Part shown: piece by piece, positions 1 through 64,000 of the stretch
How the letters are laid out: each line of letters starts with the position of its first letter
How positions within the stretch are numbered: the stretch's first letter is position 1
DNA from: Verrucomicrobia bacterium UBA2281
GTDB taxonomy: Bacteria > Verrucomicrobiota > Kiritimatiellia > CAIQIC01 > Lenti-01
Reading direction: 5' to 3'
NCBI GenBank assembly: GCA_002347655.1
Contig: DDWR01000024.1
Span: forward strand, 59,685-123,684
DNA: 64,000 nucleotides
Notes under the pieces: model-generated
Databases searched by the model: none
Told to the model about the DNA's origin: nothing
Seen by the model: only the letters and a program-made list of their open reading frames with translations
Made by a program: the position numbers and the translations under genes

Positions 1-3000
1 GCCCGCGACCGTCGCGCCGCCGGAAGCCAGTGCCAGGTTTTCGCCCACGTCGTCGTCCAGCACCGTCACGTCCACCATCTCGTCGGCCACGCCCACCGTC
101 GTGATCCGCAGCGTGGCCGTCTCGTTGACCGCGTCGGCGTCCGCGCCCGCCGTCACCGTGAGCGCCTGCCACGTGCTCCAGTCCGAGGGTTTGAAGGTCA
201 GCGTCGCCGGGCCCGACAGCGCCACGTCCGCGTCGCCCGCGTCCAGTTCGGCGTTGACCAGCACGTTGCCTTCCGGCGCGGAGGTCAGGCGCACGAACAG
301 CCGGCCTTCGCCCGCTTCGCGCACGTTGACGTTCGCCGCCGAGAACTCCAGCGCGACCGGATTGAGCCGGGTGCCGTACACTTCCCATTCCGGCAGGCAG
401 AAGCCGGCGTTGACGCTGTTCGTCAGCCCGGTCAGCCGCAGGTAGCGCAGCTGCGCGCCGCCGGCGTTCCAGTCCTCCCACCCGCGGTGGTCCCCGGCGC
501 TGGCGTCCACCAGCGTCGACCAGCTCGCGCCGTCCAGCGAGGACTCGATGGTATAGCTGTGGCTGCGGTAGTTCCAGTCCCAGGTCAGCAGCCGCACGCG
601 CGCCACGGTCGTCGTCGCCTGCAGATCCAGCGTGAGGGTGCCCGGCGGCACGCTCGTGAACGTCGTGAAGGCGTAGTTCGTGCTGGCCGCGTGCACGCCG
701 TCGATGGCCTGGGCCGCCCGGTAGCCGCGCACGCCCGAGATCGTCGCGCCCGCCGACGCCAGCGCCAGGTTGTCGCCGATCTCGTCGTCCAACGTGGCGG
801 CGTCCACCGTCACGTCGTCCGCGCCGGCCAGCGCCAGCGTGAAGGTCGCCGACTCGCTGTCCGCGTTGGCGTCTTCGGGCGCGGTCAGGGTCACCACCTG
901 CCAGATGCTCCAATCCGACGACTTGAACGTCAGCGAAGTCGTCGCACCGGGGATCGCGATGCTCGCGTTGCCCGCGCTGTGGCTCACGTCGACCTGGACG
1001 ATTCCGCCCGGATCCTGGTTCAAGCGCACGAAGAAGCGGCCTTCGCCGCCTTCGCGGACGTTGACCGTCGCTTGGCTGAGCACCGGCCGGAGGTGTTCCA
1101 AGGTGGTCGTGCTGGCCGTTGCGGAATCGCCGCTCGCGCAGTTGTCGCTCTCCGCGCGGACGCGGAAGTAGTAGACGGTGCCTTCCTCAAGACCCTCCAC
1201 CAGCTGGGCGGTGCCGGCCACCGCGTAGTTGTCGTAGCCGGAGACGAAGGACGGGGCGGTGTCGCCGGTGCAAACGTGGGTGCCCGGGGTCATGTCCGCC
1301 GCGTTGACGGTGCCGGCGGGAATGGTCCACTCGGAGACCGTCCAGGTCGCGTTGGGATCCGCCACGTCCGCGTTGCGCACGGCGTTCTTGTCGAGATATT
1401 CCCAAGCGTAGCCGGTGCCGTCCTGGTCGATCACGCCATAGGCATCCACGATGGTCCCCATCGTGACGGCATCGCCGCCCTGCACGAGGAAGTATCCGTC
1501 GTCGCCGTTGCCGGAAATGATGCCGGAATACTGGTCGGCGGCCTTGCCGAAGGTGCTCTCATACGTCGTTAGGCTGTAGGCCACGACGAAGGTGCCTCCG
1601 GCCGGGATCGTGCCCGCCAACTGGACGTTGCCCCAGCTGCCGCCGTTCGCCTGCCGCCACACGTACCAAGTCGAGGTTCCGAAATCGATCGCCGATCCGG
1701 AGGCGTTGTAGAGCTCGACGAACTTGGCGTTGGCCGCATCCAGCGGATCCGCCACTTCGGAGATGATCAGCCCGCCGTTGCCGGAGGTCTGGAAATCCGC
1801 TTCCGTGCTGACGTCGAGGCGGTAGCCGGTGGCGCCGGAGACGGCGTCCCAGCTCGCGACGAAGCTGGTGTAGTCCGGAACGGCCGACAGGCCGGTCGGA
1901 GCGTCCGGGCCATCGGTGTTGGCGCTGCCCGCCAAGCCCGAGGAGTAGAAGCCGTCCACGTACGACCACGCCTTGTAGTAGTAGGGCGTGCACGCATCCA
2001 GATTGTCGTGCGTCTGCGGGGACTCGGTCCCGACGTAGAGCACGGTGCCGCCGGCGAGAGCTTCGCCCACGACCGGAGCGCCGGCCGGCGCTTCGAAAAT
2101 GCCGGTGGAGTTGACGACGATCACCACGTCGTTGCCCGCGGCATTCGGCGCGAAGGACAATTCCACGGCATCCATGCCGGCCGAGAGGCCGGAGAACGAG
2201 ACCGGACTGGCCACCGACACCGTCAAGGTTTCCGTGTCCGAGCCCTGGTAGAGGTCGTCCACGACCGTGGCGACCACTTCGTATTGGCCGGGGTCCGTCG
2301 GCACGGTGGCTTCGCCGTCGTAGGTGACGTCCACCGTCAGGCCTTCGGGATCCGTCGCGACGGACGCGGCGCGCGGCGTGCCGTCGTAGGCCTGCGCCAG
2401 ATCGCTCAGGGTCACGGTGGCGATGGCCTTCGTCACGTCGAAGGTGTTGGTGACGGGGTCGGCCGGATCCCAGCCGCCGCCGCCGGCCTGGCTGGCCACG
2501 ACGCTCACTTCGCCCGCGCCGGTGAAGGTCAGGGTCACGCCGTCCACGTCGAGCTCGGCCGGGCCGGACAGCACGGCGAACGAGACGTCCAGGCCGCTGG
2601 AGGCCGTGGCGGACAGTTCGACCACGTCGGTGGTCACCTTGTCGGCGATGGCCGGGAAGTCGATCGTCTGCGGCCCGCCGATGGACTCGAGCGTGGTCAC
2701 GGAAGCGGTTTCCGAGTTTTCGCTCGGGCAGCCGCCTTCGCCTTCCGCGCGCACGCGGAAATAATAGGTCGTGTTGTCGTCCAAGCCTTCGACCAACTGG
2801 CTGGTTCCCGCCACCGCGAGATTCTCGTAGCCGGCCACGAAGGACGGCGTGGAGGGCGTGCCTTCCAGCGTCACGTCGTCGAGGCGCATGGCGACGCTGC
2901 CGGACTTGACCCAGCGCAGGCTCAGGGTCGCGCTGGCGGCGGCCGGAGGCAGCTCGATGCCCGAAATCAGATACCAGCCGGTCGCGGCGCCTTCCGCCGG

Positions 3001-5350
3001 CAGCCCGGTCACGGTGACCGGCGTCCAGGTCGATCCATCCGTCGAATAGGCCAGCTCGAACGTGGCGTTGGCGCTGGCGGATTCCTTGCGGTAGCCGAAG
3101 CTCAGGCTCAGGGAACCGTAGCCGGAGGCGTCGATGCCCGCGATGCCGAACCCGTACTCGCCCGCCGTGCTGGGGAACCAGATGTTCGCCACGCCGGACG
3201 CCCCGGTATAGCCGCTGGAGGCGCTGGTGGCCCGGACGTCGGCCGGGTTGGCGGCGCCGCCCGCCGACATCGTGTAGGCGTCGTTGTCGAAGCCGTCGGC
3301 CGCTTCGTGGTTGGCAATCGTGGTGGTGGTGCCCACCGTGCCCATCGATTCGGCGAAGACGGCTTCGGGGGTATCGCCGGCGCTGGAGAACGTCTCGCTC
3401 TCGCTGACGTCGAGGCGATAGCCCGTCGCGCGGGCGGTGGCGTCCCACGTCGCGGTGAAGTCCGTTTCATTGGTTTCGCCGGCATGGAGGCCCGTGGGGG
3501 CGTCCGGCTCGCACGGCAGGGTCGCGCCCTGGGCGGTCACGCCGGCGGCGTAATAGTCGTTGTTGACCGAGTAGAACTTGTAGTCGTAGGTCGAGTCGGC
3601 GCTCAGGCCGCTGTCCGTGGTCTCCGTGCCGGAGCCGACGTAGACGACCGTGCCGTCGCCGAGGGGGTCGGAAACCGAATAGGAACTGCCCTGCGTGGGC
3701 TCGGTCCAGGACGCGGCGGCGGCCTTGCGGACGATCATCACGTCGTGGCTCTGGGCGTTCTTCGACCAGCTCAGGTCGAGAGCGCCCGTCGGATCCGCGT
3801 CGTTGGGCTCGGCGTCTGGGTCGGCGGCGTCGTTGATCGCGCTGACGGCAAAATAGGCCGAGGCGAGATCCTCGGGCGGATAGAGCGTCGAATTGCCCCA
3901 GCCGTTGGCGGACTTCGAGGTGTAGTCGTCTTCGGCGGCGGCCCGGGCCTGGCAGATCACGTAGTGGTTGGCGACGGAGGTGAACTGAACGCCGCTCAGG
4001 TTGCGGCGGACGCGCTTGTTGGGCCAATCGCCGTCTTCATACCAGCTTGCCTCGCCCCAGCCGTAGCCGGTGCCTTCGGCGCTGGTGCCGATGCCGACCT
4101 GCGCGTAGTTCCAGGATTCCTGGCCGATTTCGAAGTTCACGAACCACTCGCCCAGCGTGTCGCCGAGGAAGTAGCTGCCCATCGGGGTGCCGGCGCTCAG
4201 CGGATTGATCCAGATGCCGGTCGCCGCCGCGGTGGTGGACTCGCTGGCCGCCGTGCCGAACGCGGTTTCCACGTTCGCGCCGTTGCGGGCCTTGACCTGG
4301 AAGGAATACTCGGTCTCGGGGGAGAGGCCGGTGGCGGTCGTGGTGTCCCATTCCGCCGCCGTCTGCCAATCTTCCGAAGCGCCGAAGGTCCCGTCGGCCT
4401 GCAGATAGTTGTCGTCGCTCGTGCGCTGGATCGCGAATTCCGTCGCCGCGGGGTTGCCGTTGGCGTTGACCGCCACGTCGAGGGTCGTGGCCGTGGGGTT
4501 GTCCACGGTCGGGGCAGCGGGCACGTTGGCCAGCGTGGTGAAGTTCAGTTCATTGGCCGCCAGCGTCGTGTCCACGCTGTTTTCCGCATAGGCGCGGAAG
4601 TAGTAGATCTGGTTGACGTCGAGCGAGGAGAGGTCGACCGAGAATTCGCCCGTCCCGCCGGCCGCCGCCGGCGTCGGGTTGTCCGTGAGCGTCACGCCGC
4701 TGGAGGTCTTGTAGCACACGCCGCGTTCCGTCACCGTGTCGCCGCCGTCGTCGGTCACGTCGCCGTTGGCCGTGGCGGAGGTCGTGTCGATGGCGCTGGC
4801 CGCCACCGTGGCCACGGACGGGGCCGCGGGGCCGCCGGAATACGAGGTGATCGCCACTTCGTCGAGGCTGAGCGTGCCGGCCGTGCGGTAGAACTGCACC
4901 TTGTTCACGCTGGCGCTGTCGACCGTGATTTGTTTCTGGGCCCACGCGGTCCCCAGACTTGTGAACGGCGAACCGGGAGCCGGGGTCCAATTGGCACCGC
5001 CGTCGGTCGAGAGATTGACCTGCAAGCTGCCCGTTGTCGTGGTGCAATACACCCAGAAACTAATCGTCCCCACGCCCCCGGCCAGGGTGGGCGTTTGGGC
5101 TTGCGCCCCGGTGGAACTGCGGATTTGGCAAGAGTAGGAGCCGGCATACCTGGTCGTGCCCCGGATCACGTTCACGAAGGACCAGGTGCCCGAACCGAGC
5201 GAATAGTCGCCGGTCGCATAGCTTGTCGGCATGCCGGTCTCGAAGCCTTCCGACAGGTCGGCCACGGCCTGCTGGGGTTGTCCCCACAGGACCGCCGCCA
5301 AACCGAGCCCCGCGCACCATTTCCACGTCTGCGAACCGATTGTTTTCATG
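1..5350 (-). CDS. giant secreted cell-surface adhesin-like protein with Fn3, lamin-tail-like, Calx-beta-like and discoidin-like domains; 3' end lies beyond the window
   Basis: My own minus-strand translation from ATG at 5348-5350 (MKTIGSQTWKWCAGLGLAAVLWGQPQQAVA...) is one open frame to position 1 (>1780 aa). Recurring TYYFRVRAE Fn3 signatures; a lamin-tail-like segment (SEVADPLDAANAKFVELYN...GTFVVAYS); two VNVREGGEGR(F/L)FVRL Calx-beta-like repeats; a discoidin-like block (TWDWNYRSHSYTIESSLDGASW). It is absent from the ORF track because it runs off the window edge. The overlapping track ORFs 1559..3448(-), 2008..5376(+) and others are spurious. Confidence 0.8.
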
Positions 5351-5585
5351 TGTCGACCCTCGTGTTCCTTTTTTAAATTGTCCTTGCGGCCGAGACCGGG
5401 CAAACGCCTTGCGTCCCGCGCCGCTGGGCGGTCGTCGCTTTTCCAACGCTTATTCGGATTTCTAGCTTAAAAACCAAAGCGTCGGCAACCGGTTTATTGT
5501 TCGTTTTGCGTTACGCCGCCGGTGCCTCGCGCTGGATGCCGGCCGTCTGGCCGCCGTCCCCGCATACCATCGAAAGCGCCCCCCC

Positions 5586-7793
5586 CTAGTGTTCCCCGAT
5601 GGACCGCGTCATTTCGATGAACACCGGCGTATCCCTCAATCCAGCCAGATCGGAATCCGCCCGGGCGGTATCCTTCAACGAGTCGTCGTAACCGAAAGCC
5701 GACCGGAGCGCCGCCAAGGCCGAGGATGCATCCCCGCGCGAAGCCAGCAGACAGGCGTAGTTGTAGAAAGCGACGGCCAACTTGCGGACGTGCAGGTCCT
5801 GGACTTCCCGGACCTGGGCCGGCCACCGGCGGCTCGGCACCTGCGCGGCGACGGCCTGCCAAGCATCGACCACCGCCGGATAATACTCCAACAGCAGCCG
5901 GTATTCGCGCAGGGCTCTCGCCTTGTCCTTCAAGACGAACTGGCTGTTTTGGGCCAATTCGTATTGAAACCGCATCAAATCCGGGCTCAGGCAAAAAGCT
6001 TGCTGCAAGGGGGTGGGCGGCCGGGGCGCGTATTCTTCCAGAAGCCGCGCGCGCGCGGCCAAGGTCGTGTCGATTTTCTGCATGTCCAGCAGGCATTCCA
6101 GCGCGGCGGCCTCGTGGCCCAGCGCCAGCCGGGAAAGCGCCATCCATCCCAGGTATTCGGTGGAGCGGGGTTCGAGCGCCACGACGCGGGCATAGGCCTC
6201 GATGGCCTTGTCGTGATCGCCGCTCAGGGAATAGGTCCGGCCGACCATGAGCGCGACGTACGCCGGATGGACCCCTTTGGCTTCCGCTCGGGCCAGCCAG
6301 TCCAAACTGGCCTCGAACTGGCCCGCCCGCTGGGTCTGGAACGCCTTGACCAGCATCGTCTGCCCGTCGCGCGCCGAGATCGCCAAGGCCCGGTCGGCAT
6401 AGCGCCCGGCTTCCTCCGGATCCCGCGCCGCCACGGCCTGGGCCATTCCGCCCAGGACGTAGGCCGAGTCCGGATATTTCGCCAGGGCGTCGCGCCAGAG
6501 CGTTTCGTCGTCGCCCCAGACCTGGCTGCGTTGCCAGGTGGCGACCGCCCAGAGCACAACCAGGCCGCCCGCCAGGCCGCGGCCGGCCCACCGCGCCACC
6601 GGCCGCCCCCGCATGAGCCCAAGCACCCCGCCGGCCAGCAGCAGGAAAAACCCGATCCCGGGCAAATAGAAGAAGCGATCTGCGGCGAGAAACCGCATGC
6701 CGACCGGAAGAATGCGCGAACTCGGCGACAACACGACCAGGAAAAACAGGACGCCGAAGACGAAAGGTCGCCCCTTGCCCCGGATGGCCAGCCAAGCCAC
6801 GCCGCCCAGGGTCGCCGCCAACGCCGCCAAGGCCATATAATAGGAAAGACCGAACGGCTGGCCGGGCTCGGGCACCGGATAGAACGCGCTCAAGCCGAAC
6901 GGCCAGACGAATTTCTCCAGATAGAGCGCGATGCCGCGCGCGGCGATCAGCAGATTGCTCCCCAGCGCCAGGACTTCGTGGCTCTTGGCCACGTGCGTCG
7001 AGACGTGGGTATAGAACGTGATCCAGATGCCCGCCGCCGACAGCGCCCACAGCGGCCACAGGCGGACGACGGCTTTTCCCCCCACCCGCCCTTGCCGATA
7101 GTAGTCGCACAGGAGGCAGGCCGCCGGCAGCGTCACCGCCAAGGGTTTGGACAGGAAGGCGGCCAGCCCCGCGAGCCAAACCGCCCGTCCGTTCCAGGGG
7201 CCGCCGCCGTCCCGGCGGCGGAGATGGAACGTCAACGCGAGCAAATAGAACAACGCGCTGAGCAGGTCCTTGCGTTCGGTCACCCACGCCACCGATTCGA
7301 CGTGCAGGGGATGCACGGCGAAAAAGGCCGCCGCCAGCCAGGCCACGTCCGCCTTCCCGGCCAACCGCCGCAGGAAGAGGAACACCAGCAGCACGTTCAG
7401 CCCGTGCAGCAGCACGTTGGTCAGGTGGAACAGGCCCGGCGCCAGCCCGAACAGGCGCTTCTCCAGCATGAAGGACAGTTCGACCAACGGCGTGTACTGC
7501 GCGTTGGGCATCCGGCCCCGTTGCGGATGGAGCCGGAACACGTCCGCGACGTTGCCCCAGTCGAGCTGGTGGATCCGGTAGTTCTGGAGCACGTAGACCC
7601 CGTCGTCCCAGGTCGGCAGAAAGTCGTGCTGCAACGTCGGCAGGAACGGCAAAAACGCCAGCAACGCCAAGACGGCGAGCATCAGGCCCCGCCGCGGCCA
7701 GGCGCCGGCCAGCGGTTCGGTGCGGTGCGGGCCCGATGCGGCGGCGAAAACCGGTTCGGTTGTCGAAAGGCTTTTCGGGTGCACGCCATCCAC
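5586..7793 (-). CDS. multi-pass membrane protein with PMT_2/TMTC-like N-terminal domain and C-terminal TPR repeats (putative protein O-mannosyltransferase-like glycosyltransferase)
   Basis: 735-aa ORF: 10+ hydrophobic helices in the first ~400 aa, then TPR-like repeats (AYVLGGMAQA..., AIEAYARVVALEP...). The start could be further upstream (track ORF 5494..7953 is the same frame). Confidence 0.7.
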   Translation of the reverse strand: MDGVHPKSLSTTEPVFAAASGPHRTEPLAGAWPRRGLMLAVLALLAFLPFLPTLQHDFLPTWDDGVYVLQNYRIHQLDWGNVADVFRLHPQRGRMPNAQYTPLVELSFMLEKRLFGLAPGLFHLTNVLLHGLNVLLVFLFLRRLAGKADVAWLAAAFFAVHPLHVESVAWVTERKDLLSALFYLLALTFHLRRRDGGGPWNGRAVWLAGLAAFLSKPLAVTLPAACLLCDYYRQGRVGGKAVVRLWPLWALSAAGIWITFYTHVSTHVAKSHEVLALGSNLLIAARGIALYLEKFVWPFGLSAFYPVPEPGQPFGLSYYMALAALAATLGGVAWLAIRGKGRPFVFGVLFFLVVLSPSSRILPVGMRFLAADRFFYLPGIGFFLLLAGGVLGLMRGRPVARWAGRGLAGGLVVLWAVATWQRSQVWGDDETLWRDALAKYPDSAYVLGGMAQAVAARDPEEAGRYADRALAISARDGQTMLVKAFQTQRAGQFEASLDWLARAEAKGVHPAYVALMVGRTYSLSGDHDKAIEAYARVVALEPRSTEYLGWMALSRLALGHEAAALECLLDMQKIDTTLAARARLLEEYAPRPPTPLQQAFCLSPDLMRFQYELAQNSQFVLKDKARALREYRLLLEYYPAVVDAWQAVAAQVPSRRWPAQVREVQDLHVRKLAVAFYNYACLLASRGDASSALAALRSAFGYDDSLKDTARADSDLAGLRDTPVFIEMTRSIGEH

Positions 7794-7947
7794 TCCTGGA
7801 ATGAAAATCCGCGGCGGAATTCGCCGCCATCACCGGCCGGAATCCTACCTTCCCCGCCTGGAAGCGCAACCTCCAATGCGGCCGGCAGGCGGATCCGGCG
7901 CGCCCCCCCGGCGCCGCAGGGCGTCCGGAAAGAGGCCTTTTTTGCCC

Positions 7948-7976
7948 TTGCATCCACCCGCCCCCCTCCGTATAGT
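7948..7976 (+). promoter_or_regulatory. sigma70-like promoter for rpsO (TTGCAT-17nt-TATAGT)
   Basis: TTGCAT at 7948-7953, 17-nt spacer, TATAGT at 7971-7976, about 35 nt upstream of the rpsO TTG start. It shares the block CCCCCCTCCGT..TATAGTC with the promoter at 56343. Confidence 0.45.
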
Positions 7977-8011
7977 CCGGCCTTCAATCAACCAGAAGAC
8001 AAGCAGCAAAG

Positions 8012-8293
8012 TTGGATCAAACAGTTATGATGGACAGCGCAGTCAAAGCGGCGATCAAGCAGGAATATCAACAGCACGAGAAGGATAGCGGCTCCGTGGA
8101 GGTCCAGGTGGCCCTCCTTTCCAAGCGGATCCAGGACCTGACCGGGCATCTTCAAACCCACAAGGGCGACCACAACTCGCGCCGCGGCCTGATCGTCATG
8201 GTCAGCCAACGCCGCCGGTTGCTGGACTACCTGCGCGACTCGGACCTCGCCCGCTACCAGAAGCTCATCGAGCGTCTCGGCCTGCGCCGCTAG
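8012..8293 (+). CDS. rpsO: 30S ribosomal protein S15
   Basis: 93 aa, ...[39 protein letters not shown]; TTG start in track (alternative ATG at MMDS a few codons in); immediately upstream of pnp. Confidence 0.95.
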
Positions 8294-8484
8294 TCCCCCG
8301 GGGGTCGGTTTCCCCCGTTTGGGGGAGCGCAGACCCCCGTCCGCTGGCGGCCTCCGCGGCCGTGGACGGACCGAGTCTTTCTCTTTCCTTTCAACGTGCC
8401 GCGCCGGGATCCCCGCCGCGCCGCGCCTCCGCGCGCACCGATGGAACAAGACAAGAAGAGAAGCAAGCAGCAAGGAAAGAAGAA

Positions 8485-10596
8485 ATGAAGAATACCACCT
8501 CCGTCAGCGTCGCCCTCGGCGACCAGACGTTGACGTTCGAAACGGGCCTGCTGGCCCGCCAGGCGGCCGGCCAGGCCACCTGCCAACTGGGAGAGACCAT
8601 GGTCTTCTCCGCCGTCTCCAACAGCAAGAAGCCGCGCGAAGGCGTCGATTTCTTCCCGCTGCAGGTCGAATACCGCGAGCGCTTCTACGCGGCGGGCCGC
8701 TTCCCCGGCGGCTATTTCAAGCGCGAAGGCCGCCCCACCGAGAAGGAAATCCTCACGGCGCGCATCACCGACCGCCCCATCCGCCCCCTGTTCGCCGAGG
8801 GCTACTACAACGAAGTCCAGATCAACAACGCCCTGATGACCTGCGACGGCGTCTATGAAAGCGACGCCCTCAGCGTCAACGCCGCCTCCGCCGCCCTCAT
8901 GCTCAGCGAACTGCCCTTCAACGGCCCCCTCGGCGCCGTCCGCGTCGGCCGCATCGATGGCCAGTTCATCCTGAATCCGACCCAGGAACAGACGCTCGTT
9001 TCGGACATCGACCTGATGTACGTCGGCAAGCGCGACCTCCCGATGATGATCGAAGGGTCCGCCCTGGAAGTCAGCAACGAGGACATGGTCGCCGCCATGA
9101 AGTTCGGCCACGAAGCCGTCGTGAAAATCTGCGACGCCCAGCTCGAACTGCGCGCCAAGATGGGCCTGCCGCCCAAGACCTTCACGCAGAAGAGCCTCGA
9201 TGCCGGGCAGATCGCCAAGCTCAACGAACTCTGCCGCGCCGATCTCACCGAAGCGCTCTTCACCGTCTCGAAAGTCGAACGCGGCAACAAGATGAGCGTC
9301 GTCTTCGACAAGGCCTTCGCCCAGATGCAGGAAATCTACGGCGCAGAGGTCATGAACGAGAAGTACTTCAAGATGATCTTCGACGCCGTCGAAATCGACA
9401 TCGTCCGCAAGGGCGTCCTCGACGAAAACCGCCGCATGGACGGCCGGGCGATGGATCAGCTCCGCCAGCTCGTCGCCGACGTGGCGATTCTCCCGCGCGT
9501 GCACGGGTCCTCGCTCTTCTCCCGGGGCGAAACCCAGGCGATCGCGACCGTCACCCTCGGCACCGGCCGCGACGAGCAGGAAATGGACGGCCTCACCGGC
9601 GGCCCGACCACGAAGCGCTTCACGCTGCATTACAACTTCCCGCCGTACAGCGTGGGCGAAGTCCGCCGGCTGGGCGGCCTGAACCGCCGCGAAATCGGCC
9701 ACGGCGCGCTCGCCGAACGCTCCATCGAACCGATGGTGCCGAAGGATTATCCCTACTCCGTGCGCGTGGTCTCCGAGATCATGGGCTCCAACGGCTCCTC
9801 CTCCATGGCCTCCATCTGCGCGGGCACCCTCGCCCTGATGGATGCCGGCGTGCCCCTGAAGAAGCCCGTCGCGGGCATCTCCATCGGCCTCGTCACCGGC
9901 GAAGGCAAGAAGCCCGTCCTGCTCACCGACATCCTCGGCGCCGAAGATCACTGCGGCGACATGGACTTCAAGGTCGGCGGCACGCGCGACGGCATCACCG
10001 GCTTCCAGGTCGATCTGAAGATCCACGGCCTGGACTGGGATCTGGTGAAGGGCGCCTTCGACCGCGCCCGGGAAGCCCGCCTGAAGATCCTCGACGTCAT
10101 GGAGCAGGCCCTGCCCGCCCCGCGTCCGGATCTCTCGCCCTACGCCCCGCGCATCGTCGTCGTCAACATCAACCCCGAGAAGATCGGCGCCCTCATCGGC
10201 CCCGGCGGCAAGAACATCCGCCGCATCACCGAAACCACCGGCACCCAGATCGACATCGAGGACGACGGCAAGGTCTCCATCTTCTCCAACAACAAGGAGA
10301 ACCTGGACGCCGCCCTGCGCGAAGTCTCGGCCCTCACGGCGGAAGCCGAGGTCGGCAAGATCTACCGCGCCACCGTCACCGGCATCAAGGACTTCGGCTG
10401 CTTCGCCGAGTTCCTCCCCGGCCAGGAAGGCCTCGTCCACATCAGCGAACTCGCCGACTTCCGCGTCAACCGCACGGAAGACGTCGTCAAGATGGGCGAG
10501 GAAATCTGGGTCAAGGTGCTCAGCGTGGAAGACAACGGCAAGGTCCGCCTCTCCCGCAAGGCCGCCATGGCCGAAAAGGGCGAAGCCAAGAAGTAG
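8485..10596 (+). CDS. pnp: polynucleotide phosphorylase/polyadenylase
   Basis: In-frame ATG at 8485 ([21 protein letters not shown]...) inside track ORF 8362..10596; RNase PH x2, KH and S1 domain sequence throughout; classic rpsO-pnp synteny. Confidence 0.95.
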
Positions 10597-10613
10597 TCCG
10601 GCCTGTGCGCCAC

Positions 10614-10642
10614 GGCCGCCGGGTTCGCCCGGCGGCCTTTTT
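10614..10642 (+). terminator. intrinsic terminator after pnp
   Basis: GGCCGCCGGG-TTCG-CCCGGCGGCC followed by TTTTT. Confidence 0.7.
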
Positions 10643-10791
10643 CGTTTTCCGGGGTTCGTTTCCCTTGCCTGCCGAACGGCGGAGGGCTAGGATTGGATTT
10701 TCGCCATCGCCTCTGGGTGGCCCAACCCGCGGCGGCGCTTTTCCCGCCGCGGCCGTACCGCAAAACCGAACCCGGGCGGCCGCCGCCCCTG

Positions 10792-12501
10792 ATGGAGAAC
10801 CGGACCATGACGCTCAAGGAAACGCTCGAACGTTCCGCGCTGAAAAACGGCGACAAAATCGCGATGAAATACAAGCGGGACGGGGCTTGGCAGACCCTGA
10901 CCTACCGCCAGTTCCTCGCCTTGGTGCGCAACGTGGCCGAAGCCCTCGTCCGGGTCTGCCACGTCCGCCCCGGCGACCGCGTCGCCCTGCTGGGCGCCAA
11001 CTCGCCCGAATGGTGCGCCATCCACTACGCCATCACCGGCCTCGGCGCCACCGCCGTCCCGGTCGACGTCAAGCTGCAGGACCAGGAAGTCACCCACATC
11101 CTCTCCGATTCCGGCGCCGCCGCCCTGCTGATGGATTCCGCCAGCGAAGCCAACGTCTACGGCCTCGCCGGGCGCTGCCCCAATCTCCGCCACGTCATCC
11201 TCTTCGGCGACCGCAAGCCCGAACTCGACAACGGCCGGGCCCGCGGCATCGTGATGCACGACTTCGACAAGCTCCTGGCCGAAACCCGGGAGCAGGCCGA
11301 AAGCCACGGCGCGGCCTACGACCGCCTCCAGCCCAAGGAAGACGACGTCGCCTCCTTCATCTACACCTCCGGGACCACCGGCCGCCAGAAGGGCGCCATG
11401 CTCACCCACGGCAACTTCACCGCCAACTTCAAGTCTATCGATGCCGCCATCGAAATCCTCCCGGACGACAACTTCATGGTGATCCTGCCCCTCCACCATT
11501 CCTTCGCCTTCACCGCCTGCCTCGTCACCCCCATCGCCTCCGGCACGCAGATGAGCTTCGTCGAGAGCCTCCGCACCGTCGGCGAAAACATCCGCGAAGC
11601 CTCGCCCACGCTCGTGCTGGCCGTGCCCCTGCTCCTCGAAAAGGTCTACAACAAGCTCCTCGCCGGCCTCAAGGCCAACCGCATGGGCAGCCTGCTGTGG
11701 AAACTCGGCGTCCGCAACCCCGTGCGCCAGGGCATCCGCGAAAAGCTCGGCGGGCGCCTGCGCCTGATGATTTCCGGCGGCGCCCCGGCCGATCCGCAAC
11801 TGCTCCGCGGCCTCGAAGAACTCGGGTTGAAGGCCCGCGAAGGCTACGGCCTGACCGAATGCGCCCCCGTCCTGACCATCTCCCCGTTCGACGCCCCCAT
11901 TCGCCCCGGCTCCTGCGGCAAGATCCTGCCCTTCGTCGAAATGCAGGTCTTCGACGCCAACGCCGAAGGCGTCGGCGAACTCGCCGCCAAGGGCGAGAAC
12001 GTCATGAAGGGCTATTACAACAACCCCGCCGCCACCGACGACGTCTTCCGCGACGGCTGGTTCCTGACCGGCGACCTCGGCTACATCGACGCCGACGGCT
12101 ACGTCTTCATCACCGGCCGCAAGAAAGCCCTCATCGTCAACCGCGAAGGCAAGAACATCTACCCCGAAGAGGTCGAACTCCAGATCAACCAGTCGCCGCT
12201 CATCCTCGAGTCCGTGGTGCTGGGCTACCGGCCGGTCGGCGAAACCGTCGGCGAACAGGTCGGCGTCATCGTCGTGCCCGACGAAGAAGGCATCGCCGCC
12301 CTCGAAGCCGCCGAAAAACGGAAATTCAGCGAAGCGGAAATCGAAGCGCGCCTGCGCGCCGAGGTCAAGAAACAGGTCGCCGCCCTGGCCGACTACAAGC
12401 ATCCCCGCCGCGTCCAGATCCGCTGGGAAGAGTTCAACAAGACCTCCACCGGCAAGATCAAGCGCTACCTCTACGCCATGACGGAGGCGACGCCCGAATA
12501 A
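10792..12501 (+). CDS. long-chain-fatty-acid--CoA ligase (AMP-dependent synthetase/ligase family)
   Basis: ATG at 10792 ([25 protein letters not shown]...); AMP-binding motifs [45 protein letters not shown]. The track ORF starts earlier at 10693 in the same frame. Confidence 0.85.
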
Positions 12502-12577
12502 GGCGCGCCCGTTGGGGTCAGCCCTTAAGAATCAAGAAATGGTTTCTTGATTCTTAAGGGCTGACCCCGGCAAGTTT

Positions 12578-13762
12578 TTGGGAGCATGGTATCGTGGGGG
12601 CGTGAGGAAACGAGGGATCATCGGGCTGGGAATGGCGTTGTTGTGGGGATTGCCGCTGGCCGGGGGCGCGGCATGCGGCTTTGATGCCCGGTTCTTCCGA
12701 TTCCCGCCGCTGGTGACGCATCCGCCCATCCACGCGCCTTTTTCCTGGCCGGTGTTCGCCGTTTTCGCGGTGATCGGCCTTCTCGCCGCCGCCATCCTGA
12801 TCGTCGGCTTCAAGCCCCCGCGCCTTTGCGGCACGGATGGATCGGTTTCATCCGCTCCGCCGCCGCCGCCCAAGGGCCCCTTCCCCCGCCACGGCCGCCT
12901 TGGCCTCGGCCTGCTCCTCGTCGCCTGGTTTCTCGCCTGGAGCCGCCTCGATCTGCCCGGCCCCGCCGAACAACACACCTTTTTTCCGCTCTGGCTCGGA
13001 TTCATCTTTTTCCTCGACGGACTCACCTACCGCCGCGCGGGACGCTCGCTCTTCGCGAACCGCCGCTCAACCTTCCTCCTGATGTTCCCCGTCTCCGCCC
13101 TCTCGTGGTGGTATTTCGAGTTCCTCAACCGCTTCGTCCGGAACTGGTGGTATCCCGACCGCCTGGATTTCGGCCCCGTCCATTACTTGGTCTACTCCTC
13201 GCTCTGCTTTTCCACCGTCCTCCCGGCCATCTTCGAAATCCGCGAACTGCTCATGACTGTCCCCGCCCTGCGCCGCCGCTGGTCCCACGGCCCGCGCGTC
13301 CGCCTGCCGCGCGCCGGCGCGATATTTTTCATTCTGGGCGCCGCGCTGCTGCCGCTGATTCCGCTTTTCCCCGATCCGCTCTTTTTCGCCGTCTGGCTCG
13401 CGCCTCTCGCCCTCCTCGCCGGCGCCCTTGGCCTCGCCGGCGCGAAATCGCCCTTCGCTCCCATCCGCGCCGGCAACTGGACACCCATCCTGACCCTCGC
13501 CCTCGCCGCGCTGGTCTGCGGCTTCTTCTGGGAGCTGTGGAACGCCTTCAGCTCCCCGCGCTGGGCCTACGCCGTGCCCTACGTCGGCCGCTTCCGCGTC
13601 TTCGCCATGCCCGCCGTCGGCTACGCCGGCTACCTGCCCTTCGGCCCCGTCTGCGCCTGCTTCTGGCTGGCCTGGACCGGCCTGCTCCGCAGGCGGGGGT
13701 CAGGGGCCAGGGTTCAGGATTCAGCCGGATCGGATCTTCTTTTCCTGAACCCCGAACCCTGA
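12578..13762 (+). CDS. hypothetical polytopic membrane protein
   Basis: 394-aa ORF with about 8 hydrophobic segments; no family recognised by eye. The C-terminal about 20 codons are read through the GGGTTCAG REP element, so the true stop or start is uncertain. Confidence 0.5.
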   Translation: MGAWYRGGVRKRGIIGLGMALLWGLPLAGGAACGFDARFFRFPPLVTHPPIHAPFSWPVFAVFAVIGLLAAAILIVGFKPPRLCGTDGSVSSAPPPPPKGPFPRHGRLGLGLLLVAWFLAWSRLDLPGPAEQHTFFPLWLGFIFFLDGLTYRRAGRSLFANRRSTFLLMFPVSALSWWYFEFLNRFVRNWWYPDRLDFGPVHYLVYSSLCFSTVLPAIFEIRELLMTVPALRRRWSHGPRVRLPRAGAIFFILGAALLPLIPLFPDPLFFAVWLAPLALLAGALGLAGAKSPFAPIRAGNWTPILTLALAALVCGFFWELWNAFSSPRWAYAVPYVGRFRVFAMPAVGYAGYLPFGPVCACFWLAWTGLLRRRGSGARVQDSAGSDLLFLNPEP

Positions 13763-13790
13763 CCCCTGTTTCTGAACCCTCTTCCGCTTG
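13697..13790. repeat. REP-like inverted repeat of GGGTTCAG/CTGAACCC units
   Basis: cagggttcaggattcag ... ctgaaccccgaaccctgaccc forms a long hairpin. The same unit family recurs at 29821-29853, 30296-30340 and 31211-31319. Confidence 0.5.
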
Positions 13791-13825
13791 CCCCTCCCCG
13801 CCCAATCGGCTAGGGTTCGGCCACC

Positions 13826-14767
13826 ATGAACAGCACCCCCCACGTCCTCGTCACCGGCGGCGCCGGCTACCTCGGCTCCATCCTCGTGCCCACCCTGCTC
13901 GCCCGCGGCTGTGCCGTCACCGTCGTCGACAACTTCCTCTACGGCCAGACCTCCCTCCTCGACTGCTGCGCCTACGAGAACTTCACCATCGTCCGCGGCG
14001 ACGTCCGCGACGAACGCCTCATGCTGCCGCTGCTGAAGAAGGCCGACGTGATCATGCCGCTGGCCTGCCTCGTCGGCGCGCCCCTCTGCGCCCAGAAACC
14101 CATCGAGGCCCGTTCCATCAACCTCGACGCCATCCTCATGCTGCTCAAGAACGCCTCGAAGGCCCAGCGCTTCATCTCCCCCACGACCAACTCCGGCTAC
14201 GGGGTCGGCCAGACCGGCGTCTTCTGCACCGAAGAAACGCCCATGAACCCCATCTCCCTCTACGGCGTCCTCAAGGTCGAGCTCGAACAGGCCCTGCTCG
14301 CCGCCGGCGCCGTCTCCCTGCGCCTCGCCACCGTCTGCGGCGTCAGCCCCCGCATGCGCCTCGACCTGCTCGTCAACGACTTCACCTACCGCGCCGTCGT
14401 CGACCGCTTCGTCGTCCTCTTCGAAGCCCACTTCAAGCGCAACTACGTCCACGTCCGCGACGTCGCCCGCGCCTTCTGCCACGCGCTGGACCACTTCGAC
14501 GCCATGCAGGGCCAGCCCTACAACGTCGGCCTCTCCGACGCCAACCTCTCCAAGATGGAGCTCTGCCAGGAAATCCAGAAGCAGATCCCCGACTTCACGA
14601 TCATGGAAGCCCCGATCGGCAAGGACCCCGACCAGCGCAACTACGTCGTCAGCAACGCCAAGATCGAAGCCACCGGCTACCAGCCCCAGGTTTCCATCCA
14701 GCGCGCCATCGCCGAGCTCATCAAGGGCTACCAAGTCGTTCGCCGCAACCAGCACGCCAACGTCTAG
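13826..14767 (+). CDS. NAD-dependent epimerase/dehydratase (extended SDR family)
   Basis: N-terminal Rossmann motif VLVTGGAGYLGS, catalytic YGVLK (YxxxK); 313 aa. Confidence 0.85.
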   Translation: MNSTPHVLVTGGAGYLGSILVPTLLARGCAVTVVDNFLYGQTSLLDCCAYENFTIVRGDVRDERLMLPLLKKADVIMPLACLVGAPLCAQKPIEARSINLDAILMLLKNASKAQRFISPTTNSGYGVGQTGVFCTEETPMNPISLYGVLKVELEQALLAAGAVSLRLATVCGVSPRMRLDLLVNDFTYRAVVDRFVVLFEAHFKRNYVHVRDVARAFCHALDHFDAMQGQPYNVGLSDANLSKMELCQEIQKQIPDFTIMEAPIGKDPDQRNYVVSNAKIEATGYQPQVSIQRAIAELIKGYQVVRRNQHANV

Positions 14768-14805
14768 CCGCGCGGAGACCGCGGCATGGCCCCCCATTCC
14801 AAAGT

Positions 14806-14855
14806 TTTTACGTTCTACGTAAAACTCCGCGAAAGTTTTTACGTTCTACGTAAAA
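14806..14855. promoter_or_regulatory. two tandem copies of the 19-bp palindrome TTTTACGT-TCT-ACGTAAAA (candidate operator)
   Basis: Perfect 8-3-8 palindromes at 14806-14824 and 14837-14855, AT-rich in a high-GC genome. The same palindrome pair occurs at 59431-59470 in the opposite orientation. Confidence 0.5.
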
Positions 14856-14870
14856 CTTTCGCCCCAGACC

Positions 14871-14891
14871 CCCACGGGCTTGCCCCGTGGG
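14871..14891. repeat. REP-like hairpin CCCACGGG-CTTGC-CCCGTGGG
   Basis: Same hairpin family as 23150-23225 and 26615-26720. Confidence 0.45.
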
Positions 14892-17374
14892 TGAATCAGG
14901 TCCGTTTTCCCGCGGGACCGGCCTCCTTCACCCGCGACGCAAGGCCGCGGGGGTCGCCGCCAAGGGGTCAGTCCCGTAATCTAGTAATTTTTGGGGCCCT
15001 TGCCTGGCTGCTCGCCGCGCCCCTCGCCGCCACCGCCGCGCGCCTGGTCGAGAATTTCGCCCCCGGCACGGCCGGCGCGTGGAAGCCCTACCTGAAATCG
15101 CCCGCCGTGGTGGCCACGGCCGACGGTCTGGCCTTTCCCGCGCCGTTTGCGCAGGCCGTCGACCGCGCCGCGTGGGACAAGGCGGTCAACTTCGACCTCT
15201 CCGCCGCCGTCGCCTTCGAACTGGACGTCGCCTGTCCCGCGCCCGACGCCGTGCGCGCGCTGGGGCTGTACTTCAAGAGCGGCGCGGGCTGGTATGTCGC
15301 CAACAAACCCCTCGCCGGCCCCACGCTCCACACCCTCGTTTTCAACAAGAGCGACTTCACGACCGAAGGCCAGCCCGCCGGCTGGAACCGCATCGACGGC
15401 ATCCGCCTCTCTCCGTGGAAAGGCGCCCGCGCCGCGGACGTCGCGCTGGTCTTTCGCCGCCTCGCCACGGTCGAAGGCTCGGCGCTCGTCGTCGTGCGCG
15501 GCACGACGTCGTGCCCCGACGCCGGCGCCCGCACCGTCGCCGAAAAAACCGCCGCGCGCGTCAGCGGCCTGCTGATCGAAGCCGGCCTCGGCCATGCCCT
15601 CGTGACCGACGACGATCTGCCCAAGGGCGCGCTGAAAGACGCCCGCGTGGCGCTGCTGCCCTACAATCCCAATCCCACGCCGGCGCAGCTCAAGGCGCTG
15701 ACCGATTTCGTCGCCCGCGGCGGCAAGCTGGGCGTCTTCTACGGTTCGTCGCCCGCGCTGGCCGCCGCCTTGGGCTTCCGGCTCGGGCCCTACGTCAAGT
15801 CCGACCGCCCCGGCCGCTGGCGGTCCATCGTGTTCGCCGATCCCATGGGCGGATTGGTGCCGCCGCGCATCTGGCAGGATTCATCCAACCTCATGCCCGC
15901 GTTCCCCGCCGGCCCCGGCGCGCAGGTCGTCGCCTATTGGCACGACGCCCGCGACGTCCGCCAGCCCGAGCCCGCCCTCGTCGCCTCGCCGCGCGGCTTC
16001 TGGATGTCGCATATCCTGCAAAGCGACGATCAGCCCTCGAAGAAAGAACTCCTTGTGGCCTTGTGCGCGCGGCTCGATCCCGCGCTCTGGACGCCGGCCG
16101 CCCTCCGCGCCATGCAGGATGCCGGCCGCATCAACGACTACGCCGGGATCGCCAGCGCGCTGGCGGGCATCGCCCGCCAGTTGCCGCTCGCCGCGCGGCC
16201 CGGCGACGTCCGCGCCCTGCTTGACCAGGCCGCCGTGCTCTCCGCGCAGATCCAGACCGCCCTCGCCGGCGGCCAACCCCAGAAGGCCCTGTTGCTGGCC
16301 CGACGCCAGCGCCAGCTCCTGCTGCGCGCCGACGCCGCCGTCCAGCCGCCCCGGCCCGGCGAATTCGTCGGCGTGTGGGACCACGACGGTACCGGGTTCG
16401 TCCCCGGCGACTGGAATTTCACCGCGAATCTGCTCGCGGCCAACGGCGTCACCGCCATCTTCCCCAACGTCGTCTGGGGCGGCTGCGCGCACTATCCCTC
16501 CAAGTTCCTGCCCGCCTCCGCCACCCTGCGGCTCTACGGCGACCAGATCGCCGCCGGCCTCGCCGCCGCCAAGGCCAAGGGCCTCGAGTACCACGTCTGG
16601 ATGGTGCTGGGCAAACTCGACGGCGCGCCGCCCGAGTTCGTCGAGCGCATGAAGAAGGAAGGCCGCCTGCAGGTCTCCGACGCCGGCGTCGTGCGCCCGT
16701 GGCTGAGCCCCCACCACAACGCCAACCGCGCGCTGCTGCTCGCCGTCGTCGAGGAAATCGCGCGGAATTATCCGGGCATCGACGGCATCCACCTCGACTA
16801 CATCCGGCTGCCGGACTCGCTCAGCTGCTATTCCGCCTCCACCCGCGCGCGCTTCGAGTCCGACACCCGCAAGAAGTGCAAGGTCTGGCCCGCCGAGGTC
16901 AAGACCGGCGGCAAGCGCAACGCCGAGTTCCGCAAATGGCGCACCGCCGACGTCACCCGGCTCGTCGCCGACATCCGCGCCACGCTGCGCCGCGCGAATC
17001 CCCGCGCCAAGCTCTCCGCCGCGGTCTTCGGCATCGCCGCGCCCGACGGCGGCAACATCGCGCAATACTGGCCCGACTGGCTCAAGGCCGGCACCGTCGA
17101 TTTCCTGACGCCGATGAACTACACCGAGTCGTCCGCCGAATTCGCCCGCCTCGTGCGCACGCAGGTTGCCTATCCCGGCGCCGCCGGCCGCATTATCCCC
17201 GGCATCGGCGTCACGGCCGACGAATCGCGCCTCGATCCCGCGCAGGTCGTGCGCCAGATCGCGCTGCTGCGCCAAGCCGGCTGCCCCGGCTTCATGCTCT
17301 TCGACCTCTCCGGCACCCTCCGCGACGAAACCCTCCCCGCGCTGCGGCAGGGCATCACCCGGCCCCTTCCTTGA
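14891..17374 (+). CDS. secreted glycoside-hydrolase-like family 10 (GHL10/DUF187) protein with a large N-terminal extension
   Basis: C-terminal region carries the GHL10 signature (IDGIHLDYIRLPD...WPDWLKAGTVDFLTPMNY). A signal-peptide-like segment (LVIFGALAWLLAAPLAATAA) follows the first in-frame GTG at 14891. The track ORF start at 14786 lies inside the palindromic operator repeats and is unlikely to be real. Confidence 0.6.
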   Translation: MNQVRFPAGPASFTRDARPRGSPPRGQSRNLVIFGALAWLLAAPLAATAARLVENFAPGTAGAWKPYLKSPAVVATADGLAFPAPFAQAVDRAAWDKAVNFDLSAAVAFELDVACPAPDAVRALGLYFKSGAGWYVANKPLAGPTLHTLVFNKSDFTTEGQPAGWNRIDGIRLSPWKGARAADVALVFRRLATVEGSALVVVRGTTSCPDAGARTVAEKTAARVSGLLIEAGLGHALVTDDDLPKGALKDARVALLPYNPNPTPAQLKALTDFVARGGKLGVFYGSSPALAAALGFRLGPYVKSDRPGRWRSIVFADPMGGLVPPRIWQDSSNLMPAFPAGPGAQVVAYWHDARDVRQPEPALVASPRGFWMSHILQSDDQPSKKELLVALCARLDPALWTPAALRAMQDAGRINDYAGIASALAGIARQLPLAARPGDVRALLDQAAVLSAQIQTALAGGQPQKALLLARRQRQLLLRADAAVQPPRPGEFVGVWDHDGTGFVPGDWNFTANLLAANGVTAIFPNVVWGGCAHYPSKFLPASATLRLYGDQIAAGLAAAKAKGLEYHVWMVLGKLDGAPPEFVERMKKEGRLQVSDAGVVRPWLSPHHNANRALLLAVVEEIARNYPGIDGIHLDYIRLPDSLSCYSASTRARFESDTRKKCKVWPAEVKTGGKRNAEFRKWRTADVTRLVADIRATLRRANPRAKLSAAVFGIAAPDGGNIAQYWPDWLKAGTVDFLTPMNYTESSAEFARLVRTQVAYPGAAGRIIPGIGVTADESRLDPAQVVRQIALLRQAGCPGFMLFDLSGTLRDETLPALRQGITRPLP

Positions 17375-17379
17375 ACGTT

Positions 17380-17470
17380 GGTTATTGGGCGTTGGATATT
17401 GGTCATTGAAGCCCGACGGCTTTCGATCTCAATTTCCAATAACCCATATTCAATATCCAATCATCAAGTG
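17380..17470. repeat. MITE-like AT-rich inverted-repeat element, copy A
   Basis: ggttattgggcgttggatattggtcattgaagcc ... aatttccaataacccatattcaatatccaatcatcaagtgaac; arms contain TTGGATATTGG / CCAATATCCAA and a cttgaac/ttcaagtgaac terminus. Confidence 0.55.
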
Positions 17471-17562
17471 AACCGCCCTCTCGACAAATGTTAAATTATC
17501 ATTTGCCGCCATTCCCGGCTTGATTTTCAATCAATTCTATACATGATGCATGGCGTGATTTT

Positions 17563-17604
17563 CAGACGCCAGACGCCAGACGCCAGACGCCAGACGCCAG
17601 ACGC
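17563..17604. repeat. heptanucleotide microsatellite (CAGACGC)x6
   Basis: Six perfect tandem 7-bp units ending about 25 nt upstream of the ATG at 17629. Confidence 0.8.
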
Positions 17605-17747
17605 TTCGGCGCTGGTGGATTCCTGCTGATGCCAAGCATCTGACGGTTATCCTGTTTCTGCTGGCAAAACCGTTCTCCGCCAGCGCCGATGAAGTCACCG
17701 TTGCGTTTTCCCCGCGCGGCGAGGCGCTCAATCTGGTCCTGAACGAG

Positions 17748-19448
17748 TTGCGCGCCGCCACCGGTCGCGTGGATCTCGCCCAGTTCTACGTCACCCACCC
17801 CGACTTGATCGATGCGCTGTGTGCATTGCCGGCCAAAGGCATCCAAGTGCGCCTGCTGACGGACGTCACCATGGGCGAGGCGGCCCAGCAACCCACTTTG
17901 GACAAGCTGACTCGCCACGGCGTGCTGCTCTACTTGATCGAACCGCCCAAGCGCGGCAAGATGCACATGAAGTGCCTCGTGGTGGACGCCAAAACCGTCG
18001 TCGCAGGCACCGCCAACTGGACCCAGCAGGCTTTCGATCTGAATTTCGAGGACACCCTCAAAATCGCCTCGCCCGCGCTGGCTGCGGTCTATTTGGCCAA
18101 GATGGATGAATTGACGTCCTCCGACATGGCCTCCGAAGTCCATGGCTCCGGCGCGAAGCCCGCGCGCCTGAATTTCCCCCTTCCCAAGCCACCGGTCGTT
18201 CGTACGCCTCCCGGCCGGGTGAACGCACCCGGGGGCCGAAAATTCACGGTGCCGGCTCCCGAGAGCTTTTTCCTGCCCAATCCCGAACCGTTCGACCGCT
18301 TGGCCGCGCAAATCCGTTCCGCCACCAGCCGCATCGACGTCGCCATCTTCCTCTTGAACGAGGACCGGATCGTTTCCGCTTTGACCGAACGCGCCAAAGC
18401 CCGAGGTTGCGCCATCCGGATTCTGGCCGACGTCGGCATGCTGGGCTCGGGCAATCTGGAAGTCCTCCAAAACCTGGCGACCGCCGGCGTCGAAATCCGC
18501 ACGTTCGGTTCGGACCGCGAAAACCTGCATATGAAAACCGGCGTCATCGACGGCCATTTCTTCTGGACGGGTTCCGCCAACTGGACCAAAGGGGCCATGT
18601 CCTTGAACGTGGAAGATATGCTCTGTTTCGATGCTCCCGAACTGGCCGCCTGGTACGGCAAATGGATGGATGGATTCGCCAAAGTCTGCCAGCCGTTTGC
18701 TCCGCTTCAGGCGCAAACGGCGTCCAACGCGACCCATCCGGCGCCCGCCGGAAAATGGCCGGTCGGCCTTCCGTCCACGGCACCCCGCGCCGATTGGGAT
18801 CATCTGGTGGAACACGTGGATTTTCCGCCGTTGGAAACCAACGCCTGGACCGCCTACCTGCCGGACGAGGCCTATGCTCCCGTGCTGCTCGACCTGATCC
18901 GCAAAGCCCACCAAACCATCTTGATCGCTATGTACAAGGTCGCCGAATCGGGCGAAAAAGCCGCGGCGGGTTTCCATGGGCAAATAGTCTCCGAACTGGA
19001 AAAAGCCGCCGCCCGAGGCGTATATGTGAGCCTTTTGCTCCACGTGCCCGTGTCGCCGCAAGACGCCCTGTACGACGCCCATTCCCATTGGGCCGAGCGT
19101 TTGCGCGCCAAAGGCATCGACGTCCGCCTGAGCCTCCCCACCCTGCCCATGCACGAGAAATTCGTGTCGGTGGACCTGTGCAAGGTCCTTGTCGGTTCGC
19201 ACAACTGGTCGGAAGGCGCCCTCGATGGCTCCCGCGTCTACGAGTCCAGCGCCCTCGTCGTCTACCCGCAGCAGCAAAAATGGCTGGCCGACTACTTCTT
19301 CAGCCGCCCCTCGGTCAGCGACATGTCCAGCCGCGAGGCCTGGGAACGCGAACTCACCCTCATCCGCCATGCCAAGAACATGGATGATAATCTTGAAAAA
19401 TACCAATTCCTCGAATCGCTCGGCGTGGAAACGGAGGCCACCCCGTGA
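17748..19448 (+). CDS. phospholipase D-family protein with three HKD motifs (probably secreted; true start likely the ATG near 17629)
   Basis: HKD motifs HMKCLVVDAKTVVAGTANWT, HMKTGVIDGHFFWTGSANWT and HEKFVSVDLCKVLVGSHNWS. An upstream ATG at ~17629 plus a signal peptide (ILTVILFLLAKPFSASA|DEV) is in frame in my reading of the displayed bases. The track instead starts at TTG 17748 and shows the ATG frame as MPSI*, a 1-nt discrepancy near 17640. Confidence 0.75.
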   Translation: MRAATGRVDLAQFYVTHPDLIDALCALPAKGIQVRLLTDVTMGEAAQQPTLDKLTRHGVLLYLIEPPKRGKMHMKCLVVDAKTVVAGTANWTQQAFDLNFEDTLKIASPALAAVYLAKMDELTSSDMASEVHGSGAKPARLNFPLPKPPVVRTPPGRVNAPGGRKFTVPAPESFFLPNPEPFDRLAAQIRSATSRIDVAIFLLNEDRIVSALTERAKARGCAIRILADVGMLGSGNLEVLQNLATAGVEIRTFGSDRENLHMKTGVIDGHFFWTGSANWTKGAMSLNVEDMLCFDAPELAAWYGKWMDGFAKVCQPFAPLQAQTASNATHPAPAGKWPVGLPSTAPRADWDHLVEHVDFPPLETNAWTAYLPDEAYAPVLLDLIRKAHQTILIAMYKVAESGEKAAAGFHGQIVSELEKAAARGVYVSLLLHVPVSPQDALYDAHSHWAERLRAKGIDVRLSLPTLPMHEKFVSVDLCKVLVGSHNWSEGALDGSRVYESSALVVYPQQQKWLADYFFSRPSVSDMSSREAWERELTLIRHAKNMDDNLEKYQFLESLGVETEATP

Positions 19449-19527
19449 GTACCGCCATGGCCCATGTTCGGAAAGGTAGGGCGGTCTCGCCGAGACCGCC
19501 GCGCTCCTCCGTGTCGTCCGGGCTGTT

Positions 19528-19600
19528 CGATCCAATTGGTCATTGGATATTGGGCGTTGGACATTGGATGTTGAGATTTCTCCAGCCTGTAGCCCGGCGC
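19528..19600. repeat. MITE-like element, copy B
   Basis: caattggtcattggatattgggcgttggacattggatgttgag; same TTGGATATTGG-containing unit as copy A, again immediately upstream of a PLD gene. Confidence 0.5.
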
Positions 19601-19675
19601 GTTGAGCCGGGCGGATTTCGATCCCACCGGGTCAACGCCCTGGCCTACAGCCGATCCCCATCCGTTCTGAGCACT

Positions 19676-20422
19676 TTGGGCGTGCTCCTTCTTCTATGCC
19701 CCGCCGTTCGAGCCGACGAAATTTCCCTCCGCGATGGCACCAGCCTGACCGGCCGGGTCCTCATGGTTCAATCCGGCGGCTACGTGTTCCAGGACGGCGC
19801 CCCCCGCGGAACGATGCAAAACATCCCCAAGGCCGCCGTTCGATATGCCCTCTACGACGATCCCGCGCAGGCCGACCGCGTCCTCGGAATCCGCAGTGCG
19901 CTGCGTCACGCCGAAGGGGAGGCCAGTTTTGTCCGCCTCCTCCCCACCCGCCCTTTCGGCCAAGCCATCCTCGAAGCCGTCCAAAACGCGCATGCCTCCA
20001 TTTGGGTCAGCGCCTACTATATTTCCGGAAGCTCCACGAGCCCTATCAAGGATTTCTACGCCGCCCTGGCCGAGAAGGCACAACAAGGGCTCGACGTGGT
20101 CGTCGTCAGCGAATACGGCCCCGGCACCAGCGCCCGCGTGCGCGAAGCCACCTACAACTTCGCCCGCGAACTGGAGCAATCCGGCATCCGCGTCCTGTTC
20201 ATGAGCGGCTACCGCATCCTGCACAAGAAGATGATCCTGGTGGACAGCCAAATCGCCCTGCTCGGCAGCGCCAACCTCACCATGGCCGGCACCCTCCAAA
20301 GCGACGAAATGAACGTCGAGATCCGCCAACCCGCCTATGTAGCCAGAATGCGTAAGGATTTTGAAAAGATCATGGCGTCCGCCCTAACGGCGGATGCTGC
20401 CAATGCAAAGGAGATAAAGTGA
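19676..20422 (+). CDS. secreted single-HKD phospholipase D/Nuc-like protein
   Basis: HKD motif HKKMILVDSQIALLGSANLT. A likely TTG/GTG start at 19676/19682 gives the signal peptide MGVLLLLCPAVRA|DEI. The track ORF starts at 19445, but that N-terminus is read through the MITE. The stop overlaps the next gene's GTG (GTGA). Confidence 0.65.
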   Translation: MGVLLLLCPAVRADEISLRDGTSLTGRVLMVQSGGYVFQDGAPRGTMQNIPKAAVRYALYDDPAQADRVLGIRSALRHAEGEASFVRLLPTRPFGQAILEAVQNAHASIWVSAYYISGSSTSPIKDFYAALAEKAQQGLDVVVVSEYGPGTSARVREATYNFARELEQSGIRVLFMSGYRILHKKMILVDSQIALLGSANLTMAGTLQSDEMNVEIRQPAYVARMRKDFEKIMASALTADAANAKEIK

Positions 20423-21075
20423 AATACAGAAATCACACCGGCCTTTGGACCAGCTCAGTCTGGCTCGCGGGGCTATTGCTTATAGGGCTTGTTTTGCCTG
20501 CTCGGCCCGCCGGAAAATCCCCCGGAGATTGCAAGGTTGAGGAATGTCAAGAATGGGATGAATACGAACACGATTGCGTTGATATGCCAAAAAATTGTGT
20601 TATTTTGGCGTGGTTTGGAGAAGACCGCGATGATGGAGATTGCAATCAGGGAATCACCTACAACACCAGGGATGTCCCGATATGCGGGACAAAAACTAAA
20701 ACCATCAAATATCAAGAGCACAAAAGCTGGTGTAAAGGTCACTACGCCTATGAACACGATTCAAGGAATGTTATATATACATGGATAATTACAACATGCC
20801 GTCCCCGATATGTAGGCCCTTCAATCGCTGATGACATTAAAAATGCCGCAGGGCTAGCTGCTTCCTGCCTTGAGGTGCTGCTGCAATTAGTTGCAGCAAC
20901 CCAAGGGGCGGGCAACTATCCAGATGCGTCTAATGTCGCAAGTTGTCTTGAGAGTCTTGCCAATTATTATAATTATGATGTTTCTACTTACTACTCCGGT
21001 TGCGAGGTGGCTGACATCCAATGGCAGGGGGCGGTTTTTAAATGCACCTTGTTGGGCGAAGGATGCGGCGAGTAA
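20419..21075 (+). CDS. hypothetical Cys-rich secreted protein (low-GC insert)
   Basis: GTG start with AAGGAG RBS 7 nt upstream; N-terminal TM/signal (LWTSSVWLAGLLLIGLVLPA); 16 Cys in 218 aa; local GC about 45% against about 68% for the flanks. Confidence 0.6.
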   Translation: MKYRNHTGLWTSSVWLAGLLLIGLVLPARPAGKSPGDCKVEECQEWDEYEHDCVDMPKNCVILAWFGEDRDDGDCNQGITYNTRDVPICGTKTKTIKYQEHKSWCKGHYAYEHDSRNVIYTWIITTCRPRYVGPSIADDIKNAAGLAASCLEVLLQLVAATQGAGNYPDASNVASCLESLANYYNYDVSTYYSGCEVADIQWQGAVFKCTLLGEGCGE

Positions 21076-21098
21076 TGTTTTTTACGAGGGATATATAA

Positions 21099-22109
21099 AT
21101 GAATAGATTCGATAAGTTGATGATTTGTATTGGGATGGCCGGGGTTCTACTCCTGAAAGGGTTCGCATACGGACAAGCACCCTCCCGGCAGGAGTATGTC
21201 CAAGCACTATTCAACCCAATTGCATTTCCAGCACAACATGTTCTTCACATGGACATCCAGAAGGAAAAGGCGGTTCAAGTCGTCGCGGATGGCGCCCTAC
21301 TTAATGAGCGTATTCGCGAATGTTATGAGTCGAGCGAAAGAATTCGGAGCGAATTTTCAACTCTGGAGGCATATGCGGCCGAGGTGAGGACGACTCAGTC
21401 CAATCAATTCCAGAAAACCAGCCAACGCATCACGACCTCCACGCAGTGCCAGCATCTTCGGGAATACGGAACCGACGGCGATCATGTGTCCAAGGAGGTC
21501 ATTCAATACCGCGTTGACGGGCAAAACTGGCAGACGCTCCAGATCGACCACGACCGACTTACTGCCTCCTTGCAGAAAGGAGCGAAAGGCATTTTCACCG
21601 ATTATCGAGAGACGGGCATGTTTAATAGCATGGACCAGTTACTGCTGATTATATTTTTCCGAATCCTGCCGAACATGAGCCAAGACGCCGCGGTCGATGC
21701 GTTGTGTAGCGGCGAAACCCTGTCGGCAGGCACCAAGTCAATGAAGCTGGAATCCCGGGAGGATGCCGATCCAGCCCATCTTCTTTTGACCTATCAAGAC
21801 GCGGTGGAGTCTTCGTCTATCGAATTCCAACTGGACCCTAAGAAGATCGGCGTGCTGATAAGCAAGAAATCCGCAATGCCTCAAGCTACCTCCCTGTGGG
21901 CTTTCACCCGGGATGCAACAATTCAAAATATCAGCTCTGCCTATCCGCGAAAAACCGTATTTACAAGGTTAGATACTGCCGGTCGCCTGCAGGAAAGAGA
22001 ATCGGTTACTTTAGAAGATATTTCGGAGGCGGCAGATTGGAATGTCCGACAGCTTTGGGCCGATAAAATGGACGAAATTAAAGTTTATCAAGTGTCGGTG
22101 CAGCCGTAG
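21099..22109 (+). CDS. hypothetical secreted protein (low-GC insert)
   Basis: ATG with GAGGG RBS; N-terminal hydrophobic segment MICIGMAGVLLL; 336 aa; no recognisable family; AT-rich codon usage unlike the neighbours. Confidence 0.6.
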   Translation: MNRFDKLMICIGMAGVLLLKGFAYGQAPSRQEYVQALFNPIAFPAQHVLHMDIQKEKAVQVVADGALLNERIRECYESSERIRSEFSTLEAYAAEVRTTQSNQFQKTSQRITTSTQCQHLREYGTDGDHVSKEVIQYRVDGQNWQTLQIDHDRLTASLQKGAKGIFTDYRETGMFNSMDQLLLIIFFRILPNMSQDAAVDALCSGETLSAGTKSMKLESREDADPAHLLLTYQDAVESSSIEFQLDPKKIGVLISKKSAMPQATSLWAFTRDATIQNISSAYPRKTVFTRLDTAGRLQERESVTLEDISEAADWNVRQLWADKMDEIKVYQVSVQP

Positions 22110-22131
22110 TTTGTCCTGATAATTGTCTATG

Positions 22132-22160
22132 GGCCGCCTCTATGAGGCGGCCGTTTTTTA
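22132..22160 (+). terminator. intrinsic terminator closing the low-GC insert
   Basis: GGCCGCCTC-TATG-GAGGCGGCC followed by TTTTTT. Confidence 0.75.
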
Positions 22161-22261
22161 TCTCTCTGGGCAAACAGACCTTTGGATTCTAATTTAATGT
22201 TTTCATACGGAGGTATTAGCATGGTATTTGTAGTCACCTAGCCAGTCCAAGGATATTTTTC

Positions 22262-23134
22262 ATGACCATCACCGCCCAGATCGTCGCCGACAGCGTTTCG
22301 CCGCAGGGCATCCGCCTCTCCACGCTTTCGCTGAAATATCCCCGCTGGATCCACGCGGAATTCATGACGCACCGCCTGTTTTCGCGCAACGCCAGCAGCT
22401 CGCGCGCCGTGCCGTCGAAGCGCCTGCGCGCGCTGGAGCGCGAGTATCCCCTCTGGTGGGGCGCCAACATTCCCGGCATGCAGGCCGGCGGGAAGCTCTC
22501 CGACGAGCAGGGCACCAAGGCCAAGGCCATCTGGGACCGCATGGCCGACGCCTGCATCGAAGGCGTCGCCGAGCTCGCCGAGCTGGGCCTGCACAAGCAG
22601 TGGGCCAACCGCCCGCTGGAATGGTTCACGTCCATTTCCGTGCTTGTGTCGGCCACGGCGTTCGACAATTTCTTCGGCGTGCGCTGGCATCCCGACGCGC
22701 AGCCCGAAATCCAGGAACTGGCCCGGCAGATGTTTTCGGCCCTGCAGTCCGCCACGCCCCGCCCCCTGGAACCCGACCAGTGGCACCTGCCCTACGTCTC
22801 CGCCGACGAGGAAAAAGCCCTCGGTCTCGACGTCGCCCGGCGCTGCTCGGCCGCGCGCTGCGCGCGCGTGTCCTACCTCAACCACGACGGCACCACGCCC
22901 AACGTCGCCAAGGACCTCGACACGTTCGCCAAGCTGGCCGGCGATCCCAACGGCCCGCCGCACCCGCTGCACGCCTCGCCGATGGAACACCAGGCCACGC
23001 CCGACCGCCTGCGCGACGCCGCCGATGCCGAATCGTGGCAGTTCCCGGCCCAGCACGGCAATTTCCGCGGCTGGCGGCAGTATCGCAAGATGCTCTCCAA
23101 CGAGCACATCGCGAGATTCACGCCGCCCGCTTGA
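22262..23134 (+). CDS. divergent ThyX-like (flavin-dependent thymidylate synthase family) protein
   Basis: LKYPRWIHAEFMTHRLFSRNASSSRA aligns with the ThyX RHRx7SxRY motif ([27 protein letters not shown]) but has T for the first R and A for Y. The C-terminal GNFRGWRQYRKMLSNEH matches ThyX NYRAWRHFIAMRASEH. A middle segment FFGVRWHPDAQPEIQELA also resembles that motif. Confidence 0.65.
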   Translation: MTITAQIVADSVSPQGIRLSTLSLKYPRWIHAEFMTHRLFSRNASSSRAVPSKRLRALEREYPLWWGANIPGMQAGGKLSDEQGTKAKAIWDRMADACIEGVAELAELGLHKQWANRPLEWFTSISVLVSATAFDNFFGVRWHPDAQPEIQELARQMFSALQSATPRPLEPDQWHLPYVSADEEKALGLDVARRCSAARCARVSYLNHDGTTPNVAKDLDTFAKLAGDPNGPPHPLHASPMEHQATPDRLRDAADAESWQFPAQHGNFRGWRQYRKMLSNEHIARFTPPA

Positions 23135-23149
23135 CGAATGGTTTTCCGG

Positions 23150-23225
23150 CGGGCCCCACGGTCTTGTGCCGTGGGGGAGCAAACTTTGCCTCCCACGGGA
23201 CAAGCCCGTGGGGGGGCTAAGATCC
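23150..23225. repeat. pair of REP-like hairpins (CCCACGG-N6-7-CCGTGGG)
   Basis: cccacggtcttgtgccgtggg and cccacgggacaagcccgtggg between the ThyX-like and RNR-like genes. Confidence 0.5.
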
Positions 23226-23311
23226 AATCGGGCCAAACTTCCGCTTTCCTCTCCCCTCCTTTTGACCTAGAATCCGCCCGAATTTTGCACCGCGTTTTTC
23301 CGGAGAACACC

Positions 23312-25297
23312 ATGCCCGAAACCTACCAGCCGTCGCTCCGCGCCCAGATCCTCACCCGCCGCACCTACAACCGCGTCCTCGACGACAAAGGCACCGTCTT
23401 CGAGACCTGGGCGCAGACCGTGGATCGCGTCATCGAACACCAGCGCTGGCTGTGGAAGCGCCAGATGCGCCGCGCGCTCAACAAGACGCAGGAAGCGGAA
23501 CTTGAAGAGCTCCGCGGCCTGCTCCTCGCCCGCAAGGTCGGCGTCGCCGGCCGCACGCTGTGGCTCGGCGGCACCGAAATCTCGAAGGTCCGCGAAGCCT
23601 GCCAGTTCAATTGCGCCCATCTCGAAATCCAGACCGTCGACGACATGGTGGACGCGCTCTGGCTCCTGCTGCAGGGCTGCGGCGTGGGCGTCACGCCGAA
23701 ATCCGGCGGCATCAGCGGCTTCACCCAGCCGATCCTCGACATCCAGATCGTCCGCTCCACGCGCCAGGACAAGAACGGGCGCGATGGCAACTTGGAAACC
23801 TGGGATCCCGAAACCAAGGTCTGGACCATCAGCGTCGGCGATTCTGCCGAAGCCTGGGCGAAGTCCGTCGGCAAGCTGCTCGCCGGCAAGTACGCGGCCG
23901 ACAAGCTGATCCTCGATTTCTCGGAAATCCGCCCCGCCGGCACGCGCCTCACCGGCTACGGCTGGATCGGCCAAGGCGACGAGACGATCTCCGTGGCCTA
24001 CCGGGCCATCGCCGAAATCATGAACCGCCGCGCGGGCCAGCTTCTGCGCAAGATGGACATCCACGACGTCTGCAACTGGCTGGGCACGATCCTCAGCACG
24101 CGCCGCTCGGCGGAAATCAGCCTGTTCGAATACGGCTCCCCCGAATGGCAGGAATTCGCCGTCTGCAAGAAGGACTACTGGAGCAAAGGCCAGCCCCAGC
24201 GCGGCATGTCCAACAATTCGCTCGTTTTCTACGACAAGCCCACGCGCGCGGAATTGCGCGGCCTCTTCGACCTCATGCTCGCCGCGGGCGGCTCGGAGCC
24301 CGGCTTCATCAACGGCGCGGCGGCGCTCAACCGCGCGCCGTGGTTCTCCGGCGTCAATCCCTGCGCCGAAATCCTGCTGGGCAACCGCGCGTTCTGCAAC
24401 CTGACGACGATCGATCTCGCCAAGTTCAAGGACAACCCCAGCGGCATGCACCGCGCCATTTCCGTCATCGCGCGCGCCAACTACCGCCAGACCTGCGTCA
24501 ACCTCAAGGACGGCATCCTCCAGCACTCCTGGCACGAGAACAACGACTTCCTGCACCTCTGCGGCGTATCGCTCACCGGCGTCGTGCGCCGGCCGGATCT
24601 CGGCCCCTACGAGCTGCGCCTGCTGCGCAACGCGGCCATCATGGGCGCCTATTCCATGGCCGACGAACTCGGCCTGCCGCGGCCCAAGAACGTCACCACC
24701 CTCAAGCCCGAGGGTACCATCTCGAAGTGCTACGACACGACGGAAGGCGCCCACAAGCCGCTCGCGCGCCACGTTTTCAACAACGTCACCTTCGTCAAGC
24801 ACGACCCGCTCGTGCCCGTCCTGCGCGAGGCCGGCTACAAGATCATGCCCCACCCCAACGGCACCGGCGACTGGGTCATCACGCTGCCCGTGGCGTGGGA
24901 CGACGTGGATTTCGAGAAGGTCGGCGACCTCGAAGTGAACGAAGAATCCGCCATCGACCAGCTCGAGCGGTACAAGCTTCTGATGGACAACTACGTCGAG
25001 CAGAACTGCTCGATCACCGTCAGCTACGATCCCTCGGAAGTGGACGCCATCGTGGAGTGGCTGCTGCAATATTGGGACCACTACGTCGGCGTGTCGTTCC
25101 TGCTGCGCGCCGATCCGCTGAAGACCGCCGCGGATCTCGGCTTCCCCTACCTGCCGCAACAGCCCGTCTCCAAGGCCGAATACGACGCCTACGTCGCCAG
25201 CCTCAAGCCCATCGATCTCGAGCGGGTCAAGGCCCAGTCCGAGGACGCCGTGGACATGGGCAACGAATGCGCCGGCGGCGCCTGTCCCGTCCGCTGA
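23312..25297 (+). CDS. divergent class II (B12-type) ribonucleotide reductase-like protein
   Basis: ATG at 23312 inside track ORF 23138..25297; the RNR active-site block VNPCAEILLGNRAFCNLTTIDL corresponds to NPCGEIxL...CNLGSINL; loop QGCGVGVTPKSGG corresponds to GGGVGxxxSxLRPKG; NrdJ-like N-terminus (LRAQILTRRTYNRVLDDKGTVFETWAQTVDRV); C-terminal Cys pair ECAGGACPVR; 661 aa. Confidence 0.7.
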   Translation: MPETYQPSLRAQILTRRTYNRVLDDKGTVFETWAQTVDRVIEHQRWLWKRQMRRALNKTQEAELEELRGLLLARKVGVAGRTLWLGGTEISKVREACQFNCAHLEIQTVDDMVDALWLLLQGCGVGVTPKSGGISGFTQPILDIQIVRSTRQDKNGRDGNLETWDPETKVWTISVGDSAEAWAKSVGKLLAGKYAADKLILDFSEIRPAGTRLTGYGWIGQGDETISVAYRAIAEIMNRRAGQLLRKMDIHDVCNWLGTILSTRRSAEISLFEYGSPEWQEFAVCKKDYWSKGQPQRGMSNNSLVFYDKPTRAELRGLFDLMLAAGGSEPGFINGAAALNRAPWFSGVNPCAEILLGNRAFCNLTTIDLAKFKDNPSGMHRAISVIARANYRQTCVNLKDGILQHSWHENNDFLHLCGVSLTGVVRRPDLGPYELRLLRNAAIMGAYSMADELGLPRPKNVTTLKPEGTISKCYDTTEGAHKPLARHVFNNVTFVKHDPLVPVLREAGYKIMPHPNGTGDWVITLPVAWDDVDFEKVGDLEVNEESAIDQLERYKLLMDNYVEQNCSITVSYDPSEVDAIVEWLLQYWDHYVGVSFLLRADPLKTAADLGFPYLPQQPVSKAEYDAYVASLKPIDLERVKAQSEDAVDMGNECAGGACPVR

Positions 25298-25301
25298 CCG
25301 C

Positions 25302-25919
25302 ATGAAGCGCCTCGCTCTCGCCGCAGTGCTCGTCCTGGCCGCCGCGTCCGGCGCGCGGGCCGACGGCGGCGTGCTGGCGGCCACCGCCGCCTCGACCCTC
25401 GGGGCGCGCGCCGCCAGCGGCTTCGTCAACGTCCCCTACGCCGGGCTCGGCGTCTTCGCCTCCCGCTGGGATAGCCAGGACTACGGCACGCTGACCGGCT
25501 ACGGCGTCCGGCTTGGCTGGAACGTGATCGAGCACCTCGGCCTCGAAGCCCGCGCGTCCTACTACGAATCCAAGGACGACGAAATCGAGACCACCGTCCT
25601 GCCTCTCGAAGCCGCCCTCGTCCTGCGCCTGCCGTTCCACCGCCGCTTCGTCCCCTACGTCGGCGGCGGCGCCGGCTATTATTTCAAGGACGCCGAATAC
25701 GAAGACGATACCGACACGTGGGAATCGTCGGAGGAAGTCGCCGGCTACTTCGGGATGGCCGGCCTCAATTTCTACCTCGGCGCCTTCTCTCTCTTCGCCG
25801 AGGCCAAGTACAACCTCGTCGGCACCGACGACGATCTCGAATGGCGCGGCGACGACGTCGAAGCGAAAAACTCCCTCGACGGCTTCTCCTTCTCCGCCGG
25901 ATTCAAGCTCGGGTTCTGA
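25302..25919 (+). CDS. outer-membrane beta-barrel protein (OmpA-like beta-barrel domain family)
   Basis: Signal peptide MKRLALAAVLVLAAASGARA, alternating amphipathic beta-strands, C-terminal ...SAGFKLGF; paralogous to the next gene. Confidence 0.7.
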   Translation: MKRLALAAVLVLAAASGARADGGVLAATAASTLGARAASGFVNVPYAGLGVFASRWDSQDYGTLTGYGVRLGWNVIEHLGLEARASYYESKDDEIETTVLPLEAALVLRLPFHRRFVPYVGGGAGYYFKDAEYEDDTDTWESSEEVAGYFGMAGLNFYLGAFSLFAEAKYNLVGTDDDLEWRGDDVEAKNSLDGFSFSAGFKLGF

Positions 25920-25999
25920 TTCCGTATTTTCCGGCTTGCCTCCCCGGTCGCCCCGGCCCATGCTTGGATCGGGTTTTCCCACAACCAAAGGAGCGCACC

Positions 26000-26584
26000 A
26001 TGAAAAAAACGATCGTTGGAATTCTGTTGGTTCTCGTTCTCGCGCCTCTGGCCTTCGCGGCCGGCGACGGAGCCGGCGGCTTGGGTGTTTTCGGTTCCTG
26101 GTGGGACAGCAAGGATTACGGCGCGCTCTACGGCGGCGGCGTCCGCTTCGGCGCCGAGATCTTCAGCGGCCTCGCCCTCGAAGCCCGCGTCTCCTACCTG
26201 GTCTCCGAAGACCGGGACGAGGTCGTCGAAGGCCGCAACGTCTCGACCGAACTGGAACTCGTGCCCCTTGAAGCGGCCGTCACCTGGACGCTCGACGTCA
26301 GCGAATCCATCAAGCCCTACGTCGGCGCAGGCGCGGGCTACTACCTGAAGAACGTCGATTGGAAAGCCGACGACGTGATCGACGAGGCCGACGACAAGGA
26401 CAGCGTCGGCTACTTCGCCCTCGCCGGCGCCAACGTCCTCCTCGGCCCCGTCGTGCTCTTCGCCGAAGCCAAATACAACATCATCCAGGACGACGACGAG
26501 TGGCGCTGGCAAGGCAGCGACACCAAGCAGAAAAACTCCCTCGACGGCTTCGCCGCCAACGTCGGCCTGAAACTCGCGTTCTAG
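26000..26584 (+). CDS. outer-membrane beta-barrel protein, paralog of the upstream gene
   Basis: ATG at 26000 with AAAGGAG RBS; signal peptide MKKTIVGILLVLVLAPLAFA; ends ...ANVGLKLAF; about 40% identical by eye to 25302..25919. Confidence 0.7.
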   Translation: MKKTIVGILLVLVLAPLAFAAGDGAGGLGVFGSWWDSKDYGALYGGGVRFGAEIFSGLALEARVSYLVSEDRDEVVEGRNVSTELELVPLEAAVTWTLDVSESIKPYVGAGAGYYLKNVDWKADDVIDEADDKDSVGYFALAGANVLLGPVVLFAEAKYNIIQDDDEWRWQGSDTKQKNSLDGFAANVGLKLAF

Positions 26585-26614
26585 CGCGCGTTGCGCTGAC
26601 GCTCGGGCTCTAGG

Positions 26615-26720
26615 CCCCCCGCGGCCTTGTGCCGTGGGCCTGCCCACCGTAGCCTTGGCGAAGGTGGGAGGCCAAGTCGGCCCCCCACGGCGCAAGGCCG
26701 TGGGGCCCGCTTTGGCAAAC
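26615..26720. repeat. complex REP-like palindromic element
   Basis: Two inverted copies of GGCCTTGYGCCGTGGG flanking a cccacc...ggtggg core. Confidence 0.45.
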
Positions 26721-26860
26721 ACCACGCCCCGTTAAAGCGTTTCGTCGCGGCGGCCGGCCCCGGTCCGGTTTTTCCTCGCTTCGACCCGTGAAATTGCGCT
26801 AAGAATAGAAGTTCGGCGGGCGGACGATACCGCCTTGCCGATTCAGGAGATGCACCACAG

Positions 26861-28399
26861 ATGAATACCCTCGGCCGCGTCAAGCAAGGCTTCTACTTCG
26901 ATTCCGTCACCCTCATGCGCGTCGGCCGCGAACTGTCCGGCTTCCCCGGCGTCGCCGAGGCTTCCGTCGTCATGGCCACCGAGGCCAACAAGTCCATCCT
27001 CGCGATGTCGGACCTGCTGCTGCCCGAATTCAAGAAGTGCGGCGACCAGGACCTGGCGATCGTCGTGCGCGCCAAGGACGCCAAGACCGCCAACGAGGCC
27101 CTGGCCAAGGCCGAGGAGATGCTTTCCCGCAAGAGGAAGCCCGCCGCCGGCGGCGCCGCGGAAGCCCCCGCACCGCGCGACCTCGCTTCCGCCGCCGCCG
27201 CCCTCCCCGGCGCGAACCTCGCCCTGATTTCCGTCGCCGGCCGCTACGCCGCGCGCGAAGCCCGGCGAGCCCTCGACCTCGGGCTCAACGTCATGCTCTT
27301 TTCCGACAACGTTTCCATCGCGGACGAAGTCGCCCTGAAAAAACTCGCCCACAAGAAGGGCCTGCTCGTCATGGGCCCCGACTGCGGGACCGCCATCCTC
27401 AACGGCGTGCCGCTGGCTTTCGCCAACGTCGTGCCCAAGGGGTCCATCGGCATCGTCGGCGCCTCCGGCACCGGCACGCAGGAGGTCACCTGCATCATCG
27501 CCAACGAGGGCTCCGGCGTGTCGCAGGCCATCGGCACCGGCGGGCGCGACGTCAAGGACGCCGTCGGCGGCATCGCGTTCCTCGACGCCATGCAGGCGCT
27601 GGCCGACGATCGGGAAACCAAGGTCATCCTCCTCGTCTCCAAACCGCCCCAGCCCGGCGTCCTCAAGAAGATCTACACCCTCATCCGCAAAATCAACAAG
27701 CCCGTCGTATCCCTGTTCCTCGGCGAGGACGGCACCCCGGCCACGCTCGAACAGGCCGCGCTCCTCGCCGTCGCCCACGCCAAGGGCGAAGATCCCGTGA
27801 AGGCGCTCGCCCATCTGACCCGCCGCGACGAGATCCTCGCGGCCGAAGCCCGCCAGATCGTCGCCAAGCGGAAGAAACCCAAAGGCCGCCATCTCCGCGG
27901 CCTCTTCAGCGGCGGCACCTTCTGCGCCGAGGCCCAGGTCGTCCTCGACGGCCTGATCCGCAACGTCTATTCCAACGCTCCCCTCGGCGATTCCCACAAG
28001 CTCAAGAACGCCTGGAAGCCCGAAAAGAACGCCGTCGTCGATCTCGGCGAGGACGAATTCACCGTCGGCCGCGCCCATCCGATGATCGATTTCACGCTGC
28101 GCAACAAGATGATCCTCGAGCAGGCCGCCGCCCCCGACGTCGCCGTGATTCTCCTCGACGTCGTCCTCGGCTACGGCGCCAATCTCGACCCCGCCGGCGA
28201 ACTGGTTCCCGCGATCAAGCAGGCGGCGAAGAAGGTCTTCGTCGTCGCGGGCGTCAACGGGACCATCGGCGATCCCCAGAACCGCGCCCAGGTCGTCGAA
28301 GCCCTCCGCGAAGCCGGCGCCCACGTCCAGCTCACCAACGCCGCCGCCTGCAAGCTCGCCGGCCTGATCGCCGCCGAGGTGGCCCGCAAGAACCGCTGA
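26861..28399 (+). CDS. FdrA-family protein (CoA-binding / succinyl-CoA-synthetase-alpha-like; AllF-like)
   Basis: MNTLGRVKQGFYFDSVTLMRVGREL...; CoA-binding and ligase-CoA domain sequence; 512 aa, typical FdrA architecture. Confidence 0.8.
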   Translation: MNTLGRVKQGFYFDSVTLMRVGRELSGFPGVAEASVVMATEANKSILAMSDLLLPEFKKCGDQDLAIVVRAKDAKTANEALAKAEEMLSRKRKPAAGGAAEAPAPRDLASAAAALPGANLALISVAGRYAAREARRALDLGLNVMLFSDNVSIADEVALKKLAHKKGLLVMGPDCGTAILNGVPLAFANVVPKGSIGIVGASGTGTQEVTCIIANEGSGVSQAIGTGGRDVKDAVGGIAFLDAMQALADDRETKVILLVSKPPQPGVLKKIYTLIRKINKPVVSLFLGEDGTPATLEQAALLAVAHAKGEDPVKALAHLTRRDEILAAEARQIVAKRKKPKGRHLRGLFSGGTFCAEAQVVLDGLIRNVYSNAPLGDSHKLKNAWKPEKNAVVDLGEDEFTVGRAHPMIDFTLRNKMILEQAAAPDVAVILLDVVLGYGANLDPAGELVPAIKQAAKKVFVVAGVNGTIGDPQNRAQVVEALREAGAHVQLTNAAACKLAGLIAAEVARKNR

Positions 28400-28416
28400 T
28401 CGCAAAGGAATCCGCC

Positions 28417-29820
28417 ATGAGCATCCAGAAACTCTTCTCCGCCCCCCTCCAGGTCGTCAACGTCGGCATCGAATCCTTCAAGGAAGCTTGCGAAAAGAAC
28501 GGCGCCCCGGCCGTCCAGGTCGATTGGCGCCCCCCCGTCGAGGTCGCGCCGGAATCCGAAGCCATCTTGGCCAAGCGCGCCGCGAAGATCGAGAAGGCCA
28601 ACCAGAAGGTCATGGAGATCATCCTGGCCGGCACGCCCAAGCTCGTCGGGCTCGACGTCGCCCGCAACGTGATCCCGGGCATGACCGAGGACACCATCCT
28701 GCACGCCGGTCCGCCGATCACCTGGGACCGCATGTGCGGCCCGATGCGCGGCGGCGTCATGGCCGGCCTCGTCTACGAAGGCCGCGCCAAGACGATCGAG
28801 GAAGCCGAAAAACTCGCTTCCTCCGGCAAAATCAAATACGCCCCCTGCCACGAGCATGGCGCCGTCGGGCCCATGGCCGGCATCGTCACGCCGTCCATGC
28901 CCGTTTGGATCGTCAAGAACGAGAAATACGGCAACATCGCTTTCTGCACCCTCAATGAAGGCCTCGGCAAAGTCCTGCGCTACGGCGCGTTCGGCGACGA
29001 AGTCACCCAGCGCCTCAAGTGGATGGAAACCGTCCTCTATCCCGTCCTCAAGGCCGCCGTCGCGCACTCCGGGCCCATCGACCTGAAGAACCTGATCGCC
29101 CAGGCCCTGCACATGGGCGACGAAGTCCACAACCGCAACCGCGCCGGCACCTCGCTGCTCTACCGCGCCCTCGCCCCCGCCATCGTCGCCACCTGCGACA
29201 ACAAGGACGACGCCGTCGCCGTGCTCAACTTCATCAACGGCAACGATCACTTCTTCCTGAACCTCTCCATGCCCGTCTGCAAGGCCACGCTCGACGCCGC
29301 CCGCAACGTCAAAGGCAGCTCCATCGCCGTCGTCATGGCCCGCAACGGCACCGATTTCGGCGTCCAGCTCGCCGGCACGGGCGACCTGTGGTTCACGGCT
29401 CCCGCCGAAGTGCCCGACGCGCTGTATTTCGCCGGCTTCACCAAGGCCGACGCCAATCCCGACATCGGCGACAGCGCCATCACGGAGACCGGCGGCCTCG
29501 GCGGCTTCGCCATCGCCGCCGCCCCCGCCATCGTGCAGTTCGTCGGCGGCTCCGCCGCCGACGCGGTGCGCTACACCCACCAGATGTACGAGATCACCGC
29601 CGGCGAAAGCCGCATGTACCAGATCCCCGCCCTCGATTTCCGCGGCACCCCCACCGGCATCGACGTCCGCAAGGTCGTCGAGAAGAACCTCGTCCCCGTC
29701 ATCGACACCGGCGTCGCCCACAAGCAGGCCGGCGTCGGCCAGGTCGGCGCCGGCATCGTCTCCGCCCCCATGGGACCTTTCGCCAAGGCCTACGACGCAT
29801 TGGCCAAGATCCTGAAGTAG
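28417..29820 (+). CDS. DUF1116-family protein (YlbE/AllG-like)
   Basis: In-frame ATG at 28417 (MSIQKLFSAPLQVVNVGIESF...), 467 aa, inside spurious track ORF 27037..29820; the fdrA-DUF1116 adjacency matches E. coli fdrA-ylbE. Confidence 0.75.
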   Translation: MSIQKLFSAPLQVVNVGIESFKEACEKNGAPAVQVDWRPPVEVAPESEAILAKRAAKIEKANQKVMEIILAGTPKLVGLDVARNVIPGMTEDTILHAGPPITWDRMCGPMRGGVMAGLVYEGRAKTIEEAEKLASSGKIKYAPCHEHGAVGPMAGIVTPSMPVWIVKNEKYGNIAFCTLNEGLGKVLRYGAFGDEVTQRLKWMETVLYPVLKAAVAHSGPIDLKNLIAQALHMGDEVHNRNRAGTSLLYRALAPAIVATCDNKDDAVAVLNFINGNDHFFLNLSMPVCKATLDAARNVKGSSIAVVMARNGTDFGVQLAGTGDLWFTAPAEVPDALYFAGFTKADANPDIGDSAITETGGLGGFAIAAAPAIVQFVGGSAADAVRYTHQMYEITAGESRMYQIPALDFRGTPTGIDVRKVVEKNLVPVIDTGVAHKQAGVGQVGAGIVSAPMGPFAKAYDALAKILK

Positions 29821-29853
29821 GAGTCAGGGTTCAGAGTTCAGGGTTCAGGCAAG

Positions 29854-30312
29854 ATGGGCGAGTTTCGGAAATTGGAGGATCTGATCGTCTACCAGAAGCT
29901 CTGCCAGCTCCATATCGAGATCTCGGGCATATCCCATCGCTGGCCGGCCGAGGAAAAATTCGAGTTGGGAGCGCAAATCCGGCGTTCCTCGAACAGCGCG
30001 GCCGCCCAGTTGGCCGAAAAGTACGATGATCGCCATATTCGCAACAAAATCGAGGGGATCAACCGCAGCCGCGGCGAGGCCGCAGAGTCCGTCCATCATC
30101 TGTTCATGGCCCATTTGAAAAGATACGAAACCCTTGAAACGTACGAATCATACCGTTTGCGCTATCAGGAATGCATCCGTATGCTGAACGGCATGGAACG
30201 AACTTTGGGAAAACAGCTTCCCGAAGCCGCTCGCCGCTGGCCGGCCGTGCAGGAGCAACCCGGCGATTACAGCGCCGTCGGCTTTCCGGACCCCTCTTCA
30301 ACTGAACCCTGA
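29854..30312 (+). CDS. four-helix-bundle protein (23S rRNA intervening-sequence protein family)
   Basis: 152 aa, MGEFRKLEDLIVYQKLCQLHIEISGISHRWPAEEKFELGAQIRRSSNSAAAQLAE..., typical of this family. The gene is flanked by inverted blocks of GGGTTCAG repeats at 29821-29853 and 30296-30340. Confidence 0.75.
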   Translation: MGEFRKLEDLIVYQKLCQLHIEISGISHRWPAEEKFELGAQIRRSSNSAAAQLAEKYDDRHIRNKIEGINRSRGEAAESVHHLFMAHLKRYETLETYESYRLRYQECIRMLNGMERTLGKQLPEAARRWPAVQEQPGDYSAVGFPDPSSTEP

Positions 30313-30358
30313 ACCCCGAACCCTGACCCCTATTGAAAAAAAGAAAGGACCCTCCAAA

Positions 30359-31210
30359 ATGAACAACAACCAATTCATCGACTTCCTGGACAACGCGCAG
30401 ATGTTCGATCTGACGATGCGCCTCAGCGTGCACACGCCGCCGTGGCCGTCGTACATGCCGCTGGGCATCCAGTACTTCAAGCGCCTCGCCGGCGCGCACA
30501 TGGGCCAGGGCGCCAACGGGCAGATCATCACCACCTCCAACCACGTCGGCACGCACATGGACGGCGAGATCCACTTCTATCCCGCCGGCCGCTCGATCGG
30601 CAACGTGCCCCTGCGCGAGTGGGTCGGCCCCGGCGTCGTCGTAGACATCTCCAAGGACGTCTCCGACTACTCGCTCTACACCCCCAAGATGATCACCGAC
30701 AAGGTCGAGGTGAAGAAGGGCGACATCCTGATCATCAACACCGGCTACCACCGCTATTCCTGGGACCAGAAGACCGGCGATGAAATCCGCTACTTCGTCA
30801 TGCACCCCGGCCCGAGCCCGGACTTCGACGACTGGTGCGAGAAGATGCAGATCAAGTGGATCGGCGTGGACTGCGGCAGCGCAGACCACCCCATGAACAC
30901 GATCATCCGCACCTGGCATCCGGGCCGCTTCCAGGAATGCGACGCCAAGATGAAGAAGATCTACGGCAAGTCCTTCGACGAGATCTTCCCGCTCAAGAAG
31001 TACTACCAGGTCATGCACCTCAAGCTCTTCCCCAAGGGCATCGTGCACGCCGAAAACATCGCGGGCGACATCGCCAAGCTCGGCAGCACCCGCTGCTGGA
31101 TCGGCTGCTTCCCGCTGCGCGGCATCGAGCTGGAATCCAGCATGTGCCGCATCGTCGCCTGGCTGCCGCCCAAGGCCAAGAAGGCCGCCAAGAAGGCCAA
31201 GAAGAAGTAG
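30359..31210 (+). CDS. putative cyclase family protein (kynurenine formamidase-like metal hydrolase)
   Basis: HxGTHxDxPxH motif NHVGTHMDGEIHF; 283 aa; Lys-rich tail. Confidence 0.75.
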   Translation: MNNNQFIDFLDNAQMFDLTMRLSVHTPPWPSYMPLGIQYFKRLAGAHMGQGANGQIITTSNHVGTHMDGEIHFYPAGRSIGNVPLREWVGPGVVVDISKDVSDYSLYTPKMITDKVEVKKGDILIINTGYHRYSWDQKTGDEIRYFVMHPGPSPDFDDWCEKMQIKWIGVDCGSADHPMNTIIRTWHPGRFQECDAKMKKIYGKSFDEIFPLKKYYQVMHLKLFPKGIVHAENIAGDIAKLGSTRCWIGCFPLRGIELESSMCRIVAWLPPKAKKAAKKAKKK

Positions 31211-31319
31211 CCAGAGTTCAGAGGTCAGGGTTCAGGGAAGACGGGCCGGGATCGAATCCCGAACCCCGAACCCTGAACCCTTTTGCTTTCCCCCCTGAAC
31301 TCCGAACCCTGAACCCTTT
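31211..31319. terminator. bidirectional REP-like hairpin cluster between the cyclase (+) and recR (-) genes
   Basis: agggttcagggaag...cccgaaccccgaaccctgaaccc inverted GGGTTCAG units form long stems followed by T-runs (cttttgctttcc / ccttttcacg). Confidence 0.5.
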
Positions 31320-31931
31320 TCACGCCTCGGTGCGCCCGCGGATCGCCCGCCCCAGCGTCACCGGATCGGAGAAGGCGATCGCGCTGCCCGCCGGAATCCC
31401 CAGCGCCAGGCGGCTGAGCTTCAGCTGCGGCAGTTTCTGCGAAATCACGTGCCGCAGATAGGACGCCGTCGCTTCGCTTTCCACGTCGCAGTTCAGCGCC
31501 AGCAGGACTTCCTGCGCCCGCGCGGCCCGCTCCAGCAGCGCCGGCAGCCGCAGATCCCCGATGCCCTCGCCGCGCATGGGCGAAATCTTCCCCATCAGCG
31601 CGAAATAGCGTCCGCGGTATTCCCCGCTGCGCTCGATCAGCGCGATGTCGGACGGATCCTCCACCACGCACAGGATGGCGTCGTCGCGCCGCGGATCGGC
31701 ACATAGCCGGCAGGGGTTTTCGTCCTTGGACGTCACGCTGCCGCACAACTTGCAGGCCGTCAGCTTCGTCCGCGCCCCGTCGAGCGCTGCGGCCAGTTCG
31801 CGCGCCGGTCCCGCCGGATTCCGCGCCAGGTGCGTGGCCAGCCGTTCGGCCGTCCGCCGGCCGATGCCCGGCAGCTTCGCCAGCGCTTCCGTCAGCTGGT
31901 GCAGCGGCTCCATGCGGCGCCTAGAAACCAA
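31320..31931 (-). CDS. recR: recombination protein RecR
   Basis: LTEALAKLPGIGRRTAERLATHL helix-hairpin-helix, C4 zinc finger CKLCGSVTSKDENPCRLC, Toprim; dnaX-ybaB-recR synteny. Confidence 0.92.
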   Translation of the reverse strand: MVSRRRMEPLHQLTEALAKLPGIGRRTAERLATHLARNPAGPARELAAALDGARTKLTACKLCGSVTSKDENPCRLCADPRRDDAILCVVEDPSDIALIERSGEYRGRYFALMGKISPMRGEGIGDLRLPALLERAARAQEVLLALNCDVESEATASYLRHVISQKLPQLKLSRLALGIPAGSAIAFSDPVTLGRAIRGRTEA

Positions 31932-32238
31932 AGCCCGGCGGCAGGTTAAGCCCGGCGGTCAGTTTTTGCATCTCGCTCGCCGCCGTATCCCGCGCCAGCT
32001 CCTGCGCGCCGCGCACCGCCGTCAGGATCAAATCTTCCAGCATGTCCGCGTCGCCCGGCTGGATCGCCTTCGGATCGATCCGGATGGCCGTGATATTGCC
32101 GTCGCCGGCGATCTTGACCGTCACCGCCCCGCCGCCGCTGGTGTGTTCCAGCTCCAGCGCCGCCAGCGACTCCTGGGCCTTGGCCATGTTTTTCTGCATG
32201 TCCGCGGCCTGCTTCATCATCTTCATGATATTCGCCAT
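31921..32238 (-). CDS. ybaB: nucleoid-associated protein YbaB/EbfC
   Basis: 105 aa, MANIMKMMKQAADMQKNMAKAQESLAALELEHTSGGGAVTVKIAGDG..., typical YbaB. Confidence 0.9.
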   Translation of the reverse strand: MANIMKMMKQAADMQKNMAKAQESLAALELEHTSGGGAVTVKIAGDGNITAIRIDPKAIQPGDADMLEDLILTAVRGAQELARDTAASEMQKLTAGLNLPPGFGF

Positions 32239-32247
32239 CTGCTGCTC

Positions 32248-33912
32248 CTATTCCCGGACGTCGAACACGTCGCCGCCGAACAGTTCCGCCGTCTTCTTGA
32301 CGATCGGATCGTCGGCCAAATTTCGTTTTTTCGCCGCCGGCGCCTTGGCCGGCGCTTCCTGCGCTTTCGGCGCGGGCGCCGGCGGAGGCGGCGGCTGCGG
32401 CTCGGACTCGGCCTGCGGGCGCTCCTCGATCGCGAACTTCACGCCGACGGTCCGTTTCAACTCGTGCCCGAGGGCTTTTTCGATCGCCAAGCGCGTCCGG
32501 GACGTATCCACCCGCTTGAGATGTTCGCCGAATTCCGGATCGAACCCGAGGATGACATGGTCGCCCTCCACCCGCAGCGGTTCGGCTTCCTTCAGATAGG
32601 GCGCGGCCAGTTGCGCCGTTTCGGCGATCACCCCCAGCAGCGCCGGCCAGCGGCTCTTGAGGTGGGCGGCTTCGTCGTGGCCCGGGCGCTTGCCGTGGGC
32701 CGGAGGCGGAGGCGCCGCCGCGCGCGCCGGAGGGATATAGGTGCCGGCGGACGGCGCCGGCGCGCCGCCATCCGCCGAACTCGCCTGGATCTGCGCGATC
32801 AGCTCGTCGAGGCTGACCACCGTGGCCGCGCGCGCCGCTTTCAGCAGCGCCACTTCCACCACCGTGCGGCGCGAGAGCGCGAAACGCGCCTGATTCGCCG
32901 CCTCGGTCAGGATTTCCACCACGCGCAGCAGCTTCTCGCCGTCGGCGAGCGCCGCCTGCGCCTTCAGGCCGTCGAGCTGCGCGCTCGTCAGGTCGAACGA
33001 ATCCGCCAGCTCCGGCGCGTGTTTCCACACCAGGACGTTGCGGAAATGCCCCAGCAGCTCCTGCACCAGGCGCTGCAGGTCGCGGCCGCCCTCGTCCAGT
33101 TCCGCCACGGTCTTCAGCGCCGCCGCGGCGTCGCCTTTCAGGACCGCCGTCGCGAGCTGGTCGATCGTCGTCCACGACACCAGCCCGAACGTGCCGAGCA
33201 CGTCGGCCTCTTCGATCTTCTCGCCCTTGAAGGCGACGATCTGGTCCAGCGCCGACTCCGCGTCGCGCAGGCCGCCTTCCGCGCCGCGGGCGATCGCCAG
33301 CAGCGCCTCTTCGCTGATCTTCCACTTCTCCGCCTGGGCGATTTCCTTCAGCCGTCCGACGATTTCCTTGAGCCCGATGCGCCGCAGGTCGAACCGCTGG
33401 CAGCGCGAGAGGATCGTCGCCGGCACCTTGTGGACGTCCGTCGTGGCCAGCAGGAATTTCGCGTGCGGGGGAGGTTCTTCCAGCGTCTTGAGCAGGGCGT
33501 TGAAGGCGCCCGCGCTCAGCATGTGGACTTCGTCGATGATGTAGATCTTGTAGGGCCCCCGCGCCGGCGCGTAGCGCACGTTGTCGCGCAGGTCGCGCAC
33601 CTGGTCGACGTTGTTGTTCGAGGCGCCGTCGATCTCGATCACGTCGAGGCTGTTGCCCGCGACGATCTCCTTGCAGGAATCGCACTTGTCGCAGGGGTCG
33701 GCGTTCTTCCCGCGCTTGGGACAATTCAGCGCCTTCGCGAGCAGGCGCGCGGTGGTGGTCTTGCCCGTGCCCCGCGGCCCCACGAACAGGTAGGCGTGCG
33801 CCACCCGGTTCGTCTGGATCGCGCGCGCGAGCGTCTGGATCACGTGGTCCTGGCCGACCACCTGCTCGAACTGCTGCGGGCGCCATTTGCGCGCCAAAAC
33901 TTCGTATGACAT
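32248..33912 (-). CDS. dnaX: DNA polymerase III subunits gamma/tau
   Basis: MSYEVLARKWRPQQFEQVVGQDHV..., Walker A GPRGTGKTT, Zn module CPKRGKNADPCDKCDSC. Confidence 0.93.
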   Translation of the reverse strand: MSYEVLARKWRPQQFEQVVGQDHVIQTLARAIQTNRVAHAYLFVGPRGTGKTTTARLLAKALNCPKRGKNADPCDKCDSCKEIVAGNSLDVIEIDGASNNNVDQVRDLRDNVRYAPARGPYKIYIIDEVHMLSAGAFNALLKTLEEPPPHAKFLLATTDVHKVPATILSRCQRFDLRRIGLKEIVGRLKEIAQAEKWKISEEALLAIARGAEGGLRDAESALDQIVAFKGEKIEEADVLGTFGLVSWTTIDQLATAVLKGDAAAALKTVAELDEGGRDLQRLVQELLGHFRNVLVWKHAPELADSFDLTSAQLDGLKAQAALADGEKLLRVVEILTEAANQARFALSRRTVVEVALLKAARAATVVSLDELIAQIQASSADGGAPAPSAGTYIPPARAAAPPPPAHGKRPGHDEAAHLKSRWPALLGVIAETAQLAAPYLKEAEPLRVEGDHVILGFDPEFGEHLKRVDTSRTRLAIEKALGHELKRTVGVKFAIEERPQAESEPQPPPPPAPAPKAQEAPAKAPAAKKRNLADDPIVKKTAELFGGDVFDVRE

Positions 33913-33964
33913 GCTGTCCTCTCCGGCGGGTCACCGCGCCCGCGCCCCGTCCGAGCCGGCCGCC

Positions 33965-34065
33965 GCGAGCCAGGATTCCCACGGCACCCGGAAGGACCGC
34001 CATACCGTTGCTGCCTTCCGGCCCTGGCGGGGTTTTGGCGGCATCCGTCGCATGGGACCCAACCC
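33965..34065 (-). ncRNA. ffs: probable SRP RNA (4.5S/ffs-type)
   Basis: Minus-strand sense CCGCCAGGGCCGGAAGGCAGCAACGGUAUGGCGG matches SRP domain IV (E. coli CAGGUCCGGAAGGAAGCAGCCAAGG) with a GGAA tetraloop; it sits immediately upstream of dnaX, the conserved ffs-dnaX arrangement. Exact ends are uncertain. Confidence 0.5.
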
Positions 34066-34182
34066 GCGACGACCGGCCCGGACGGAGCCCGGAACCGCCC
34101 GCCGAAACCCGTCCCGGCGAGCGTCGGACAACCTAGCCCCCCCCGAAGGCGAACGCAATTCTTTTTGCCGCTGCGCGGCCGC

Positions 34183-35004
34183 TCAGGCGCGGCGGCGGCG
34201 GAAGGCCAGCAGGCCGGCCAGGCCGGCGAGAGCCAGCGCCGTCGTGCCGGGCTCCGGAACGACCTGGATGCTGTTGAAAAAGCCGTCGTTGGCGGAAGCG
34301 CCGCCCGCGTTGAAGTTGTATAGCTCGATGTGGTCGAAATTGGTCGCATCGATCAGGAACGACCCGTTCAGGGTCGTCGTCGAGCCGCCGGCGGGCGTGA
34401 TGGCCACCGAATAGGCCTGCGCGCCGGTCAGCGTGAAGGCCACCTGCAAGCCCGCCGAGGTGAACGGCACGCCCGTATCGGTCTGGGTGATCCAATACAT
34501 CTGGCCCGTGCCCGTGAAATAGTTGTTCGAGCCGCCCAGGAAATAGAAACTGAACCGCTCGGTGGAGCCGATGTCGCCATAGGCCGTCAGCGTGAAGCCG
34601 AACTGGCCGCCCGCCTCGACGTAGCCGTTGTCCATGTCGAGGATCACCGACTGGCCGATGCCCAGCGTGCCGGCGAAGGGCCGCGTGGCGTAGCTCATGT
34701 AGCCGCTGTTCGCATAGAGCCCCCACGACGCGCCGGACACGTCGACGTTGCCGTCGCCGTTGCCGTTGTTCTGCGAGGTTCCGACGAAATGCCCGGCGAC
34801 GTTGCCGTCCGGCGGCACGACCGACGTGTTCAGGTTCCACGCGCCGCCCCAGCCGGAGCCGCCGGCGTCGCCGGTCTGCCAGCCGTCGCCATAGGCGCCT
34901 TCCCCGGCATTGTCCCACGCCAAACCGGCCGCGGCCGCGATTCCTGCCGAACCCAGCCACATCGCCGCCATCGCCAATATCCACCGTCCACGAGTGCCCA
35001 GCAT
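34183..35004 (-). CDS. PEP-CTERM sorting-domain protein (putative exosortase substrate)
   Basis: Signal peptide, Gly/Asn-rich body, C-terminal VPEPGTTALALAGLAGLLAFRRRRA (PEP motif + TM + Arg cluster). Confidence 0.8.
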   Translation of the reverse strand: MLGTRGRWILAMAAMWLGSAGIAAAAGLAWDNAGEGAYGDGWQTGDAGGSGWGGAWNLNTSVVPPDGNVAGHFVGTSQNNGNGDGNVDVSGASWGLYANSGYMSYATRPFAGTLGIGQSVILDMDNGYVEAGGQFGFTLTAYGDIGSTERFSFYFLGGSNNYFTGTGQMYWITQTDTGVPFTSAGLQVAFTLTGAQAYSVAITPAGGSTTTLNGSFLIDATNFDHIELYNFNAGGASANDGFFNSIQVVPEPGTTALALAGLAGLLAFRRRRA

Positions 35005-35132
35005 GGTCGATTCTCCTTCTTTCCGCGGCCATAAACCAAATATTCCGCGGCGCAGTCAAGCGATTTACCCTACTATTTTATTGGGATTATGGCCGGATTT
35101 CGGAATTCGCGCGGCGGCCGGCCGTTGACAAG

Positions 35133-35669
35133 ATGATCCAATGTTGTATTATCCCATTCCGAATCAAAGGAACGGCCATGACTACCTCTCCAGCCCAGCA
35201 TCCCTATCGGCGCGACTGCCATCCGCATGAACAGGTGCCCGCCACTAGCATGTTGCCCCTCTGGCGGCGCGTCCACCAGGAGCTGATGATCCGCGGCCAG
35301 AAGTGGAACCTCCCCACCAACGTCGCCATGGTCCTCGTCCATCTCCATCTGCATCCCGAGGATTCGGAACCGGCCGCCGTGGCCGCCGCCAATTATTTTC
35401 CCCGCCAAACCATCACGTTCATCCTCGATCTGCTGGAACGCGAAGGCCTCGCCGTCCGCCAGCCCCACCCCAACGACCGCCGCCGCAAGCTCGTCGTGCT
35501 GACGTCCAAGGGCAAGGAGAAAGCCGAGGAAATGGTCCGGGACATGATCGCATTCGAATCCGCCGCCCTGCGCACCATCGCGGACGTGGATCTCCCCCGC
35601 CTGCAATCCTTCCTGACCCGCTATGCGGATGCCCTCGCCGCCCAGAACGACCGCGATTTGAAAGCCTGA
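35133..35669 (+). CDS. MarR-family transcriptional regulator
   Basis: Winged-helix MarR core ...ANYFPRQTITFILDLLEREGLAVRQPHPNDRRRKLVVLTSKGKE...; the true start is probably ATG at ~35178 (MTTSPAQ); it lies upstream of the efflux operon. Confidence 0.75.
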   Translation: MIQCCIIPFRIKGTAMTTSPAQHPYRRDCHPHEQVPATSMLPLWRRVHQELMIRGQKWNLPTNVAMVLVHLHLHPEDSEPAAVAAANYFPRQTITFILDLLEREGLAVRQPHPNDRRRKLVVLTSKGKEKAEEMVRDMIAFESAALRTIADVDLPRLQSFLTRYADALAAQNDRDLKA

Positions 35670-35680
35670 AAGGAATCCCC

Positions 35681-37063
35681 ATGCGTTCCCGCTCCGATTT
35701 TCCTCCGATTCTCCTCGGCCTGCTGTTGCTGGTTGCGGCTTCCGGCTGCGCCCGCTTCGAGCCGGCCCGCGCCCGCCGCGAGCAGACCGACGCCTTCACG
35801 ACGAACCTCGCGGCCCGCGCCGCGACCGAGCTGGCCCAGCCGCTTTCGCTCGACGCCTGCATCCGCATCGCCATGTCCAACAACTACGCAGTGCGCAAGG
35901 CCGATCTCGACCGCGAGCTCTACCGCATCGGCAAGAACGTCGCCTTCACCGCCTTCCTGCCCAACGTCGCGGCTTCCGCCGGCTACACTTCCTATGAGAA
36001 GGCCATGCCGCAACAGCACGAGCAGCGGTTCGGCACGGCCGACCTCACGGCCAGCATGCCGATCTTCATGCCGTCGACGTGGTTCCTCTACGCCGCCGCG
36101 CGCCAGGGCTACGCCGCCGCCGGCGTCGCCGCCCACTACGTGCGGCAGGGCATCGTCCTGCAGACCAGCGTCGATTACTACAACGTCCTCGTCCAGCAGG
36201 ACACCGTCGCCGCCCTCGAAACCCAGCTCGAGGCCGCGCGCCAGACCGCCGACCGCGTGGCGGGCCTCGCCGACGAAGGTCTCGTCGCGCAGTGGGAGGG
36301 CGACCAGGCGCGCCTCGCCGCCGAACTGCGCGAGAGCGAACTGAACAAGGCCCGGCGGCAATTGACCGTGTTTCGCGGCGAACTCCTCCAAGGCCTCGGC
36401 CTCTCGCCGGCCGCGCCCATCGCGCTCTCCGGCGAAACCGGTGCAAAAGACATGCCGGCGGGTTCCGTCGAGGATCTCGTGCTGCAGGCGCTGGAAATCC
36501 ATCCCGAACTGGCCCTCGCCGACCGGCAGGTCGTCATCCAGGACCACCAGGTACGGCAGGCGTTCTGCAACTTCCTGCCAACGATCTCCCTGTTCTCCAC
36601 CGGTTCGTGGACCGGCAACGACCTGGCCGCGCACGCCGAAAACTGGGTCTCCGGATTCCACGGCGCGTGGACGCTGTTCGACGGCCTCGCCAACGTCGCG
36701 CGCTACAAGGCCGCCAAGGTCGAGCGGCAGCAGACAAAGCTCGAACGCGAAAACACCTTCTTGTCCGTCATGGTCGGCGTCGTCGCCGCCGAAGCCGCCG
36801 CGCGCGATGCCGCGGATGGCGCCCGCGTCCGTCGGCGCGCCTACGACGTGGCCGCCGCCAAATGGGCGGATTACGACGCCCAGGCCCGCGAAGGACTCCG
36901 CCCCCTTTCCGACGCGCTCGACGCGCGCGCCGCCATGGACCTCGCCCAGGTCGCGCTCGTCCAAAGCCGTTACCAGGAAAAGATCGCCGTCGCGAGCCTC
37001 GAACTGGCCATGGGCCTCACCCTCGTCCCCGAAAACGATTCCGAAACGAAAGCAGAGAAGTAA
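35681..37063 (+). CDS. efflux outer-membrane factor lipoprotein (TolC/NodT family)
   Basis: ATG at 35681 inside spurious track ORF 35303..37063; lipobox LLVAASGC; OMF repeats; 460 aa. Confidence 0.8.
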   Translation: MRSRSDFPPILLGLLLLVAASGCARFEPARARREQTDAFTTNLAARAATELAQPLSLDACIRIAMSNNYAVRKADLDRELYRIGKNVAFTAFLPNVAASAGYTSYEKAMPQQHEQRFGTADLTASMPIFMPSTWFLYAAARQGYAAAGVAAHYVRQGIVLQTSVDYYNVLVQQDTVAALETQLEAARQTADRVAGLADEGLVAQWEGDQARLAAELRESELNKARRQLTVFRGELLQGLGLSPAAPIALSGETGAKDMPAGSVEDLVLQALEIHPELALADRQVVIQDHQVRQAFCNFLPTISLFSTGSWTGNDLAAHAENWVSGFHGAWTLFDGLANVARYKAAKVERQQTKLERENTFLSVMVGVVAAEAAARDAADGARVRRRAYDVAAAKWADYDAQAREGLRPLSDALDARAAMDLAQVALVQSRYQEKIAVASLELAMGLTLVPENDSETKAEK

Positions 37064-37064
37064 C

Positions 37065-38228
37065 ATGAAAACCGCCCGCCTCGCCCTTGTCCTCTTCGCC
37101 GCCGTCTTGCCCGCCGCGCTCCTCGCGACCGGCTGCGGGAAAAAAGAAGCCGCCGCCGCCGACACCGTCCGCGCGCTCGCCGTCCGCGTCCAGCCCGTCG
37201 CCGCGCGCGATTTCGAGCGCCGCCTGACCGTGCAGGGCACGCTCGAGGCCAAGAACTACGCCACCGTCGCCTCCCGCGCCGACGGCAACCTCGACGCCAT
37301 CTGGGTGGACGAAGGCGACGCCGTCGTCGCCGGCGAAACCGCCCTCTTCCAGATCGATCCCGTCGGCCGCGAAAACGCGCGGACCATCGCCAAGCAGAAC
37401 CTCGCCGTCGCCCAGGCTTCCCTGGACGTCGCCCAGGCCTCCGCGAAGAAAACCGAGGCCGAAGCCCGCAAGGCCACGCTCGACTTCGCGCGCTACGAAC
37501 GCCTCCACCAGGCCGGCAAGGTCAGCGACAACGAATTCGAGTCCGCCGAGGTCGCCCGCGCCCAGGCCCAGGCCGGCCGCGCCGTCGCCGAAGCGCAGGT
37601 GGATCTCGCCGAGCGCCAGGTCAAGCAGGCCGAAGCCAATCTCGCCATCGCCGAGAAAAACCTCGCCGACGCCCGGATCCTCGCGCCGATCACCGGCGTC
37701 GTCAGCGCCCGCCACGCCGAGCCCGGCGAACAGATGTCCGTCGGCAAGCCCGTTCTGCGCATCGACGACCTCTCCGTCGTCGAAGCCGCCGCCTATCTCC
37801 CCGCCCAGTACTATCCGGAAGTCGAGCCGGGCAAAACCGAATTCCGCCTCGGCGTCGGCGGCCGCGCCGCCGGCACGCACGTCGTCGCCTATCGCAGCCC
37901 CGTCATCGACCCCACCTTGCGCACGTTCGAAATCAAGGGGCGGGTCGCCGCCGCCGACGGCCTCGCCGTCCCCGGCCAGATGGCCGATCTGACGATCGTC
38001 TTCGAGACCCGGGCGGGCCTCGGCGTCCCCTCCGCGTCCATCCTGACCCGCAACGGCCGGACCATCGTCTTCGTCGCGCAGGACGGCCTAGCCGCCGCCC
38101 GCGAAGTCCAACCCGGCCTCCAGAACGACGCCTGGACCGAAATCCTCTCCGGGCTCGAAGCCGGCGGAAGCATCGTGACCGAAGGCCAGACCCAGCTCCG
38201 CGACGGCCTGGCCGTCGAGATCCTTTAA
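37065..38228 (+). CDS. efflux RND periplasmic adaptor subunit (MFP/HlyD family)
   Basis: ATG at 37065 (MKTARLALVLFAAVLPAALLATGCGKKE...), coiled-coil and beta-barrel regions; 387 aa; inside spurious track ORF 36441..38228. Confidence 0.8.
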   Translation: MKTARLALVLFAAVLPAALLATGCGKKEAAAADTVRALAVRVQPVAARDFERRLTVQGTLEAKNYATVASRADGNLDAIWVDEGDAVVAGETALFQIDPVGRENARTIAKQNLAVAQASLDVAQASAKKTEAEARKATLDFARYERLHQAGKVSDNEFESAEVARAQAQAGRAVAEAQVDLAERQVKQAEANLAIAEKNLADARILAPITGVVSARHAEPGEQMSVGKPVLRIDDLSVVEAAAYLPAQYYPEVEPGKTEFRLGVGGRAAGTHVVAYRSPVIDPTLRTFEIKGRVAAADGLAVPGQMADLTIVFETRAGLGVPSASILTRNGRTIVFVAQDGLAAAREVQPGLQNDAWTEILSGLEAGGSIVTEGQTQLRDGLAVEIL

Positions 38229-38388
38229 CTCCATGAACAGCTGTTTTTCACACGGAGATTCACGGAGATCCACAGAGAAGATTGTCTTGTCGGCTTCTCT
38301 CTGTGAACCTCTGTGGCCCTCTGTGAGAGACAGGGATCGGGGCTGTTCGGTGCCATTGAATTTTCTGAAACCCACATAGGAGAATCCC

Positions 38389-41300
38389 ATGTTCCTCGCC
38401 AATGCCTCCACGAAACGACCGATCGCGATGGGCTGCCTGCTCATCGCCCTCGTCGTGCTCGGATTGAATTCCGCCCGCAAGCTTTCCATCGAGGACATGC
38501 CCGCGGTCGACATCCCCTACATCGCCGTCATCACCACCTGGGTCGGCGCCTCGCCCGAAGACGTCGAGAAGGACGTCAGCAAGTACATTGAGGACGCCGT
38601 CTCCGGCATCGACGGCCTCAAGCACATCGAGTCCTCCAGCCTCGAGAACGTGTCCCAGGTCGTCCTCGAGTTCAACTTGTCCGTCGACGTGGACACGGCC
38701 GCGCAGGACGTGCGCGAAAAGCTCGACCCCATCCTTTCCAAGCTGCCCGCGGACGCCGAACGCCCCGTCATCCAGAAAATCAACATCAACGCCAAGCCCA
38801 TCGCCAACGTCTTCCTTTCCGGCGAAGCGCCCATCGACGACCTTTACGACTACGCCGACAACGTGGTCGCCGACCGTTTCGCCACCATTCCCGGCGTCGC
38901 CGAAGTCCAGGTCATCGGCGGCAACGAGCGCGAAGTGTGGGTCGAGCTCGACCGCGACGCCCTCGCCGCCGCCGGCCTGACCGCCATGGACGCCACGGCC
39001 GCGCTGCAAGGCGGCGTCCTCTCCCTCCCCGGCGGCCGCATCCGCGAGCGCGGCAACGAATACTCCATCCGGTTCGACGCCGAATACCAGGACGTCGCCG
39101 ACATCGCCAACCTCGAAGTCGCCAACCGCGACGGCGCCCGCCGCCGCCTCGGCGACCTCGGCTCCGTGCGCCTCGCCACCGCCGAAGTCCGCCAGCGCGC
39201 CATTCTCGACGGGAAACAGGGCATCGTGCTCAAGGTCGTCAAAAAGGCGGAAGGCAACATCGTCTCCGTCGTCGAGGAATCCCGCCGGCGCTTCGAGGAA
39301 ATCCGCGAAACCCTCCCCGGCGGCATGGAACTCACCTGGGTTTCGGACGAGGCCGCCAACATCCAGGCCTCCGTCGATTCCGCCATCTCCGGCGTGCTCC
39401 AGGCCGTCGGCGTCTGCGCCCTGATCCTCTTCCTCTTCCTCGTCAACCTCCGCACGACCGTCGTCGTGGCCATCACGATGCCCGTCACCATCCTGATCGG
39501 CCTGTTTTTCATGCAACTGGTCGGCCAGACCCTCAACACCGTCACCTTGCTGGCCATCGGCCTCTCGACCGGCGTGCTGGTCTCCAATTCCATCGTCGTC
39601 CTCGAAAACGTCGTCTCGAAGTTCGAGACCATGGACGACCATTGGGCCGCCGCGGGCGAAGGCGCCTCGGAGGTCACCGTCGCCGTGCTGGCCTCGGCGG
39701 GCACCAACGTCGTCGTCATGTTCCCCATCGCCATGATGTCCAGCATGGTGGGCCGCATCCTGGCCCCCTTCGCCGTCGCCACCCTCATCGTCAACGCTGC
39801 GTCCATCTTCGTCAGCTTCACCCTCACCCCCATCCTGTGCGCGCTCCTGATGCAGCCGGCTTCGAAGCGCAAGGACAACGCGCTGGCCCGCTTCGGCCAG
39901 CGCTGGGACGCCGGCTTCCAGGCCTTCGCCGTCCGCTACGCCAACGGCCTCCGGCGCATCGCCCGCAGCCGCTTCTTCACCGCCGCCGTCGTCCTCGGGT
40001 TCGTCGCGCTGTTCCTGGGCACGATGAAATTCGGCGGCGGCCGGCTCGGTTTCACGTTCTTCGAAACCGCCGACAACGGGCGCATCTTCGTCCGCGTCGA
40101 AACGCCTCCCTACTACGACCTCGAAAAGACCGTCGCCCGCATCGAGGGCATCCAGGCGCGCCTGATGGGCTTCCCCGACCTCGAACACGTCCTCACCACC
40201 GCCGGCAAGGCCGAGTCCATGAGCGGCCAGGCCAGCGAAGGCGTCTACATGGGCCAGATCGAGCTGTTCTTCGCCCCCAAGACCGAACGCCGCTGGAAGA
40301 TCGTCGACCGCATCGAGGAAATCCGCGCCTTGCTGCGCGACGAAACCGACTGCCTGGTCTCCGCCGCGCTGCCCAGCAAGATGGGCGGCCAGAATTTCCA
40401 GATCGACCAAAACCTTTCCGGCGACGACCTCGAGGAGCTCGACCGCGCCGCGCTCGCCATCCAGGCCGCCGCGCTCGCCCGGCCCGGCGTCAGCACGCTC
40501 GAAACCACCGTCCGCGACACCAAGCCCGAAATCTGCATCCAGCCCAAGCGCGCCGTGCTGTCCGACCTCGGCCTGCCGGCCGCCCGGCTCGGGGCCATCG
40601 TCCGCGCCAACGTCGACGGCATCGAGGCCGCCAGCTACAAGCGCGGCGACCGCACCTACGACGTCCGCGTCAAGCTCGCCGAGCGCGAAGGCAAGGATCA
40701 GATCCGCCAGTTCATGCTGCCCGGTGCCGATGGCCGCCCCATCCCCCTCGAAACCGTCGCCGACGTCGTCGACGCGCGCTCCTTCATCCAGATCTACCGC
40801 GTCGACAAGCGCCGCACCGTCAAGATCCTCGGCGACATCCGGCCCGGCGCCACCATGAGCGGCGTCGGCGCCGACCTGGCCCGCACCGTCGCGGAAAAGA
40901 ACCTGCTGCCCGCCGGCTATACCCTCGGCAATTCCGGCATGTCCGAGATCATGGACGATGCCATCGCCGATTTCGGCGAGGCGATCCTGCTCGCCGTCTT
41001 CCTCACCTTGCTGACCCTCGCCGCCATCCTCGAATCCTGGAGCCGCCCCGGCTTCGTGCTGCTCACGCTGCCCATGGCCCTCATCGGCGTCGTCGCGGGG
41101 CTCGTGTTCAGCGGCTCCGCCATCACCATCCTCGTCCTGCTGGGCATCCTCATGCTCATCGGCGTCGTCGTCAACGGAGCCATCCTGATCGTGGACAAGA
41201 TGGCCCAGCATCTGCGCGAAGGCGTTTGCCGTCGCGAGGCCATGCTCACCGCCATGGTCGAGCAGTTCCGGCCCGTGCTGATGGTCGTGCTGGCCTCGGG

Positions 41301-41496
41301 CCTCGGCATGCTGCCCATCGCCGTCAGTTCCGGCATCGGCTCGGAAAACCGCGCGGGCATCGGCATTGCCTCCGTCGGCGGCATCCTCGTCGCCGGCCTG
41401 CTCACCCTGACCGTCCTGCCGCTGATCTACACCCTCTTCACCGGCCGGCCCAGAGGCGAAGCGCTTGCGAAATCCGGCCAACCTTGCGAAGATTGA
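38389..41496 (+). CDS. RND multidrug efflux permease (AcrB/HAE1 family)
   Basis: 1035 aa, 12 TM helices and two large periplasmic loops, typical AcrB N-terminus MFLANASTKRPIAMGCLLIALVVLG. Confidence 0.9.
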   Translation: MFLANASTKRPIAMGCLLIALVVLGLNSARKLSIEDMPAVDIPYIAVITTWVGASPEDVEKDVSKYIEDAVSGIDGLKHIESSSLENVSQVVLEFNLSVDVDTAAQDVREKLDPILSKLPADAERPVIQKININAKPIANVFLSGEAPIDDLYDYADNVVADRFATIPGVAEVQVIGGNEREVWVELDRDALAAAGLTAMDATAALQGGVLSLPGGRIRERGNEYSIRFDAEYQDVADIANLEVANRDGARRRLGDLGSVRLATAEVRQRAILDGKQGIVLKVVKKAEGNIVSVVEESRRRFEEIRETLPGGMELTWVSDEAANIQASVDSAISGVLQAVGVCALILFLFLVNLRTTVVVAITMPVTILIGLFFMQLVGQTLNTVTLLAIGLSTGVLVSNSIVVLENVVSKFETMDDHWAAAGEGASEVTVAVLASAGTNVVVMFPIAMMSSMVGRILAPFAVATLIVNAASIFVSFTLTPILCALLMQPASKRKDNALARFGQRWDAGFQAFAVRYANGLRRIARSRFFTAAVVLGFVALFLGTMKFGGGRLGFTFFETADNGRIFVRVETPPYYDLEKTVARIEGIQARLMGFPDLEHVLTTAGKAESMSGQASEGVYMGQIELFFAPKTERRWKIVDRIEEIRALLRDETDCLVSAALPSKMGGQNFQIDQNLSGDDLEELDRAALAIQAAALARPGVSTLETTVRDTKPEICIQPKRAVLSDLGLPAARLGAIVRANVDGIEAASYKRGDRTYDVRVKLAEREGKDQIRQFMLPGADGRPIPLETVADVVDARSFIQIYRVDKRRTVKILGDIRPGATMSGVGADLARTVAEKNLLPAGYTLGNSGMSEIMDDAIADFGEAILLAVFLTLLTLAAILESWSRPGFVLLTLPMALIGVVAGLVFSGSAITILVLLGILMLIGVVVNGAILIVDKMAQHLREGVCRREAMLTAMVEQFRPVLMVVLASGLGMLPIAVSSGIGSENRAGIGIASVGGILVAGLLTLTVLPLIYTLFTGRPRGEALAKSGQPCED

Positions 41497-41507
41497 TTCT
41501 CGAATCC

Positions 41508-42185
41508 ATGTCCACCGCCCAAGACATCCTCGCCGGCGCCCAGCGCTGGGAACTCCTGCGCAAGCGCCGCGCCAAGGAAACCGAGCGCTCCGTCTTCCGC
41601 GTGGACGACCGCTACGTCGTCAAGAAATTCGAGCTCCCGCGGACCGCGCGCCGCTACCGGCGCCCCTGGCTTGCCGAAGACGCCTGCCTGCGCCGCCTCG
41701 ACGGCCGCGGCGCGCCGCGCTCCTTCGGCTGGCACGAGGAAACCGCCGGCGACTGGCGCGTCGTCTGGCTGGTGAAGGAATACGTCGCCGGCACACCCGT
41801 CGAAACCTTCGCCGTGGGCGATCTGCCCGCCGCCGCCCGCCTGCTGGCGGGCGTCCACGCCCTGGCCGTCTTCACCGACGATGCCAGCGCCGGCAATTTC
41901 CTCCGCACCCCCGACGGCCAGATGGAGTTCCTCGATTTCGGCCGCGCCCGGCCCTACCGGCGCGCGGGGTGGCGCTTCGATGCCGCCATCGGCTGCGAAC
42001 TCGCCAAGCTGCGGCGCGAAGGCTTCCGCTGGGACGACGCGTTGTGGCGCGCCTTCCGGCCGCTCTATTTCGCGGCGCTCGGCGCCTCGAGATTCCGGCA
42101 AATCCGCATTCGCCTCGCCTGCGCCGCCGCCGTCGCGCTGCGCCAAGCGCGCAAGACCCTGCAAGGGAAAAACCCACGGAGCTGA
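41508..42185 (+). CDS. lipopolysaccharide/Kdo kinase-like protein (protein-kinase-like fold)
   Basis: ATG at 41508 (MSTAQDILAGAQRWELLRKRRAKETERSVFRVDDRYVVKKFE...), HxD-like FTDDASAGNF and DFGRA (DFG-like) motifs; 225 aa; inside spurious ORF 38937..42185. Confidence 0.55.
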   Translation: MSTAQDILAGAQRWELLRKRRAKETERSVFRVDDRYVVKKFELPRTARRYRRPWLAEDACLRRLDGRGAPRSFGWHEETAGDWRVVWLVKEYVAGTPVETFAVGDLPAAARLLAGVHALAVFTDDASAGNFLRTPDGQMEFLDFGRARPYRRAGWRFDAAIGCELAKLRREGFRWDDALWRAFRPLYFAALGASRFRQIRIRLACAAAVALRQARKTLQGKNPRS

Positions 42186-42252
42186 GCCGGGCCGGACGCG
42201 GCGAGCCGTTCGCTTTGCCACGCCGGCCCGCTTGGGGTATAGTGGGCGCTCC

Positions 42253-43194
42253 ATGGTGTTCTTCTTCCAGATCCTGTGCGTGCTCGGGCTCGTTTCCGCC
42301 GGCTTCTTCGCCCGGCGGCGCGGCCTGCTCTCCGCGCACGGCACCAACGACCTCGCCCACGTCGCGCTCTCCATCGTCTATCCCGCGCTCATCTTCGTCT
42401 CGATCCTCGAACTGTCCTTCGCCGACCTGCGCACGAACCTGACGCTGCCTCTGCTCGTCATGGCCATCGCCATGGTCGGTTTCGGGCTGGGCCTGCTGGC
42501 CGTGCGCTTCCTCGGGCGCGTGCCGCCGGAAACGTCCCGGGCCTTCCTCTTCCACTGCCTGATCAACAACTATTCGTTCCTGCCTCTGCCGCTCGTGCTG
42601 TTCCGCTACGGCGACTCCGGCGTGGCCCTGCTGGTGTTTTCCTCCGTGGGCTACGAGCTCCTGCTGTGGTCGCTCGGCGTCATGCTGTTCTCCCGCGCCG
42701 ACCGCAAGCGCGACCGGCTCAAGTCCCTCTTCAGCCCGCCGTTCGTCACGCTGCTGGCCAGCCTAGCCCTCGTCGCCGCGCGCGATCTCCTGCCCTGGCC
42801 CGCGCCGCCGCCGTGGCTGGCCTTGGCGGCCGACACTTTCCGCGGCGGCCTCAAGACCCTCGGCGCCGCCACCATCGCCCTGTCCATGCTCGTCGCCGGC
42901 AGCCGGTTCGCCACGCTGAAGTTCGCGACCATCCTCGGCTGGCGCATCTGGTTCGTCTCGGTCATCCGACTCGTCGCCGTGCCCCTCGTCATGATCCCCC
43001 TGCTCGGCGCGATCCCCATGGCCCCCGTCGCGCGCGGCATCCTCTACATCGTCTCCGTCATGCCCTCCGCCATGGTCAGCGTCCTCTTCTCCGAACGCTA
43101 CGGCGGCGACACGGACTTCATCGCCGGCGGTTTGCTCCTGACCCATCTCTGGGCGCTCGTGACGGTCCCGCTGTTCCTCGCCTGGGCGTTCTGA
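42253..43194 (+). CDS. AEC-family transporter (auxin efflux carrier/malate permease-like)
   Basis: ATG at 42253 (MVFFFQILCVLGLVSAGFFARRRGLL...), 10 TM segments; 313 aa. Confidence 0.7.
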   Translation: MVFFFQILCVLGLVSAGFFARRRGLLSAHGTNDLAHVALSIVYPALIFVSILELSFADLRTNLTLPLLVMAIAMVGFGLGLLAVRFLGRVPPETSRAFLFHCLINNYSFLPLPLVLFRYGDSGVALLVFSSVGYELLLWSLGVMLFSRADRKRDRLKSLFSPPFVTLLASLALVAARDLLPWPAPPPWLALAADTFRGGLKTLGAATIALSMLVAGSRFATLKFATILGWRIWFVSVIRLVAVPLVMIPLLGAIPMAPVARGILYIVSVMPSAMVSVLFSERYGGDTDFIAGGLLLTHLWALVTVPLFLAWAF

Positions 43195-43720
43195 ACGGGG
43201 CCAGCGCCGCCCGCCACGCCGCCAGCTTCTGCGCGAACGTGCGCGCCGCGTGCGCCGGGCTCGTGGAGGGCAGCCGCGCCAGTTTCAGCTTCGCCAGCCG
43301 CGCGCCGCATTCCGGCGCCACGTGCCGCCGGAACAGCGCTTCCGCCGGAGCGCCGTTGAAGACGATCGCTTCCAGTTCCGGATGCCGCGCCAGCAATTCG
43401 GGGATCGCGTTCGCTTCCCGCCGCCGCGGATGGATCGCGGAATCCAGGCTCCCCGGCCGGTGCGCGGCCCGCAGCACGTCCCACAGCATCACCCCGCGCG
43501 CCCCCAGCCTGCGCAGGCGCCGGTCGTACGGCCACTCCCGCCCCGTGCCGAACACTTCCCCCATGATCGGCCAGAACGCGTTGCGCGGATGCGCATAGTA
43601 CTGCCCCTGCCGGATCGATTCCGCGCTCGGTAGCGTGCCCAGGATCAGCACCCGCGCCCGCCGCGGCTCCACCGCGGGAAACCCCTCCGCCCAATGCTCA
43701 GCCTGCGAATTCATTCGCAT
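43118..43720 (-). CDS. uracil-DNA glycosylase superfamily protein (DNA-deoxyinosine glycosylase-like)
   Basis: RVLILGTLPSAESIRQGQYYAHPRNAFW...GVMLWDVL matches the UDG-superfamily motifs; the 3' end overlaps the AEC gene and the exact stop is uncertain. Confidence 0.6.
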   Translation of the reverse strand: MRMNSQAEHWAEGFPAVEPRRARVLILGTLPSAESIRQGQYYAHPRNAFWPIMGEVFGTGREWPYDRRLRRLGARGVMLWDVLRAAHRPGSLDSAIHPRRREANAIPELLARHPELEAIVFNGAPAEALFRRHVAPECGARLAKLKLARLPSTSPAHAARTFAQKLAAWRAALAPFRTPRRGTAGPSRAPRDGSGANRRR

Positions 43721-43759
43721 GGTTTTAGCCGACCTTTCAGCCCCCGAAATCTCGTCAAC

Positions 43760-43830
43760 GGAATTTAATTAATTACATATAGTGACGCCATGTATTGCAA
43801 TACATGAATTCATATATTGTAATTAATGAA
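43760..43830. promoter_or_regulatory. AT-rich nested palindromic region (candidate promoter/operator of the UDG-like gene)
   Basis: Perfect 16-bp palindrome ATGTATTGCAATACAT (43790-43805) nested inside the imperfect inverted repeat TAATTAATTACATATA / TATATTGTAATTAATGA; about 30% GC in a 68% GC genome; immediately upstream (minus sense) of 43118..43720. Confidence 0.5.
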
Positions 43831-43879
43831 CGGTTCTTCCGTGAGATATCCGCCATTCGACGCGGCCTTTCTCCAGCCA

Positions 43880-44368
43880 TTACTTCTCCGGCGTCTGGGG
43901 CACGAACCGCAGCGCGGCGGAGTTGATGCAGTAGCGCAGCCCCGTCGGCCGCGGCCCGTCGTCGAACACGTGCCCCAAGTGCGCGTCGCACCGCGCGCAG
44001 AGCACCTCCGTGCGCACCATGCCGCGGCTGCGGTCCTTCCGTTCCGCCACGTGCCCCGGCGCCGCCGGCTGGAAATAGCTCGGCCAACCCGTGCCCGACT
44101 CGAACTTGGCGGCCGACGAAAACAGCGGCAGATCGCAGCCCACGCAATGGTAGATGCCCGCCTCGTGGTGGTCGTGGAACGCCCCCGTGCAGGCGCGCTC
44201 CGTCCCTTGCTGCCGCGTCACGCGGTACTGCTCGGGCGTCAACAGCGCCCGCCACTCGGCATCGGTTTTCACGATCTTTTCCATGGGGACTCCTTCCGCC
44301 GGTTCCGCCCCGCGCCCAACGGAGACGAACCCCGCCGCCAAGGCCATGATGATGATTTCGCGTTTCAT
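43880..44368 (-). CDS. msrB: peptide-methionine (R)-S-oxide reductase MsrB with N-terminal signal peptide
   Basis: [11 protein letters not shown], CxxC...CxxC zinc ligands ([22 protein letters not shown]); start ATG at 44368 gives [18 protein letters not shown] signal; part of spurious fused track ORF 43880..45511. Confidence 0.85.
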
Positions 44369-44437
44369 GCCCGCCAATATACCCCATCCGGCCCTTTGGC
44401 GCTTGCGCCGACTTGCGCCGCGTGGCAAATTGTCGCC

Positions 44438-45322
44438 ATGGACGGCTCGTGGACAGAATGGCTCCGGCACATCCCCTTGCCCGGCGTGGGCGGGCTGCTG
44501 GAGATCCTCGTCCTGGCCGTGCTGTTCTACTACACCATCCTCTTCTTCCGCGGCACCCGCGGCGCCCAGGTCCTGCTCGGTTTCGTCACCGCCTTGGTCG
44601 CGCTGCTGGTCCTGACGCGGATTTTCAGCCTCGACACCTTGAATTGGCTGCTCCAGCAGGTCTCCGTCTATCTCGTCATCGCCTTCGTCGTCATCTTCCA
44701 GCCCGAAATCCGCCGGGCCCTCGCCGAACTGGGCAAGCAGCACGTGTTTTCCACCCAGCGCGAGCGCGGCATGCTCGACGAAATCGTCAAGGCCGTCGCG
44801 TTGCTGGCCGCGGACAAGATCGGCGCGCTCATCGCCATCGAGCGCGAAATCGGCACCCTCGCCGTGCAGGAGTCCGGCACGCGCCTCGACGCGGCGGTCT
44901 CCGCCGACCTGCTCGCCACGATCTTCTATCCCCGCACCGCGCTGCACGACGGCGGCGTCATCATCGAAGGCGACCGCGTCCGCGCCGCCGGCTGCGTGTT
45001 TCCGCTCTCCTCGCGCGACATCGGCAAAACCGGCACCCGCCACCGCGCCGCCGTCGGCCTCTCCGAGGAAACCGACGCCCTCGTCGTCGTCGTGTCCGAG
45101 GAAACCGGCGCCATTTCCCTCGCCTACAAGGGCCGGCTCATCCGCGGCCTCGACGAAGAACGGCTCCGCCGCATCCTCGCGTCCGTCCTGATGCGCGGCG
45201 CCAAATCCACCCAGGGCCGCTGGCAGCGCCTCCGCCGCAACCTCGACCTCTCCGCCGAAGGCCTCGCCCACACCGACGAACTGATGGAGCGCGAATTTGA
45301 AGAGCCCCCGAAAAATCCTTGA
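44438..45322 (+). CDS. cdaA: diadenylate cyclase CdaA
   Basis: ATG at 44438 ([15 protein letters not shown]...), three N-terminal TM helices, DAC domain with DGA (HDGGVII) and RHR ([10 protein letters not shown]) motifs. Confidence 0.88.
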
Positions 45323-46247
45323 GTATCTCGGCACCCGCAACGGCCTGCGCCTGGTTTCCGCGGTGGCCGCCGTCGCGGTCTGGTACGCCATCCGCTCCGC
45401 CACCAGCAATTCCACCCTCGTCACGGACATCGCCCTGACCATCCAGCCGCCGCCGGACTGGAGCGTCGTGGACTGCTCCGCCAAGACCGTCGACGTCGCC
45501 TTCCTCGGCACGCGCGACGACCTGCGCTATCTCAACCGCGAACTGATCAAGGCCACCGTCGACGCCCGCGACCAGCAGCACAACCGCCCGGTCACCGTCG
45601 TCCTCGGTTCGGCCAACGTCAACATCTTCGGCAACGCCCGCATCGATTTCATCCGCCCGGCCACCGTCACGCTGCGCCTCGACCGGGAAATCCAGAGGCA
45701 AGTCCCCGTCAAGGTCGAAACCCAGAACCTGTTGCCGGACGGCTACGAGATCGAAAAGACCGTCGTGACTCCGGCGACCGTGCTGTTGTCCGGCCCGGCC
45801 CAGATCGTCGACGGCGTCGAATCCATCCGTACCGCGCCCGTCGATCTCGACGGCCGCATCCGCTCGTTCAACAAGCGCCGCCTGCCGCTCGTTCCCGGCG
45901 ACAATTTCGCCGGCGTCAAGCTCGACCCGGTCGCCGTCACCCTCGATATGGCGATCGTCGAGCGCTCCGTCAGCACCCGCTTCCCGGACATGCCCATTCT
46001 GCCGATGCTGCCGCCCGGCCGCGCCCGCCGCGTCGATCTCGAACCCGACGTCGCCACCCTCACCGTCAAGGGCCGGCCCGAACTCATCAACGCCCTCGCC
46101 GCCGAAGATCTCCGCCTGTTCGTGGATCTGTCGGAACTCGACGACGACAAGCCGGCCAAGGCCCTGCCCGTGCGGGCCGTGTTGCCCAACGGCATCGTCT
46201 TCGTGCGGACCGAGCCGTCCGCCGTCGAGGCCCGGTCGAAGGAGTAG
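45297..46247 (+). CDS. cdaR: CdaA regulatory protein CdaR (YbbR-like domain protein)
   Basis: N-terminal TM, repeated YbbR-like beta-rich domains; conserved cdaA-cdaR adjacency with overlapping start. Confidence 0.75.
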
Positions 46248-46249
46248 CG

Positions 46250-46849
46250 ATGCGCCGCCCGTGGGTCCTCGCCGCCTGGCCGCTTGTCGGTTGGCTGCTC
46301 CTTGCGCCCGCCGGCGCCGGCTGGCGCGACCTGCCGGTGCCGCCCGAGGCCGAGCGGCTCAACCGCACCGCCGACCACGCCGCCAGCGCCGCCACGGCCG
46401 TCCGGCTCTACGCCCAGTCCCTCAAGCTGGCGCCGCGCAACGGGCCCGCCCTCTACGGCCTCGGGCGCGCCCTGCTCGACCAGGATCGCCCCGCCGAAGC
46501 CCTCAAGGTTTTCCGGCGGCTGGCCGTTTCGTTCCCCGGCGAACCGGAAATCCTCGAAGCCCTCGCCGCCGCCATCGCCCGCCAGCCCGACCTGCGCCGC
46601 GCCGACGTGGCCGAAGGCCGCGCCCTCGCCGACCGGGCCGCGCAGCTCCAGCCCGACCGCCCCGAAGCCTGGCACGGGCTCTCCGTCCTGTGCCACCTCG
46701 ACGGCGACTACGCCGCCGGCGCCGAAGCCGCCCGCCGCGCCGTCGAACTCGACGCCCGGAATCCTTCCGACCCCGAAACCACGGCCCTCTACCAGCAACA
46801 GGAGATCGCATGCACCGACGCCTTGTCCGTCTTCTCGCCCTTGGACTGA
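46250..46849 (+). CDS. TPR-repeat protein with signal peptide
   Basis: MRRPWVLAAWPLVGWLLLAPAGA signal; TPR-like pairs (AVRLYAQSLKLAPRNGPALYGLGRALL...). Confidence 0.6.
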   Translation: MRRPWVLAAWPLVGWLLLAPAGAGWRDLPVPPEAERLNRTADHAASAATAVRLYAQSLKLAPRNGPALYGLGRALLDQDRPAEALKVFRRLAVSFPGEPEILEALAAAIARQPDLRRADVAEGRALADRAAQLQPDRPEAWHGLSVLCHLDGDYAAGAEAARRAVELDARNPSDPETTALYQQQEIACTDALSVFSPLD

Positions 46850-47562
46850 TCCTCGCCCGCCCCGCCTTCGCCCAGGACTCCTCCCCGGCTTCAGATCCCC
46901 TCTCTCCGGCTTCGGACCTCGGATCTCGGACCTCGGACTTCGCCCCTCCTCCCGTCTACCCCGTCGGCTCCGAGCCCCAGCCCGAGCCCTCGCCCGTCCG
47001 CTGGGAAGGCCAGACCGCCCTCCTCGGCGCCGTGCGGCTCGATTCCGCCACCAAGACCGTGACCGCCACCGGCTGGGTCAACCAGACCGCCGGGGCCATC
47101 GAAGTCCTCGCCTGCGGCCTCGCCGGCAAGGTCCATGAATCCGTCTTCGTCCTGCCCGTCAACGCCCTCGATCTGCAGGCCGCGCTGCTGCTTGCCGGCC
47201 TCAAGGGCGGCGAACCCATGCCCGCCATCGGCCAAGGACCGCCCAAGGGCTCGCCCGTGGATATTTTCGTCGATTGGCAGGCCGACGGCGAGCCCAAGAC
47301 CGCCCGCGCCGAGTCGTTCGTGTGGAACGTCGAAGAAAACGCCGTTTTGCCCGACGCCCCCTGGACCTTCACCGGCTCCATGATCAAGGAGGGGCAGTTC
47401 AAGGCCTTCGCCGAAGAATCCTTCGTCGTCACCTACTGGGATCCCTACGCCATCGTCAATCTTTCCCACCCCGCCGGATCCAACGACGAACTCCTCGTCG
47501 TCAACACCAACGTCGTCCCCGCAGTCAAAACCCCCGTCGCCCTCCGCTTCATCCCGCGCTAG
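46810..47562 (+). CDS. hypothetical secreted protein
   Basis: ATG at 46810 (MHRRLVRLLALGLILARPAFAQDSSPASD...), signal peptide, Pro-rich linker, conserved-looking core TGWVNQTAGAIEVLACG; inside spurious track ORF 46261..47562. Confidence 0.55.
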   Translation: MHRRLVRLLALGLILARPAFAQDSSPASDPLSPASDLGSRTSDFAPPPVYPVGSEPQPEPSPVRWEGQTALLGAVRLDSATKTVTATGWVNQTAGAIEVLACGLAGKVHESVFVLPVNALDLQAALLLAGLKGGEPMPAIGQGPPKGSPVDIFVDWQADGEPKTARAESFVWNVEENAVLPDAPWTFTGSMIKEGQFKAFAEESFVVTYWDPYAIVNLSHPAGSNDELLVVNTNVVPAVKTPVALRFIPR

Positions 47563-47896
47563 CCCCACGCAAGGCCCGCAAGAATCAAGGATAGAGCCCC
47601 GAACGGCTCACGCAAAGGCACCAAGCCGCAAAAAGATAAATTCCGTCTTCTCGGCGCCTCTGCGTCTTTGCGCGAGAAAATCCGGCTTCCCTCGATCAAA
47701 TAATTCGTTGTTTGACCCGGCTTTTGCCCCATTCGCGTGAATTCGCGTTCATTTGCAAATAGGGCCTTCGGAGCCCCAATACGGATGGGCACGGATTGAA
47801 TCATGGCCCCGCCGGGTCTATTCCCAATGCTGCGGCCCGTTGACCCCCTTCCGCGTTTTGCCTAATATCAGGCCAGTAAAGGCCAACTCACAAGGC

Positions 47897-48442
47897 ATGG
47901 AACAGGCAACTCGATTTGAGGCCACATCATTGTCCGCCAAGTTACCGATGAAAACCGGCACCAAGCGATCCGCGGCATATTTCCTCCTGCTCGGAGCCGC
48001 AGGCTATGTGCTCCACGGACTCGACAACCAGATGCTGTTCGCCTACATGCCCTACTGGCTGGCGCTAGGTGCGTGCGCGGCCGTTCTTGTTCCGCTTGTG
48101 CCCAAAGGGCCGTGGATGGTTAAAACGGCAGCCCTGGCTATATTCGCCGTTTGGCTTCTGGCGGTTCTTCCCCAATCGAGATCCAGCGAGCTCAAAGGGT
48201 TTTACGTGGACGCGTGGAGCCTCAAGCGCGGCATGAGCGTCGCCCAAGTCGATGAAATCATGGCGAAGTACGTCAAAAACCCCTCCGGCCCCCTGTCGGG
48301 TGCGCACATGGTCGGCATCGCCGAATCCGCCGCCGAGCACGATGCGCGGATTCTCTACACGCACAAGGACCACCCCGCCGATTGGTGCGTGGTCTATCCG
48401 CAAGACGGAATCGTCCAGCGAGTGGTGATCCATCCGGATTGA
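47897..48442 (+). CDS. hypothetical membrane protein
   Basis: Internal ATG at 47897 (MEQATRFEATSLSAKLPMKTGTKRSAAYFLLLGAAGYV...), 3-4 TM segments; lower GC than the core genome; start uncertain (47753/47897/47948). Confidence 0.5.
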   Translation: MEQATRFEATSLSAKLPMKTGTKRSAAYFLLLGAAGYVLHGLDNQMLFAYMPYWLALGACAAVLVPLVPKGPWMVKTAALAIFAVWLLAVLPQSRSSELKGFYVDAWSLKRGMSVAQVDEIMAKYVKNPSGPLSGAHMVGIAESAAEHDARILYTHKDHPADWCVVYPQDGIVQRVVIHPD

Positions 48443-48480
48443 CGTTCGCCTTGACATATGCATATGAATGAAGCATATTC

Positions 48481-48678
48481 ATGCACATGAGGACCACCAT
48501 CATCATCAAAGAAGACGTGCTCTCCAAGGCCTCGGCCTTGACGGGCGTGAAAGAAAAGACCGCGCTCGTCCATATGGGGCTGGAAGCCCTCATTGCGCGG
48601 GCCAGCGCGGCACGACTCGCCAGGCTGGGCCGATCGGAGCGGGGCTTGCGGCCCATCCCGCGGCGCAGGATTCCGTAA
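48481..48678 (+). CDS. vapB: type II antitoxin, VapB family
   Basis: 65 aa, MRTTIIIKEDVLSKASALTGVKEKTALVHMGLEALI..., abuts vapC with a 1-nt gap. Confidence 0.8.
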   Translation: MHMRTTIIIKEDVLSKASALTGVKEKTALVHMGLEALIARASAARLARLGRSERGLRPIPRRRIP

Positions 48679-49032
48679 ATGATCCTCGTCGACACGTCCG
48701 TATGGGTCGACCACCTGCGCAATGGCAACGAGGCTTTGGCCGAGTTGCTGCTCAAGGACGAGGTGGCATGCCATCCAATGGTGATCGGCGAATTGGCTTG
48801 CGGAAACCTCAAGCGCCGGAAAGAACTTCTGGCGCTGTTGCACGCCCTGCCCTTGGTCGAGCGCGTGTCGGACGATGAAATACTCTTTTTCATCGAACAA
48901 CGCCGCCTTAGCGGGCGTGGCCTGGGATTGGTCGATATGCACATCCTCGCATCCTGCGCAATTTCCCATGCGACGTTATGGACGTTGGATGGTCGGCTGC
49001 AGCAGGCGGCAGATGTCATGGCCAGACCATAA
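48679..49032 (+). CDS. vapC: type II toxin VapC (PIN-domain ribonuclease)
   Basis: MILVDTSVWVDHL (PIN Asp), ...LVDMHILASC...; 117 aa. Confidence 0.85.
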   Translation: MILVDTSVWVDHLRNGNEALAELLLKDEVACHPMVIGELACGNLKRRKELLALLHALPLVERVSDDEILFFIEQRRLSGRGLGLVDMHILASCAISHATLWTLDGRLQQAADVMARP

Positions 49033-49065
49033 GGAGTTTCATTTCGTTGCGCCCCTGCGCGCCGC

Positions 49066-49602
49066 ATGTGGTGCGCGGGTGAACGCCGACGCCAATTGCT
49101 GGACACCATGATCGCCATTCGCCAAGACATCCGGCCGGAGGATTGCCGGCGCGCGGTATTTTTGTACCTGCGGCCGCGGCCAGGCTACGGGGTGGCCGGG
49201 ACCCTGATCCTGGCGCTGGCCGCCCTGGGAACCATCCAGAAGATTTGTTCGCCCAACCCGTGGACCTCGTCCACGTTCGTGCCATTGGCCAGCTTGGCGT
49301 TCCTCGCCGTTTTCTTCTTCGTCGTGCTCCCCTGGCAGGCCACCCGGCACTTCAGGCAAAATCGCTTCTTGGCCCACCCGACCGAATACCGGATCGACGA
49401 GACCGGAGTGCACGTTCAGTCGGACCTCGGCACGACGGAAATCCCGTGGGACCACCTGCGCAAGTGGAAAGAGAACCGGCGGCTGATCCTGCTGTACCCG
49501 ACGGACGCGACGTACTTCCTCTTCCCGCGCCGGCTGTTCACCGCCGAGGAGTGGGAGGAATTCCGCGCCCTCGCGGCCAAGCACCTGAAAAAGAGCCGCT
49601 GA
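49066..49602 (+). CDS. YcxB-like membrane protein (PH-like domain)
   Basis: Two TM helices (GVAGTLILALAALG, LASLAFLAVFFFVVL), then TEYRIDETGVHVQSDLGTTEIPWDHLRKWKENRRLILLY typical of the YcxB family. Confidence 0.6.
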   Translation: MWCAGERRRQLLDTMIAIRQDIRPEDCRRAVFLYLRPRPGYGVAGTLILALAALGTIQKICSPNPWTSSTFVPLASLAFLAVFFFVVLPWQATRHFRQNRFLAHPTEYRIDETGVHVQSDLGTTEIPWDHLRKWKENRRLILLYPTDATYFLFPRRLFTAEEWEEFRALAAKHLKKSR

Positions 49603-49654
49603 CCCGCGCCGATGCTCTCCGCTTCGTCCCGCCTTAATCCTGCCCCGGCCCAAA

Positions 49655-49700
49655 CTTGAACCTTGGACATTGATTATTGGATATTGGATATTCCGCCCCC
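49655..49700. repeat. MITE-like element, half-copy C
   Basis: cttgaaccttggacattgattattggatattggatattccgccccc equals one arm of the element at 56566-56712 including the ttccgccccc terminus. Confidence 0.5.
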
Positions 49701-49722
49701 ATCCGTTTGGCGAATATTCAGG

Positions 49723-50322
49723 CTAAATCTTTCGCACGGACAGCCGCCCGATGGGCTTGGTGGCGACGTAGTAGCGCTCGAAGTCGGTCTGTTCGTCTTC
49801 CGGCGGGACGTAGGGCGCAACGGGCGCGAAGCGCGCATCGCCCGCGAAGATGCCCGAGAGCTGCTCGAAGTACGGCAGGTGGTCGGTCGCCACGTGCACG
49901 ACGCCGCCGGGCGCGAGCGTCCGGTGCAGGGCGTCGAGGAACAACTTGTTGAACAGCCGGTGGCCTTCGTGCCGGGCCTTGGGCCACGGATCGGGGAAAA
50001 AGACGTAGTAGACGTCCACCGCGGCGGGCGGAATCAGATAGGCCACCGCGTAGTAACCTTCCACGCGCATCAGGCGCACGTTGTCCAGGTCGAGCCGCCG
50101 CGCGCGGTTGTCCACCTTGCGGATGCGCCGCAGCATGCGGTCGATGCCGAGGAAATTGGTTTCGGGGCATTTCGCCGCGCGGGCCAGCAGGAACCGCCCC
50201 TTGCCGCTGCCCAGATCGATCTCCAGCCGCCGCTCCGGATGCGCGAATCCCTCGCGCACGGGCAAGGGCCCGAGCCATTCGGCTTCCGTTTGCGGCTCCC
50301 GCCGCAGGCTGTCCGCGATCAT
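49723..50322 (-). CDS. trmB: tRNA (guanine46-N7)-methyltransferase
   Basis: Start ATG at 50322 (MIADSLRREPQ...), SAM motif EIDLGSGKGRF, ...YYVFFPDPWPK; 199 aa; C-terminal part of fused track ORF 49723..51261. Confidence 0.88.
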   Translation of the reverse strand: MIADSLRREPQTEAEWLGPLPVREGFAHPERRLEIDLGSGKGRFLLARAAKCPETNFLGIDRMLRRIRKVDNRARRLDLDNVRLMRVEGYYAVAYLIPPAAVDVYYVFFPDPWPKARHEGHRLFNKLFLDALHRTLAPGGVVHVATDHLPYFEQLSGIFAGDARFAPVAPYVPPEDEQTDFERYYVATKPIGRLSVRKI

Positions 50323-50330
50323 CGCCGCGC

Positions 50331-51206
50331 TCAGCCGTAGGCCAGGACGACCGGATTGCGCAGCGTGCCGATGCCGTCGATTTCGCACTCGACCACGTCG
50401 CCGTCGTGCAGCACCACGGGCGGCTTGCGCGCGGACCCGATGCCCCCCGGCGTGCCCATGGAGATCACGTCGCCCGGCTCCAGCGTCAGCACCCGGCTCA
50501 GGTCCGCCAGCACCATGTCGATGCGGAAGATCATCTGGGCGGTCTTGGATTCCTGGAGGATCTCGCCGTTGACGCGCTGGCGGATGCCCAAGGCGTGCGG
50601 CCGCTTGATTTCGTCGCGCGTGACGAGCCACGGGCCCATCGGCCCGAACGAGTCCGCGCTCTTGGCGAAGAACCACTGCAGGCGCGCCTTCTGGAGGTCG
50701 CGGTTGGTCACGTCGTTGAGCACCGCGTAGCCGGCGACGTGGGCCAGGGCCTCGCCTTCGTGGATATCGCGCGCGCGCTTGCCGATCACGACGGCCAGTT
50801 CGGCCTCGCCGTCCACGCGTTCCATGCCGGGCTTGAGCCGGATGGGATCGTGCGGGCCGCTCAGGGAGCCGGGGCTCTTGGAAAAATAGACGGGAAATTC
50901 GGGCACCTTGGCGTCGAATTCCTTGGCGTGGTCGCGGTAGTTCTTGCCCAGGCAGATGATCTGCCGCGGCGGCGCCACCGGCGGTCCCAGGCGGACGCCC
51001 TCGGCCGGGATCGTCTTGAGGTTCGGCTCTTTGAGCAGGGCCTGCAGGCGCTCGACGCCGTGCGCGGCCCAGAAGCGCGCGTCGTAGTCGGCGATGTCGA
51101 AGACCATGCCGCGCACGTCCAAGATCCGCGCAGGCTCCTTTTTCGTCGCGTCCAGCCAGATGCCCGGCCGTTCGGCGCCGGGCGCGCCGTATCTCACCAG
51201 TTTCAT
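50331..51206 (-). CDS. fumarylacetoacetate hydrolase (FAH) family protein
   Basis: Start ATG at 51206 (MKLVRYGAPGAERPGIWLD...), FAH fold motifs; 291 aa. Confidence 0.85.
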   Translation of the reverse strand: MKLVRYGAPGAERPGIWLDATKKEPARILDVRGMVFDIADYDARFWAAHGVERLQALLKEPNLKTIPAEGVRLGPPVAPPRQIICLGKNYRDHAKEFDAKVPEFPVYFSKSPGSLSGPHDPIRLKPGMERVDGEAELAVVIGKRARDIHEGEALAHVAGYAVLNDVTNRDLQKARLQWFFAKSADSFGPMGPWLVTRDEIKRPHALGIRQRVNGEILQESKTAQMIFRIDMVLADLSRVLTLEPGDVISMGTPGGIGSARKPPVVLHDGDVVECEIDGIGTLRNPVVLAYG

Positions 51207-52174
51207 CGGCACCCCTTCTTTCGGGCCGGTTGCGCATATGGGCCGAGAAAACGACTGCCATTCAAATGAATCAGGTGGTCGGGATGCTCCGCAACCCACA
51301 CCTCGGTTTCCCATGCCAATTCATTCCAGTATTTGGACATAATGGCGCGGGACGGAAACGCCGTGACGAAAACCAATCCCGCCATGGACTTTCCAAACAA
51401 CCTTTTCAACTCCTCGTGCCGCTTGGGATTCACCGGCCCATGACTGGTGACTACCTCGATCAACACCAGCCATTTTCGCCTTCCGTCATGCACGACCACG
51501 TCCGGCATCTTTCCGTGTTCATCGAGTTGGATGCCGAGCGTGCCGAAGCCCTTTTCATCCCGAAAAGCCCACTTTTTACCCGTGTCGCCGACATACAGCA
51601 AGTTGCCCCCCGGAACAAACCGAGAAGCAAATTGCTCCACCACCGCACGAATCAACAGGCTGTGCGCCCCTGGGGTCAAATGCAGAATGCGATTGCCCGC
51701 CATGCGAACCGGAACGCGCTTCAAATCGCGAATGTGCGCATAGCGATCCGCCAAAGTGCTTCTCTGCGCCCCGGAGGTCGCCACCATTTCCGTCCAGTTT
51801 TTCGATTTCCGCGCTCTCAGCAACCGCAACGCTTCAGGCGCGATTTTATAAACCGTTTTCGGACTGTTCACGGGCCGGGCGGGATTGTCCGGATTCGGCA
51901 AGACGAGTCCGGCCTGCACCAATTGATGAACAGAAAAACGCCGGAACGTTTCGCGTGTATTGGGCGCATATTGAACCCCGTAGCGATCACGCGCGAAGTC
52001 CATCATGGGCGTAATGCCAACCAGCGGCTCTGCAGCATCACACCACTTCTTGTCCGGATCGAGATCCAAGAGCGCCAACAAGCATAGCGCCGTTCGGTCG
52101 TTTTGCTGTTCTCGCGGCATTCCCATTGCCCGCAGGACCTGAACCGCCTCGCGGATTCTCGACTTAGCGTTCAT
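51203..52174 (-). CDS. type II restriction endonuclease, BsuBI/PstI family
   Basis: 323 aa; family-typical blocks (GNLLYVGDTGKKWAFRDEKGFGTLGIQLDEHGKMPDVVVHDGRRKWLVLIEVVTSHGPV); overlaps the upstream methyltransferase by 11 nt and the downstream FAH by 4 nt; lower GC (about 55%). Confidence 0.75.
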   Translation of the reverse strand: MNAKSRIREAVQVLRAMGMPREQQNDRTALCLLALLDLDPDKKWCDAAEPLVGITPMMDFARDRYGVQYAPNTRETFRRFSVHQLVQAGLVLPNPDNPARPVNSPKTVYKIAPEALRLLRARKSKNWTEMVATSGAQRSTLADRYAHIRDLKRVPVRMAGNRILHLTPGAHSLLIRAVVEQFASRFVPGGNLLYVGDTGKKWAFRDEKGFGTLGIQLDEHGKMPDVVVHDGRRKWLVLIEVVTSHGPVNPKRHEELKRLFGKSMAGLVFVTAFPSRAIMSKYWNELAWETEVWVAEHPDHLIHLNGSRFLGPYAQPARKKGCR

Positions 52175-53663
52175 TCAATTTCTCCACCAGCGAATCAATG
52201 CGCTCTTGGCTATATCGCCGGACTTTGGCCATCTTTTTCCCCAAGCCCGTCAATTGCCGGACGGATGGATAGGGCAATTTCCTTAAATCCGTCGCGTTGA
52301 CTTGGGTATGGCCGTTGAAGGCCCGGAAATAACGATCGACCGGCGTGGAATTCAAATATGCGCACAGGCCCCGCGCCAAGTCTTCATCTAAACCGTTTTT
52401 CGCGGTGTGGAACACGTTCAAATGATTTTCGAAGCCGACCCGTGCATATTCCGGCATGGCGGCGCGTGCAACGACGCTGGCCACGATCCGCCGCGACTCT
52501 TCCTTGGATGAAAGGCGGCGCGTCACGACATAGCACCCGGCCGGATACAACCAGCGGCGTGTTTCCGGAACGTCCATAATGGCGCACTTCTTTTTAGTCG
52601 AGCCCAAAGGCCAGCGCATTTTCCCGTCGGCGAAATGGCAGGGATAGACCAGTGGCACGGAGTTGCCGGCCGCCTGATCCAACAGGAATTCTCGAAGACG
52701 GAAATCCACGACCGGACCGGTGGAAACCTGAAGCCCCAGTTCATTCAGGTCGTGAGCGAAGGGCAACGTTGCTGCAACCGCATCGGCTGCCTGCGGAATC
52801 CGAATGAATTTCTCCGCATCGCCAGCATTCACGACGGAATCGAAAGGCAAAAACCGGATTTCGCAATCACCGGATGAATCATCCCGGCTGACGCTGATGC
52901 CCACCGGTCCCTGTCGGCCGCCGCGAACCAGTTTGATGATGACGTTTTCCTGTAGCACCCCGTCCGCCTTGAACGCCGCCGTACGGGACTCGAACAGGTG
53001 GATGCGTTCAATGGCCGCATTCCTTAAGACCATCTCGCGGAACGGCCGATAATAGGGCCCATTGCAAAAGCTGCGGGGCACGATGGCCACCAGTTGGCCG
53101 CCGGGCTTGAGGAGCTGCAACGCCACGGCAACGAATCCCGAATACAGGTTCACCGTCTCGATCCCCAAATCCCGCAGCCATTTCCGATGCGGGGAATCGC
53201 TGGCGATTTTCTTATAGGGGGGGTTCAAAATTGCGTGGGTGTAGGTGCCTGGATTCCCGAACTCGAAGGGACTGGCCACGGCCTGGATGAAATCACAAGG
53301 CTGAATGGCCACCTCCAACTTCCCACCTTGCCGCTCCACGTCCAAAGCGCAGCGACGTAGGAATGGACGCAAATATTCCTGCATGCCGGGATCCACCTCG
53401 TATGCCGTTAAAAACAACGGCATCCGCAGATCCGTTTTCTCGCTCCACGCCCGGATGAAAGCTCCGGAAAGCGCACCTTGCCCAGCACCGGCATCCAGCA
53501 CAAAGGTGGCATTGTCGCCCTTGAAGTCGAACAGCGAAGCCATGAAATCGGCAATCTCCAACGGCGTCATGATCTGGCCCAGTTCGGCCCTTTTCCCCGC
53601 ACGGGCGTCGAGTTCGACTGCTTGGGGACGTCGGGATTTTCGCTTGGACAAAATACCGATCAT
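52164..53663 (-). CDS. N6-adenine DNA methyltransferase (M.PstI/M.BsuBI-like)
   Basis: FxGxG SAM motif FVLDAGAGQGAL, catalytic NPPY (AILNPPYKKI); 499 aa; paired with the BsuBI/PstI-family endonuclease. Confidence 0.8.
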   Translation of the reverse strand: MIGILSKRKSRRPQAVELDARAGKRAELGQIMTPLEIADFMASLFDFKGDNATFVLDAGAGQGALSGAFIRAWSEKTDLRMPLFLTAYEVDPGMQEYLRPFLRRCALDVERQGGKLEVAIQPCDFIQAVASPFEFGNPGTYTHAILNPPYKKIASDSPHRKWLRDLGIETVNLYSGFVAVALQLLKPGGQLVAIVPRSFCNGPYYRPFREMVLRNAAIERIHLFESRTAAFKADGVLQENVIIKLVRGGRQGPVGISVSRDDSSGDCEIRFLPFDSVVNAGDAEKFIRIPQAADAVAATLPFAHDLNELGLQVSTGPVVDFRLREFLLDQAAGNSVPLVYPCHFADGKMRWPLGSTKKKCAIMDVPETRRWLYPAGCYVVTRRLSSKEESRRIVASVVARAAMPEYARVGFENHLNVFHTAKNGLDEDLARGLCAYLNSTPVDRYFRAFNGHTQVNATDLRKLPYPSVRQLTGLGKKMAKVRRYSQERIDSLVEKLNER

Positions 53664-53669
53664 ATCCGC

Positions 53670-54668
53670 TTATGCCTTTGCCGGTCTCCGGGGCACGAAC
53701 GCCTTGCGTTCCGGCGCGGCGGGCAGGTTTTCGCTCGCGCGCGATTTGCCGAGCGGGCCGAGCACGTCGTCGGTCGTCTTGAAGTGGCACTTGGCCACGT
53801 CGAGAAACGCGGCACCGCCGTGTTTCTTGGCGATTTCGCCGGCCACCTGCTTGACCTTGTCGGATGCGCCCTTGGGCAGCTTGACGCCGTATTTCTCGCC
53901 CAGCTTGTCCATCGCCGTCAGGAAACCCGACCGCGCGAGAATCGAGGCCGCGGCCACGGCAACGTCGCTTTCCGCCTTGTGGCGCTGCTCGAGCTTGATC
54001 TTCCGCCCCTTCTGCTGCAGGGCGCGCTGGATCTGCTGCTCGGGGCCGAACTGGTCGCTCAGGGCGCGGGGACAGGTCGGCACTTTTTCGAGCAGGTTTT
54101 CGATGGCGCGGGCATGGCCCCACGCCAGAATGCGGTTCACGCTGCCCATCGTGGCGTAGAGCCGGTTGTAGGCCGCCGGGCCGATGGACACCACGACGAA
54201 CTTGTCGCCCAGCCGCGTCCGGATCTTCTTGGCCAGGTCCTGCGCCGCCTTGTCGGTCGTGATGGTCTTGCTGTCGCGCACGTTCAGCGCCTTGAGATCC
54301 TTGGCGATGGTTTCGTCGACGTAGGCCGCCGCGATGACCAGCGGGCCGAAGAAATCGCCCTTGCCGCTTTCGTCCACGCCCATGTGCGGGGCGTTGGCTT
54401 CGGGGTTGAGCACGTCCTCGTAGCCCAGGCGGGCCTCGCCCAGCACCTGCGGCTCGAGCACGAACGTCACCCAGTCCGCCGCGCCCTTGCCCTGCACCAG
54501 GCACTTGCCGCTTTGGTAGAGCACGATCTGGCAGTCTTCGCCCTCCGCCGCCGCGAGGGCGTACTCCACGCGCCGGGGCCGGTAGTTGCCCTCCCGCAGG
54601 ATCCGCGCCGCCGCGTCCATCTGGTCCGGCGTCAGCTTGATCGTGTACGAATTCTTCTTGTCCGTCAT
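53670..54668 (-). CDS. rnhC: ribonuclease HIII
   Basis: Start ATG at 54668 (MTDKKNSYTIKLTPDQMDAAARIL...), N-terminal TBP-like domain, then RNase HII/HIII catalytic GVDESGKGDFFGPLVIAAAYV; track ORF extends to 54770. Confidence 0.85.
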   Translation of the reverse strand: MTDKKNSYTIKLTPDQMDAAARILREGNYRPRRVEYALAAAEGEDCQIVLYQSGKCLVQGKGAADWVTFVLEPQVLGEARLGYEDVLNPEANAPHMGVDESGKGDFFGPLVIAAAYVDETIAKDLKALNVRDSKTITTDKAAQDLAKKIRTRLGDKFVVVSIGPAAYNRLYATMGSVNRILAWGHARAIENLLEKVPTCPRALSDQFGPEQQIQRALQQKGRKIKLEQRHKAESDVAVAAASILARSGFLTAMDKLGEKYGVKLPKGASDKVKQVAGEIAKKHGGAAFLDVAKCHFKTTDDVLGPLGKSRASENLPAAPERKAFVPRRPAKA

Positions 54669-54800
54669 GGTTCGGACCCTAGCAGACCCCACCCCCGCTG
54701 GCAACCGCCCGACCATTGACTTTCCCCTTTTCGCGGCATAGATTCCGGGCGTGAAAACCGCGGTGGACAACTCCGTCCCCGCCGTTTATGGAGACCGTTC

Positions 54801-55103
54801 ATGAAACGCACGATTCCGTTCCTGGTCTTGGCCGCCTTGCTCGCCTGGTCCGGTTGCGCCGCCCTCGAAGGTCGGGACCTGGCCGCCGAACCCGTTTCCG
54901 ACGACGGCATCGCCGCCGTCGCAACCAGCCGCCTCAACGACGATTCCATGGTCGGCCGCGCCACCCTGAGCGTGACCGTGGACAACGGTCTCGCCACGCT
55001 CTACGGCACCGTCCCCGACGAAGCCTCCCGCCAGCGGGCCCTCCAGATCGTCCGCGGCACGCCGGGCATTTTCGACGTGCTGGACCGCACGCGCAAACGC
55101 TAG
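54801..55103 (+). CDS. BON-domain lipoprotein (OsmY-like)
   Basis: Lipobox LLAWSGC, then BON domain ...ATLSVTVDNGLATLYGTVPDEASRQRALQIVRGTPGIFDV. Confidence 0.8.
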   Translation: MKRTIPFLVLAALLAWSGCAALEGRDLAAEPVSDDGIAAVATSRLNDDSMVGRATLSVTVDNGLATLYGTVPDEASRQRALQIVRGTPGIFDVLDRTRKR

Positions 55104-55111
55104 GCCCGCCC

Positions 55112-56323
55112 ATGTGCTGCCCCCGCCACTCGTTCCTGCGCCGGCAGGGCGGCTGGCTCGGGCTCCTGCCGCTGCTGGCGCTGGCCGCCGGCTGCGCCAC
55201 GCCCGGCCGGCCCGGCGCCGAACGCTGGGCCTTGAAACGTCTGCCCGAAGTGCCGGCGGATTCGGCGCGCGCCGACCGCGCCATCGTCGCCGCCTTTTTC
55301 GCCGCCAACGGCGCGCGGCTCGACGCCCAGCAACTCGAGAAGATCCTGCCCCCGGCCGCGCGGCCCGCCCAGATGGACCGCAACGCCCTGCGCGCCGCGG
55401 CCCGTGCCAACCATCGCGTGCTGGCGGTCGTGAAGGCCGACGAGGCGGAGTTGGCCAAGTGGCTCGCCGGCAATCGGCCCTTGCTGGTGCTGCTGCCGCC
55501 GGGACTGCGCTACGAGCCCAACGCCGCCGCCTTCGTGCCCGTCGCCTGGGACCGGGCGAAAGGCACCGTGGACCTGCTCGACGGCAACGGGGAAATCCAG
55601 ACCTTGCCCGAGGCGGAATTCTTCGCGCGCCGCGAACCGCTCAAGCACGCCGCGCTGTGCCTGCTCAAGCCCGGCGCCCTGGAGCGCATGCAGCCCACGC
55701 GCGACCAGAAACTCGTGCTGGCGGATTTCTGGTTCGACCAGGGCTTCTACCGCCGCGCCCAGGCCGCCTATTCCGCCATCCAGGAAGAAGCCCCGCTGGG
55801 CACCACCGACGTGGACGCGCTCGTCGGCCAAGGCAACGTCCTCGTCCGCAAGAAGCGCTACAAGGAAGCGATTCCGGTTTTCCGCGCCGCCCTCGCTCTC
55901 GAACCGGACAATCCCCGGATCCTCAACAACCTCGCCTACTGCATGCTTCACGGCGGCGGCGAGTTGATGACCGCGCTGCGCCACGCCGCCAAGGCCGACC
56001 GGCTCGATCCCGAAAATCCGCTCGTCCTCGAAACGCTCGGCAGCATCAATCTCCGGATCGGCGACGCCCCCGCCGCCGCGCGCTATCTCGAACGGGCCTG
56101 GGCCCGCGCGCTCAAGCGCTCGCCGGAAATCCAGATCGCCATCATGGACCAGCTGGTCCGAGCCTGGATCGGCGCCCAGCGGCGCGATCTGGCCTGGCAG
56201 GTCGCCGAATACCGGCAGCGCGCCTTCCCCGAATACCGGTTCCCCAAGGACATTCTCCGCACCTTTCCCGCTCTCCGCCAACCCGTTAATCCCCTGCCCG
56301 AAAACCGGTCCGGGGCCAGATGA
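55112..56323 (+). CDS. TPR-repeat lipoprotein
   Basis: ATG at 55112 (MCCPRHSFLRRQGGWLGLLPLLALAAGC lipobox), multiple TPR units (FYRRAQAAYSAI..., YKEAIPVFRAALALEPDN...); 403 aa; the track shows this frame only inside the longer ORF 54788..56323. Confidence 0.7.
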   Translation: MCCPRHSFLRRQGGWLGLLPLLALAAGCATPGRPGAERWALKRLPEVPADSARADRAIVAAFFAANGARLDAQQLEKILPPAARPAQMDRNALRAAARANHRVLAVVKADEAELAKWLAGNRPLLVLLPPGLRYEPNAAAFVPVAWDRAKGTVDLLDGNGEIQTLPEAEFFARREPLKHAALCLLKPGALERMQPTRDQKLVLADFWFDQGFYRRAQAAYSAIQEEAPLGTTDVDALVGQGNVLVRKKRYKEAIPVFRAALALEPDNPRILNNLAYCMLHGGGELMTALRHAAKADRLDPENPLVLETLGSINLRIGDAPAAARYLERAWARALKRSPEIQIAIMDQLVRAWIGAQRRDLAWQVAEYRQRAFPEYRFPKDILRTFPALRQPVNPLPENRSGAR

Positions 56324-56342
56324 AAATATTCCGCCCCAAGGG

Positions 56343-56371
56343 TTGACACCCCCCCCTCCGTCCCGTATAGT
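56343..56371 (+). promoter_or_regulatory. consensus sigma70 promoter TTGACA-17-TATAGT
   Basis: TTGACA 56343-56348, 17-nt spacer, TATAGT 56366-56371; shares CCCCCCTCCGT...TATAGTC with the rpsO promoter; no ORF follows. Confidence 0.55.
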
Positions 56372-56377
56372 CGTTGG

Positions 56378-56552
56378 ACAAATCGGGGATTCGTTGATTT
56401 CCCGCCGTTCTTTTTTAAATCCATTTTAGCGACTTGCTGCTAACCACGCAGCAAGCAGATGGGACTACGGAGACCCCCCCATACTCCGCCCGTCTGCACT
56501 CATCCGTGCCAGGCTACCCCCCCCGATAACGCCTGGCACGGACCTTTTTTTG
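56378..56552 (+). ncRNA. candidate small RNA (about 175 nt) of unknown class
   Basis: Bounded by the consensus promoter and a strong intrinsic terminator (CCGTGCCAGGC-loop-GCCTGGCACGG + ACC + TTTTTTTT at 56504-56552); internal hairpin CTTGCTGC-TAACCAC-GCAGCAAG; no convincing ORF. Confidence 0.45.
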
Positions 56553-56565
56553 CCCATGCGAGATC

Positions 56566-56712
56566 AATCTTCAATAACCAATGTCCAATATCCAATGTTC
56601 AAGTGAACAGCCGGGGATGCCGGATTGGTTTCATTGGACACGGACAATCGCCTCGATCAACAACCGACCCGGGCTGTTCACTTGGAAATTGAACATTGAA
56701 TATTGGATATTG
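56566..56712. repeat. MITE-like element, full copy D (about 147 bp, terminal inverted repeats)
   Basis: Left arm caataaccaatgtccaatatccaatgttcaagtgaacagcc, right arm ggctgttcacttggaaattgaacattgaatattggatattgaatatt; GC-rich core between arms; no coding capacity. Confidence 0.6.
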
Positions 56713-56750
56713 AATATTCCGCCCCCGTTATTTCCGAGCCCCTGTTCCCC

Positions 56751-57656
56751 CTACAGCTTTTCCGGATACTCCCCCGCGGCGACAAGCGCGCGGATCGACT
56801 CCTGCACCGTCGCCTTGTCCTCGCGGTAGGTCACCCCGAACCACCGCGACGCCGTCTCCAGCACCTTCACGGTGCCCCGCCCCGACCGGATCAACCCGTC
56901 CACCACCGCCGGGATCGTAAATTCCTTCTTCGGCGACTGCCCGCCCTCGCCCCGCAGGAATTGCTCGAACGCCGCGTCCAGGTCCCCGAAGACCGACGGC
57001 ATGAACCCCCAGCAATTCATCGAAACCGGTTCCGCGCCCGTCAGCGCCGCCGCCGTTCCGCCGTCCGGTTCGTCCCACAGCGACCCGTCCGCGTGCCGCG
57101 TGATCTTCGTGCGCTCCTGGATGCCCGTCAGCAGCCGATCCGTCCCGCACAGGCACACCCCGCGGCTCACGCTGCCGTGTTCGGAGAGCGTCTGGTCCAG
57201 GCGGAACGCGACCATGCAGTGGCCCGCCGCGCGCTGCTCGCCGGTCAGGTGCGCCGCCAAGGCGCGGAACGAGGCCGCGCCGTAGAAATCGTCCGCGTTG
57301 ATCGCCGCGAACGGCTCCGCGATCTCGCGGCGTCCCGCTCGAATCGCGTGCGCCGTGCCCCACGGCTTCGCCCGGCCCGCCGGCACCGCGAAGCCCGCCG
57401 GCACGTCGGCCAGATCCTGGAACGCATAGGCGCAGGGGATCCGCGCCTCCCACTTCGCTCCGACCGTCTCCCGGAACGCCGCCTCGAGATCCCGCCGGAT
57501 CACGAAGACGACGCGGCCAAAACCGGCGCGGATCGCATCGAAGATGGAGTAATCCAGCACGATCTCGCCCGAGGGCCCCACCGGATCGATCTGCTTCAGT
57601 CCCCCGTAGCGGCTGCCCATCCCGGCGGCCAGGATCATCAAAGTCGGCTTGTTCAT
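56751..57656 (-). CDS. sugar-phosphate nucleotidyltransferase family protein
   Basis: N-terminal LMILAAGMGSRYGGLKQ (GxGxR NTP-transferase P-loop-like motif); 301 aa. Confidence 0.7.
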   Translation of the reverse strand: MNKPTLMILAAGMGSRYGGLKQIDPVGPSGEIVLDYSIFDAIRAGFGRVVFVIRRDLEAAFRETVGAKWEARIPCAYAFQDLADVPAGFAVPAGRAKPWGTAHAIRAGRREIAEPFAAINADDFYGAASFRALAAHLTGEQRAAGHCMVAFRLDQTLSEHGSVSRGVCLCGTDRLLTGIQERTKITRHADGSLWDEPDGGTAAALTGAEPVSMNCWGFMPSVFGDLDAAFEQFLRGEGGQSPKKEFTIPAVVDGLIRSGRGTVKVLETASRWFGVTYREDKATVQESIRALVAAGEYPEKL

Positions 57657-57755
57657 GCGGGAACCTTACCAAGGCCGCCGTCCCAAGAAAACTTTTTCCG
57701 CCCGCGCCGCATCCGTGGTATCTTCGGCGAAAACCAACCGCCCCAGGAGGTCCCC

Positions 57756-58484
57756 ATGAAATCGCCGCTCCGTTTGTTCGCCGCCCTTTTCCTCGCGCTG
57801 GCCTGCGCCGCGCCTGCCTTCGCCCAGGAATCCGATTCGAAGGCTTCGCAGCCCTGGATGAAGCTCGAGAAGGAACTCGGGCTCCAGACCACCTACTCCG
57901 TCGACATGGTCATGCAGGCCATGGGCATGAACATGACCTCCCGCACCGTCCGCGACGGCGGCAAAACCCGCACCGAAATGTCCATGCCCTTCATGAACCT
58001 CAAGATGGTCGCCCTCGAAATCCCCCAGGGCGGCCAGTCCGTCTCCTACACCCTCTTCCCCGACAAGAAGAAATACGTCCGCAACGAGGAAACCGACAAC
58101 GATGGTATTTCCTCCGCCATGCCGAAGATCGAGGAACTCGGCACGGAGACCTACGAAGGCGAGGCCTGCATCAAGCGCCGCGTGACCCTGACCGAACAAG
58201 GCATTTCCACCGACATGATCATGCTCTTCTCGCCCAAGCAGAAGAACATGCCCGTCAAGATGACCGTCACCGCCAACGCCTCCATGGGCGAAGGCCAGCC
58301 ATCCATGCCCATCCAATCCGTCGTCCTCTTCAAGAACTACGACTTCTCCACGCCGAACGCCGCGCAGTTCGCGCTTCCGGCCGACTACGTCCAGGCCGCC
58401 AGCCTGCAGGCCGTCATGATGGAAGGCCTGGACCTCGGCGCCATGATGCAGCAGATGCAGCAGATGATGCCGACGGAAGAATGA
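57756..58484 (+). CDS. hypothetical secreted protein (LolA-like/DUF4412-like by composition)
   Basis: ATG at 57756 with AGGAGG RBS; signal peptide MKSPLRLFAALFLALACAAPAFA; Met-rich C-terminus; inside spurious track ORF 56703..58484. Confidence 0.55.
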   Translation: MKSPLRLFAALFLALACAAPAFAQESDSKASQPWMKLEKELGLQTTYSVDMVMQAMGMNMTSRTVRDGGKTRTEMSMPFMNLKMVALEIPQGGQSVSYTLFPDKKKYVRNEETDNDGISSAMPKIEELGTETYEGEACIKRRVTLTEQGISTDMIMLFSPKQKNMPVKMTVTANASMGEGQPSMPIQSVVLFKNYDFSTPNAAQFALPADYVQAASLQAVMMEGLDLGAMMQQMQQMMPTEE

Positions 58485-58548
58485 GACCCCCATGGCCTGA
58501 CGCCATGGGTAAACGAGGTCGGCCGCACTGGCCGACCTTTTGCTTGCC

Positions 58549-59376
58549 CTAATACACTTCCGGCACGAACAACTGGTCGGTGAGCGGCGGGCGGACGTAG
58601 CCCCGGCGCTTTTGCTTGGGCGGAAGCTTGATCGGCGCAGGCGTCAGATCCTTGTAGGGGATTTTGGTCAACAGGTCGTGGATGCAGTTCAGGCGCGCGC
58701 GCTTCTTGTTGTCGGCGTTGACGACGTTCCAGCGCGCCTGCGGGATGTCGCAGACCGCGAACATCTTGTCTTTGGCCTTGGAATAGTCCACCCACTTCGA
58801 GCGGGCTTCCAAATCCATCGGGCTGAGCTTCCAGCGCTTGGTGGGATCTTCGATCCGCGCCTTGAACCGCTTCTCCTGCTCGTCGTCGGAAACGGAGAAC
58901 CAGTACTTGATCAGGACGATTCCGGACCGGACGAGCATGCACTCGAACTCGGGGCACGAGCGCATGAATTCCTGATATTGCTCTTCGGTGCAGAACCCCA
59001 TCACGCGCTCCACGCCGGCGCGGTTGTACCAGCTGCGGTCGAACAACACCATTTCCCCCGCGGCGGGCAGATGCGGCACGTAGCGCTGGAAATACCACTG
59101 CGTCTTTTCCTTGTCCGTGGGCGTGCCCAAAGCCACCACGCGGCAGATGCGGGGATTCAGGCATTCCGTGATGCGCTTGATCGCGCCGCCCTTGCCCGCC
59201 GCGTCGCGCCCCTCGAAAATCACGACGACCCGCAAGCCCTTCTGCTTGATCCACTCCTGCAATTTCACCAGCTCGACCTGCAGTTTGGCGAGTTCCTTCT
59301 CGTACTTGAGCTTCTTCTCCCCGTCCTTCTTCGTCTTCATGCGCAGCTCCTCCACGGCGTCTGCCGACGTCCCCAT
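58549..59376 (-). CDS. ppk2: polyphosphate kinase 2 (polyphosphate:nucleotide phosphotransferase)
   Basis: Walker A EGRDAAGKGG, PPK2 lid ...MVLFDRSWYNRAG...; start ATG at 59376 (or 59340); C-terminal part of fused track ORF 58549..61509. Confidence 0.85.
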   Translation of the reverse strand: MGTSADAVEELRMKTKKDGEKKLKYEKELAKLQVELVKLQEWIKQKGLRVVVIFEGRDAAGKGGAIKRITECLNPRICRVVALGTPTDKEKTQWYFQRYVPHLPAAGEMVLFDRSWYNRAGVERVMGFCTEEQYQEFMRSCPEFECMLVRSGIVLIKYWFSVSDDEQEKRFKARIEDPTKRWKLSPMDLEARSKWVDYSKAKDKMFAVCDIPQARWNVVNADNKKRARLNCIHDLLTKIPYKDLTPAPIKLPPKQKRRGYVRPPLTDQLFVPEVY

Positions 59377-59430
59377 CCTACGCCCCCGCCCCGCCCCGGC
59401 CAAGCCCCGATTTGGCCCGGTTTTCCGGGG

Positions 59431-59470
59431 TTTTACGTAGAACGTAAAATGTTTTACGTAGCACGTAAAA
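59431..59470. promoter_or_regulatory. two tandem copies of the palindrome TTTTACGT-N3-ACGTAAAA (same motif as 14806-14855)
   Basis: ttttacgtagaacgtaaaa (59431-59449) and ttttacgtagcacgtaaaa (59452-59470), 55-95 nt upstream of the ppk2 start on the minus strand. Confidence 0.5.
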
Positions 59471-59483
59471 ACTTTCGCGCGGA

Positions 59484-61715
59484 TCATTCCACGGCGATCT
59501 GGACGCGGTCGCCGAGGCCCCGGGCGGTGCTGCACACGATCTGGTGCGCGCCGCGTTCCAGCGGCCAGAACAGCTTCTCGCCGGGGCGGGACCGGCCGAT
59601 CGGCCGGTCGTCCACAAACCAATGGATCGTCTCGCCCGCGCGGTCGCTGGCCGCCTCCAGCGCCAGCCGCTGCGCGTCCGCTTCCAGCCCGGCCAGCCGC
59701 CGGTAGACGCTGCCGCGCGCCGGCGCGAGGATGCGCACGGCGGCCGCCGGCTCCTCCGGCGCGGGCGCCGCGCGCCGCGCCAGGAACGACGCCACCGCCG
59801 CCGGCCACGCATCCTCCGGCCCCGCGCGGTGCACCGGGCAGATTTCGCGCCGCGACACTTTCGCGATGGCCCAGTCTTCGGTGCGGTGCGCGCAATGCGG
59901 GCCCGGCGCGCAGCCGCTGACGGCGCACAACTCGCGCCTCTCCACCCCCGCCGGCCGCGCGAACCACGGCCCCGCGTTGTCCGGGTACAGCTGCCGGAAG
60001 AGATCCCACGCGATGGGCGTCGCGACCTCGCGCCCCACGAGCCCCTCCGCCGGCGAGCCGTCGGGATTGCCCACCCACGTGCCGATCACGTATTCCGGAT
60101 TCCACGCCACGGTCCAGGCGTCGCGCAGCCCCGCCGAGGTCCCCGTCTTCCAGGCCATCGGCGGCAGGCGCACGTCGGCCGCGTGCCCCGTCGTATCCAT
60201 CGCGCGTTCTTCGCCGGAGAGCATGTCGCTCACCAGCCAGCAGGCTTCGGGCGAAAAGATCGGTTTCGGCGCCAGAGGTTTCCCCGTCTCCACGAACCGC
60301 GCCGGCGCCCAGCCGCCGCCGCGCGCCAGGCAGGCGTAGGCGTTCGCCAAATCCAGCAGCCGCACTTCCGCGTTGCCCAGCACGAGCCCCAAGCCGTAAT
60401 GCGCCGCCGGCCGGTCGATCGTCGCCAGCCCCAGCGCGCGCAGCGTTCCCCAGAAGCGCTCCTGCCCGACGCGCCGCTCGATCTCGATCGCGGGCAGATT
60501 CAGCGACGCCACCAAGGCGTCGCGCACGCTGACCAATCCGCGGCAATCCAGCGAGAAATTGCGCGGATCGAGATCGCGGAAGCGCAGCGGCACGTCGGGA
60601 ATCACCGTCGCGGGCACGGCCAGTCCGCGGTCGAGCGCCAGCGCATAGGCAAAAGGCTTGAGGGTCGAGCCCGCCGCGCGCCGCGCGACGGCGCCGTTGA
60701 CCTGGCCCGCCTTTCGCTCGGCGAAGTAGTCTGGGGAGCCCGCCAGCGCCCGCACCGCGCCGGTCTGCACCTCCAGCACCACGACCGCCCCGCCGGACGC
60801 CGGGCCGCCCGCCAGATGCCGCCGCAAGACGGCTTCCGCCTGCCGCTGCAGAGCGCCGTCGAGCGTCGTGCGCACCGTCGCGTCGGGCGCAAGTTGCCCC
60901 GGCACGCCGACGAGATCGCAGAAGTGCGGCGCGCGGAACGGATACTTTCCCGGCCGCGCGGCCAGCGGCTGCGCCAGCGCCTCGGCGCGCTCCGGCGCCG
61001 TGATGAATCCGCACGCCTCCATCCGCTCCAGCACGTAGGCCTGACGCTTTTTCGCCGCGTCCGGATGCCGGTCGGGCCGCAGGCGCGATGGCGATTGCGG
61101 CAAGCCCGCCAGCAGCGCCGCTTCCGCCAGGCTCAGGTCCGCCGCGCCCTTGCCGAAATAACGCCGGGCCGCGGCCTCGATGCCTACGAGGTTGCCGCCG
61201 AACGGCGCGCGGTCGAGGTATTGCGCCAGGATCGCGCGCTTGTCCAGCCGCCGTTCCATCTGCAGCGCGCGGAAGGCCTCGATGGCCTTCGTCGCCAGCG
61301 TCCGCCGCCGCGGCTCCGCCAGGCGGATCACCTGCGTGGAAATCGTGGAAGCCCCCGACACGCGCCGGCCGCCGGCCAGATTCTGCGCAACGGCCCGCGC
61401 CAGCGCCCAGACGTCTACGCCCGGATGCGCCCAGAAGCGGCGGTCTTCCGCCGCCACCAGCGCCTGTGCGATCCAATGCTCCGGCGCCGGCACGTGGCCC
61501 GGCCGGCAATCGAAGCCGCCTGCCGCCAGTTTCACGCGCAGCGGCTCGCCGTTCCGGTCCGCCAGCACCGCCGCCGCATCCAGCCGCGCCAGCTTATTCT
61601 CGGGAAACGGCACCCAGCGCACGGCCGCGACGAACGCGGCGACGGCAATGATCGGAAGGCTTAACCAAGGTAGGGCGAGGCGTCCACGCCGAGCCGGGCT
61701 GTTCGGACGGCTCAC
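59484..61715 (-). CDS. pbpC: penicillin-binding protein 1C (transglycosylase/transpeptidase)
   Basis: GT51 motifs RFWAHPGVD, GASTISTQVIRL; transpeptidase STLKP; C-terminal PbpC domain. Probable GTG start at 61715 (or 61733) just after the A2M stop. The track shows it only inside ORF 59484..63764, whose upstream 2 kb is antisense to A2M and not part of the protein. Confidence 0.8.
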   Translation of the reverse strand: MSRPNSPARRGRLALPWLSLPIIAVAAFVAAVRWVPFPENKLARLDAAAVLADRNGEPLRVKLAAGGFDCRPGHVPAPEHWIAQALVAAEDRRFWAHPGVDVWALARAVAQNLAGGRRVSGASTISTQVIRLAEPRRRTLATKAIEAFRALQMERRLDKRAILAQYLDRAPFGGNLVGIEAAARRYFGKGAADLSLAEAALLAGLPQSPSRLRPDRHPDAAKKRQAYVLERMEACGFITAPERAEALAQPLAARPGKYPFRAPHFCDLVGVPGQLAPDATVRTTLDGALQRQAEAVLRRHLAGGPASGGAVVVLEVQTGAVRALAGSPDYFAERKAGQVNGAVARRAAGSTLKPFAYALALDRGLAVPATVIPDVPLRFRDLDPRNFSLDCRGLVSVRDALVASLNLPAIEIERRVGQERFWGTLRALGLATIDRPAAHYGLGLVLGNAEVRLLDLANAYACLARGGGWAPARFVETGKPLAPKPIFSPEACWLVSDMLSGEERAMDTTGHAADVRLPPMAWKTGTSAGLRDAWTVAWNPEYVIGTWVGNPDGSPAEGLVGREVATPIAWDLFRQLYPDNAGPWFARPAGVERRELCAVSGCAPGPHCAHRTEDWAIAKVSRREICPVHRAGPEDAWPAAVASFLARRAAPAPEEPAAAVRILAPARGSVYRRLAGLEADAQRLALEAASDRAGETIHWFVDDRPIGRSRPGEKLFWPLERGAHQIVCSTARGLGDRVQIAVE

Positions 61716-61768
61716 CCGGAGGGTTCGCCCCACCCAAAACCGGTGGAACCGCTTTGGATGCTTCCAAA

Positions 61769-64000
61769 TCACGGCGCCACGCGCACCTGTCCGCCCACGC
61801 CCACGCCGCGGATCTCCGGCTCGTACATACCCGTCACCGTCGGCGGCGGCAGCGCATAGGTCCCCGGCGTCGTCGCCCGCACGGCGTAGTGGAACGCCGT
61901 TTCGCCCTGGATCGGCCCGGTGAAGATCAGCATCCGGTCGTCGCGCGCCTCGCGGTGCAGGTCGCCTTCGTTCTTCTCGCGCAGCCAGCCGAACTGCTGG
62001 GAGGTCGCCAGATTCGGGTTCTCGATCTCCCAGCCCGCCGGCAGCAGGTCCTCGATGGCGAGCTGGTCGAGCCGCCGCCCCTTCGTATCCACCTTCAACC
62101 GCACCACGATCAGTTCGCCCTGCGGCAGCGCGGCGGCAGCGAGCGCGTTCCCGGCCTGATCCAGGAACTCGCGGCGGATGGCGATGCCGTCCGCGCGTTC
62201 CGGTTCCGGCTCGCTGGAGACGCCTTCGAACCGCGCGCCCAGGTAGAGCTTGCCCGGCCCGTCGTTTTGCACCGTCGCCGCGCCGCCCGCACCGGGCTCC
62301 AACGACCACGCCACGTCGTTCGTGCCCGCAAACGCGCGGACGTCCCCGGCCGGCAATTCCAGTTTTCCGGCGAATGGCTGCGCTTCGTCGGGCAGATGCC
62401 GGGCCAGCTTGCCGAACGCCAGCAACGCCAAGGCGTCGTCCTGCGTATTGCCCCAGTGGCCGTCTTGCTGCCGGTCGCGCAGATATTGCGCCAGCCGCGC
62501 CACGGCGTCGTTTTCCGGTTCCACGTCGAGCCACGCGGACAGCAGCAGCGCGGCGTCGCGCACGTCGCTGTCCAGCAGCCGCCCCGGCACGCGCGGACGC
62601 GCCACCGGCAGAACCATGGATTCCATCAGCGGCAGCGCCCCCCGCGGCTCGCCCGCCAGCAGCAGGGCCGACGCCGCATGCGCCCGCGCCGCGAAATTCA
62701 GCCGGGCGGTCTGCTCGCGCAGCCGCGCGTTCCAGCCCGCGTCCGGCCGCCCCGCCAGCGCCAGCACGTGGCACAGGTAGGCCCGCGCCTGCATGTCGAG
62801 GATCCATTCGTTTTCCGACGCGTCCGAGGGCATCGTCCGGTCGAGACGCCCGCGCACCCAGCCCAGCGCCGCGTCGAGGCGGTCGGCGGGCACGTCGAAA
62901 CCCGCCGCTTTCGCTTCCACGAGGAAATGGACGGCATAGATCGAGGCGTCGTCCGCCGCGCCGCGCGCGAACGGCCACAACGCGAAGCCGCCGTTTTCCT
63001 GCTGCATGGAAGTCACGCGCCGGATCGCCGCTGGCACGAAGGCCGCCACGTCGCCGATGGCCCGGTTGCCCGGCAATAGGCGTTGCGCCCAGTCGCCCGC
63101 ATACAGCAGCGGGAACGCGCCGGACACCGTCTGCTCGAGGCAGCCGTACGGATAATGCACGACGTGGTCCAACGCCCGGCCTAGCTGCAGCGACGGCAGC
63201 GTCGACAAGGCGCCCGACATGGAAACCGATTCCGGCAGCCAACCTGCCGGCGGTTCGAGCGTCGCGCTCTCGCCGGCCTTCAGCACGCGGTTGACCGTTG
63301 CCACGCGACTGCCCGCCGCCGGCCGCACCGCCAGCTCGATCGTATCGCGGAAAGAATCCGCGCCGGCTTCGACTTCGATCGTGCACAGCGCCTTGCCCGG
63401 GCCGGGCCCCGCCATCAGCGGCAGCGCGGCCGTCGCCGCACCGCCCGCCGGGATTTCGAGGACCTGTTCCGCCGTTTCGGCCCGCAGCGGCCCGCCGCAG
63501 GTCGCGCGCACCGTGACCGTCCGCGGCGCCTTCCCTTCGTTGTAGAGCACGACCGACGCTTCGCAGCGGTCGCCGATGGCCAGGAACCGCGGCAGCGCGG
63601 GCTGCACGACGAGATCGCGCTTGACCTTCATGGGCATCGACGTCGCGCCGGTCTGCGTCGCATCGTAGGCCACCGCCATCAGCCGCAGTTCGCCGTTGAA
63701 CTCGGGCAGATCCAGCCGCACCGCGGCCTGCCCGTTGGTGTCCAGCGGCAAGGCCGCCTGCCACAGGGCCACCGGTTTGAACCGGCTGGCCTTGATCGGA
63801 TTCAGCCGCCGCCGCAAGGCGTCGCCGCCGTCGCCGCCGGGCGCCGGCACGCCTTCGGTGCGGTCGTCCGTCACCGGCATCAGTTCGGCGTAGAGATCGA
63901 ACGGCGACACGCCCAGCGCGCGCTGCGCCGAAAACGTTTGGTCGGGATCCGGCGTCGCGAACGCCGTCAGCATGCAGATCGCTTCGTCCACCGCCATCAC
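61769..64000 (-). CDS. alpha-2-macroglobulin family protein (YfhM-like), C-terminal part; N-terminus beyond window
   Basis: Thioester motif GCLEQ in ...HYPYGCLEQTVSGAFPLLYAG; open to the window edge; classic A2M-pbpC operon. Confidence 0.85.
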   Translation of the reverse strand: MMAVDEAICMLTAFATPDPDQTFSAQRALGVSPFDLYAELMPVTDDRTEGVPAPGGDGGDALRRRLNPIKASRFKPVALWQAALPLDTNGQAAVRLDLPEFNGELRLMAVAYDATQTGATSMPMKVKRDLVVQPALPRFLAIGDRCEASVVLYNEGKAPRTVTVRATCGGPLRAETAEQVLEIPAGGAATAALPLMAGPGPGKALCTIEVEAGADSFRDTIELAVRPAAGSRVATVNRVLKAGESATLEPPAGWLPESVSMSGALSTLPSLQLGRALDHVVHYPYGCLEQTVSGAFPLLYAGDWAQRLLPGNRAIGDVAAFVPAAIRRVTSMQQENGGFALWPFARGAADDASIYAVHFLVEAKAAGFDVPADRLDAALGWVRGRLDRTMPSDASENEWILDMQARAYLCHVLALAGRPDAGWNARLREQTARLNFAARAHAASALLLAGEPRGALPLMESMVLPVARPRVPGRLLDSDVRDAALLLSAWLDVEPENDAVARLAQYLRDRQQDGHWGNTQDDALALLAFGKLARHLPDEAQPFAGKLELPAGDVRAFAGTNDVAWSLEPGAGGAATVQNDGPGKLYLGARFEGVSSEPEPERADGIAIRREFLDQAGNALAAAALPQGELIVVRLKVDTKGRRLDQLAIEDLLPAGWEIENPNLATSQQFGWLREKNEGDLHREARDDRMLIFTGPIQGETAFHYAVRATTPGTYALPPPTVTGMYEPEIRGVGVGGQVRVAP

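What the first reader, a model, noticed from the sequence alone, without database searches (positions are those of the whole stretch)
26861..31319. FdrA-DUF1116 cluster lacking AllH, with an inserted four-helix-bundle cassette and a cyclase
FdrA and the DUF1116/YlbE-like protein are two of the three subunits of oxamate carbamoyltransferase (AllF/AllG/AllH in E. coli). Here the DUF2877/AllH partner and carbamate kinase are absent. Instead a putative metal-dependent cyclase/amidohydrolase (HxGTHxD) follows, suggesting a variant pathway, perhaps an amide or formamide hydrolysis step feeding a carbamoyl/CoA transfer. A four-helix-bundle gene of the 23S-IVS family sits between DUF1116 and the cyclase. 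It is flanked on both sides by inverted GGGTTCAG repeat blocks (29821-29853 versus 30296-30340), as expected for a small mobile cassette that landed inside an operon.
Basis: partly seen in the sequence, partly recalled or inferred. Interest (0 to 1): 0.5.

Follow-up and report, generated by a model that had tools for sequence, protein, structure and literature searches.

The report
Trimmed ureide operon hosting hairpin cassette
A three-gene enzyme operon (AllF, AllG and a metal amidohydrolase), a cut-down form of a seven-gene cluster shared by many anaerobic bacteria, is split by a small hitchhiking gene enclosed in a long hairpin of 7-base repeats, the same design as the inserts that fragment ribosomal RNA in some bacteria.

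Summary
allF/fdrA (26861-28399), allG/DUF1116 (28417-29820), a PF05635 four-helix-bundle gene (29854-30312) and a PF04199 cyclase-family gene (30359-31210) lie on one strand. Inverted GGGTTCA-heptamer arms (29818-29848 / 30302-30332) enclose the small gene. No AllH, carbamate kinase or xanthine-dehydrogenase-type gene occurs in the 64 kb.

The gene order allF-allG-cyclase recurs in more than ten anaerobic phyla. There it is normally allH-allF-allG-cyclase plus three XDH-family subunits: AllH in 50/58 informative loci, XDH in 63/70. The window's Kiritimatiellota-like clade carries a trimmed three-gene version at a fixed chromosomal site, under strong purifying selection. Its chemistry is inferred only.

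The small gene is an element of the 23S-rRNA-intervening-sequence type:
- Homologues in 72 other gene contexts carry the same or co-varying heptamer arms.
- They usually sit between co-directional genes.
- The cassette is present, absent or replaced among close relatives.
- The protein is conserved (dN/dS about 0.1) but has foreign codon usage.

The Coxiella 23S IVS and Xanthomonas XCC0516 show the same heptamer association. No held paper links the arrays to this protein family.

Verdict: a real feature, a new variant of known kinds, moderately interesting.

The parts
26861..28399 (+). allF / fdrA (512 aa): SucD-like CoA-binding plus CoA-ligase domains, with the conserved His motif GRAHPMID
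   Evidence: NF004760 scores 487 bits (cut-off 433), with PF00549 and PF02629. It is 42% identical to E. coli FdrA. The G[RK]xHPMID motif is present in 62 of 63 AllF sequences.
28417..29820 (+). allG / DUF1116 (467 aa). Its first ~35 residues correspond to the C-terminal segment of E. coli FdrA.
   Evidence: PF06545 E 1e-99. It is 45% identical to YlbE. PDB 3CLQ matches at E 1e-129. Residues 10-39 match FdrA model positions 510-539.
29818..29849 (+). Left arm of the cassette: about four tandem heptamers (GGAGTCA GGGTTCA GAGTTCA GGGTTCA). It begins at the allG stop codon and ends about 4 nt before the 4HB start codon.
   Evidence: It pairs with the right arm in both the MFE and the centroid fold.
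29854..30312 (+). Four-helix-bundle protein gene (152 aa) of the S23p / 23S-rRNA-IVS / Avd family. GC3 is 0.69 against 0.90-0.96 in neighbouring genes. The stop codon TGA lies inside the right arm.
   Evidence: PF05635 and TIGR02436. The AF2 model has 4 helices, and the best PDB matches are 2GSC, 2RLD and 4DWL. dN/dS is 0.07-0.16. GC3.
30301..30332 (+). Right arm: tandem TGAACCC-type heptamers complementary to the left arm. The unit supplies TGA in all three frames.
   Evidence: In 57 of 67 related cassettes the ORF stops within or next to a tandem TGAnnnnTGA.
30333..30358 (+). A-rich spacer with a ribosome-binding site (AAAGAAAGGA) for the cyclase gene. Relatives with and without the cassette share it.
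   Evidence: Junction alignment. Empty sites are seen in L018 and L013.
30359..31210 (+). Cyclase-family metal-dependent amidohydrolase (283 aa) with the HxGTHxDxxxH motif and a clade-specific Lys-rich C-terminal tail
   Evidence: PF04199 E 1e-32. It is 72-77% identical to proteins from other phyla. dN/dS is 0.015-0.14.
31213..31317 (+). ORF-less hairpin of the same heptamers: left arm 31213-31237, right arm 31256-31281 followed by TTTT, and a second right-arm copy at 31293-31317 also followed by TTTT. It lies between the convergent cyclase and recR genes and is probably the operon's terminator.
   Evidence: The fold gives -47 kcal/mol, z -4.3. The 46 nt at 31201-31246 are 85% identical to 29814-29859, including the bases around the 4HB start codon (D2).
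13694..13768 (+). Second ORF-less heptamer hairpin. The upstream ORF (12551-13762) reads through it and stops at a TGA in its right arm (...FLNPEP*).
   Evidence: The fold gives -47.4 kcal/mol, z -3.7.

Best explanation
Two things are superimposed.

(A) The operon. allF-allG-cyclase is a single operon. It is a trimmed, lineage-specific derivative of a widely conserved anaerobic cluster: allH-allF-allG-cyclase-xdh(FAD)-xdh(FeS)-xdh(Mo).
- Shown: the family assignments, the conserved linkage, the loss of adjacent allH and xdh in this clade, and strong purifying selection on the three retained genes.
- Inferred: AllF/AllG form the core of an oxamate-carbamoyltransferase-like enzyme. It cleaves an N-carbamoyl amide (an oxalurate-like ureide) with phosphate to give carbamoyl phosphate.
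- Inferred: the cyclase-family Zn/Mn amidohydrolase does the neighbouring hydrolytic step, either opening a cyclic ureide to make that substrate or hydrolysing the amide product.
- Inferred: in the full cluster the molybdenum hydroxylase oxidises the N-heterocycle first.

(B) The cassette. Between allG and the cyclase gene sits an element of the 23S-rRNA-intervening-sequence type. It is a 152-aa S23p/Avd-family four-helix-bundle gene in the loop of a ~31-bp stem built from inverted arrays of the heptamer GGGTTCA.
- It has no evident promoter of its own and lies in the sense orientation, so it is transcribed with the host operon (inferred).
- Its ribosome-binding site and start codon abut the left arm, and its stop codon lies in the right arm.
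- The stem is long enough to be an RNase III substrate, as shown for the Coxiella IVS. Cleavage would release the small mRNA and separate allFG from the cyclase message (inferred, not tested).
- The element family is dispersed and turns over. The means of movement is unknown.
For: (A) Operon.
- Family assignments.
- The cyclase is 72-77% identical across Elusimicrobiota, Ignavibacteria, Riflebacteria, Eisenbacteria, Cloacimonadota, Bacteroidota, Verrucomicrobiota and others.
- Precomputed Pfam neighbourhoods in three phyla show AllH-AllF-AllG-Cyclase-FAD_binding_5-Fer2-Ald_Xan_dh.
- Among 73 genome loci outside the window's clade: AllG lies directly upstream in 54/66, AllH is present in 50/58, and XDH lies within 2 kb downstream in 63/70. 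In the window's clade AllH is 0/5 and XDH 0/3.
- Recurrent accessory genes are an AtzE-like amidase (22 loci), an oxalate-type family III CoA-transferase (14), a thiolase-like protein (24), a uracil/NCS2 permease (8) and an isochorismatase-family protein.
- Published work places AllFGH with biuret/allophanate ureide genes (PMC12625717) and shows it to be oxamic transcarbamylase in E. coli (PMC11326118).
- Synteny thyX-RNR-OMP-allF-allG-(4HB)-cyc-recR-ybaB-dnaX is conserved in five relatives.
- dN/dS is 0.06-0.18 for allG and 0.015-0.14 for the cyclase.

(B) Cassette.
- Arms and statistics.
- The MFE and centroid folds pair the arms around the whole ORF (z -5.1).
- In the 68 of 80 metagenome loci with usable flanks, almost all hold inverted GGGTTCA arrays.
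- Variant units change on both arms together: GGTGTCA in six loci, GTGTTCA in L140, GAGGTCA in L047, GGGTTAC in Cloacimonadota L052 and GTTTCAG/A in Bacteroidota L048.
- 72 of the 80 loci lie in contexts other than allG-cyclase. They sit tightly between co-directional genes, for example two ABC permease genes, MoxR-DUF58, and a GFO/IDH/MocA oxidoreductase with a GHMP kinase.
- Two cassettes lie 7.9 kb apart on one contig.
- Among close relatives the site differs. L018 and L013 are clean empty sites. L010 (cyclase dS 0.14) has a different small hairpin. L009 has an ORF-less 8-mer hairpin.
- L047 has flank dS of 0.25-0.29 but cassette dS of 1.29 and different heptamers, which points to replacement.
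- 4HB dN/dS is 0.07-0.16 and GC3 is 0.69 against about 0.92 in neighbours.
- Fold matches are 2GSC, 2RLD and 4DWL.
- The Coxiella 23S IVS has 2-3 tandem heptamers directly upstream of its S23p ORF and is excised by RNase III (PMC4990558).
- Xanthomonas XCC0516 (PDB 2GSC) has a GGGAATC array overlapping its start, next to bccP (PMC4692102 supplement).
Against: (A) Operon.
- E. coli needs all three of AllF, AllG and AllH for activity, and no AllH is in the window. The enzyme here may be incomplete, may use an AllH encoded elsewhere, or may catalyse something else.
- No carbamate kinase was found in the window or in any of the 80 genome loci (a single-sequence E. coli YbcF model, weak). This weakens the carbamoyl-phosphate-to-ATP logic.
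- AllF is by fold an acyl-CoA-synthetase alpha-like protein, so CoA chemistry is not excluded.
- No substrate is identified.

(B) Cassette.
- Mismatches in the stems show no excess of G.U over A.C on the sense strand (37 against 51). Selection for pairing in the sense RNA is therefore not demonstrated; complementarity could be maintained at the DNA level.
- No target-site duplication was seen, no near-identical copies (paralogues on one contig are 84% identical), and no transposase. Active transposition is not shown.
- The cassette has persisted at this site over dS of about 1, so it may have been co-opted.
- RNase III cleavage is an analogy only.
Confidence: 0.7

Rival explanations
1. The cluster is an ordinary, complete oxamic transcarbamylase system. 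allH, and perhaps the xdh genes and a carbamate kinase, are simply encoded elsewhere in the genome, so nothing about the pathway is variant.
For: E. coli needs AllH. A few other genomes split the cluster: L080, L081 and L082 separate the cyclase from allHFG by several kb, and L059 rearranges it. Only 64 kb of a 382-kb contig could be read.
Against: AllH is absent from up to 7 kb upstream of allF in five related genomes that have conserved synteny. None of the best 120 AllH-profile hits lies on a contig of 382,506 bp (a weak test). Two Verrucomicrobiota loci keep allF-allG-cyc-xdh but also lack AllH within 10 kb.
Confidence: 0.35
2. AllF/AllG here work as an ADP-forming acyl-CoA-synthetase-like enzyme, not a carbamoyltransferase. 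The cyclase supplies or removes an acyl or amide substrate, so the pathway is CoA-based.
For: AllF carries CoA_binding and Ligase_CoA domains and a SucD-like His motif. CoA-transferases and thiolase-like genes recur next to the full cluster.
Against: The only biochemically characterised member is a transcarbamylase with no CoA requirement reported. AtzE-like amidase, isochorismatase-family and NCS2 permease neighbours point to ureide/nucleobase chemistry.
Confidence: 0.15
3. The four-helix-bundle gene is not selfish. It is a domesticated regulator or RNA chaperone of the operons it sits in, and the heptamer stem is a regulatory or processing signal that sets the ratio of upstream to downstream gene expression.
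For: Purifying selection is strong (dN/dS 0.07-0.16). The cassette has persisted at the allG-cyc site across dS of about 1. Its sense orientation inside operons is consistent. Avd, a structural relative, is a nucleic-acid-binding accessory protein.
Against: It is absent from very close relatives with an otherwise identical operon (L010, L018). The host operons are functionally unrelated. Codon usage is foreign. It was replaced by a divergent copy in L047.
Confidence: 0.2
4. The heptamer hairpins are the primary elements (REP/BIME-like or terminator-like repeats of this genome), and the four-helix-bundle ORF merely happens to lie in one of them.
For: Two ORF-less hairpins of the same heptamers occur in the window, one with a T-run like a terminator. 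Solo arrays occur in 12 related loci. Xanthomonas has 70-75 inverted heptamer pairs per genome.
Against: The ORF-arm association holds in about 60 of 68 loci, and across phyla with different heptamers. The ORF fits the arms exactly: the start lies 5-12 nt after the left arm and the stop lies inside the right arm. The ORF-less hairpin at 31213 keeps 85% identity to the cassette's left end, including the bases around the start codon. This fits a deletion derivative.
Confidence: 0.15

Closest known systems
E. coli oxamic transcarbamylase AllF-AllG-AllH with carbamate kinase AllK (PMC11326118)
   Same: AllF (42% identity) and AllG (45% identity) are clear homologues. They are adjacent and in the same order, and the His motif is conserved.
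   Different: No AllH or AllK lies nearby. A cyclase-family amidohydrolase follows instead. The ~35-residue segment at the C-terminus of E. coli AllF sits at the N-terminus of AllG here. There are no allantoin genes, and the operon is embedded among housekeeping genes.
Conserved but uncharacterised anaerobic cluster allH-allF-allG-cyclase-xdhFAD-xdhFeS-xdhMo (found here in Elusimicrobiota, Ignavibacteria, Cloacimonadota, Bacteroidota, Verrucomicrobiota, Kiritimatiellae and others)
   Same: The allF-allG-cyclase core has the same order. AllG is 64-72% identical and the cyclase 72-77% identical.
   Different: The window's clade lacks allH upstream and the three xdh genes downstream. It also lacks the amidase, CoA-transferase and permease accessories.
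Kynurenine formamidase / isatin hydrolase (cyclase family PF04199; PDB 4COB, 5NNA)
   Same: Same Pfam family and the same HxGTHxDxxxH metal-binding motif.
   Different: The relationship is distant (E 6e-8 over about 85 residues). The protein scores far below the arylformamidase equivalog cut-off. It is about 70 residues longer and forms a distinct, very conserved subfamily linked to AllFG.
23S rRNA intervening sequences carrying an S23p ORF (Coxiella burnetii, Leptospira; PMC4990558)
   Same: Same protein family. The ORF sits in the loop of a long stem. Tandem heptamers lie directly upstream of the start codon, with the ribosome-binding site in or next to the stem. GC content is lower than the host's. 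Distribution among relatives is sporadic.
   Different: The host is an mRNA operon spacer, not 23S rRNA. The ORF is under strong purifying selection, whereas the Coxiella ORF is decaying. The heptamer is GGGTTCA, not GACAGAT. RNase III processing is untested.
Intergenic heptamer repeat arrays (Xanthomonas GGGAATC, Nostoc GGGGA(C/T)T, Beggiatoa TAACTGA; PMC4692102, PMC4679880)
   Same: Tandem 7-nt units in intergenic regions, often as convergent inverted pairs able to form stem-loops, with variable copy number.
   Different: Those papers discuss G-quadruplexes or translational control and do not mention the four-helix-bundle protein. Here the arrays bracket that gene.
Avd, the accessory protein of diversity-generating retroelements (PDB 4DWL)
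   Same: Same fold and Pfam family.
   Different: No reverse transcriptase or template/variable repeats nearby.

Membership tests
Oxamic transcarbamylase AllFGH(K) | AllF/FdrA subunit | tested here: met
   NF004760 scores 487 bits against a cut-off of 433. tblastn to E. coli FdrA gives 42% identity, E 4e-98.
Oxamic transcarbamylase AllFGH(K) | AllG/YlbE (DUF1116) subunit | tested here: met
   PF06545 E 1e-99. It is 45% identical to YlbE.
Oxamic transcarbamylase AllFGH(K) | AllH/YlbF (DUF2877) subunit, required for activity in E. coli | tested here: not met
   No hit in the six-frame window with E. coli YlbF, three foreign AllH proteins or a 58-sequence profile. Presence elsewhere in the genome could not be tested.
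Oxamic transcarbamylase AllFGH(K) | Adjacent catabolic carbamate kinase | tested here: not met
   No YbcF homologue in the window or in the 80 related genome loci (single-sequence E. coli model).
Oxamic transcarbamylase AllFGH(K) | Oxalurate + phosphate <-> carbamoyl phosphate + oxamate activity | not testable with these tools
   Needs an enzyme assay.
Cyclase / kynurenine formamidase family (PF04199) | Family HMM above threshold and the HxGTHxDxxxH metal site | tested here: met
   PF04199 scores 113.5 bits against 23.1. H62, H66, D68 and H72 are invariant.
Cyclase / kynurenine formamidase family (PF04199) | Arylformamidase (KynB) equivalog | tested here: not met
   TIGR03035 scores 47.6 bits against a cut-off of 223.
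S23p / 23S-rRNA-IVS four-helix-bundle protein | Family HMMs above threshold | tested here: met
   PF05635 scores 70.9 against 33.8. TIGR02436 scores 65.5 against 24.
S23p / 23S-rRNA-IVS four-helix-bundle protein | Four-helix-bundle fold like Xcc0516 / BT_0352 | tested here: met
   The AF2 model has pLDDT 75 and four helices. The top Foldseek PDB hits are 2GSC and 2RLD, with target-normalised TM 0.67-0.79 but weak E-values (best 3.7e-3, none at or below 0.001).
23S rRNA intervening sequence (IVS) element | ORF in the loop of a long stem formed by terminal inverted repeats | tested here: met
   The 31-nt arms are 90% complementary and pair in the MFE and centroid folds.
23S rRNA intervening sequence (IVS) element | Located in a 23S rRNA helix | tested here: not met
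   It lies between two protein-coding genes. Rfam finds no rRNA in the window.
23S rRNA intervening sequence (IVS) element | Excision by RNase III | not testable with these tools
   Needs RNA end mapping.
DGR accessory protein Avd | Adjacent reverse transcriptase and template/variable repeats | tested here: not met
   The neighbours are allG and the cyclase. No RVT domain appears in the +/-10 kb precomputed Pfam annotation.
MITE / transposon | Terminal inverted repeats | tested here: met
MITE / transposon | Target-site duplication | tested here: inconclusive
   No duplication is evident when filled and empty sites are compared, but the empty sites come from other species.
MITE / transposon | Multiple near-identical copies in one genome | tested here: not met
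   Two copies on one contig are only 84% identical at the protein level. No second ORF-bearing copy lies in the window.
Intrinsic terminator | GC-rich stem followed directly by a U-run | tested here: not met
   This holds for the cassette: its right arm is followed by CUAUUGAAAA. The ORF-less hairpin at 31213-31281 is followed by UUUU, so that one does meet the criterion.

The most novel reading that the evidence does not exclude
S23p/Avd-type four-helix-bundle genes bracketed by inverted heptamer arrays may form one widespread class of hairpin element. On this reading the class colonises intercistronic spacers of operons as well as 23S rRNA helices, in Kiritimatiellota, Cloacimonadota, Bacteroidota, Xanthomonas and Coxiella. 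The abundant 'orphan' heptamer arrays and inverted pairs of bacterial genomes would be its ORF-less derivatives. The pentameric protein would be the element's own nucleic-acid-binding factor, acting in propagation, maintenance of the arms or RNA processing. A second, independent reading concerns the operon: AllF-AllG plus the cyclase-family hydrolase may be the conserved catalytic core of a new anaerobic route for nucleobase or ureide breakdown, and this core can work without AllH.
Probability: 0.35. Interest if true: 0.75.

Novelty: new variant of a known kind. Interest (0 to 1): 0.55.

Why it matters
1. AllFGH was identified as the long-sought oxamic transcarbamylase only in 2024. This window leads to a much broader, uncharacterised seven-gene cluster in many uncultured anaerobes. 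In it AllFG is tied to an extremely conserved amidohydrolase and a molybdenum hydroxylase. It also leads to natural AllH-less versions. Both give concrete handles on what AllH does and on an unknown anaerobic nucleobase or ureide pathway.

2. The origin and mobility of 23S rRNA intervening sequences, and the function of their S23p protein, have been open for over 30 years. So has the meaning of the heptamer repeat arrays common in bacterial genomes. Finding the same protein-plus-heptamer-hairpin design inside ordinary operons links these puzzles. The design shows gain, loss and replacement among close relatives, and the protein is under purifying selection. Together these make the puzzles testable outside the ribosome.

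Tried and rejected
- Pseudogene or decaying remnant of the AllFGH cluster: rejected. The reading frames are intact, all invariant residues are kept, and dN/dS is 0.015-0.18.
- AllH hidden in the window as a divergent or unannotated ORF: rejected with a 58-sequence profile run at maximum sensitivity.
- AllH function supplied by a fusion or extension of AllF or AllG: rejected. The lengths equal those in genomes that do have AllH.
- AllH on the same 382-kb contig: none of the top 120 AllH-profile hits has that contig length. This is only a weak negative.
- DGR Avd: rejected. There is no reverse transcriptase nearby.
- Known RNA family in the hairpins: Rfam finds only SRP RNA in the window.
- Sense-RNA selection on the stem, judged by an excess of G.U over A.C mismatches: not found (37 against 51). 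RNA-level against DNA-level function is left open.
- Own promoter for the cassette or the cyclase: the only sigma-70-like match (30333-30360) overlaps the cyclase ribosome-binding site and start codon, and is no more than chance would give.
- Literature on AllFG with a cyclase and XDH, on an oxidative pyrimidine/barbiturate route in anaerobes, or on the GGGTTCA repeats: nothing was found in the held library.
- Solved structures related to AllH: none.

Full report
SOURCE AND LAYOUT

The window is part of a 382-kb metagenome contig (JGI 3300040971). The same genes appear in anaerobic-digester assemblies. The closest genome records are MAGs labelled Kiritimatiellia, Verrucomicrobia, Lentisphaerae or 'Spartobacteria'. 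The window is 65.9% G+C.

The region holds four genes on the + strand:
- allF/fdrA, 26861-28399
- allG/DUF1116, 28417-29820
- a four-helix-bundle (4HB) gene, 29854-30312
- a cyclase-family gene, 30359-31210

Two outer-membrane beta-barrel genes precede them. The convergent recR-ybaB-dnaX genes follow. All family assignments pass curated thresholds.

CHECK OF THE OBSERVATION

The inverted blocks are real.
- The arms 29818-29848 and 30302-30332 are 31 nt long and 90% complementary.
- GGGTTCAG occurs 10 times against 1.96 expected.
- A two-heptamer probe hits only three places in 64 kb, against 0.15 expected.
- The same inverted-repeat score at random positions almost never reaches 12; the cassette scores 22.
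- The repeat unit is a heptamer, GGGTTCA on the left and TGAACCC on the right.

AllH, carbamate kinase and XDH-type genes are absent from all six frames of the window. Pfam scans of the other large ORFs found only housekeeping and envelope genes.

THE ENZYME GENES IN CONTEXT

The cyclase-family protein is strikingly conserved, at 72-77% identity to proteins of very different phyla. It is only distantly related to kynurenine formamidase and isatin hydrolase. It fails the arylformamidase equivalog cut-off.

Neighbourhoods in three phyla show the same cluster: AllH, AllF, AllG, cyclase, then the FAD, 2Fe-2S and molybdopterin subunits of a xanthine-dehydrogenase-family enzyme.

A scan of species-representative genomes returned 80 loci, which I annotated with profile searches. 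Outside the window's clade:
- AllG lies directly upstream of the cyclase in 54 of 66 informative loci.
- AllH is present in 50 of 58.
- An XDH FAD subunit follows within 2 kb in 63 of 70.

Recurrent extras are an AtzE-like amidase, an oxalate-type family III CoA-transferase, a thiolase-like protein, a uracil/NCS2 permease and an isochorismatase-family protein.

The normal cluster, however, includes AllH. The window belongs to a tight clade (AllF at least 76% and AllG at least 82% identical). In this clade allF-allG-cyclase stands alone at a conserved chromosomal site, thyX-RNR-OMP-allF-allG-cyc-recR-ybaB-dnaX. AllH is found in 0 of 5 loci and XDH in 0 of 3. Two Verrucomicrobiota loci keep XDH but also lack AllH.

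The three genes are not decaying.
- The His motif G[RK]xHPMID is kept.
- The cyclase metal site is kept.
- dN/dS is 0.015-0.18.

The C-terminal ~35 residues of E. coli AllF are encoded at the start of allG here. This fits a tight AllF-AllG complex.

What the module does is inference. E. coli AllFGH is oxamic transcarbamylase and needs all three genes (PMC11326118). AllFGH(K) also sits beside biuret/allophanate genes in nitrifiers (PMC12625717). The neighbours found here point to anaerobic breakdown of a nucleobase-derived ureide:
1. A molybdenum enzyme hydroxylates the ring.
2. The cyclase-type amidohydrolase opens a ring or hydrolyses an amide.
3. AllFG(H) cleaves the N-carbamoyl amide with phosphate.

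No paper in the held library describes this cluster. Whether this clade has AllH elsewhere could not be tested. A profile search found no AllH on a contig of this length among the top 120 hits, which is weak evidence.

THE CASSETTE

The 152-aa protein is a PF05635/TIGR02436 member. Its AF2 model has four helices and a disordered tail. The best PDB matches are Xanthomonas Xcc0516, Bacteroides BT_0352 and the DGR protein Avd, with target-normalised TM 0.67-0.79; the Foldseek E-values are weak (best 3.7e-3, none at or below 0.001).

As RNA, the region 29812-30342 folds so that the two arms close a stem around the entire ORF (z -5.1).

A metagenome scan with this protein returned 80 loci.
- In the 68 with usable flanks, almost all have inverted heptamer arrays on both sides.
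- Where the unit differs, it differs on both arms. Examples are GGTGTCA/TGACACC and GTGTTCA/TGAACAC, and GAGGTCA/TGACCTC in L047.
- Only 8 loci, those with the closest proteins, are at the allG-cyclase site. The other 72 are elsewhere.
- The cassettes usually sit tightly between co-directional genes in the same orientation. Examples are two ABC permease genes, MoxR and DUF58, and an oxidoreductase with a GHMP kinase.
- One contig holds two cassettes 7.9 kb apart inside a polysaccharide cluster.
- In 60 of 67 cassettes the ORF ends in TGA. In 57 the stop lies in or next to the tandem TGAnnnnTGA of the right arm. The left arm ends 5-12 nt before the start codon in most cases.
- A 7-nt unit containing TGA gives a stop in every frame after three copies.

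TURNOVER AT THIS SITE

Relatives show every state at the allG-cyclase spacer.
- Clean empty sites of 29-35 nt that keep the same A-rich spacer and ribosome-binding site: L018 and L013.
- A different small palindromic hairpin with a T-run: L010, whose cyclase dS to the window is only 0.14.
- An ORF-less hairpin of 8-mers: L009.
- Cassettes with 3 to more than 10 heptamers: L011, L012, L047 and L090.

Between the window and L047 the flanking genes differ by dS 0.25-0.29, but the 4HB gene differs by dS 1.29 and the arms use another heptamer. That cassette was therefore replaced or acquired separately. Against L090 and L011 the cassette and flank divergences agree, which indicates vertical descent.

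The protein is under purifying selection (dN/dS 0.07-0.16). Its GC3 is 0.69 against 0.90-0.96 for its neighbours.

LINK TO KNOWN ELEMENTS

The Coxiella 23S rRNA IVS carries an S23p ORF in the loop of an RNase III-cleaved stem. It has two or three tandem heptamers (GACAGAT) directly upstream of the start codon, and a lower G+C than the genome (PMC4990558).

Distant 4HB genes in a Bacteroidota locus and a Cloacimonadota locus are flanked by inverted GTTTCAG/A and GGGTTAC arrays.

In Xanthomonas campestris, a study of GGGAATC heptamer arrays reports 70-75 inverted pairs per genome. Its supplementary table places one array between bccP (XCC0517) and XCC0516, overlapping the XCC0516 start. XCC0516 is the crystallised S23p-family protein. 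The paper never mentions that protein family (PMC4692102).

The window's cassette is therefore best described as an IVS-type element living in an operon spacer.

The two ORF-less hairpins in the window look like relatives or derivatives.
- The one at 31213-31317 shares 85% identity with the cassette's left end, including the bases around the start codon. It is followed by T-runs and probably serves as the terminator between the cyclase gene and recR.
- The one at 13694-13768 is read through by the upstream ORF, which stops in its right arm.

LIMITS

- The mismatch spectrum of the stems shows no preference for G.U on the sense strand. I cannot say whether pairing matters in RNA or in DNA.
- No target duplication, transposase or near-identical copies were seen, so the way the element spreads is unknown.
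- RNase III processing and co-transcription are inferred by analogy and from gene spacing.
- The chemistry of AllF-AllG-cyclase is inferred from neighbours and one characterised homologue.

VERDICT

The metabolic part is a trimmed variant of a widespread, uncharacterised AllFGH-cyclase-XDH cluster. The inserted gene is an IVS-like heptamer-hairpin cassette of a dispersed family. Both are new variants of known kinds. The cross-phylum link between the four-helix-bundle protein and heptamer arrays is the most interesting lead.

Noticed in passing
window 13694-13768 (and the ORF 12551-13762): An ORF-less hairpin of the same GGGTTCA heptamers. The upstream ORF has no Pfam match. It reads through the left arm and the loop and ends ...FLNPEP* at a TGA in the right arm, the same ending as the 4HB ORF (...STEP*). 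The arms therefore act as stop signals in any frame.
   Followed up: partly
window 31213-31317: An ORF-less heptamer hairpin after the cyclase gene, with a duplicated right arm. Each right arm is followed by TTTT. It is probably a terminator between the convergent cyclase and recR genes. Its left end is 85% identical to the cassette's left end, including the bases around the 4HB start codon.
   Followed up: partly
window 28417-28530 (start of allG): The first ~35 residues of AllG match the C-terminal segment (residues 513-539) of E. coli FdrA. The boundary between the two genes has shifted between lineages.
   Followed up: partly
window 31171-31207 (end of the cyclase gene): A Lys/Ala-rich C-terminal tail (PPKAKKAAKKAKKK) is present only in the window's clade. 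It is absent from homologues in other phyla (alignment A1).
   Followed up: no
L006-L008 and about 60 of L010-L089: A conserved, apparently uncharacterised cluster: allH-allF-allG-cyclase-xdhFAD-xdhFeS-xdhMo. It occurs in many anaerobic phyla, often with an AtzE-like amidase, an oxalate-type CoA-transferase, a thiolase-like protein, a uracil/NCS2 permease and an unknown 258-aa protein upstream of allH.
   Followed up: partly
L009 2385-2530; L010 236-276: At the same allG-cyclase spacer, one relative has an ORF-less hairpin built from 8-nt units (TGGAATAT). Another has a CGGATCC-based palindromic hairpin followed by a T-run. The site seems to attract different hairpin elements.
   Followed up: partly
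P0004-P0011 and similar entries: Chloroflexi/Anaerolineae homologues of the cyclase are 445-493 aa long. They score about twice as high as their identity would suggest, which indicates tandem duplication of the domain.
   Followed up: no
P0285: An AllH (PF11392) protein fused to a DUF35/OB ChsH2 domain (PF01796). DUF35 partners of thiolase-like proteins also occur next to the full cluster (L008).
   Followed up: no
window 33965-34064 (-): A bacterial small SRP RNA (Rfam RF00169, 69.8 bits) lies directly upstream of dnaX. No tRNA genes occur in the 64 kb.
   Followed up: yes
window 22262-25297: thyX and a ribonucleotide reductase gene (RNR_Alpha domain, Pfam PF17975) sit together upstream of the operon. 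This pairing is conserved in relatives L018 and L047.
   Followed up: no

What the first reader, a model, noticed from the sequence alone, without database searches (positions are those of the whole stretch)
56343..56552. Orphan consensus promoter + strong terminator bracketing a roughly 175-nt non-coding transcript
TTGACA-17-TATAGT is a perfect sigma-70 consensus. It is followed about 180 nt later by an 11-bp GC stem and T8. No ORF with an RBS lies between them, and the next gene is on the opposite strand beyond a MITE. Internal hairpins are present. I could not match the sequence to SRP, 6S, tmRNA or RNase P by eye. The promoter shares the unusual C-rich spacer/-10 block (CCCCCCTCCGT..TATAGTC) with the rpsO promoter, hinting at a strongly expressed housekeeping sRNA.
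Basis: seen in the sequence. Interest (0 to 1): 0.55.

Follow-up and report, generated by a model that had tools for sequence, protein, structure and literature searches.

The report
New conserved small RNA, C-rich loops
The promoter-terminator pair marks a real, previously undescribed non-coding small RNA gene of about 175 nt in Kiritimatiellia bacteria; it is more conserved than its neighbouring genes, and its two cytosine-rich hairpin loops suggest it regulates messenger RNAs by pairing with guanine-rich sites, though neither its expression nor any target has been shown.

Summary
A perfect TTGACA-17-TATAGT promoter (56343-56371) is followed by a 12-bp perfect terminator stem and a T7 run (56503-56552).

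Homologues, complete with promoter and terminator, were found in 22 distinct sequences from related Kiritimatiellia metagenome contigs. They came from three routes: synteny with the NTP-transferase gene, synteny with the TPR gene, and a loop-motif scan.

The RNA has four hairpins. RNAalifold predicts them independently. 98.7% of pair cells are paired, and 6 pairs carry compensatory changes, against 0-1 in slid controls.

The HP2-HP4 core is 87-98% identical to the window. The adjacent coding DNA is only 58-92% identical.

No ORF is conserved: the ATG is lost in two lineages and there is no codon periodicity.

No Rfam family reaches its threshold. The best bit score on both sequences tested is 6C RNA (18-22 bits against the 47 required). 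It aligns over its full length because HP3 and HP4 are two adjacent hairpins with C7 and C8-10 loops.

The most likely reading is a new sRNA family that works like the C-rich-loop sRNAs 6C and sX13. Expression and targets are untested. The supposed link to the rpsO promoter is at chance level.

The parts
56322..56342 (+). Promoter-upstream tract: an A/T-rich stretch followed by a G-rich stretch (GGG/GGGG) abutting the -35 box. It begins directly after the TPR gene stop codon (56321-56323).
   Evidence: In alignment A4 an A-rich run sits upstream in most homologues and G21/G23 before TTGACA are invariant or nearly so. A UP-element-like function is inferred, not shown.
56343..56348 (+). -35 hexamer TTGACA
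   Evidence: The first five bases (TTGAC) are invariant in all 20 aligned homologues; the final A is nearly invariant, with one sequence (L104) reading TTGACT.
56349..56365 (+). 17-nt spacer. It is C-rich in this genome (C8 run at 56349-56356) but variable among homologues.
56366..56371 (+). -10 hexamer TATAGT. In most homologues it is TATAGT, TATATT, TATGGT or TATTGT.
56378..56383 (+). Predicted transcription start (about 56377-56378) and the conserved 5' leader ACAAAU.
   Evidence: The position is inferred from the 7-nt distance to the -10 box. CAAAU is conserved in most homologues. It has not been mapped experimentally.
56384..56404 (+). Hairpin 1. The 5' arm CGGGGA has an invariant GGGG. 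The loop and 3' arm vary in sequence and length.
   Evidence: MFE fold. The hairpin re-forms in nearly all homologues folded singly. RNAalifold pairs the GGGG.
56405..56433 (+). Single-stranded A/U-rich linker (UCUUU ... AAUUU(U/G)NAC), moderately conserved.
56434..56454 (+). Hairpin 2: a 7-bp stem UUGCUGC/GCAGCAA with the invariant loop UAACCAC (56441-56447).
   Evidence: One pair changes C-G to U-A on both sides in 4 sequences. The loop was not part of the search pattern yet is invariant in all 22 sequences.
56455..56497 (+). Hairpin 3: a 9-bp outer stem, a 5-bp inner stem and an 11-nt apical loop ACCCCCCCAUA (56473-56483; C7 run at 56474-56480).
   Evidence: Five pairs show compensatory changes. 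The loop CCCCCCAUA is unchanged in all sequences, including the 6 distinct ones found by synteny alone.
56498..56502 (+). Conserved single-stranded linker A(C/U)UCA (AUCC, one base shorter, in the most divergent homologue L124).
56503..56542 (+). Hairpin 4, the intrinsic terminator stem. It is 12 bp and perfect, with a 16-nt apical loop UACCCCCCCCGAUAAC (C8 run at 56517-56524; C8-C10 in homologues).
   Evidence: Ten of 12 pairs never vary. One sequence (L114) has two U-U mismatches.
56543..56552 (+). ACC plus the T7 run (T6 in most homologues): the transcript 3' end.
55112..56323 (+). Upstream co-directional TPR-repeat gene with a lipoprotein-like N-terminus. It is the most constant neighbour of the sRNA.
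   Evidence: Gene call and Pfam TPR hits. A TPR homologue lies directly upstream in most sRNA loci, down to 50% protein identity.

Best explanation
WHAT IT IS. This is a stand-alone gene for a non-coding small RNA of about 175 nt. The family is found in a clade of Kiritimatiellia from wastewater and digester-type metagenomes. It is absent from Rfam and from the literature searched.

TRANSCRIPTION. A near-consensus sigma-70-type promoter drives it, and an intrinsic terminator ends it. The same terminator probably also ends the upstream TPR-gene mRNA.

STRUCTURE. The RNA forms four hairpins. HP1 has a fixed GGGG arm. HP2 has the fixed loop UAACCAC. HP3 presents C6-7AUA in its apical loop. HP4, the terminator, presents C8-10GAUAA in its apical loop.

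HOW IT MOST LIKELY WORKS. The two C-rich loops probably act as seed regions. They would pair with G-rich stretches (GGGG-type ribosome-binding or start-codon-proximal sites) in several mRNAs and change their translation or stability. G-C-rich loop-to-single-strand pairing of this kind needs little or no chaperone help. This is the mechanism shown for actinobacterial 6C sRNA and Xanthomonas sX13.

SHOWN HERE. The gene anatomy, its conservation, the covariation-supported structure and the non-coding nature are shown.

INFERRED. Transcription, strength of expression, trans-action, the seed role of the loops and the targets are inferred.
For: ANATOMY. The promoter is the only perfect match in the window. 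The terminator is a 12-bp perfect stem plus T7. The fold has z = -6.8.

HOMOLOGUES FROM THREE INDEPENDENT ROUTES.
- Downstream of NTP-transferase homologues of 80-95% identity.
- Downstream of TPR homologues of 63% and 50% identity.
- From a loops-only pattern scan of metagenomes: 21 hits, all full-length with the promoter.

PROMOTER CONSERVATION. The TTGAC of the -35 box is invariant in all 20 aligned sequences (one has T for the final A) and the -10 box is conserved in most, while the spacer varies.

STRUCTURE. 98.7% of pair cells are paired. Six pairs carry changes on both sides (32 cells), against 0-1 pairs in the slid controls. No column shuffle out of 500 reaches the observed covariation score. 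RNAalifold predicts the same four hairpins on its own.

CONSERVATION. The core is 87-98% identical to the window, against 74-92% for the NTP-transferase DNA and 58-90% for the TPR DNA.

NON-CODING. The longest recurrent ORF (23 aa) loses its ATG in L106 (GCG) and L120 (ACG). Variable columns fall 8/7/8 on codon positions 1/2/3. Length changes in the C-run shift the frame.

C-RICH LOOPS. They are invariant even in the 6 distinct sequences found by synteny alone.

RESEMBLANCE TO 6C. The Rfam 6C model aligns over its full length to HP3 plus HP4 and has the highest bit score of any family on both sequences tested.

MECHANISM PRECEDENT. The 6C C-rich loops bind G-rich RBS regions without chaperones (PMC6486639). 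The sX13 C-rich loops repress mRNAs carrying G-rich motifs near start sites, independently of Hfq (PMC3771888).
Against: - No expression data exist, so the transcript is predicted only.
- No target was identified. The duplex scan of the 64-kb window gave no convincing translation-initiation-region hit, and the G-run sites found are mostly promoter spacers or antisense positions.
- The near-invariance of the HP2 and HP4 stems (16 of 19 pairs never vary) is more than simple base-pairing sRNAs need. It would also fit recognition by a protein.
- The invariant GGGG of HP1 has no role in this model.
- The 21 metagenome hits were selected for exact loop motifs, so for those sequences loop invariance is by construction.
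- The 6C match is far below the family threshold (18-22 bits against 47).
Confidence: 0.5

Rival explanations
1. A protein- or machinery-binding housekeeping RNA rather than a base-pairing regulator. It would sequester or scaffold a conserved protein, in the manner of 6S, CsrB or Y RNA. The invariant HP2, HP4 and linker sequences would be the recognition surface.
For: Conservation of primary sequence is extreme, including in stems that could covary freely. HP4 has 10 of 12 pairs never varying and HP2 has 6 of 7. The core is more conserved than the flanking coding DNA, even where the TPR protein is only 50% identical. The promoter is a conserved consensus. The GGGG in HP1 is invariant although its pairing partner varies.
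Against: There is no similarity to 6S, Y RNA, CsrB/Rsm or any protein-binding RNA family in Rfam. There is no 5'/3' closing stem or central bubble. There are no repeated GGA-loop motifs. Known C-loop sRNAs such as 6C are also very conserved, at 91% among mycobacteria, so high conservation does not discriminate between the two readings.
Confidence: 0.22
2. Primarily a cis-acting 3' end of the upstream operon (BON-TPR). On this reading it is a structured 3' UTR and terminator that stabilises or terminates that mRNA, with no trans function of its own.
For: The element begins 20-70 nt after the stop codon of a co-directional gene, with no room for another terminator. It follows a TPR homologue in most loci.
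Against: It has its own -35/-10 pair, whose core (the TTGAC of the -35 box and the TA..T of the -10 box) is conserved in nearly all homologues. That would be pointless for a mere 3' UTR. In L094/L118 the upstream gene is an unrelated HD-domain gene, yet the RNA is intact. A terminator does not need three further conserved hairpins or invariant loops.
Confidence: 0.1
3. It encodes a small protein, or is dual-function. One candidate is the 23-aa ORF MGLRRPPHTPPVCTHPCQATPPR starting at the ATG at 56459. Another is the 11-aa ORF at 56394-56429.
For: The 23-aa ORF recurs in 13 of 16 distinct sequences and contains a C-x3-C pattern.
Against: The ATG is replaced by GCG in L106 and ACG in L120. It lies inside a stem and has no Shine-Dalgarno sequence. 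Variable columns show no third-position excess (8/7/8). The C-run length polymorphism (8, 9 or 10) changes the frame and the stop. The substitutions that do occur are pairwise compensatory in RNA stems and non-synonymous in the ORF. The 11-aa ORF lies in a region with indels that are not multiples of three.
Confidence: 0.03
4. A chance juxtaposition of a promoter-like and a terminator-like sequence, or part of a mobile element.
For: The region is intergenic and lies next to a MITE-like inverted repeat.
Against: The whole unit is conserved in 22 distinct sequences at syntenic positions, whether or not the adjacent inverted repeat is present. There are no copies elsewhere in the window or in the other loci. 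There are no matches in viral contigs, phage records or plasmids.
Confidence: 0.01

Closest known systems
6C RNA (Rfam RF01066; the 6C/B11 sRNA of Mycobacterium, Corynebacterium and Streptomyces)
   Same: Both have two adjacent GC-rich hairpins, each with a run of six or more cytosines in the apical loop. In both, the second hairpin is followed by a U-run. Both are highly conserved in primary sequence, are driven by a housekeeping-type promoter and occur in high-GC organisms. The 6C covariance model aligns over its full length (positions 1-75) to HP3 plus HP4. It has the highest bit score of any family on both the window and the most divergent homologue. For 6C the loops are shown to bind G-rich RBS regions without a chaperone (PMC6486639).
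   Different: The score is 18-22 bits against a gathering score of 47 (E about 0.5-2), so homology is not supported. This RNA is roughly twice as long, with two extra 5' hairpins (HP1, HP2) and an A/U-rich linker. Its loops have different flanks (CCCCCCAUA and CCCCCCCCGAUAA). The host is Kiritimatiellia (PVC group), not Actinobacteria.
sX13 of Xanthomonas
   Same: It is a multi-hairpin sRNA whose apical C-rich loops (4-5 C) repress mRNAs carrying G-rich motifs near the start codon. It is independent of Hfq, abundant and conserved, and occurs in a G+C-rich genome without a strong consensus RBS (PMC3771888).
   Different: There is no sequence relationship. No Rfam family other than the sub-threshold ones listed matched at E<=10. 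sX13 has three C-loops with shorter C-runs and an unstructured 5' end. Here there are two C-loops with much longer C-runs and a structured 5' domain.
RsaE/RoxS of Firmicutes and the UCCC-loop sRNAs of Staphylococcus (from general knowledge; sX13's similarity to sRNAs of S. aureus and H. pylori is noted in PMC3771888)
   Same: C-rich unpaired motifs are used as anti-Shine-Dalgarno seeds. The sRNAs are strongly conserved and each has its own promoter and terminator.
   Different: They are unrelated in sequence and fold, have shorter C motifs and come from different phyla. No Rfam match was found here.
sRNAs that share the terminator of the upstream mRNA ('type I' 3'-end sRNAs with their own promoter, such as DapZ and MicL; from general knowledge, reviewed in PMC9438474 as listed)
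   Same: The sRNA promoter lies right at the 3' end of a co-directional protein gene, and the two transcripts would share one terminator.
   Different: Here the promoter lies just after, not inside, the upstream coding sequence. The RNA also persists when the upstream gene is replaced (L094).

Membership tests
6C RNA (RF01066) | Two adjacent hairpins, each with at least six consecutive C in the loop | tested here: met
   The HP3 loop has C7 (56474-56480) and the HP4 loop has C8 (56517-56524). Homologues have C6-7 and C8-10.
6C RNA (RF01066) | Covariance-model score at or above Rfam's gathering score (47 bits) | tested here: not met
   18.0 bits (E 1.4-2.3) on the window and 21.8 bits (E 0.49) on L124. 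Both are full-length alignments but far below 47. There was no hit at all under the gathering threshold.
6C RNA (RF01066) | Occurrence in Actinobacteria (high-GC Gram-positives) | tested here: not met
   The flanking proteins and their homologues are labelled Kiritimatiellia/Kiritimatiellae by their sources.
6C RNA (RF01066) | C-rich loops bind G-rich mRNA sites and regulate them | not testable with these tools
   This needs reporter fusions or interactome data. The in-window duplex scan was inconclusive.
Intergenic trans-acting bacterial sRNA (generic class) | Own promoter and intrinsic terminator, conserved among relatives | tested here: met
   The TTGAC of the -35 box is invariant and the terminator stem and T-run are virtually invariant.
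Intergenic trans-acting bacterial sRNA (generic class) | Conserved secondary structure supported by compensatory changes | tested here: met
   98.7% of cells are paired. Six pairs change on both sides, against 0-1 in slid controls. RNAalifold agrees. The support comes mainly from HP3, plus one pair in HP2. HP4 never varies, so its pairs are uninformative.
Intergenic trans-acting bacterial sRNA (generic class) | No conserved protein-coding potential | tested here: met
Intergenic trans-acting bacterial sRNA (generic class) | Detected transcript of the predicted size | not testable with these tools
   No RNA-seq or metatranscriptome mapping was available.
Intergenic trans-acting bacterial sRNA (generic class) | Identifiable mRNA targets complementary to the seed | tested here: inconclusive
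   Only 64 kb of the genome was available. The top duplexes were not at clear translation start regions. The G-tract leader of the PPK2 gene (59377-59415, minus strand) is a candidate, but it is not conserved in all sRNA-bearing relatives.
6S RNA | 5' and 3' ends paired in a long closing stem around a large central bubble; a match to the Rfam 6S models | tested here: not met
   The fold is four independent hairpins and the 3' end is a terminator hairpin. No 6S hit appears even at E<=10.
SRP RNA / tmRNA / RNase P / tRNA | A match to the family model | tested here: not met
   The SRP RNA lies elsewhere, at 33965-34064 on the minus strand. ARAGORN finds no tRNA or tmRNA. No Rfam hit falls on this locus.

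The most novel reading that the evidence does not exclude
This may not be an ordinary base-pairing regulator. It could be a lineage-wide housekeeping RNA of a new class in Kiritimatiellia. On this reading, nearly invariant stems, loops and a 5' GGGG element are read by a conserved protein or by the translation or transcription machinery. The twin poly-C loops would then be a design that arose independently of actinobacterial 6C, or that is very anciently related to it.
Probability: 0.2. Interest if true: 0.65.

Novelty: new member of a known kind. Interest (0 to 1): 0.42.

Why it matters
I know of no described regulatory RNA for Kiritimatiellota, and the paper search found none. These are abundant anaerobic polysaccharide degraders in digesters, guts and sediments.

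This locus provides a well-delimited, covariation-supported sRNA family with an obvious testable feature, its two poly-C loops.

If the loops work as in 6C and sX13, this would be a further independent occurrence of C-loop sRNAs. It would support the idea that G-C-rich loop pairing is a general, chaperone-light solution in high-GC bacteria.

The covariance model built here can be used directly to annotate these genomes.

Tried and rejected
- Rfam at gathering thresholds over the whole window: only the SRP RNA elsewhere.
- Rfam at E<=10 on 601, 185 and 117 nt: only sub-threshold hits (6C, tfoR, miRNA and hammerhead-like on the terminator hairpin). The mir-3155 hit belongs to the neighbouring inverted repeat, not the sRNA.
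- tRNA and tmRNA scan: nothing.
Only one close relative came back (L007, 84%), and it lacks the sRNA within the 516 nt available.
- Synteny at greater distance: the sRNA is absent next to NTP-transferase homologues of 79%, 77% and 72% identity (L100, L101, L098). It is also absent after TPR homologues of 56% and 53% (L125, L126). L100's contig does carry it, next to its TPR gene (L123).
- Search for paralogues with the covariance model in the window and in about 1 Mb of loci: none.
- Viral contigs, phage records and plasmids: no match.
- Small-ORF hypothesis: rejected.
- rpsO promoter link: rejected as chance.
- Target search by G-run listing and RNAduplex over the window: no convincing start-site target.
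- The motif AAATCGGGG shared with the PPK2 leader: 2 hits against 0.94 expected, not significant.
- Literature search for the sequence and for Kiritimatiell* plus sRNA: nothing.

Full report
1. WHAT IS IN THE SEQUENCE

The window carries TTGACA (56343-56348), a 17-nt spacer and TATAGT (56366-56371) on the plus strand. This is the only perfect instance in 64 kb. Allowing one mismatch there are two sites, against 0.02 expected from shuffles.

About 130 nt downstream lies a perfect 12-bp inverted repeat, 56503-56514 with 56531-56542. It encloses a 16-nt loop and is followed by ACC and seven T (56546-56552). The simple terminator scan missed the site only because it allows loops of at most 8 nt.

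The predicted transcript (about 56378-56552) folds into four hairpins at -67 kcal/mol. Shuffled sequences give -41.4 +/- 3.8, z = -6.8, and 0 of 200 shuffles fold as well.

The flanks are as follows:
- A TPR-repeat gene ends at 56323 on the same strand.
- An NTP-transferase gene (56751-57656) sits on the opposite strand.
- An inverted repeat with 51-nt arms (56566-56718) lies between the sRNA and the NTP-transferase gene.

2. WHERE IT COMES FROM

Homologues of both flanking proteins are labelled Kiritimatiellia or Kiritimatiellae by their sources. The identical locus occurs in JGI and Logan metagenome assemblies. One related contig is named as a wastewater metagenome.

3. IS IT CONSERVED?

Three routes were used.

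(a) Contigs encoding NTP-transferase homologues. Homologues of 95, 88, 81 and 80% identity all carry the element just downstream of that gene. This holds even where the gene on the other side is different, as in L094 with an HD-domain gene.

(b) A metagenome scan with a pattern built only from the two loop motifs and a T-run, leaving all stems free. It returned 21 contigs. All 21 are full-length homologues that include the promoter.

(c) Contigs encoding TPR homologues. The element directly follows the TPR gene in L123 (63% protein identity). L123 is the same contig as L100, where the NTP-transferase neighbourhood lacks the sRNA. It also follows the TPR gene in L124, at only 50% protein identity.

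The sRNA was not found at the syntenic position in several cases. Next to NTP-transferase homologues these are L007, L100, L101 and L098. After TPR homologues they are L125 and L126.

In total there are 22 distinct sequences. Six of them, besides the window itself, were found without any reference to the RNA sequence.

4. PATTERN OF CONSERVATION

- The TTGAC of the -35 box is invariant in all 20 aligned sequences; one sequence (L104) has T instead of the final A. The -10 box stays TATAGT, TATATT, TATGGT or TATTGT in most.
- The promoter spacer varies.
- An A-rich tract and a G-run precede the -35 box.
- The 5' domain (HP1 plus linker) is only about 55% identical on average.
- The HP2-HP4 core averages 91% identity over all pairs, with a minimum of 85%.
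- Compared with the window, the core is 87-98% identical. The NTP-transferase DNA is 74-92% identical and the TPR DNA 58-90%.

5. STRUCTURE

On the MAFFT alignment A4, which was not fitted to any structure, 98.6% of pair cells are standard pairs. Six pairs carry changes on both sides (32 cells). Sliding the 3' partners by 1-3 columns gives 0-1 such pairs and 33-43% pairing. No column shuffle out of 500 reaches the observed covariation score.

The 18-sequence alignment A6 gives the same result. On it, RNAalifold independently predicts the same four hairpins, including the GGGG arm of HP1.

The informative changes are unevenly distributed:
- Four pairs are in the inner stem of HP3.
- One pair is in the outer stem of HP3.
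- One pair is in HP2.
- HP4 never varies, apart from two U-U mismatches in one contig, so its pairs are neither for nor against the structure.

HP1 is unusual. Its 5' arm (GGGG) is invariant, while its loop and 3' arm change freely and still pair.

6. CODING POTENTIAL

A 23-aa ORF starts at the ATG inside the 5' arm of HP3 and recurs in 13 of 16 distinct sequences. Several points argue against it:
- The ATG is GCG in L106 and ACG in L120.
- Variable columns are spread 8/7/8 over the three codon positions.
- The C-run length (8, 9 or 10) shifts its frame.
- The changes that occur are non-synonymous in the ORF yet compensatory in the RNA.

The 11-aa ORF in the 5' domain lies in a region with indels that are not multiples of three. 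The RNA is therefore non-coding.

7. COMPARISON WITH KNOWN FAMILIES

At Rfam gathering thresholds the only hit in the window is the SRP RNA at 33965-34064. At E<=10 on short stretches, the highest bit score on both the window and the most divergent homologue (L124) is 6C RNA (RF01066). Both are full-length alignments covering model positions 1-75:
- 18.0 bits (E 1.4-2.3) on the window.
- 21.8 bits (E 0.49) on L124.

The gathering score is 47 bits.

The alignment places the first 6C hairpin on HP3 and the second on HP4, with C-run on C-run. This confirms an architectural resemblance that I had suspected from the loops, so the test is partly circular. It does not establish membership.

6S, tmRNA, RNase P and Y RNA give nothing. 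No paper in the searchable library contains the sequence, and none combines Kiritimatiell* with sRNA.

8. MECHANISM

The two longest unpaired stretches are apical loops made of C6-7AUA and C8-10GAUAA. They are invariant in every homologue, including those ascertained by synteny.

In actinobacterial 6C, the two C-rich loops bind G-rich ribosome-binding regions such as AGGGGGG of panD. They regulate many mRNAs without Hfq or ProQ (PMC6486639). In Xanthomonas sX13, C-rich loops repress mRNAs with G-rich motifs near the start codon, independently of Hfq (PMC3771888).

I therefore take the same mode of action as the most likely one here, at about 50% confidence.

I could not support this with targets. 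Only 64 kb of the genome is available, and the best predicted duplexes are not at clear start regions. The PPK2 leader (59377-59415, minus strand) carries four G-tracts directly before its ATG. It also has a 12/13 match to the sRNA 5' end. However, the short motif is not statistically enriched, and the G-tracts are not kept in all sRNA-bearing relatives.

9. RIVALS

The main rival is a protein- or machinery-binding RNA, at about 0.2. Three observations exceed what base-pairing needs:
- The HP2 and HP4 stems are nearly invariant.
- The GGGG of HP1 is invariant.
- The core is more conserved than the neighbouring genes.

A purely cis-acting 3' UTR and terminator of the TPR operon is unlikely, at about 0.1, for two reasons. 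The element keeps its own consensus promoter, and it persists behind an unrelated gene.

The geometry does imply that its terminator also ends the upstream mRNA. The promoter starts 20-70 nt after the upstream stop codon, with no room for another terminator.

Small-protein and chance explanations are essentially excluded. A mobile-element origin is unlikely:
- There is a single copy per locus.
- The position is syntenic.
- There are no viral, phage or plasmid matches.

10. THE rpsO HINT

The 11-mer CCCCCCTCCGT is indeed present in front of a TATAGT upstream of rpsO. Three points weigh against a real link:
- It is offset by 5 nt relative to the -10 box.
- It occurs at chance frequency on this C-rich strand: 3 observed against 3.7 expected.
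- It is not conserved in the homologous sRNA promoters.

11. VERDICT

This is a real, well-delimited non-coding sRNA gene that is absent from Rfam and from the searchable literature. It represents a new family within the known kind of C-rich-loop sRNAs. Its conservation is unusually strong. Its expression, targets and partners remain to be shown.

Noticed in passing
window 56566-56718: An inverted repeat with 51-nt arms (82% complementary) built from AT-rich CCAAT/ATTGG-like units. It lies between the sRNA terminator and the NTP-transferase gene. It has only one copy in the window. Its left end (GAGATCAATCT) seems to be present in L117 and L102. L087 and L091 have different sequence there, which suggests an insertion polymorphism. 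Rfam's mir-3155 'hit' at 56600-56688 is simply this hairpin.
   Followed up: partly
window 14807-14854 and 59432-59469: The palindrome TTTACGTnnnACGTAAA occurs as tandem pairs at two intergenic sites: 4 copies against 0.00 expected. One pair sits just upstream of the PPK2 leader. This could be an operator or a REP-like element.
   Followed up: partly
L098 3990-4150; L100 4190-4290; L007 6930-7100: In relatives that lack the sRNA at this position, the space after the NTP-transferase gene holds arrays of a different palindrome, TTTTCCAA(T/C)GGTTGGAAAA or TTTCCACAnnATGGAAA.
   Followed up: no
window 59377-59415 (minus strand): The leader of the PPK2 (polyphosphate kinase 2) gene reads CAAATCGGGGCTTGGCCGGGGCGGGGCGGGGGCGTAGG-ATG. 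It has a 12/13 match to the sRNA 5' end, followed by four G-tracts (G-quadruplex-like) directly before the start codon. It is kept in L087 and L091 but not in L094 or L096. It is a candidate target of the C-rich loops, but unproven.
   Followed up: partly
window 7950-7978 (+), about 34120-34160 (-), about 54672-54705 (-): Three other putative promoters also have a G or C homopolymer run in the spacer between a TTGnnn box and a TAnnnT/CTAGGT-like box: rpsO, SRP RNA and RNase HII. The RNase HII ATG lies only about 7 nt after the -10-like box, which suggests a leaderless mRNA.
   Followed up: no
window 33965-34064 (minus strand): Bacterial small SRP RNA, 69.8 bits against a gathering score of 40.
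   Followed up: yes
window about 51203-53663 (minus strand): Two restriction-modification genes (Eco57I-like, and BsuBI/PstI-like) lie between the RNase HII and FAA-hydrolase genes here and in L001/L002. They are absent in L087 and L091, where those two genes are adjacent. This looks like an R-M island insertion.
   Followed up: no
whole window: There is a strong strand asymmetry of homopolymer runs. G runs of 5 or more occur 17 times on the plus strand and 85 times on the minus strand, so C-runs abound on the plus strand. This is in line with the negative GC skew.
   Followed up: no
L114 198-371: One homologue has two adjacent U-U mismatches in the otherwise invariant terminator stem (CCAGG/CCUGG becomes CUUGG/CCUUG). 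This could be a decaying copy or an assembly error.
   Followed up: no
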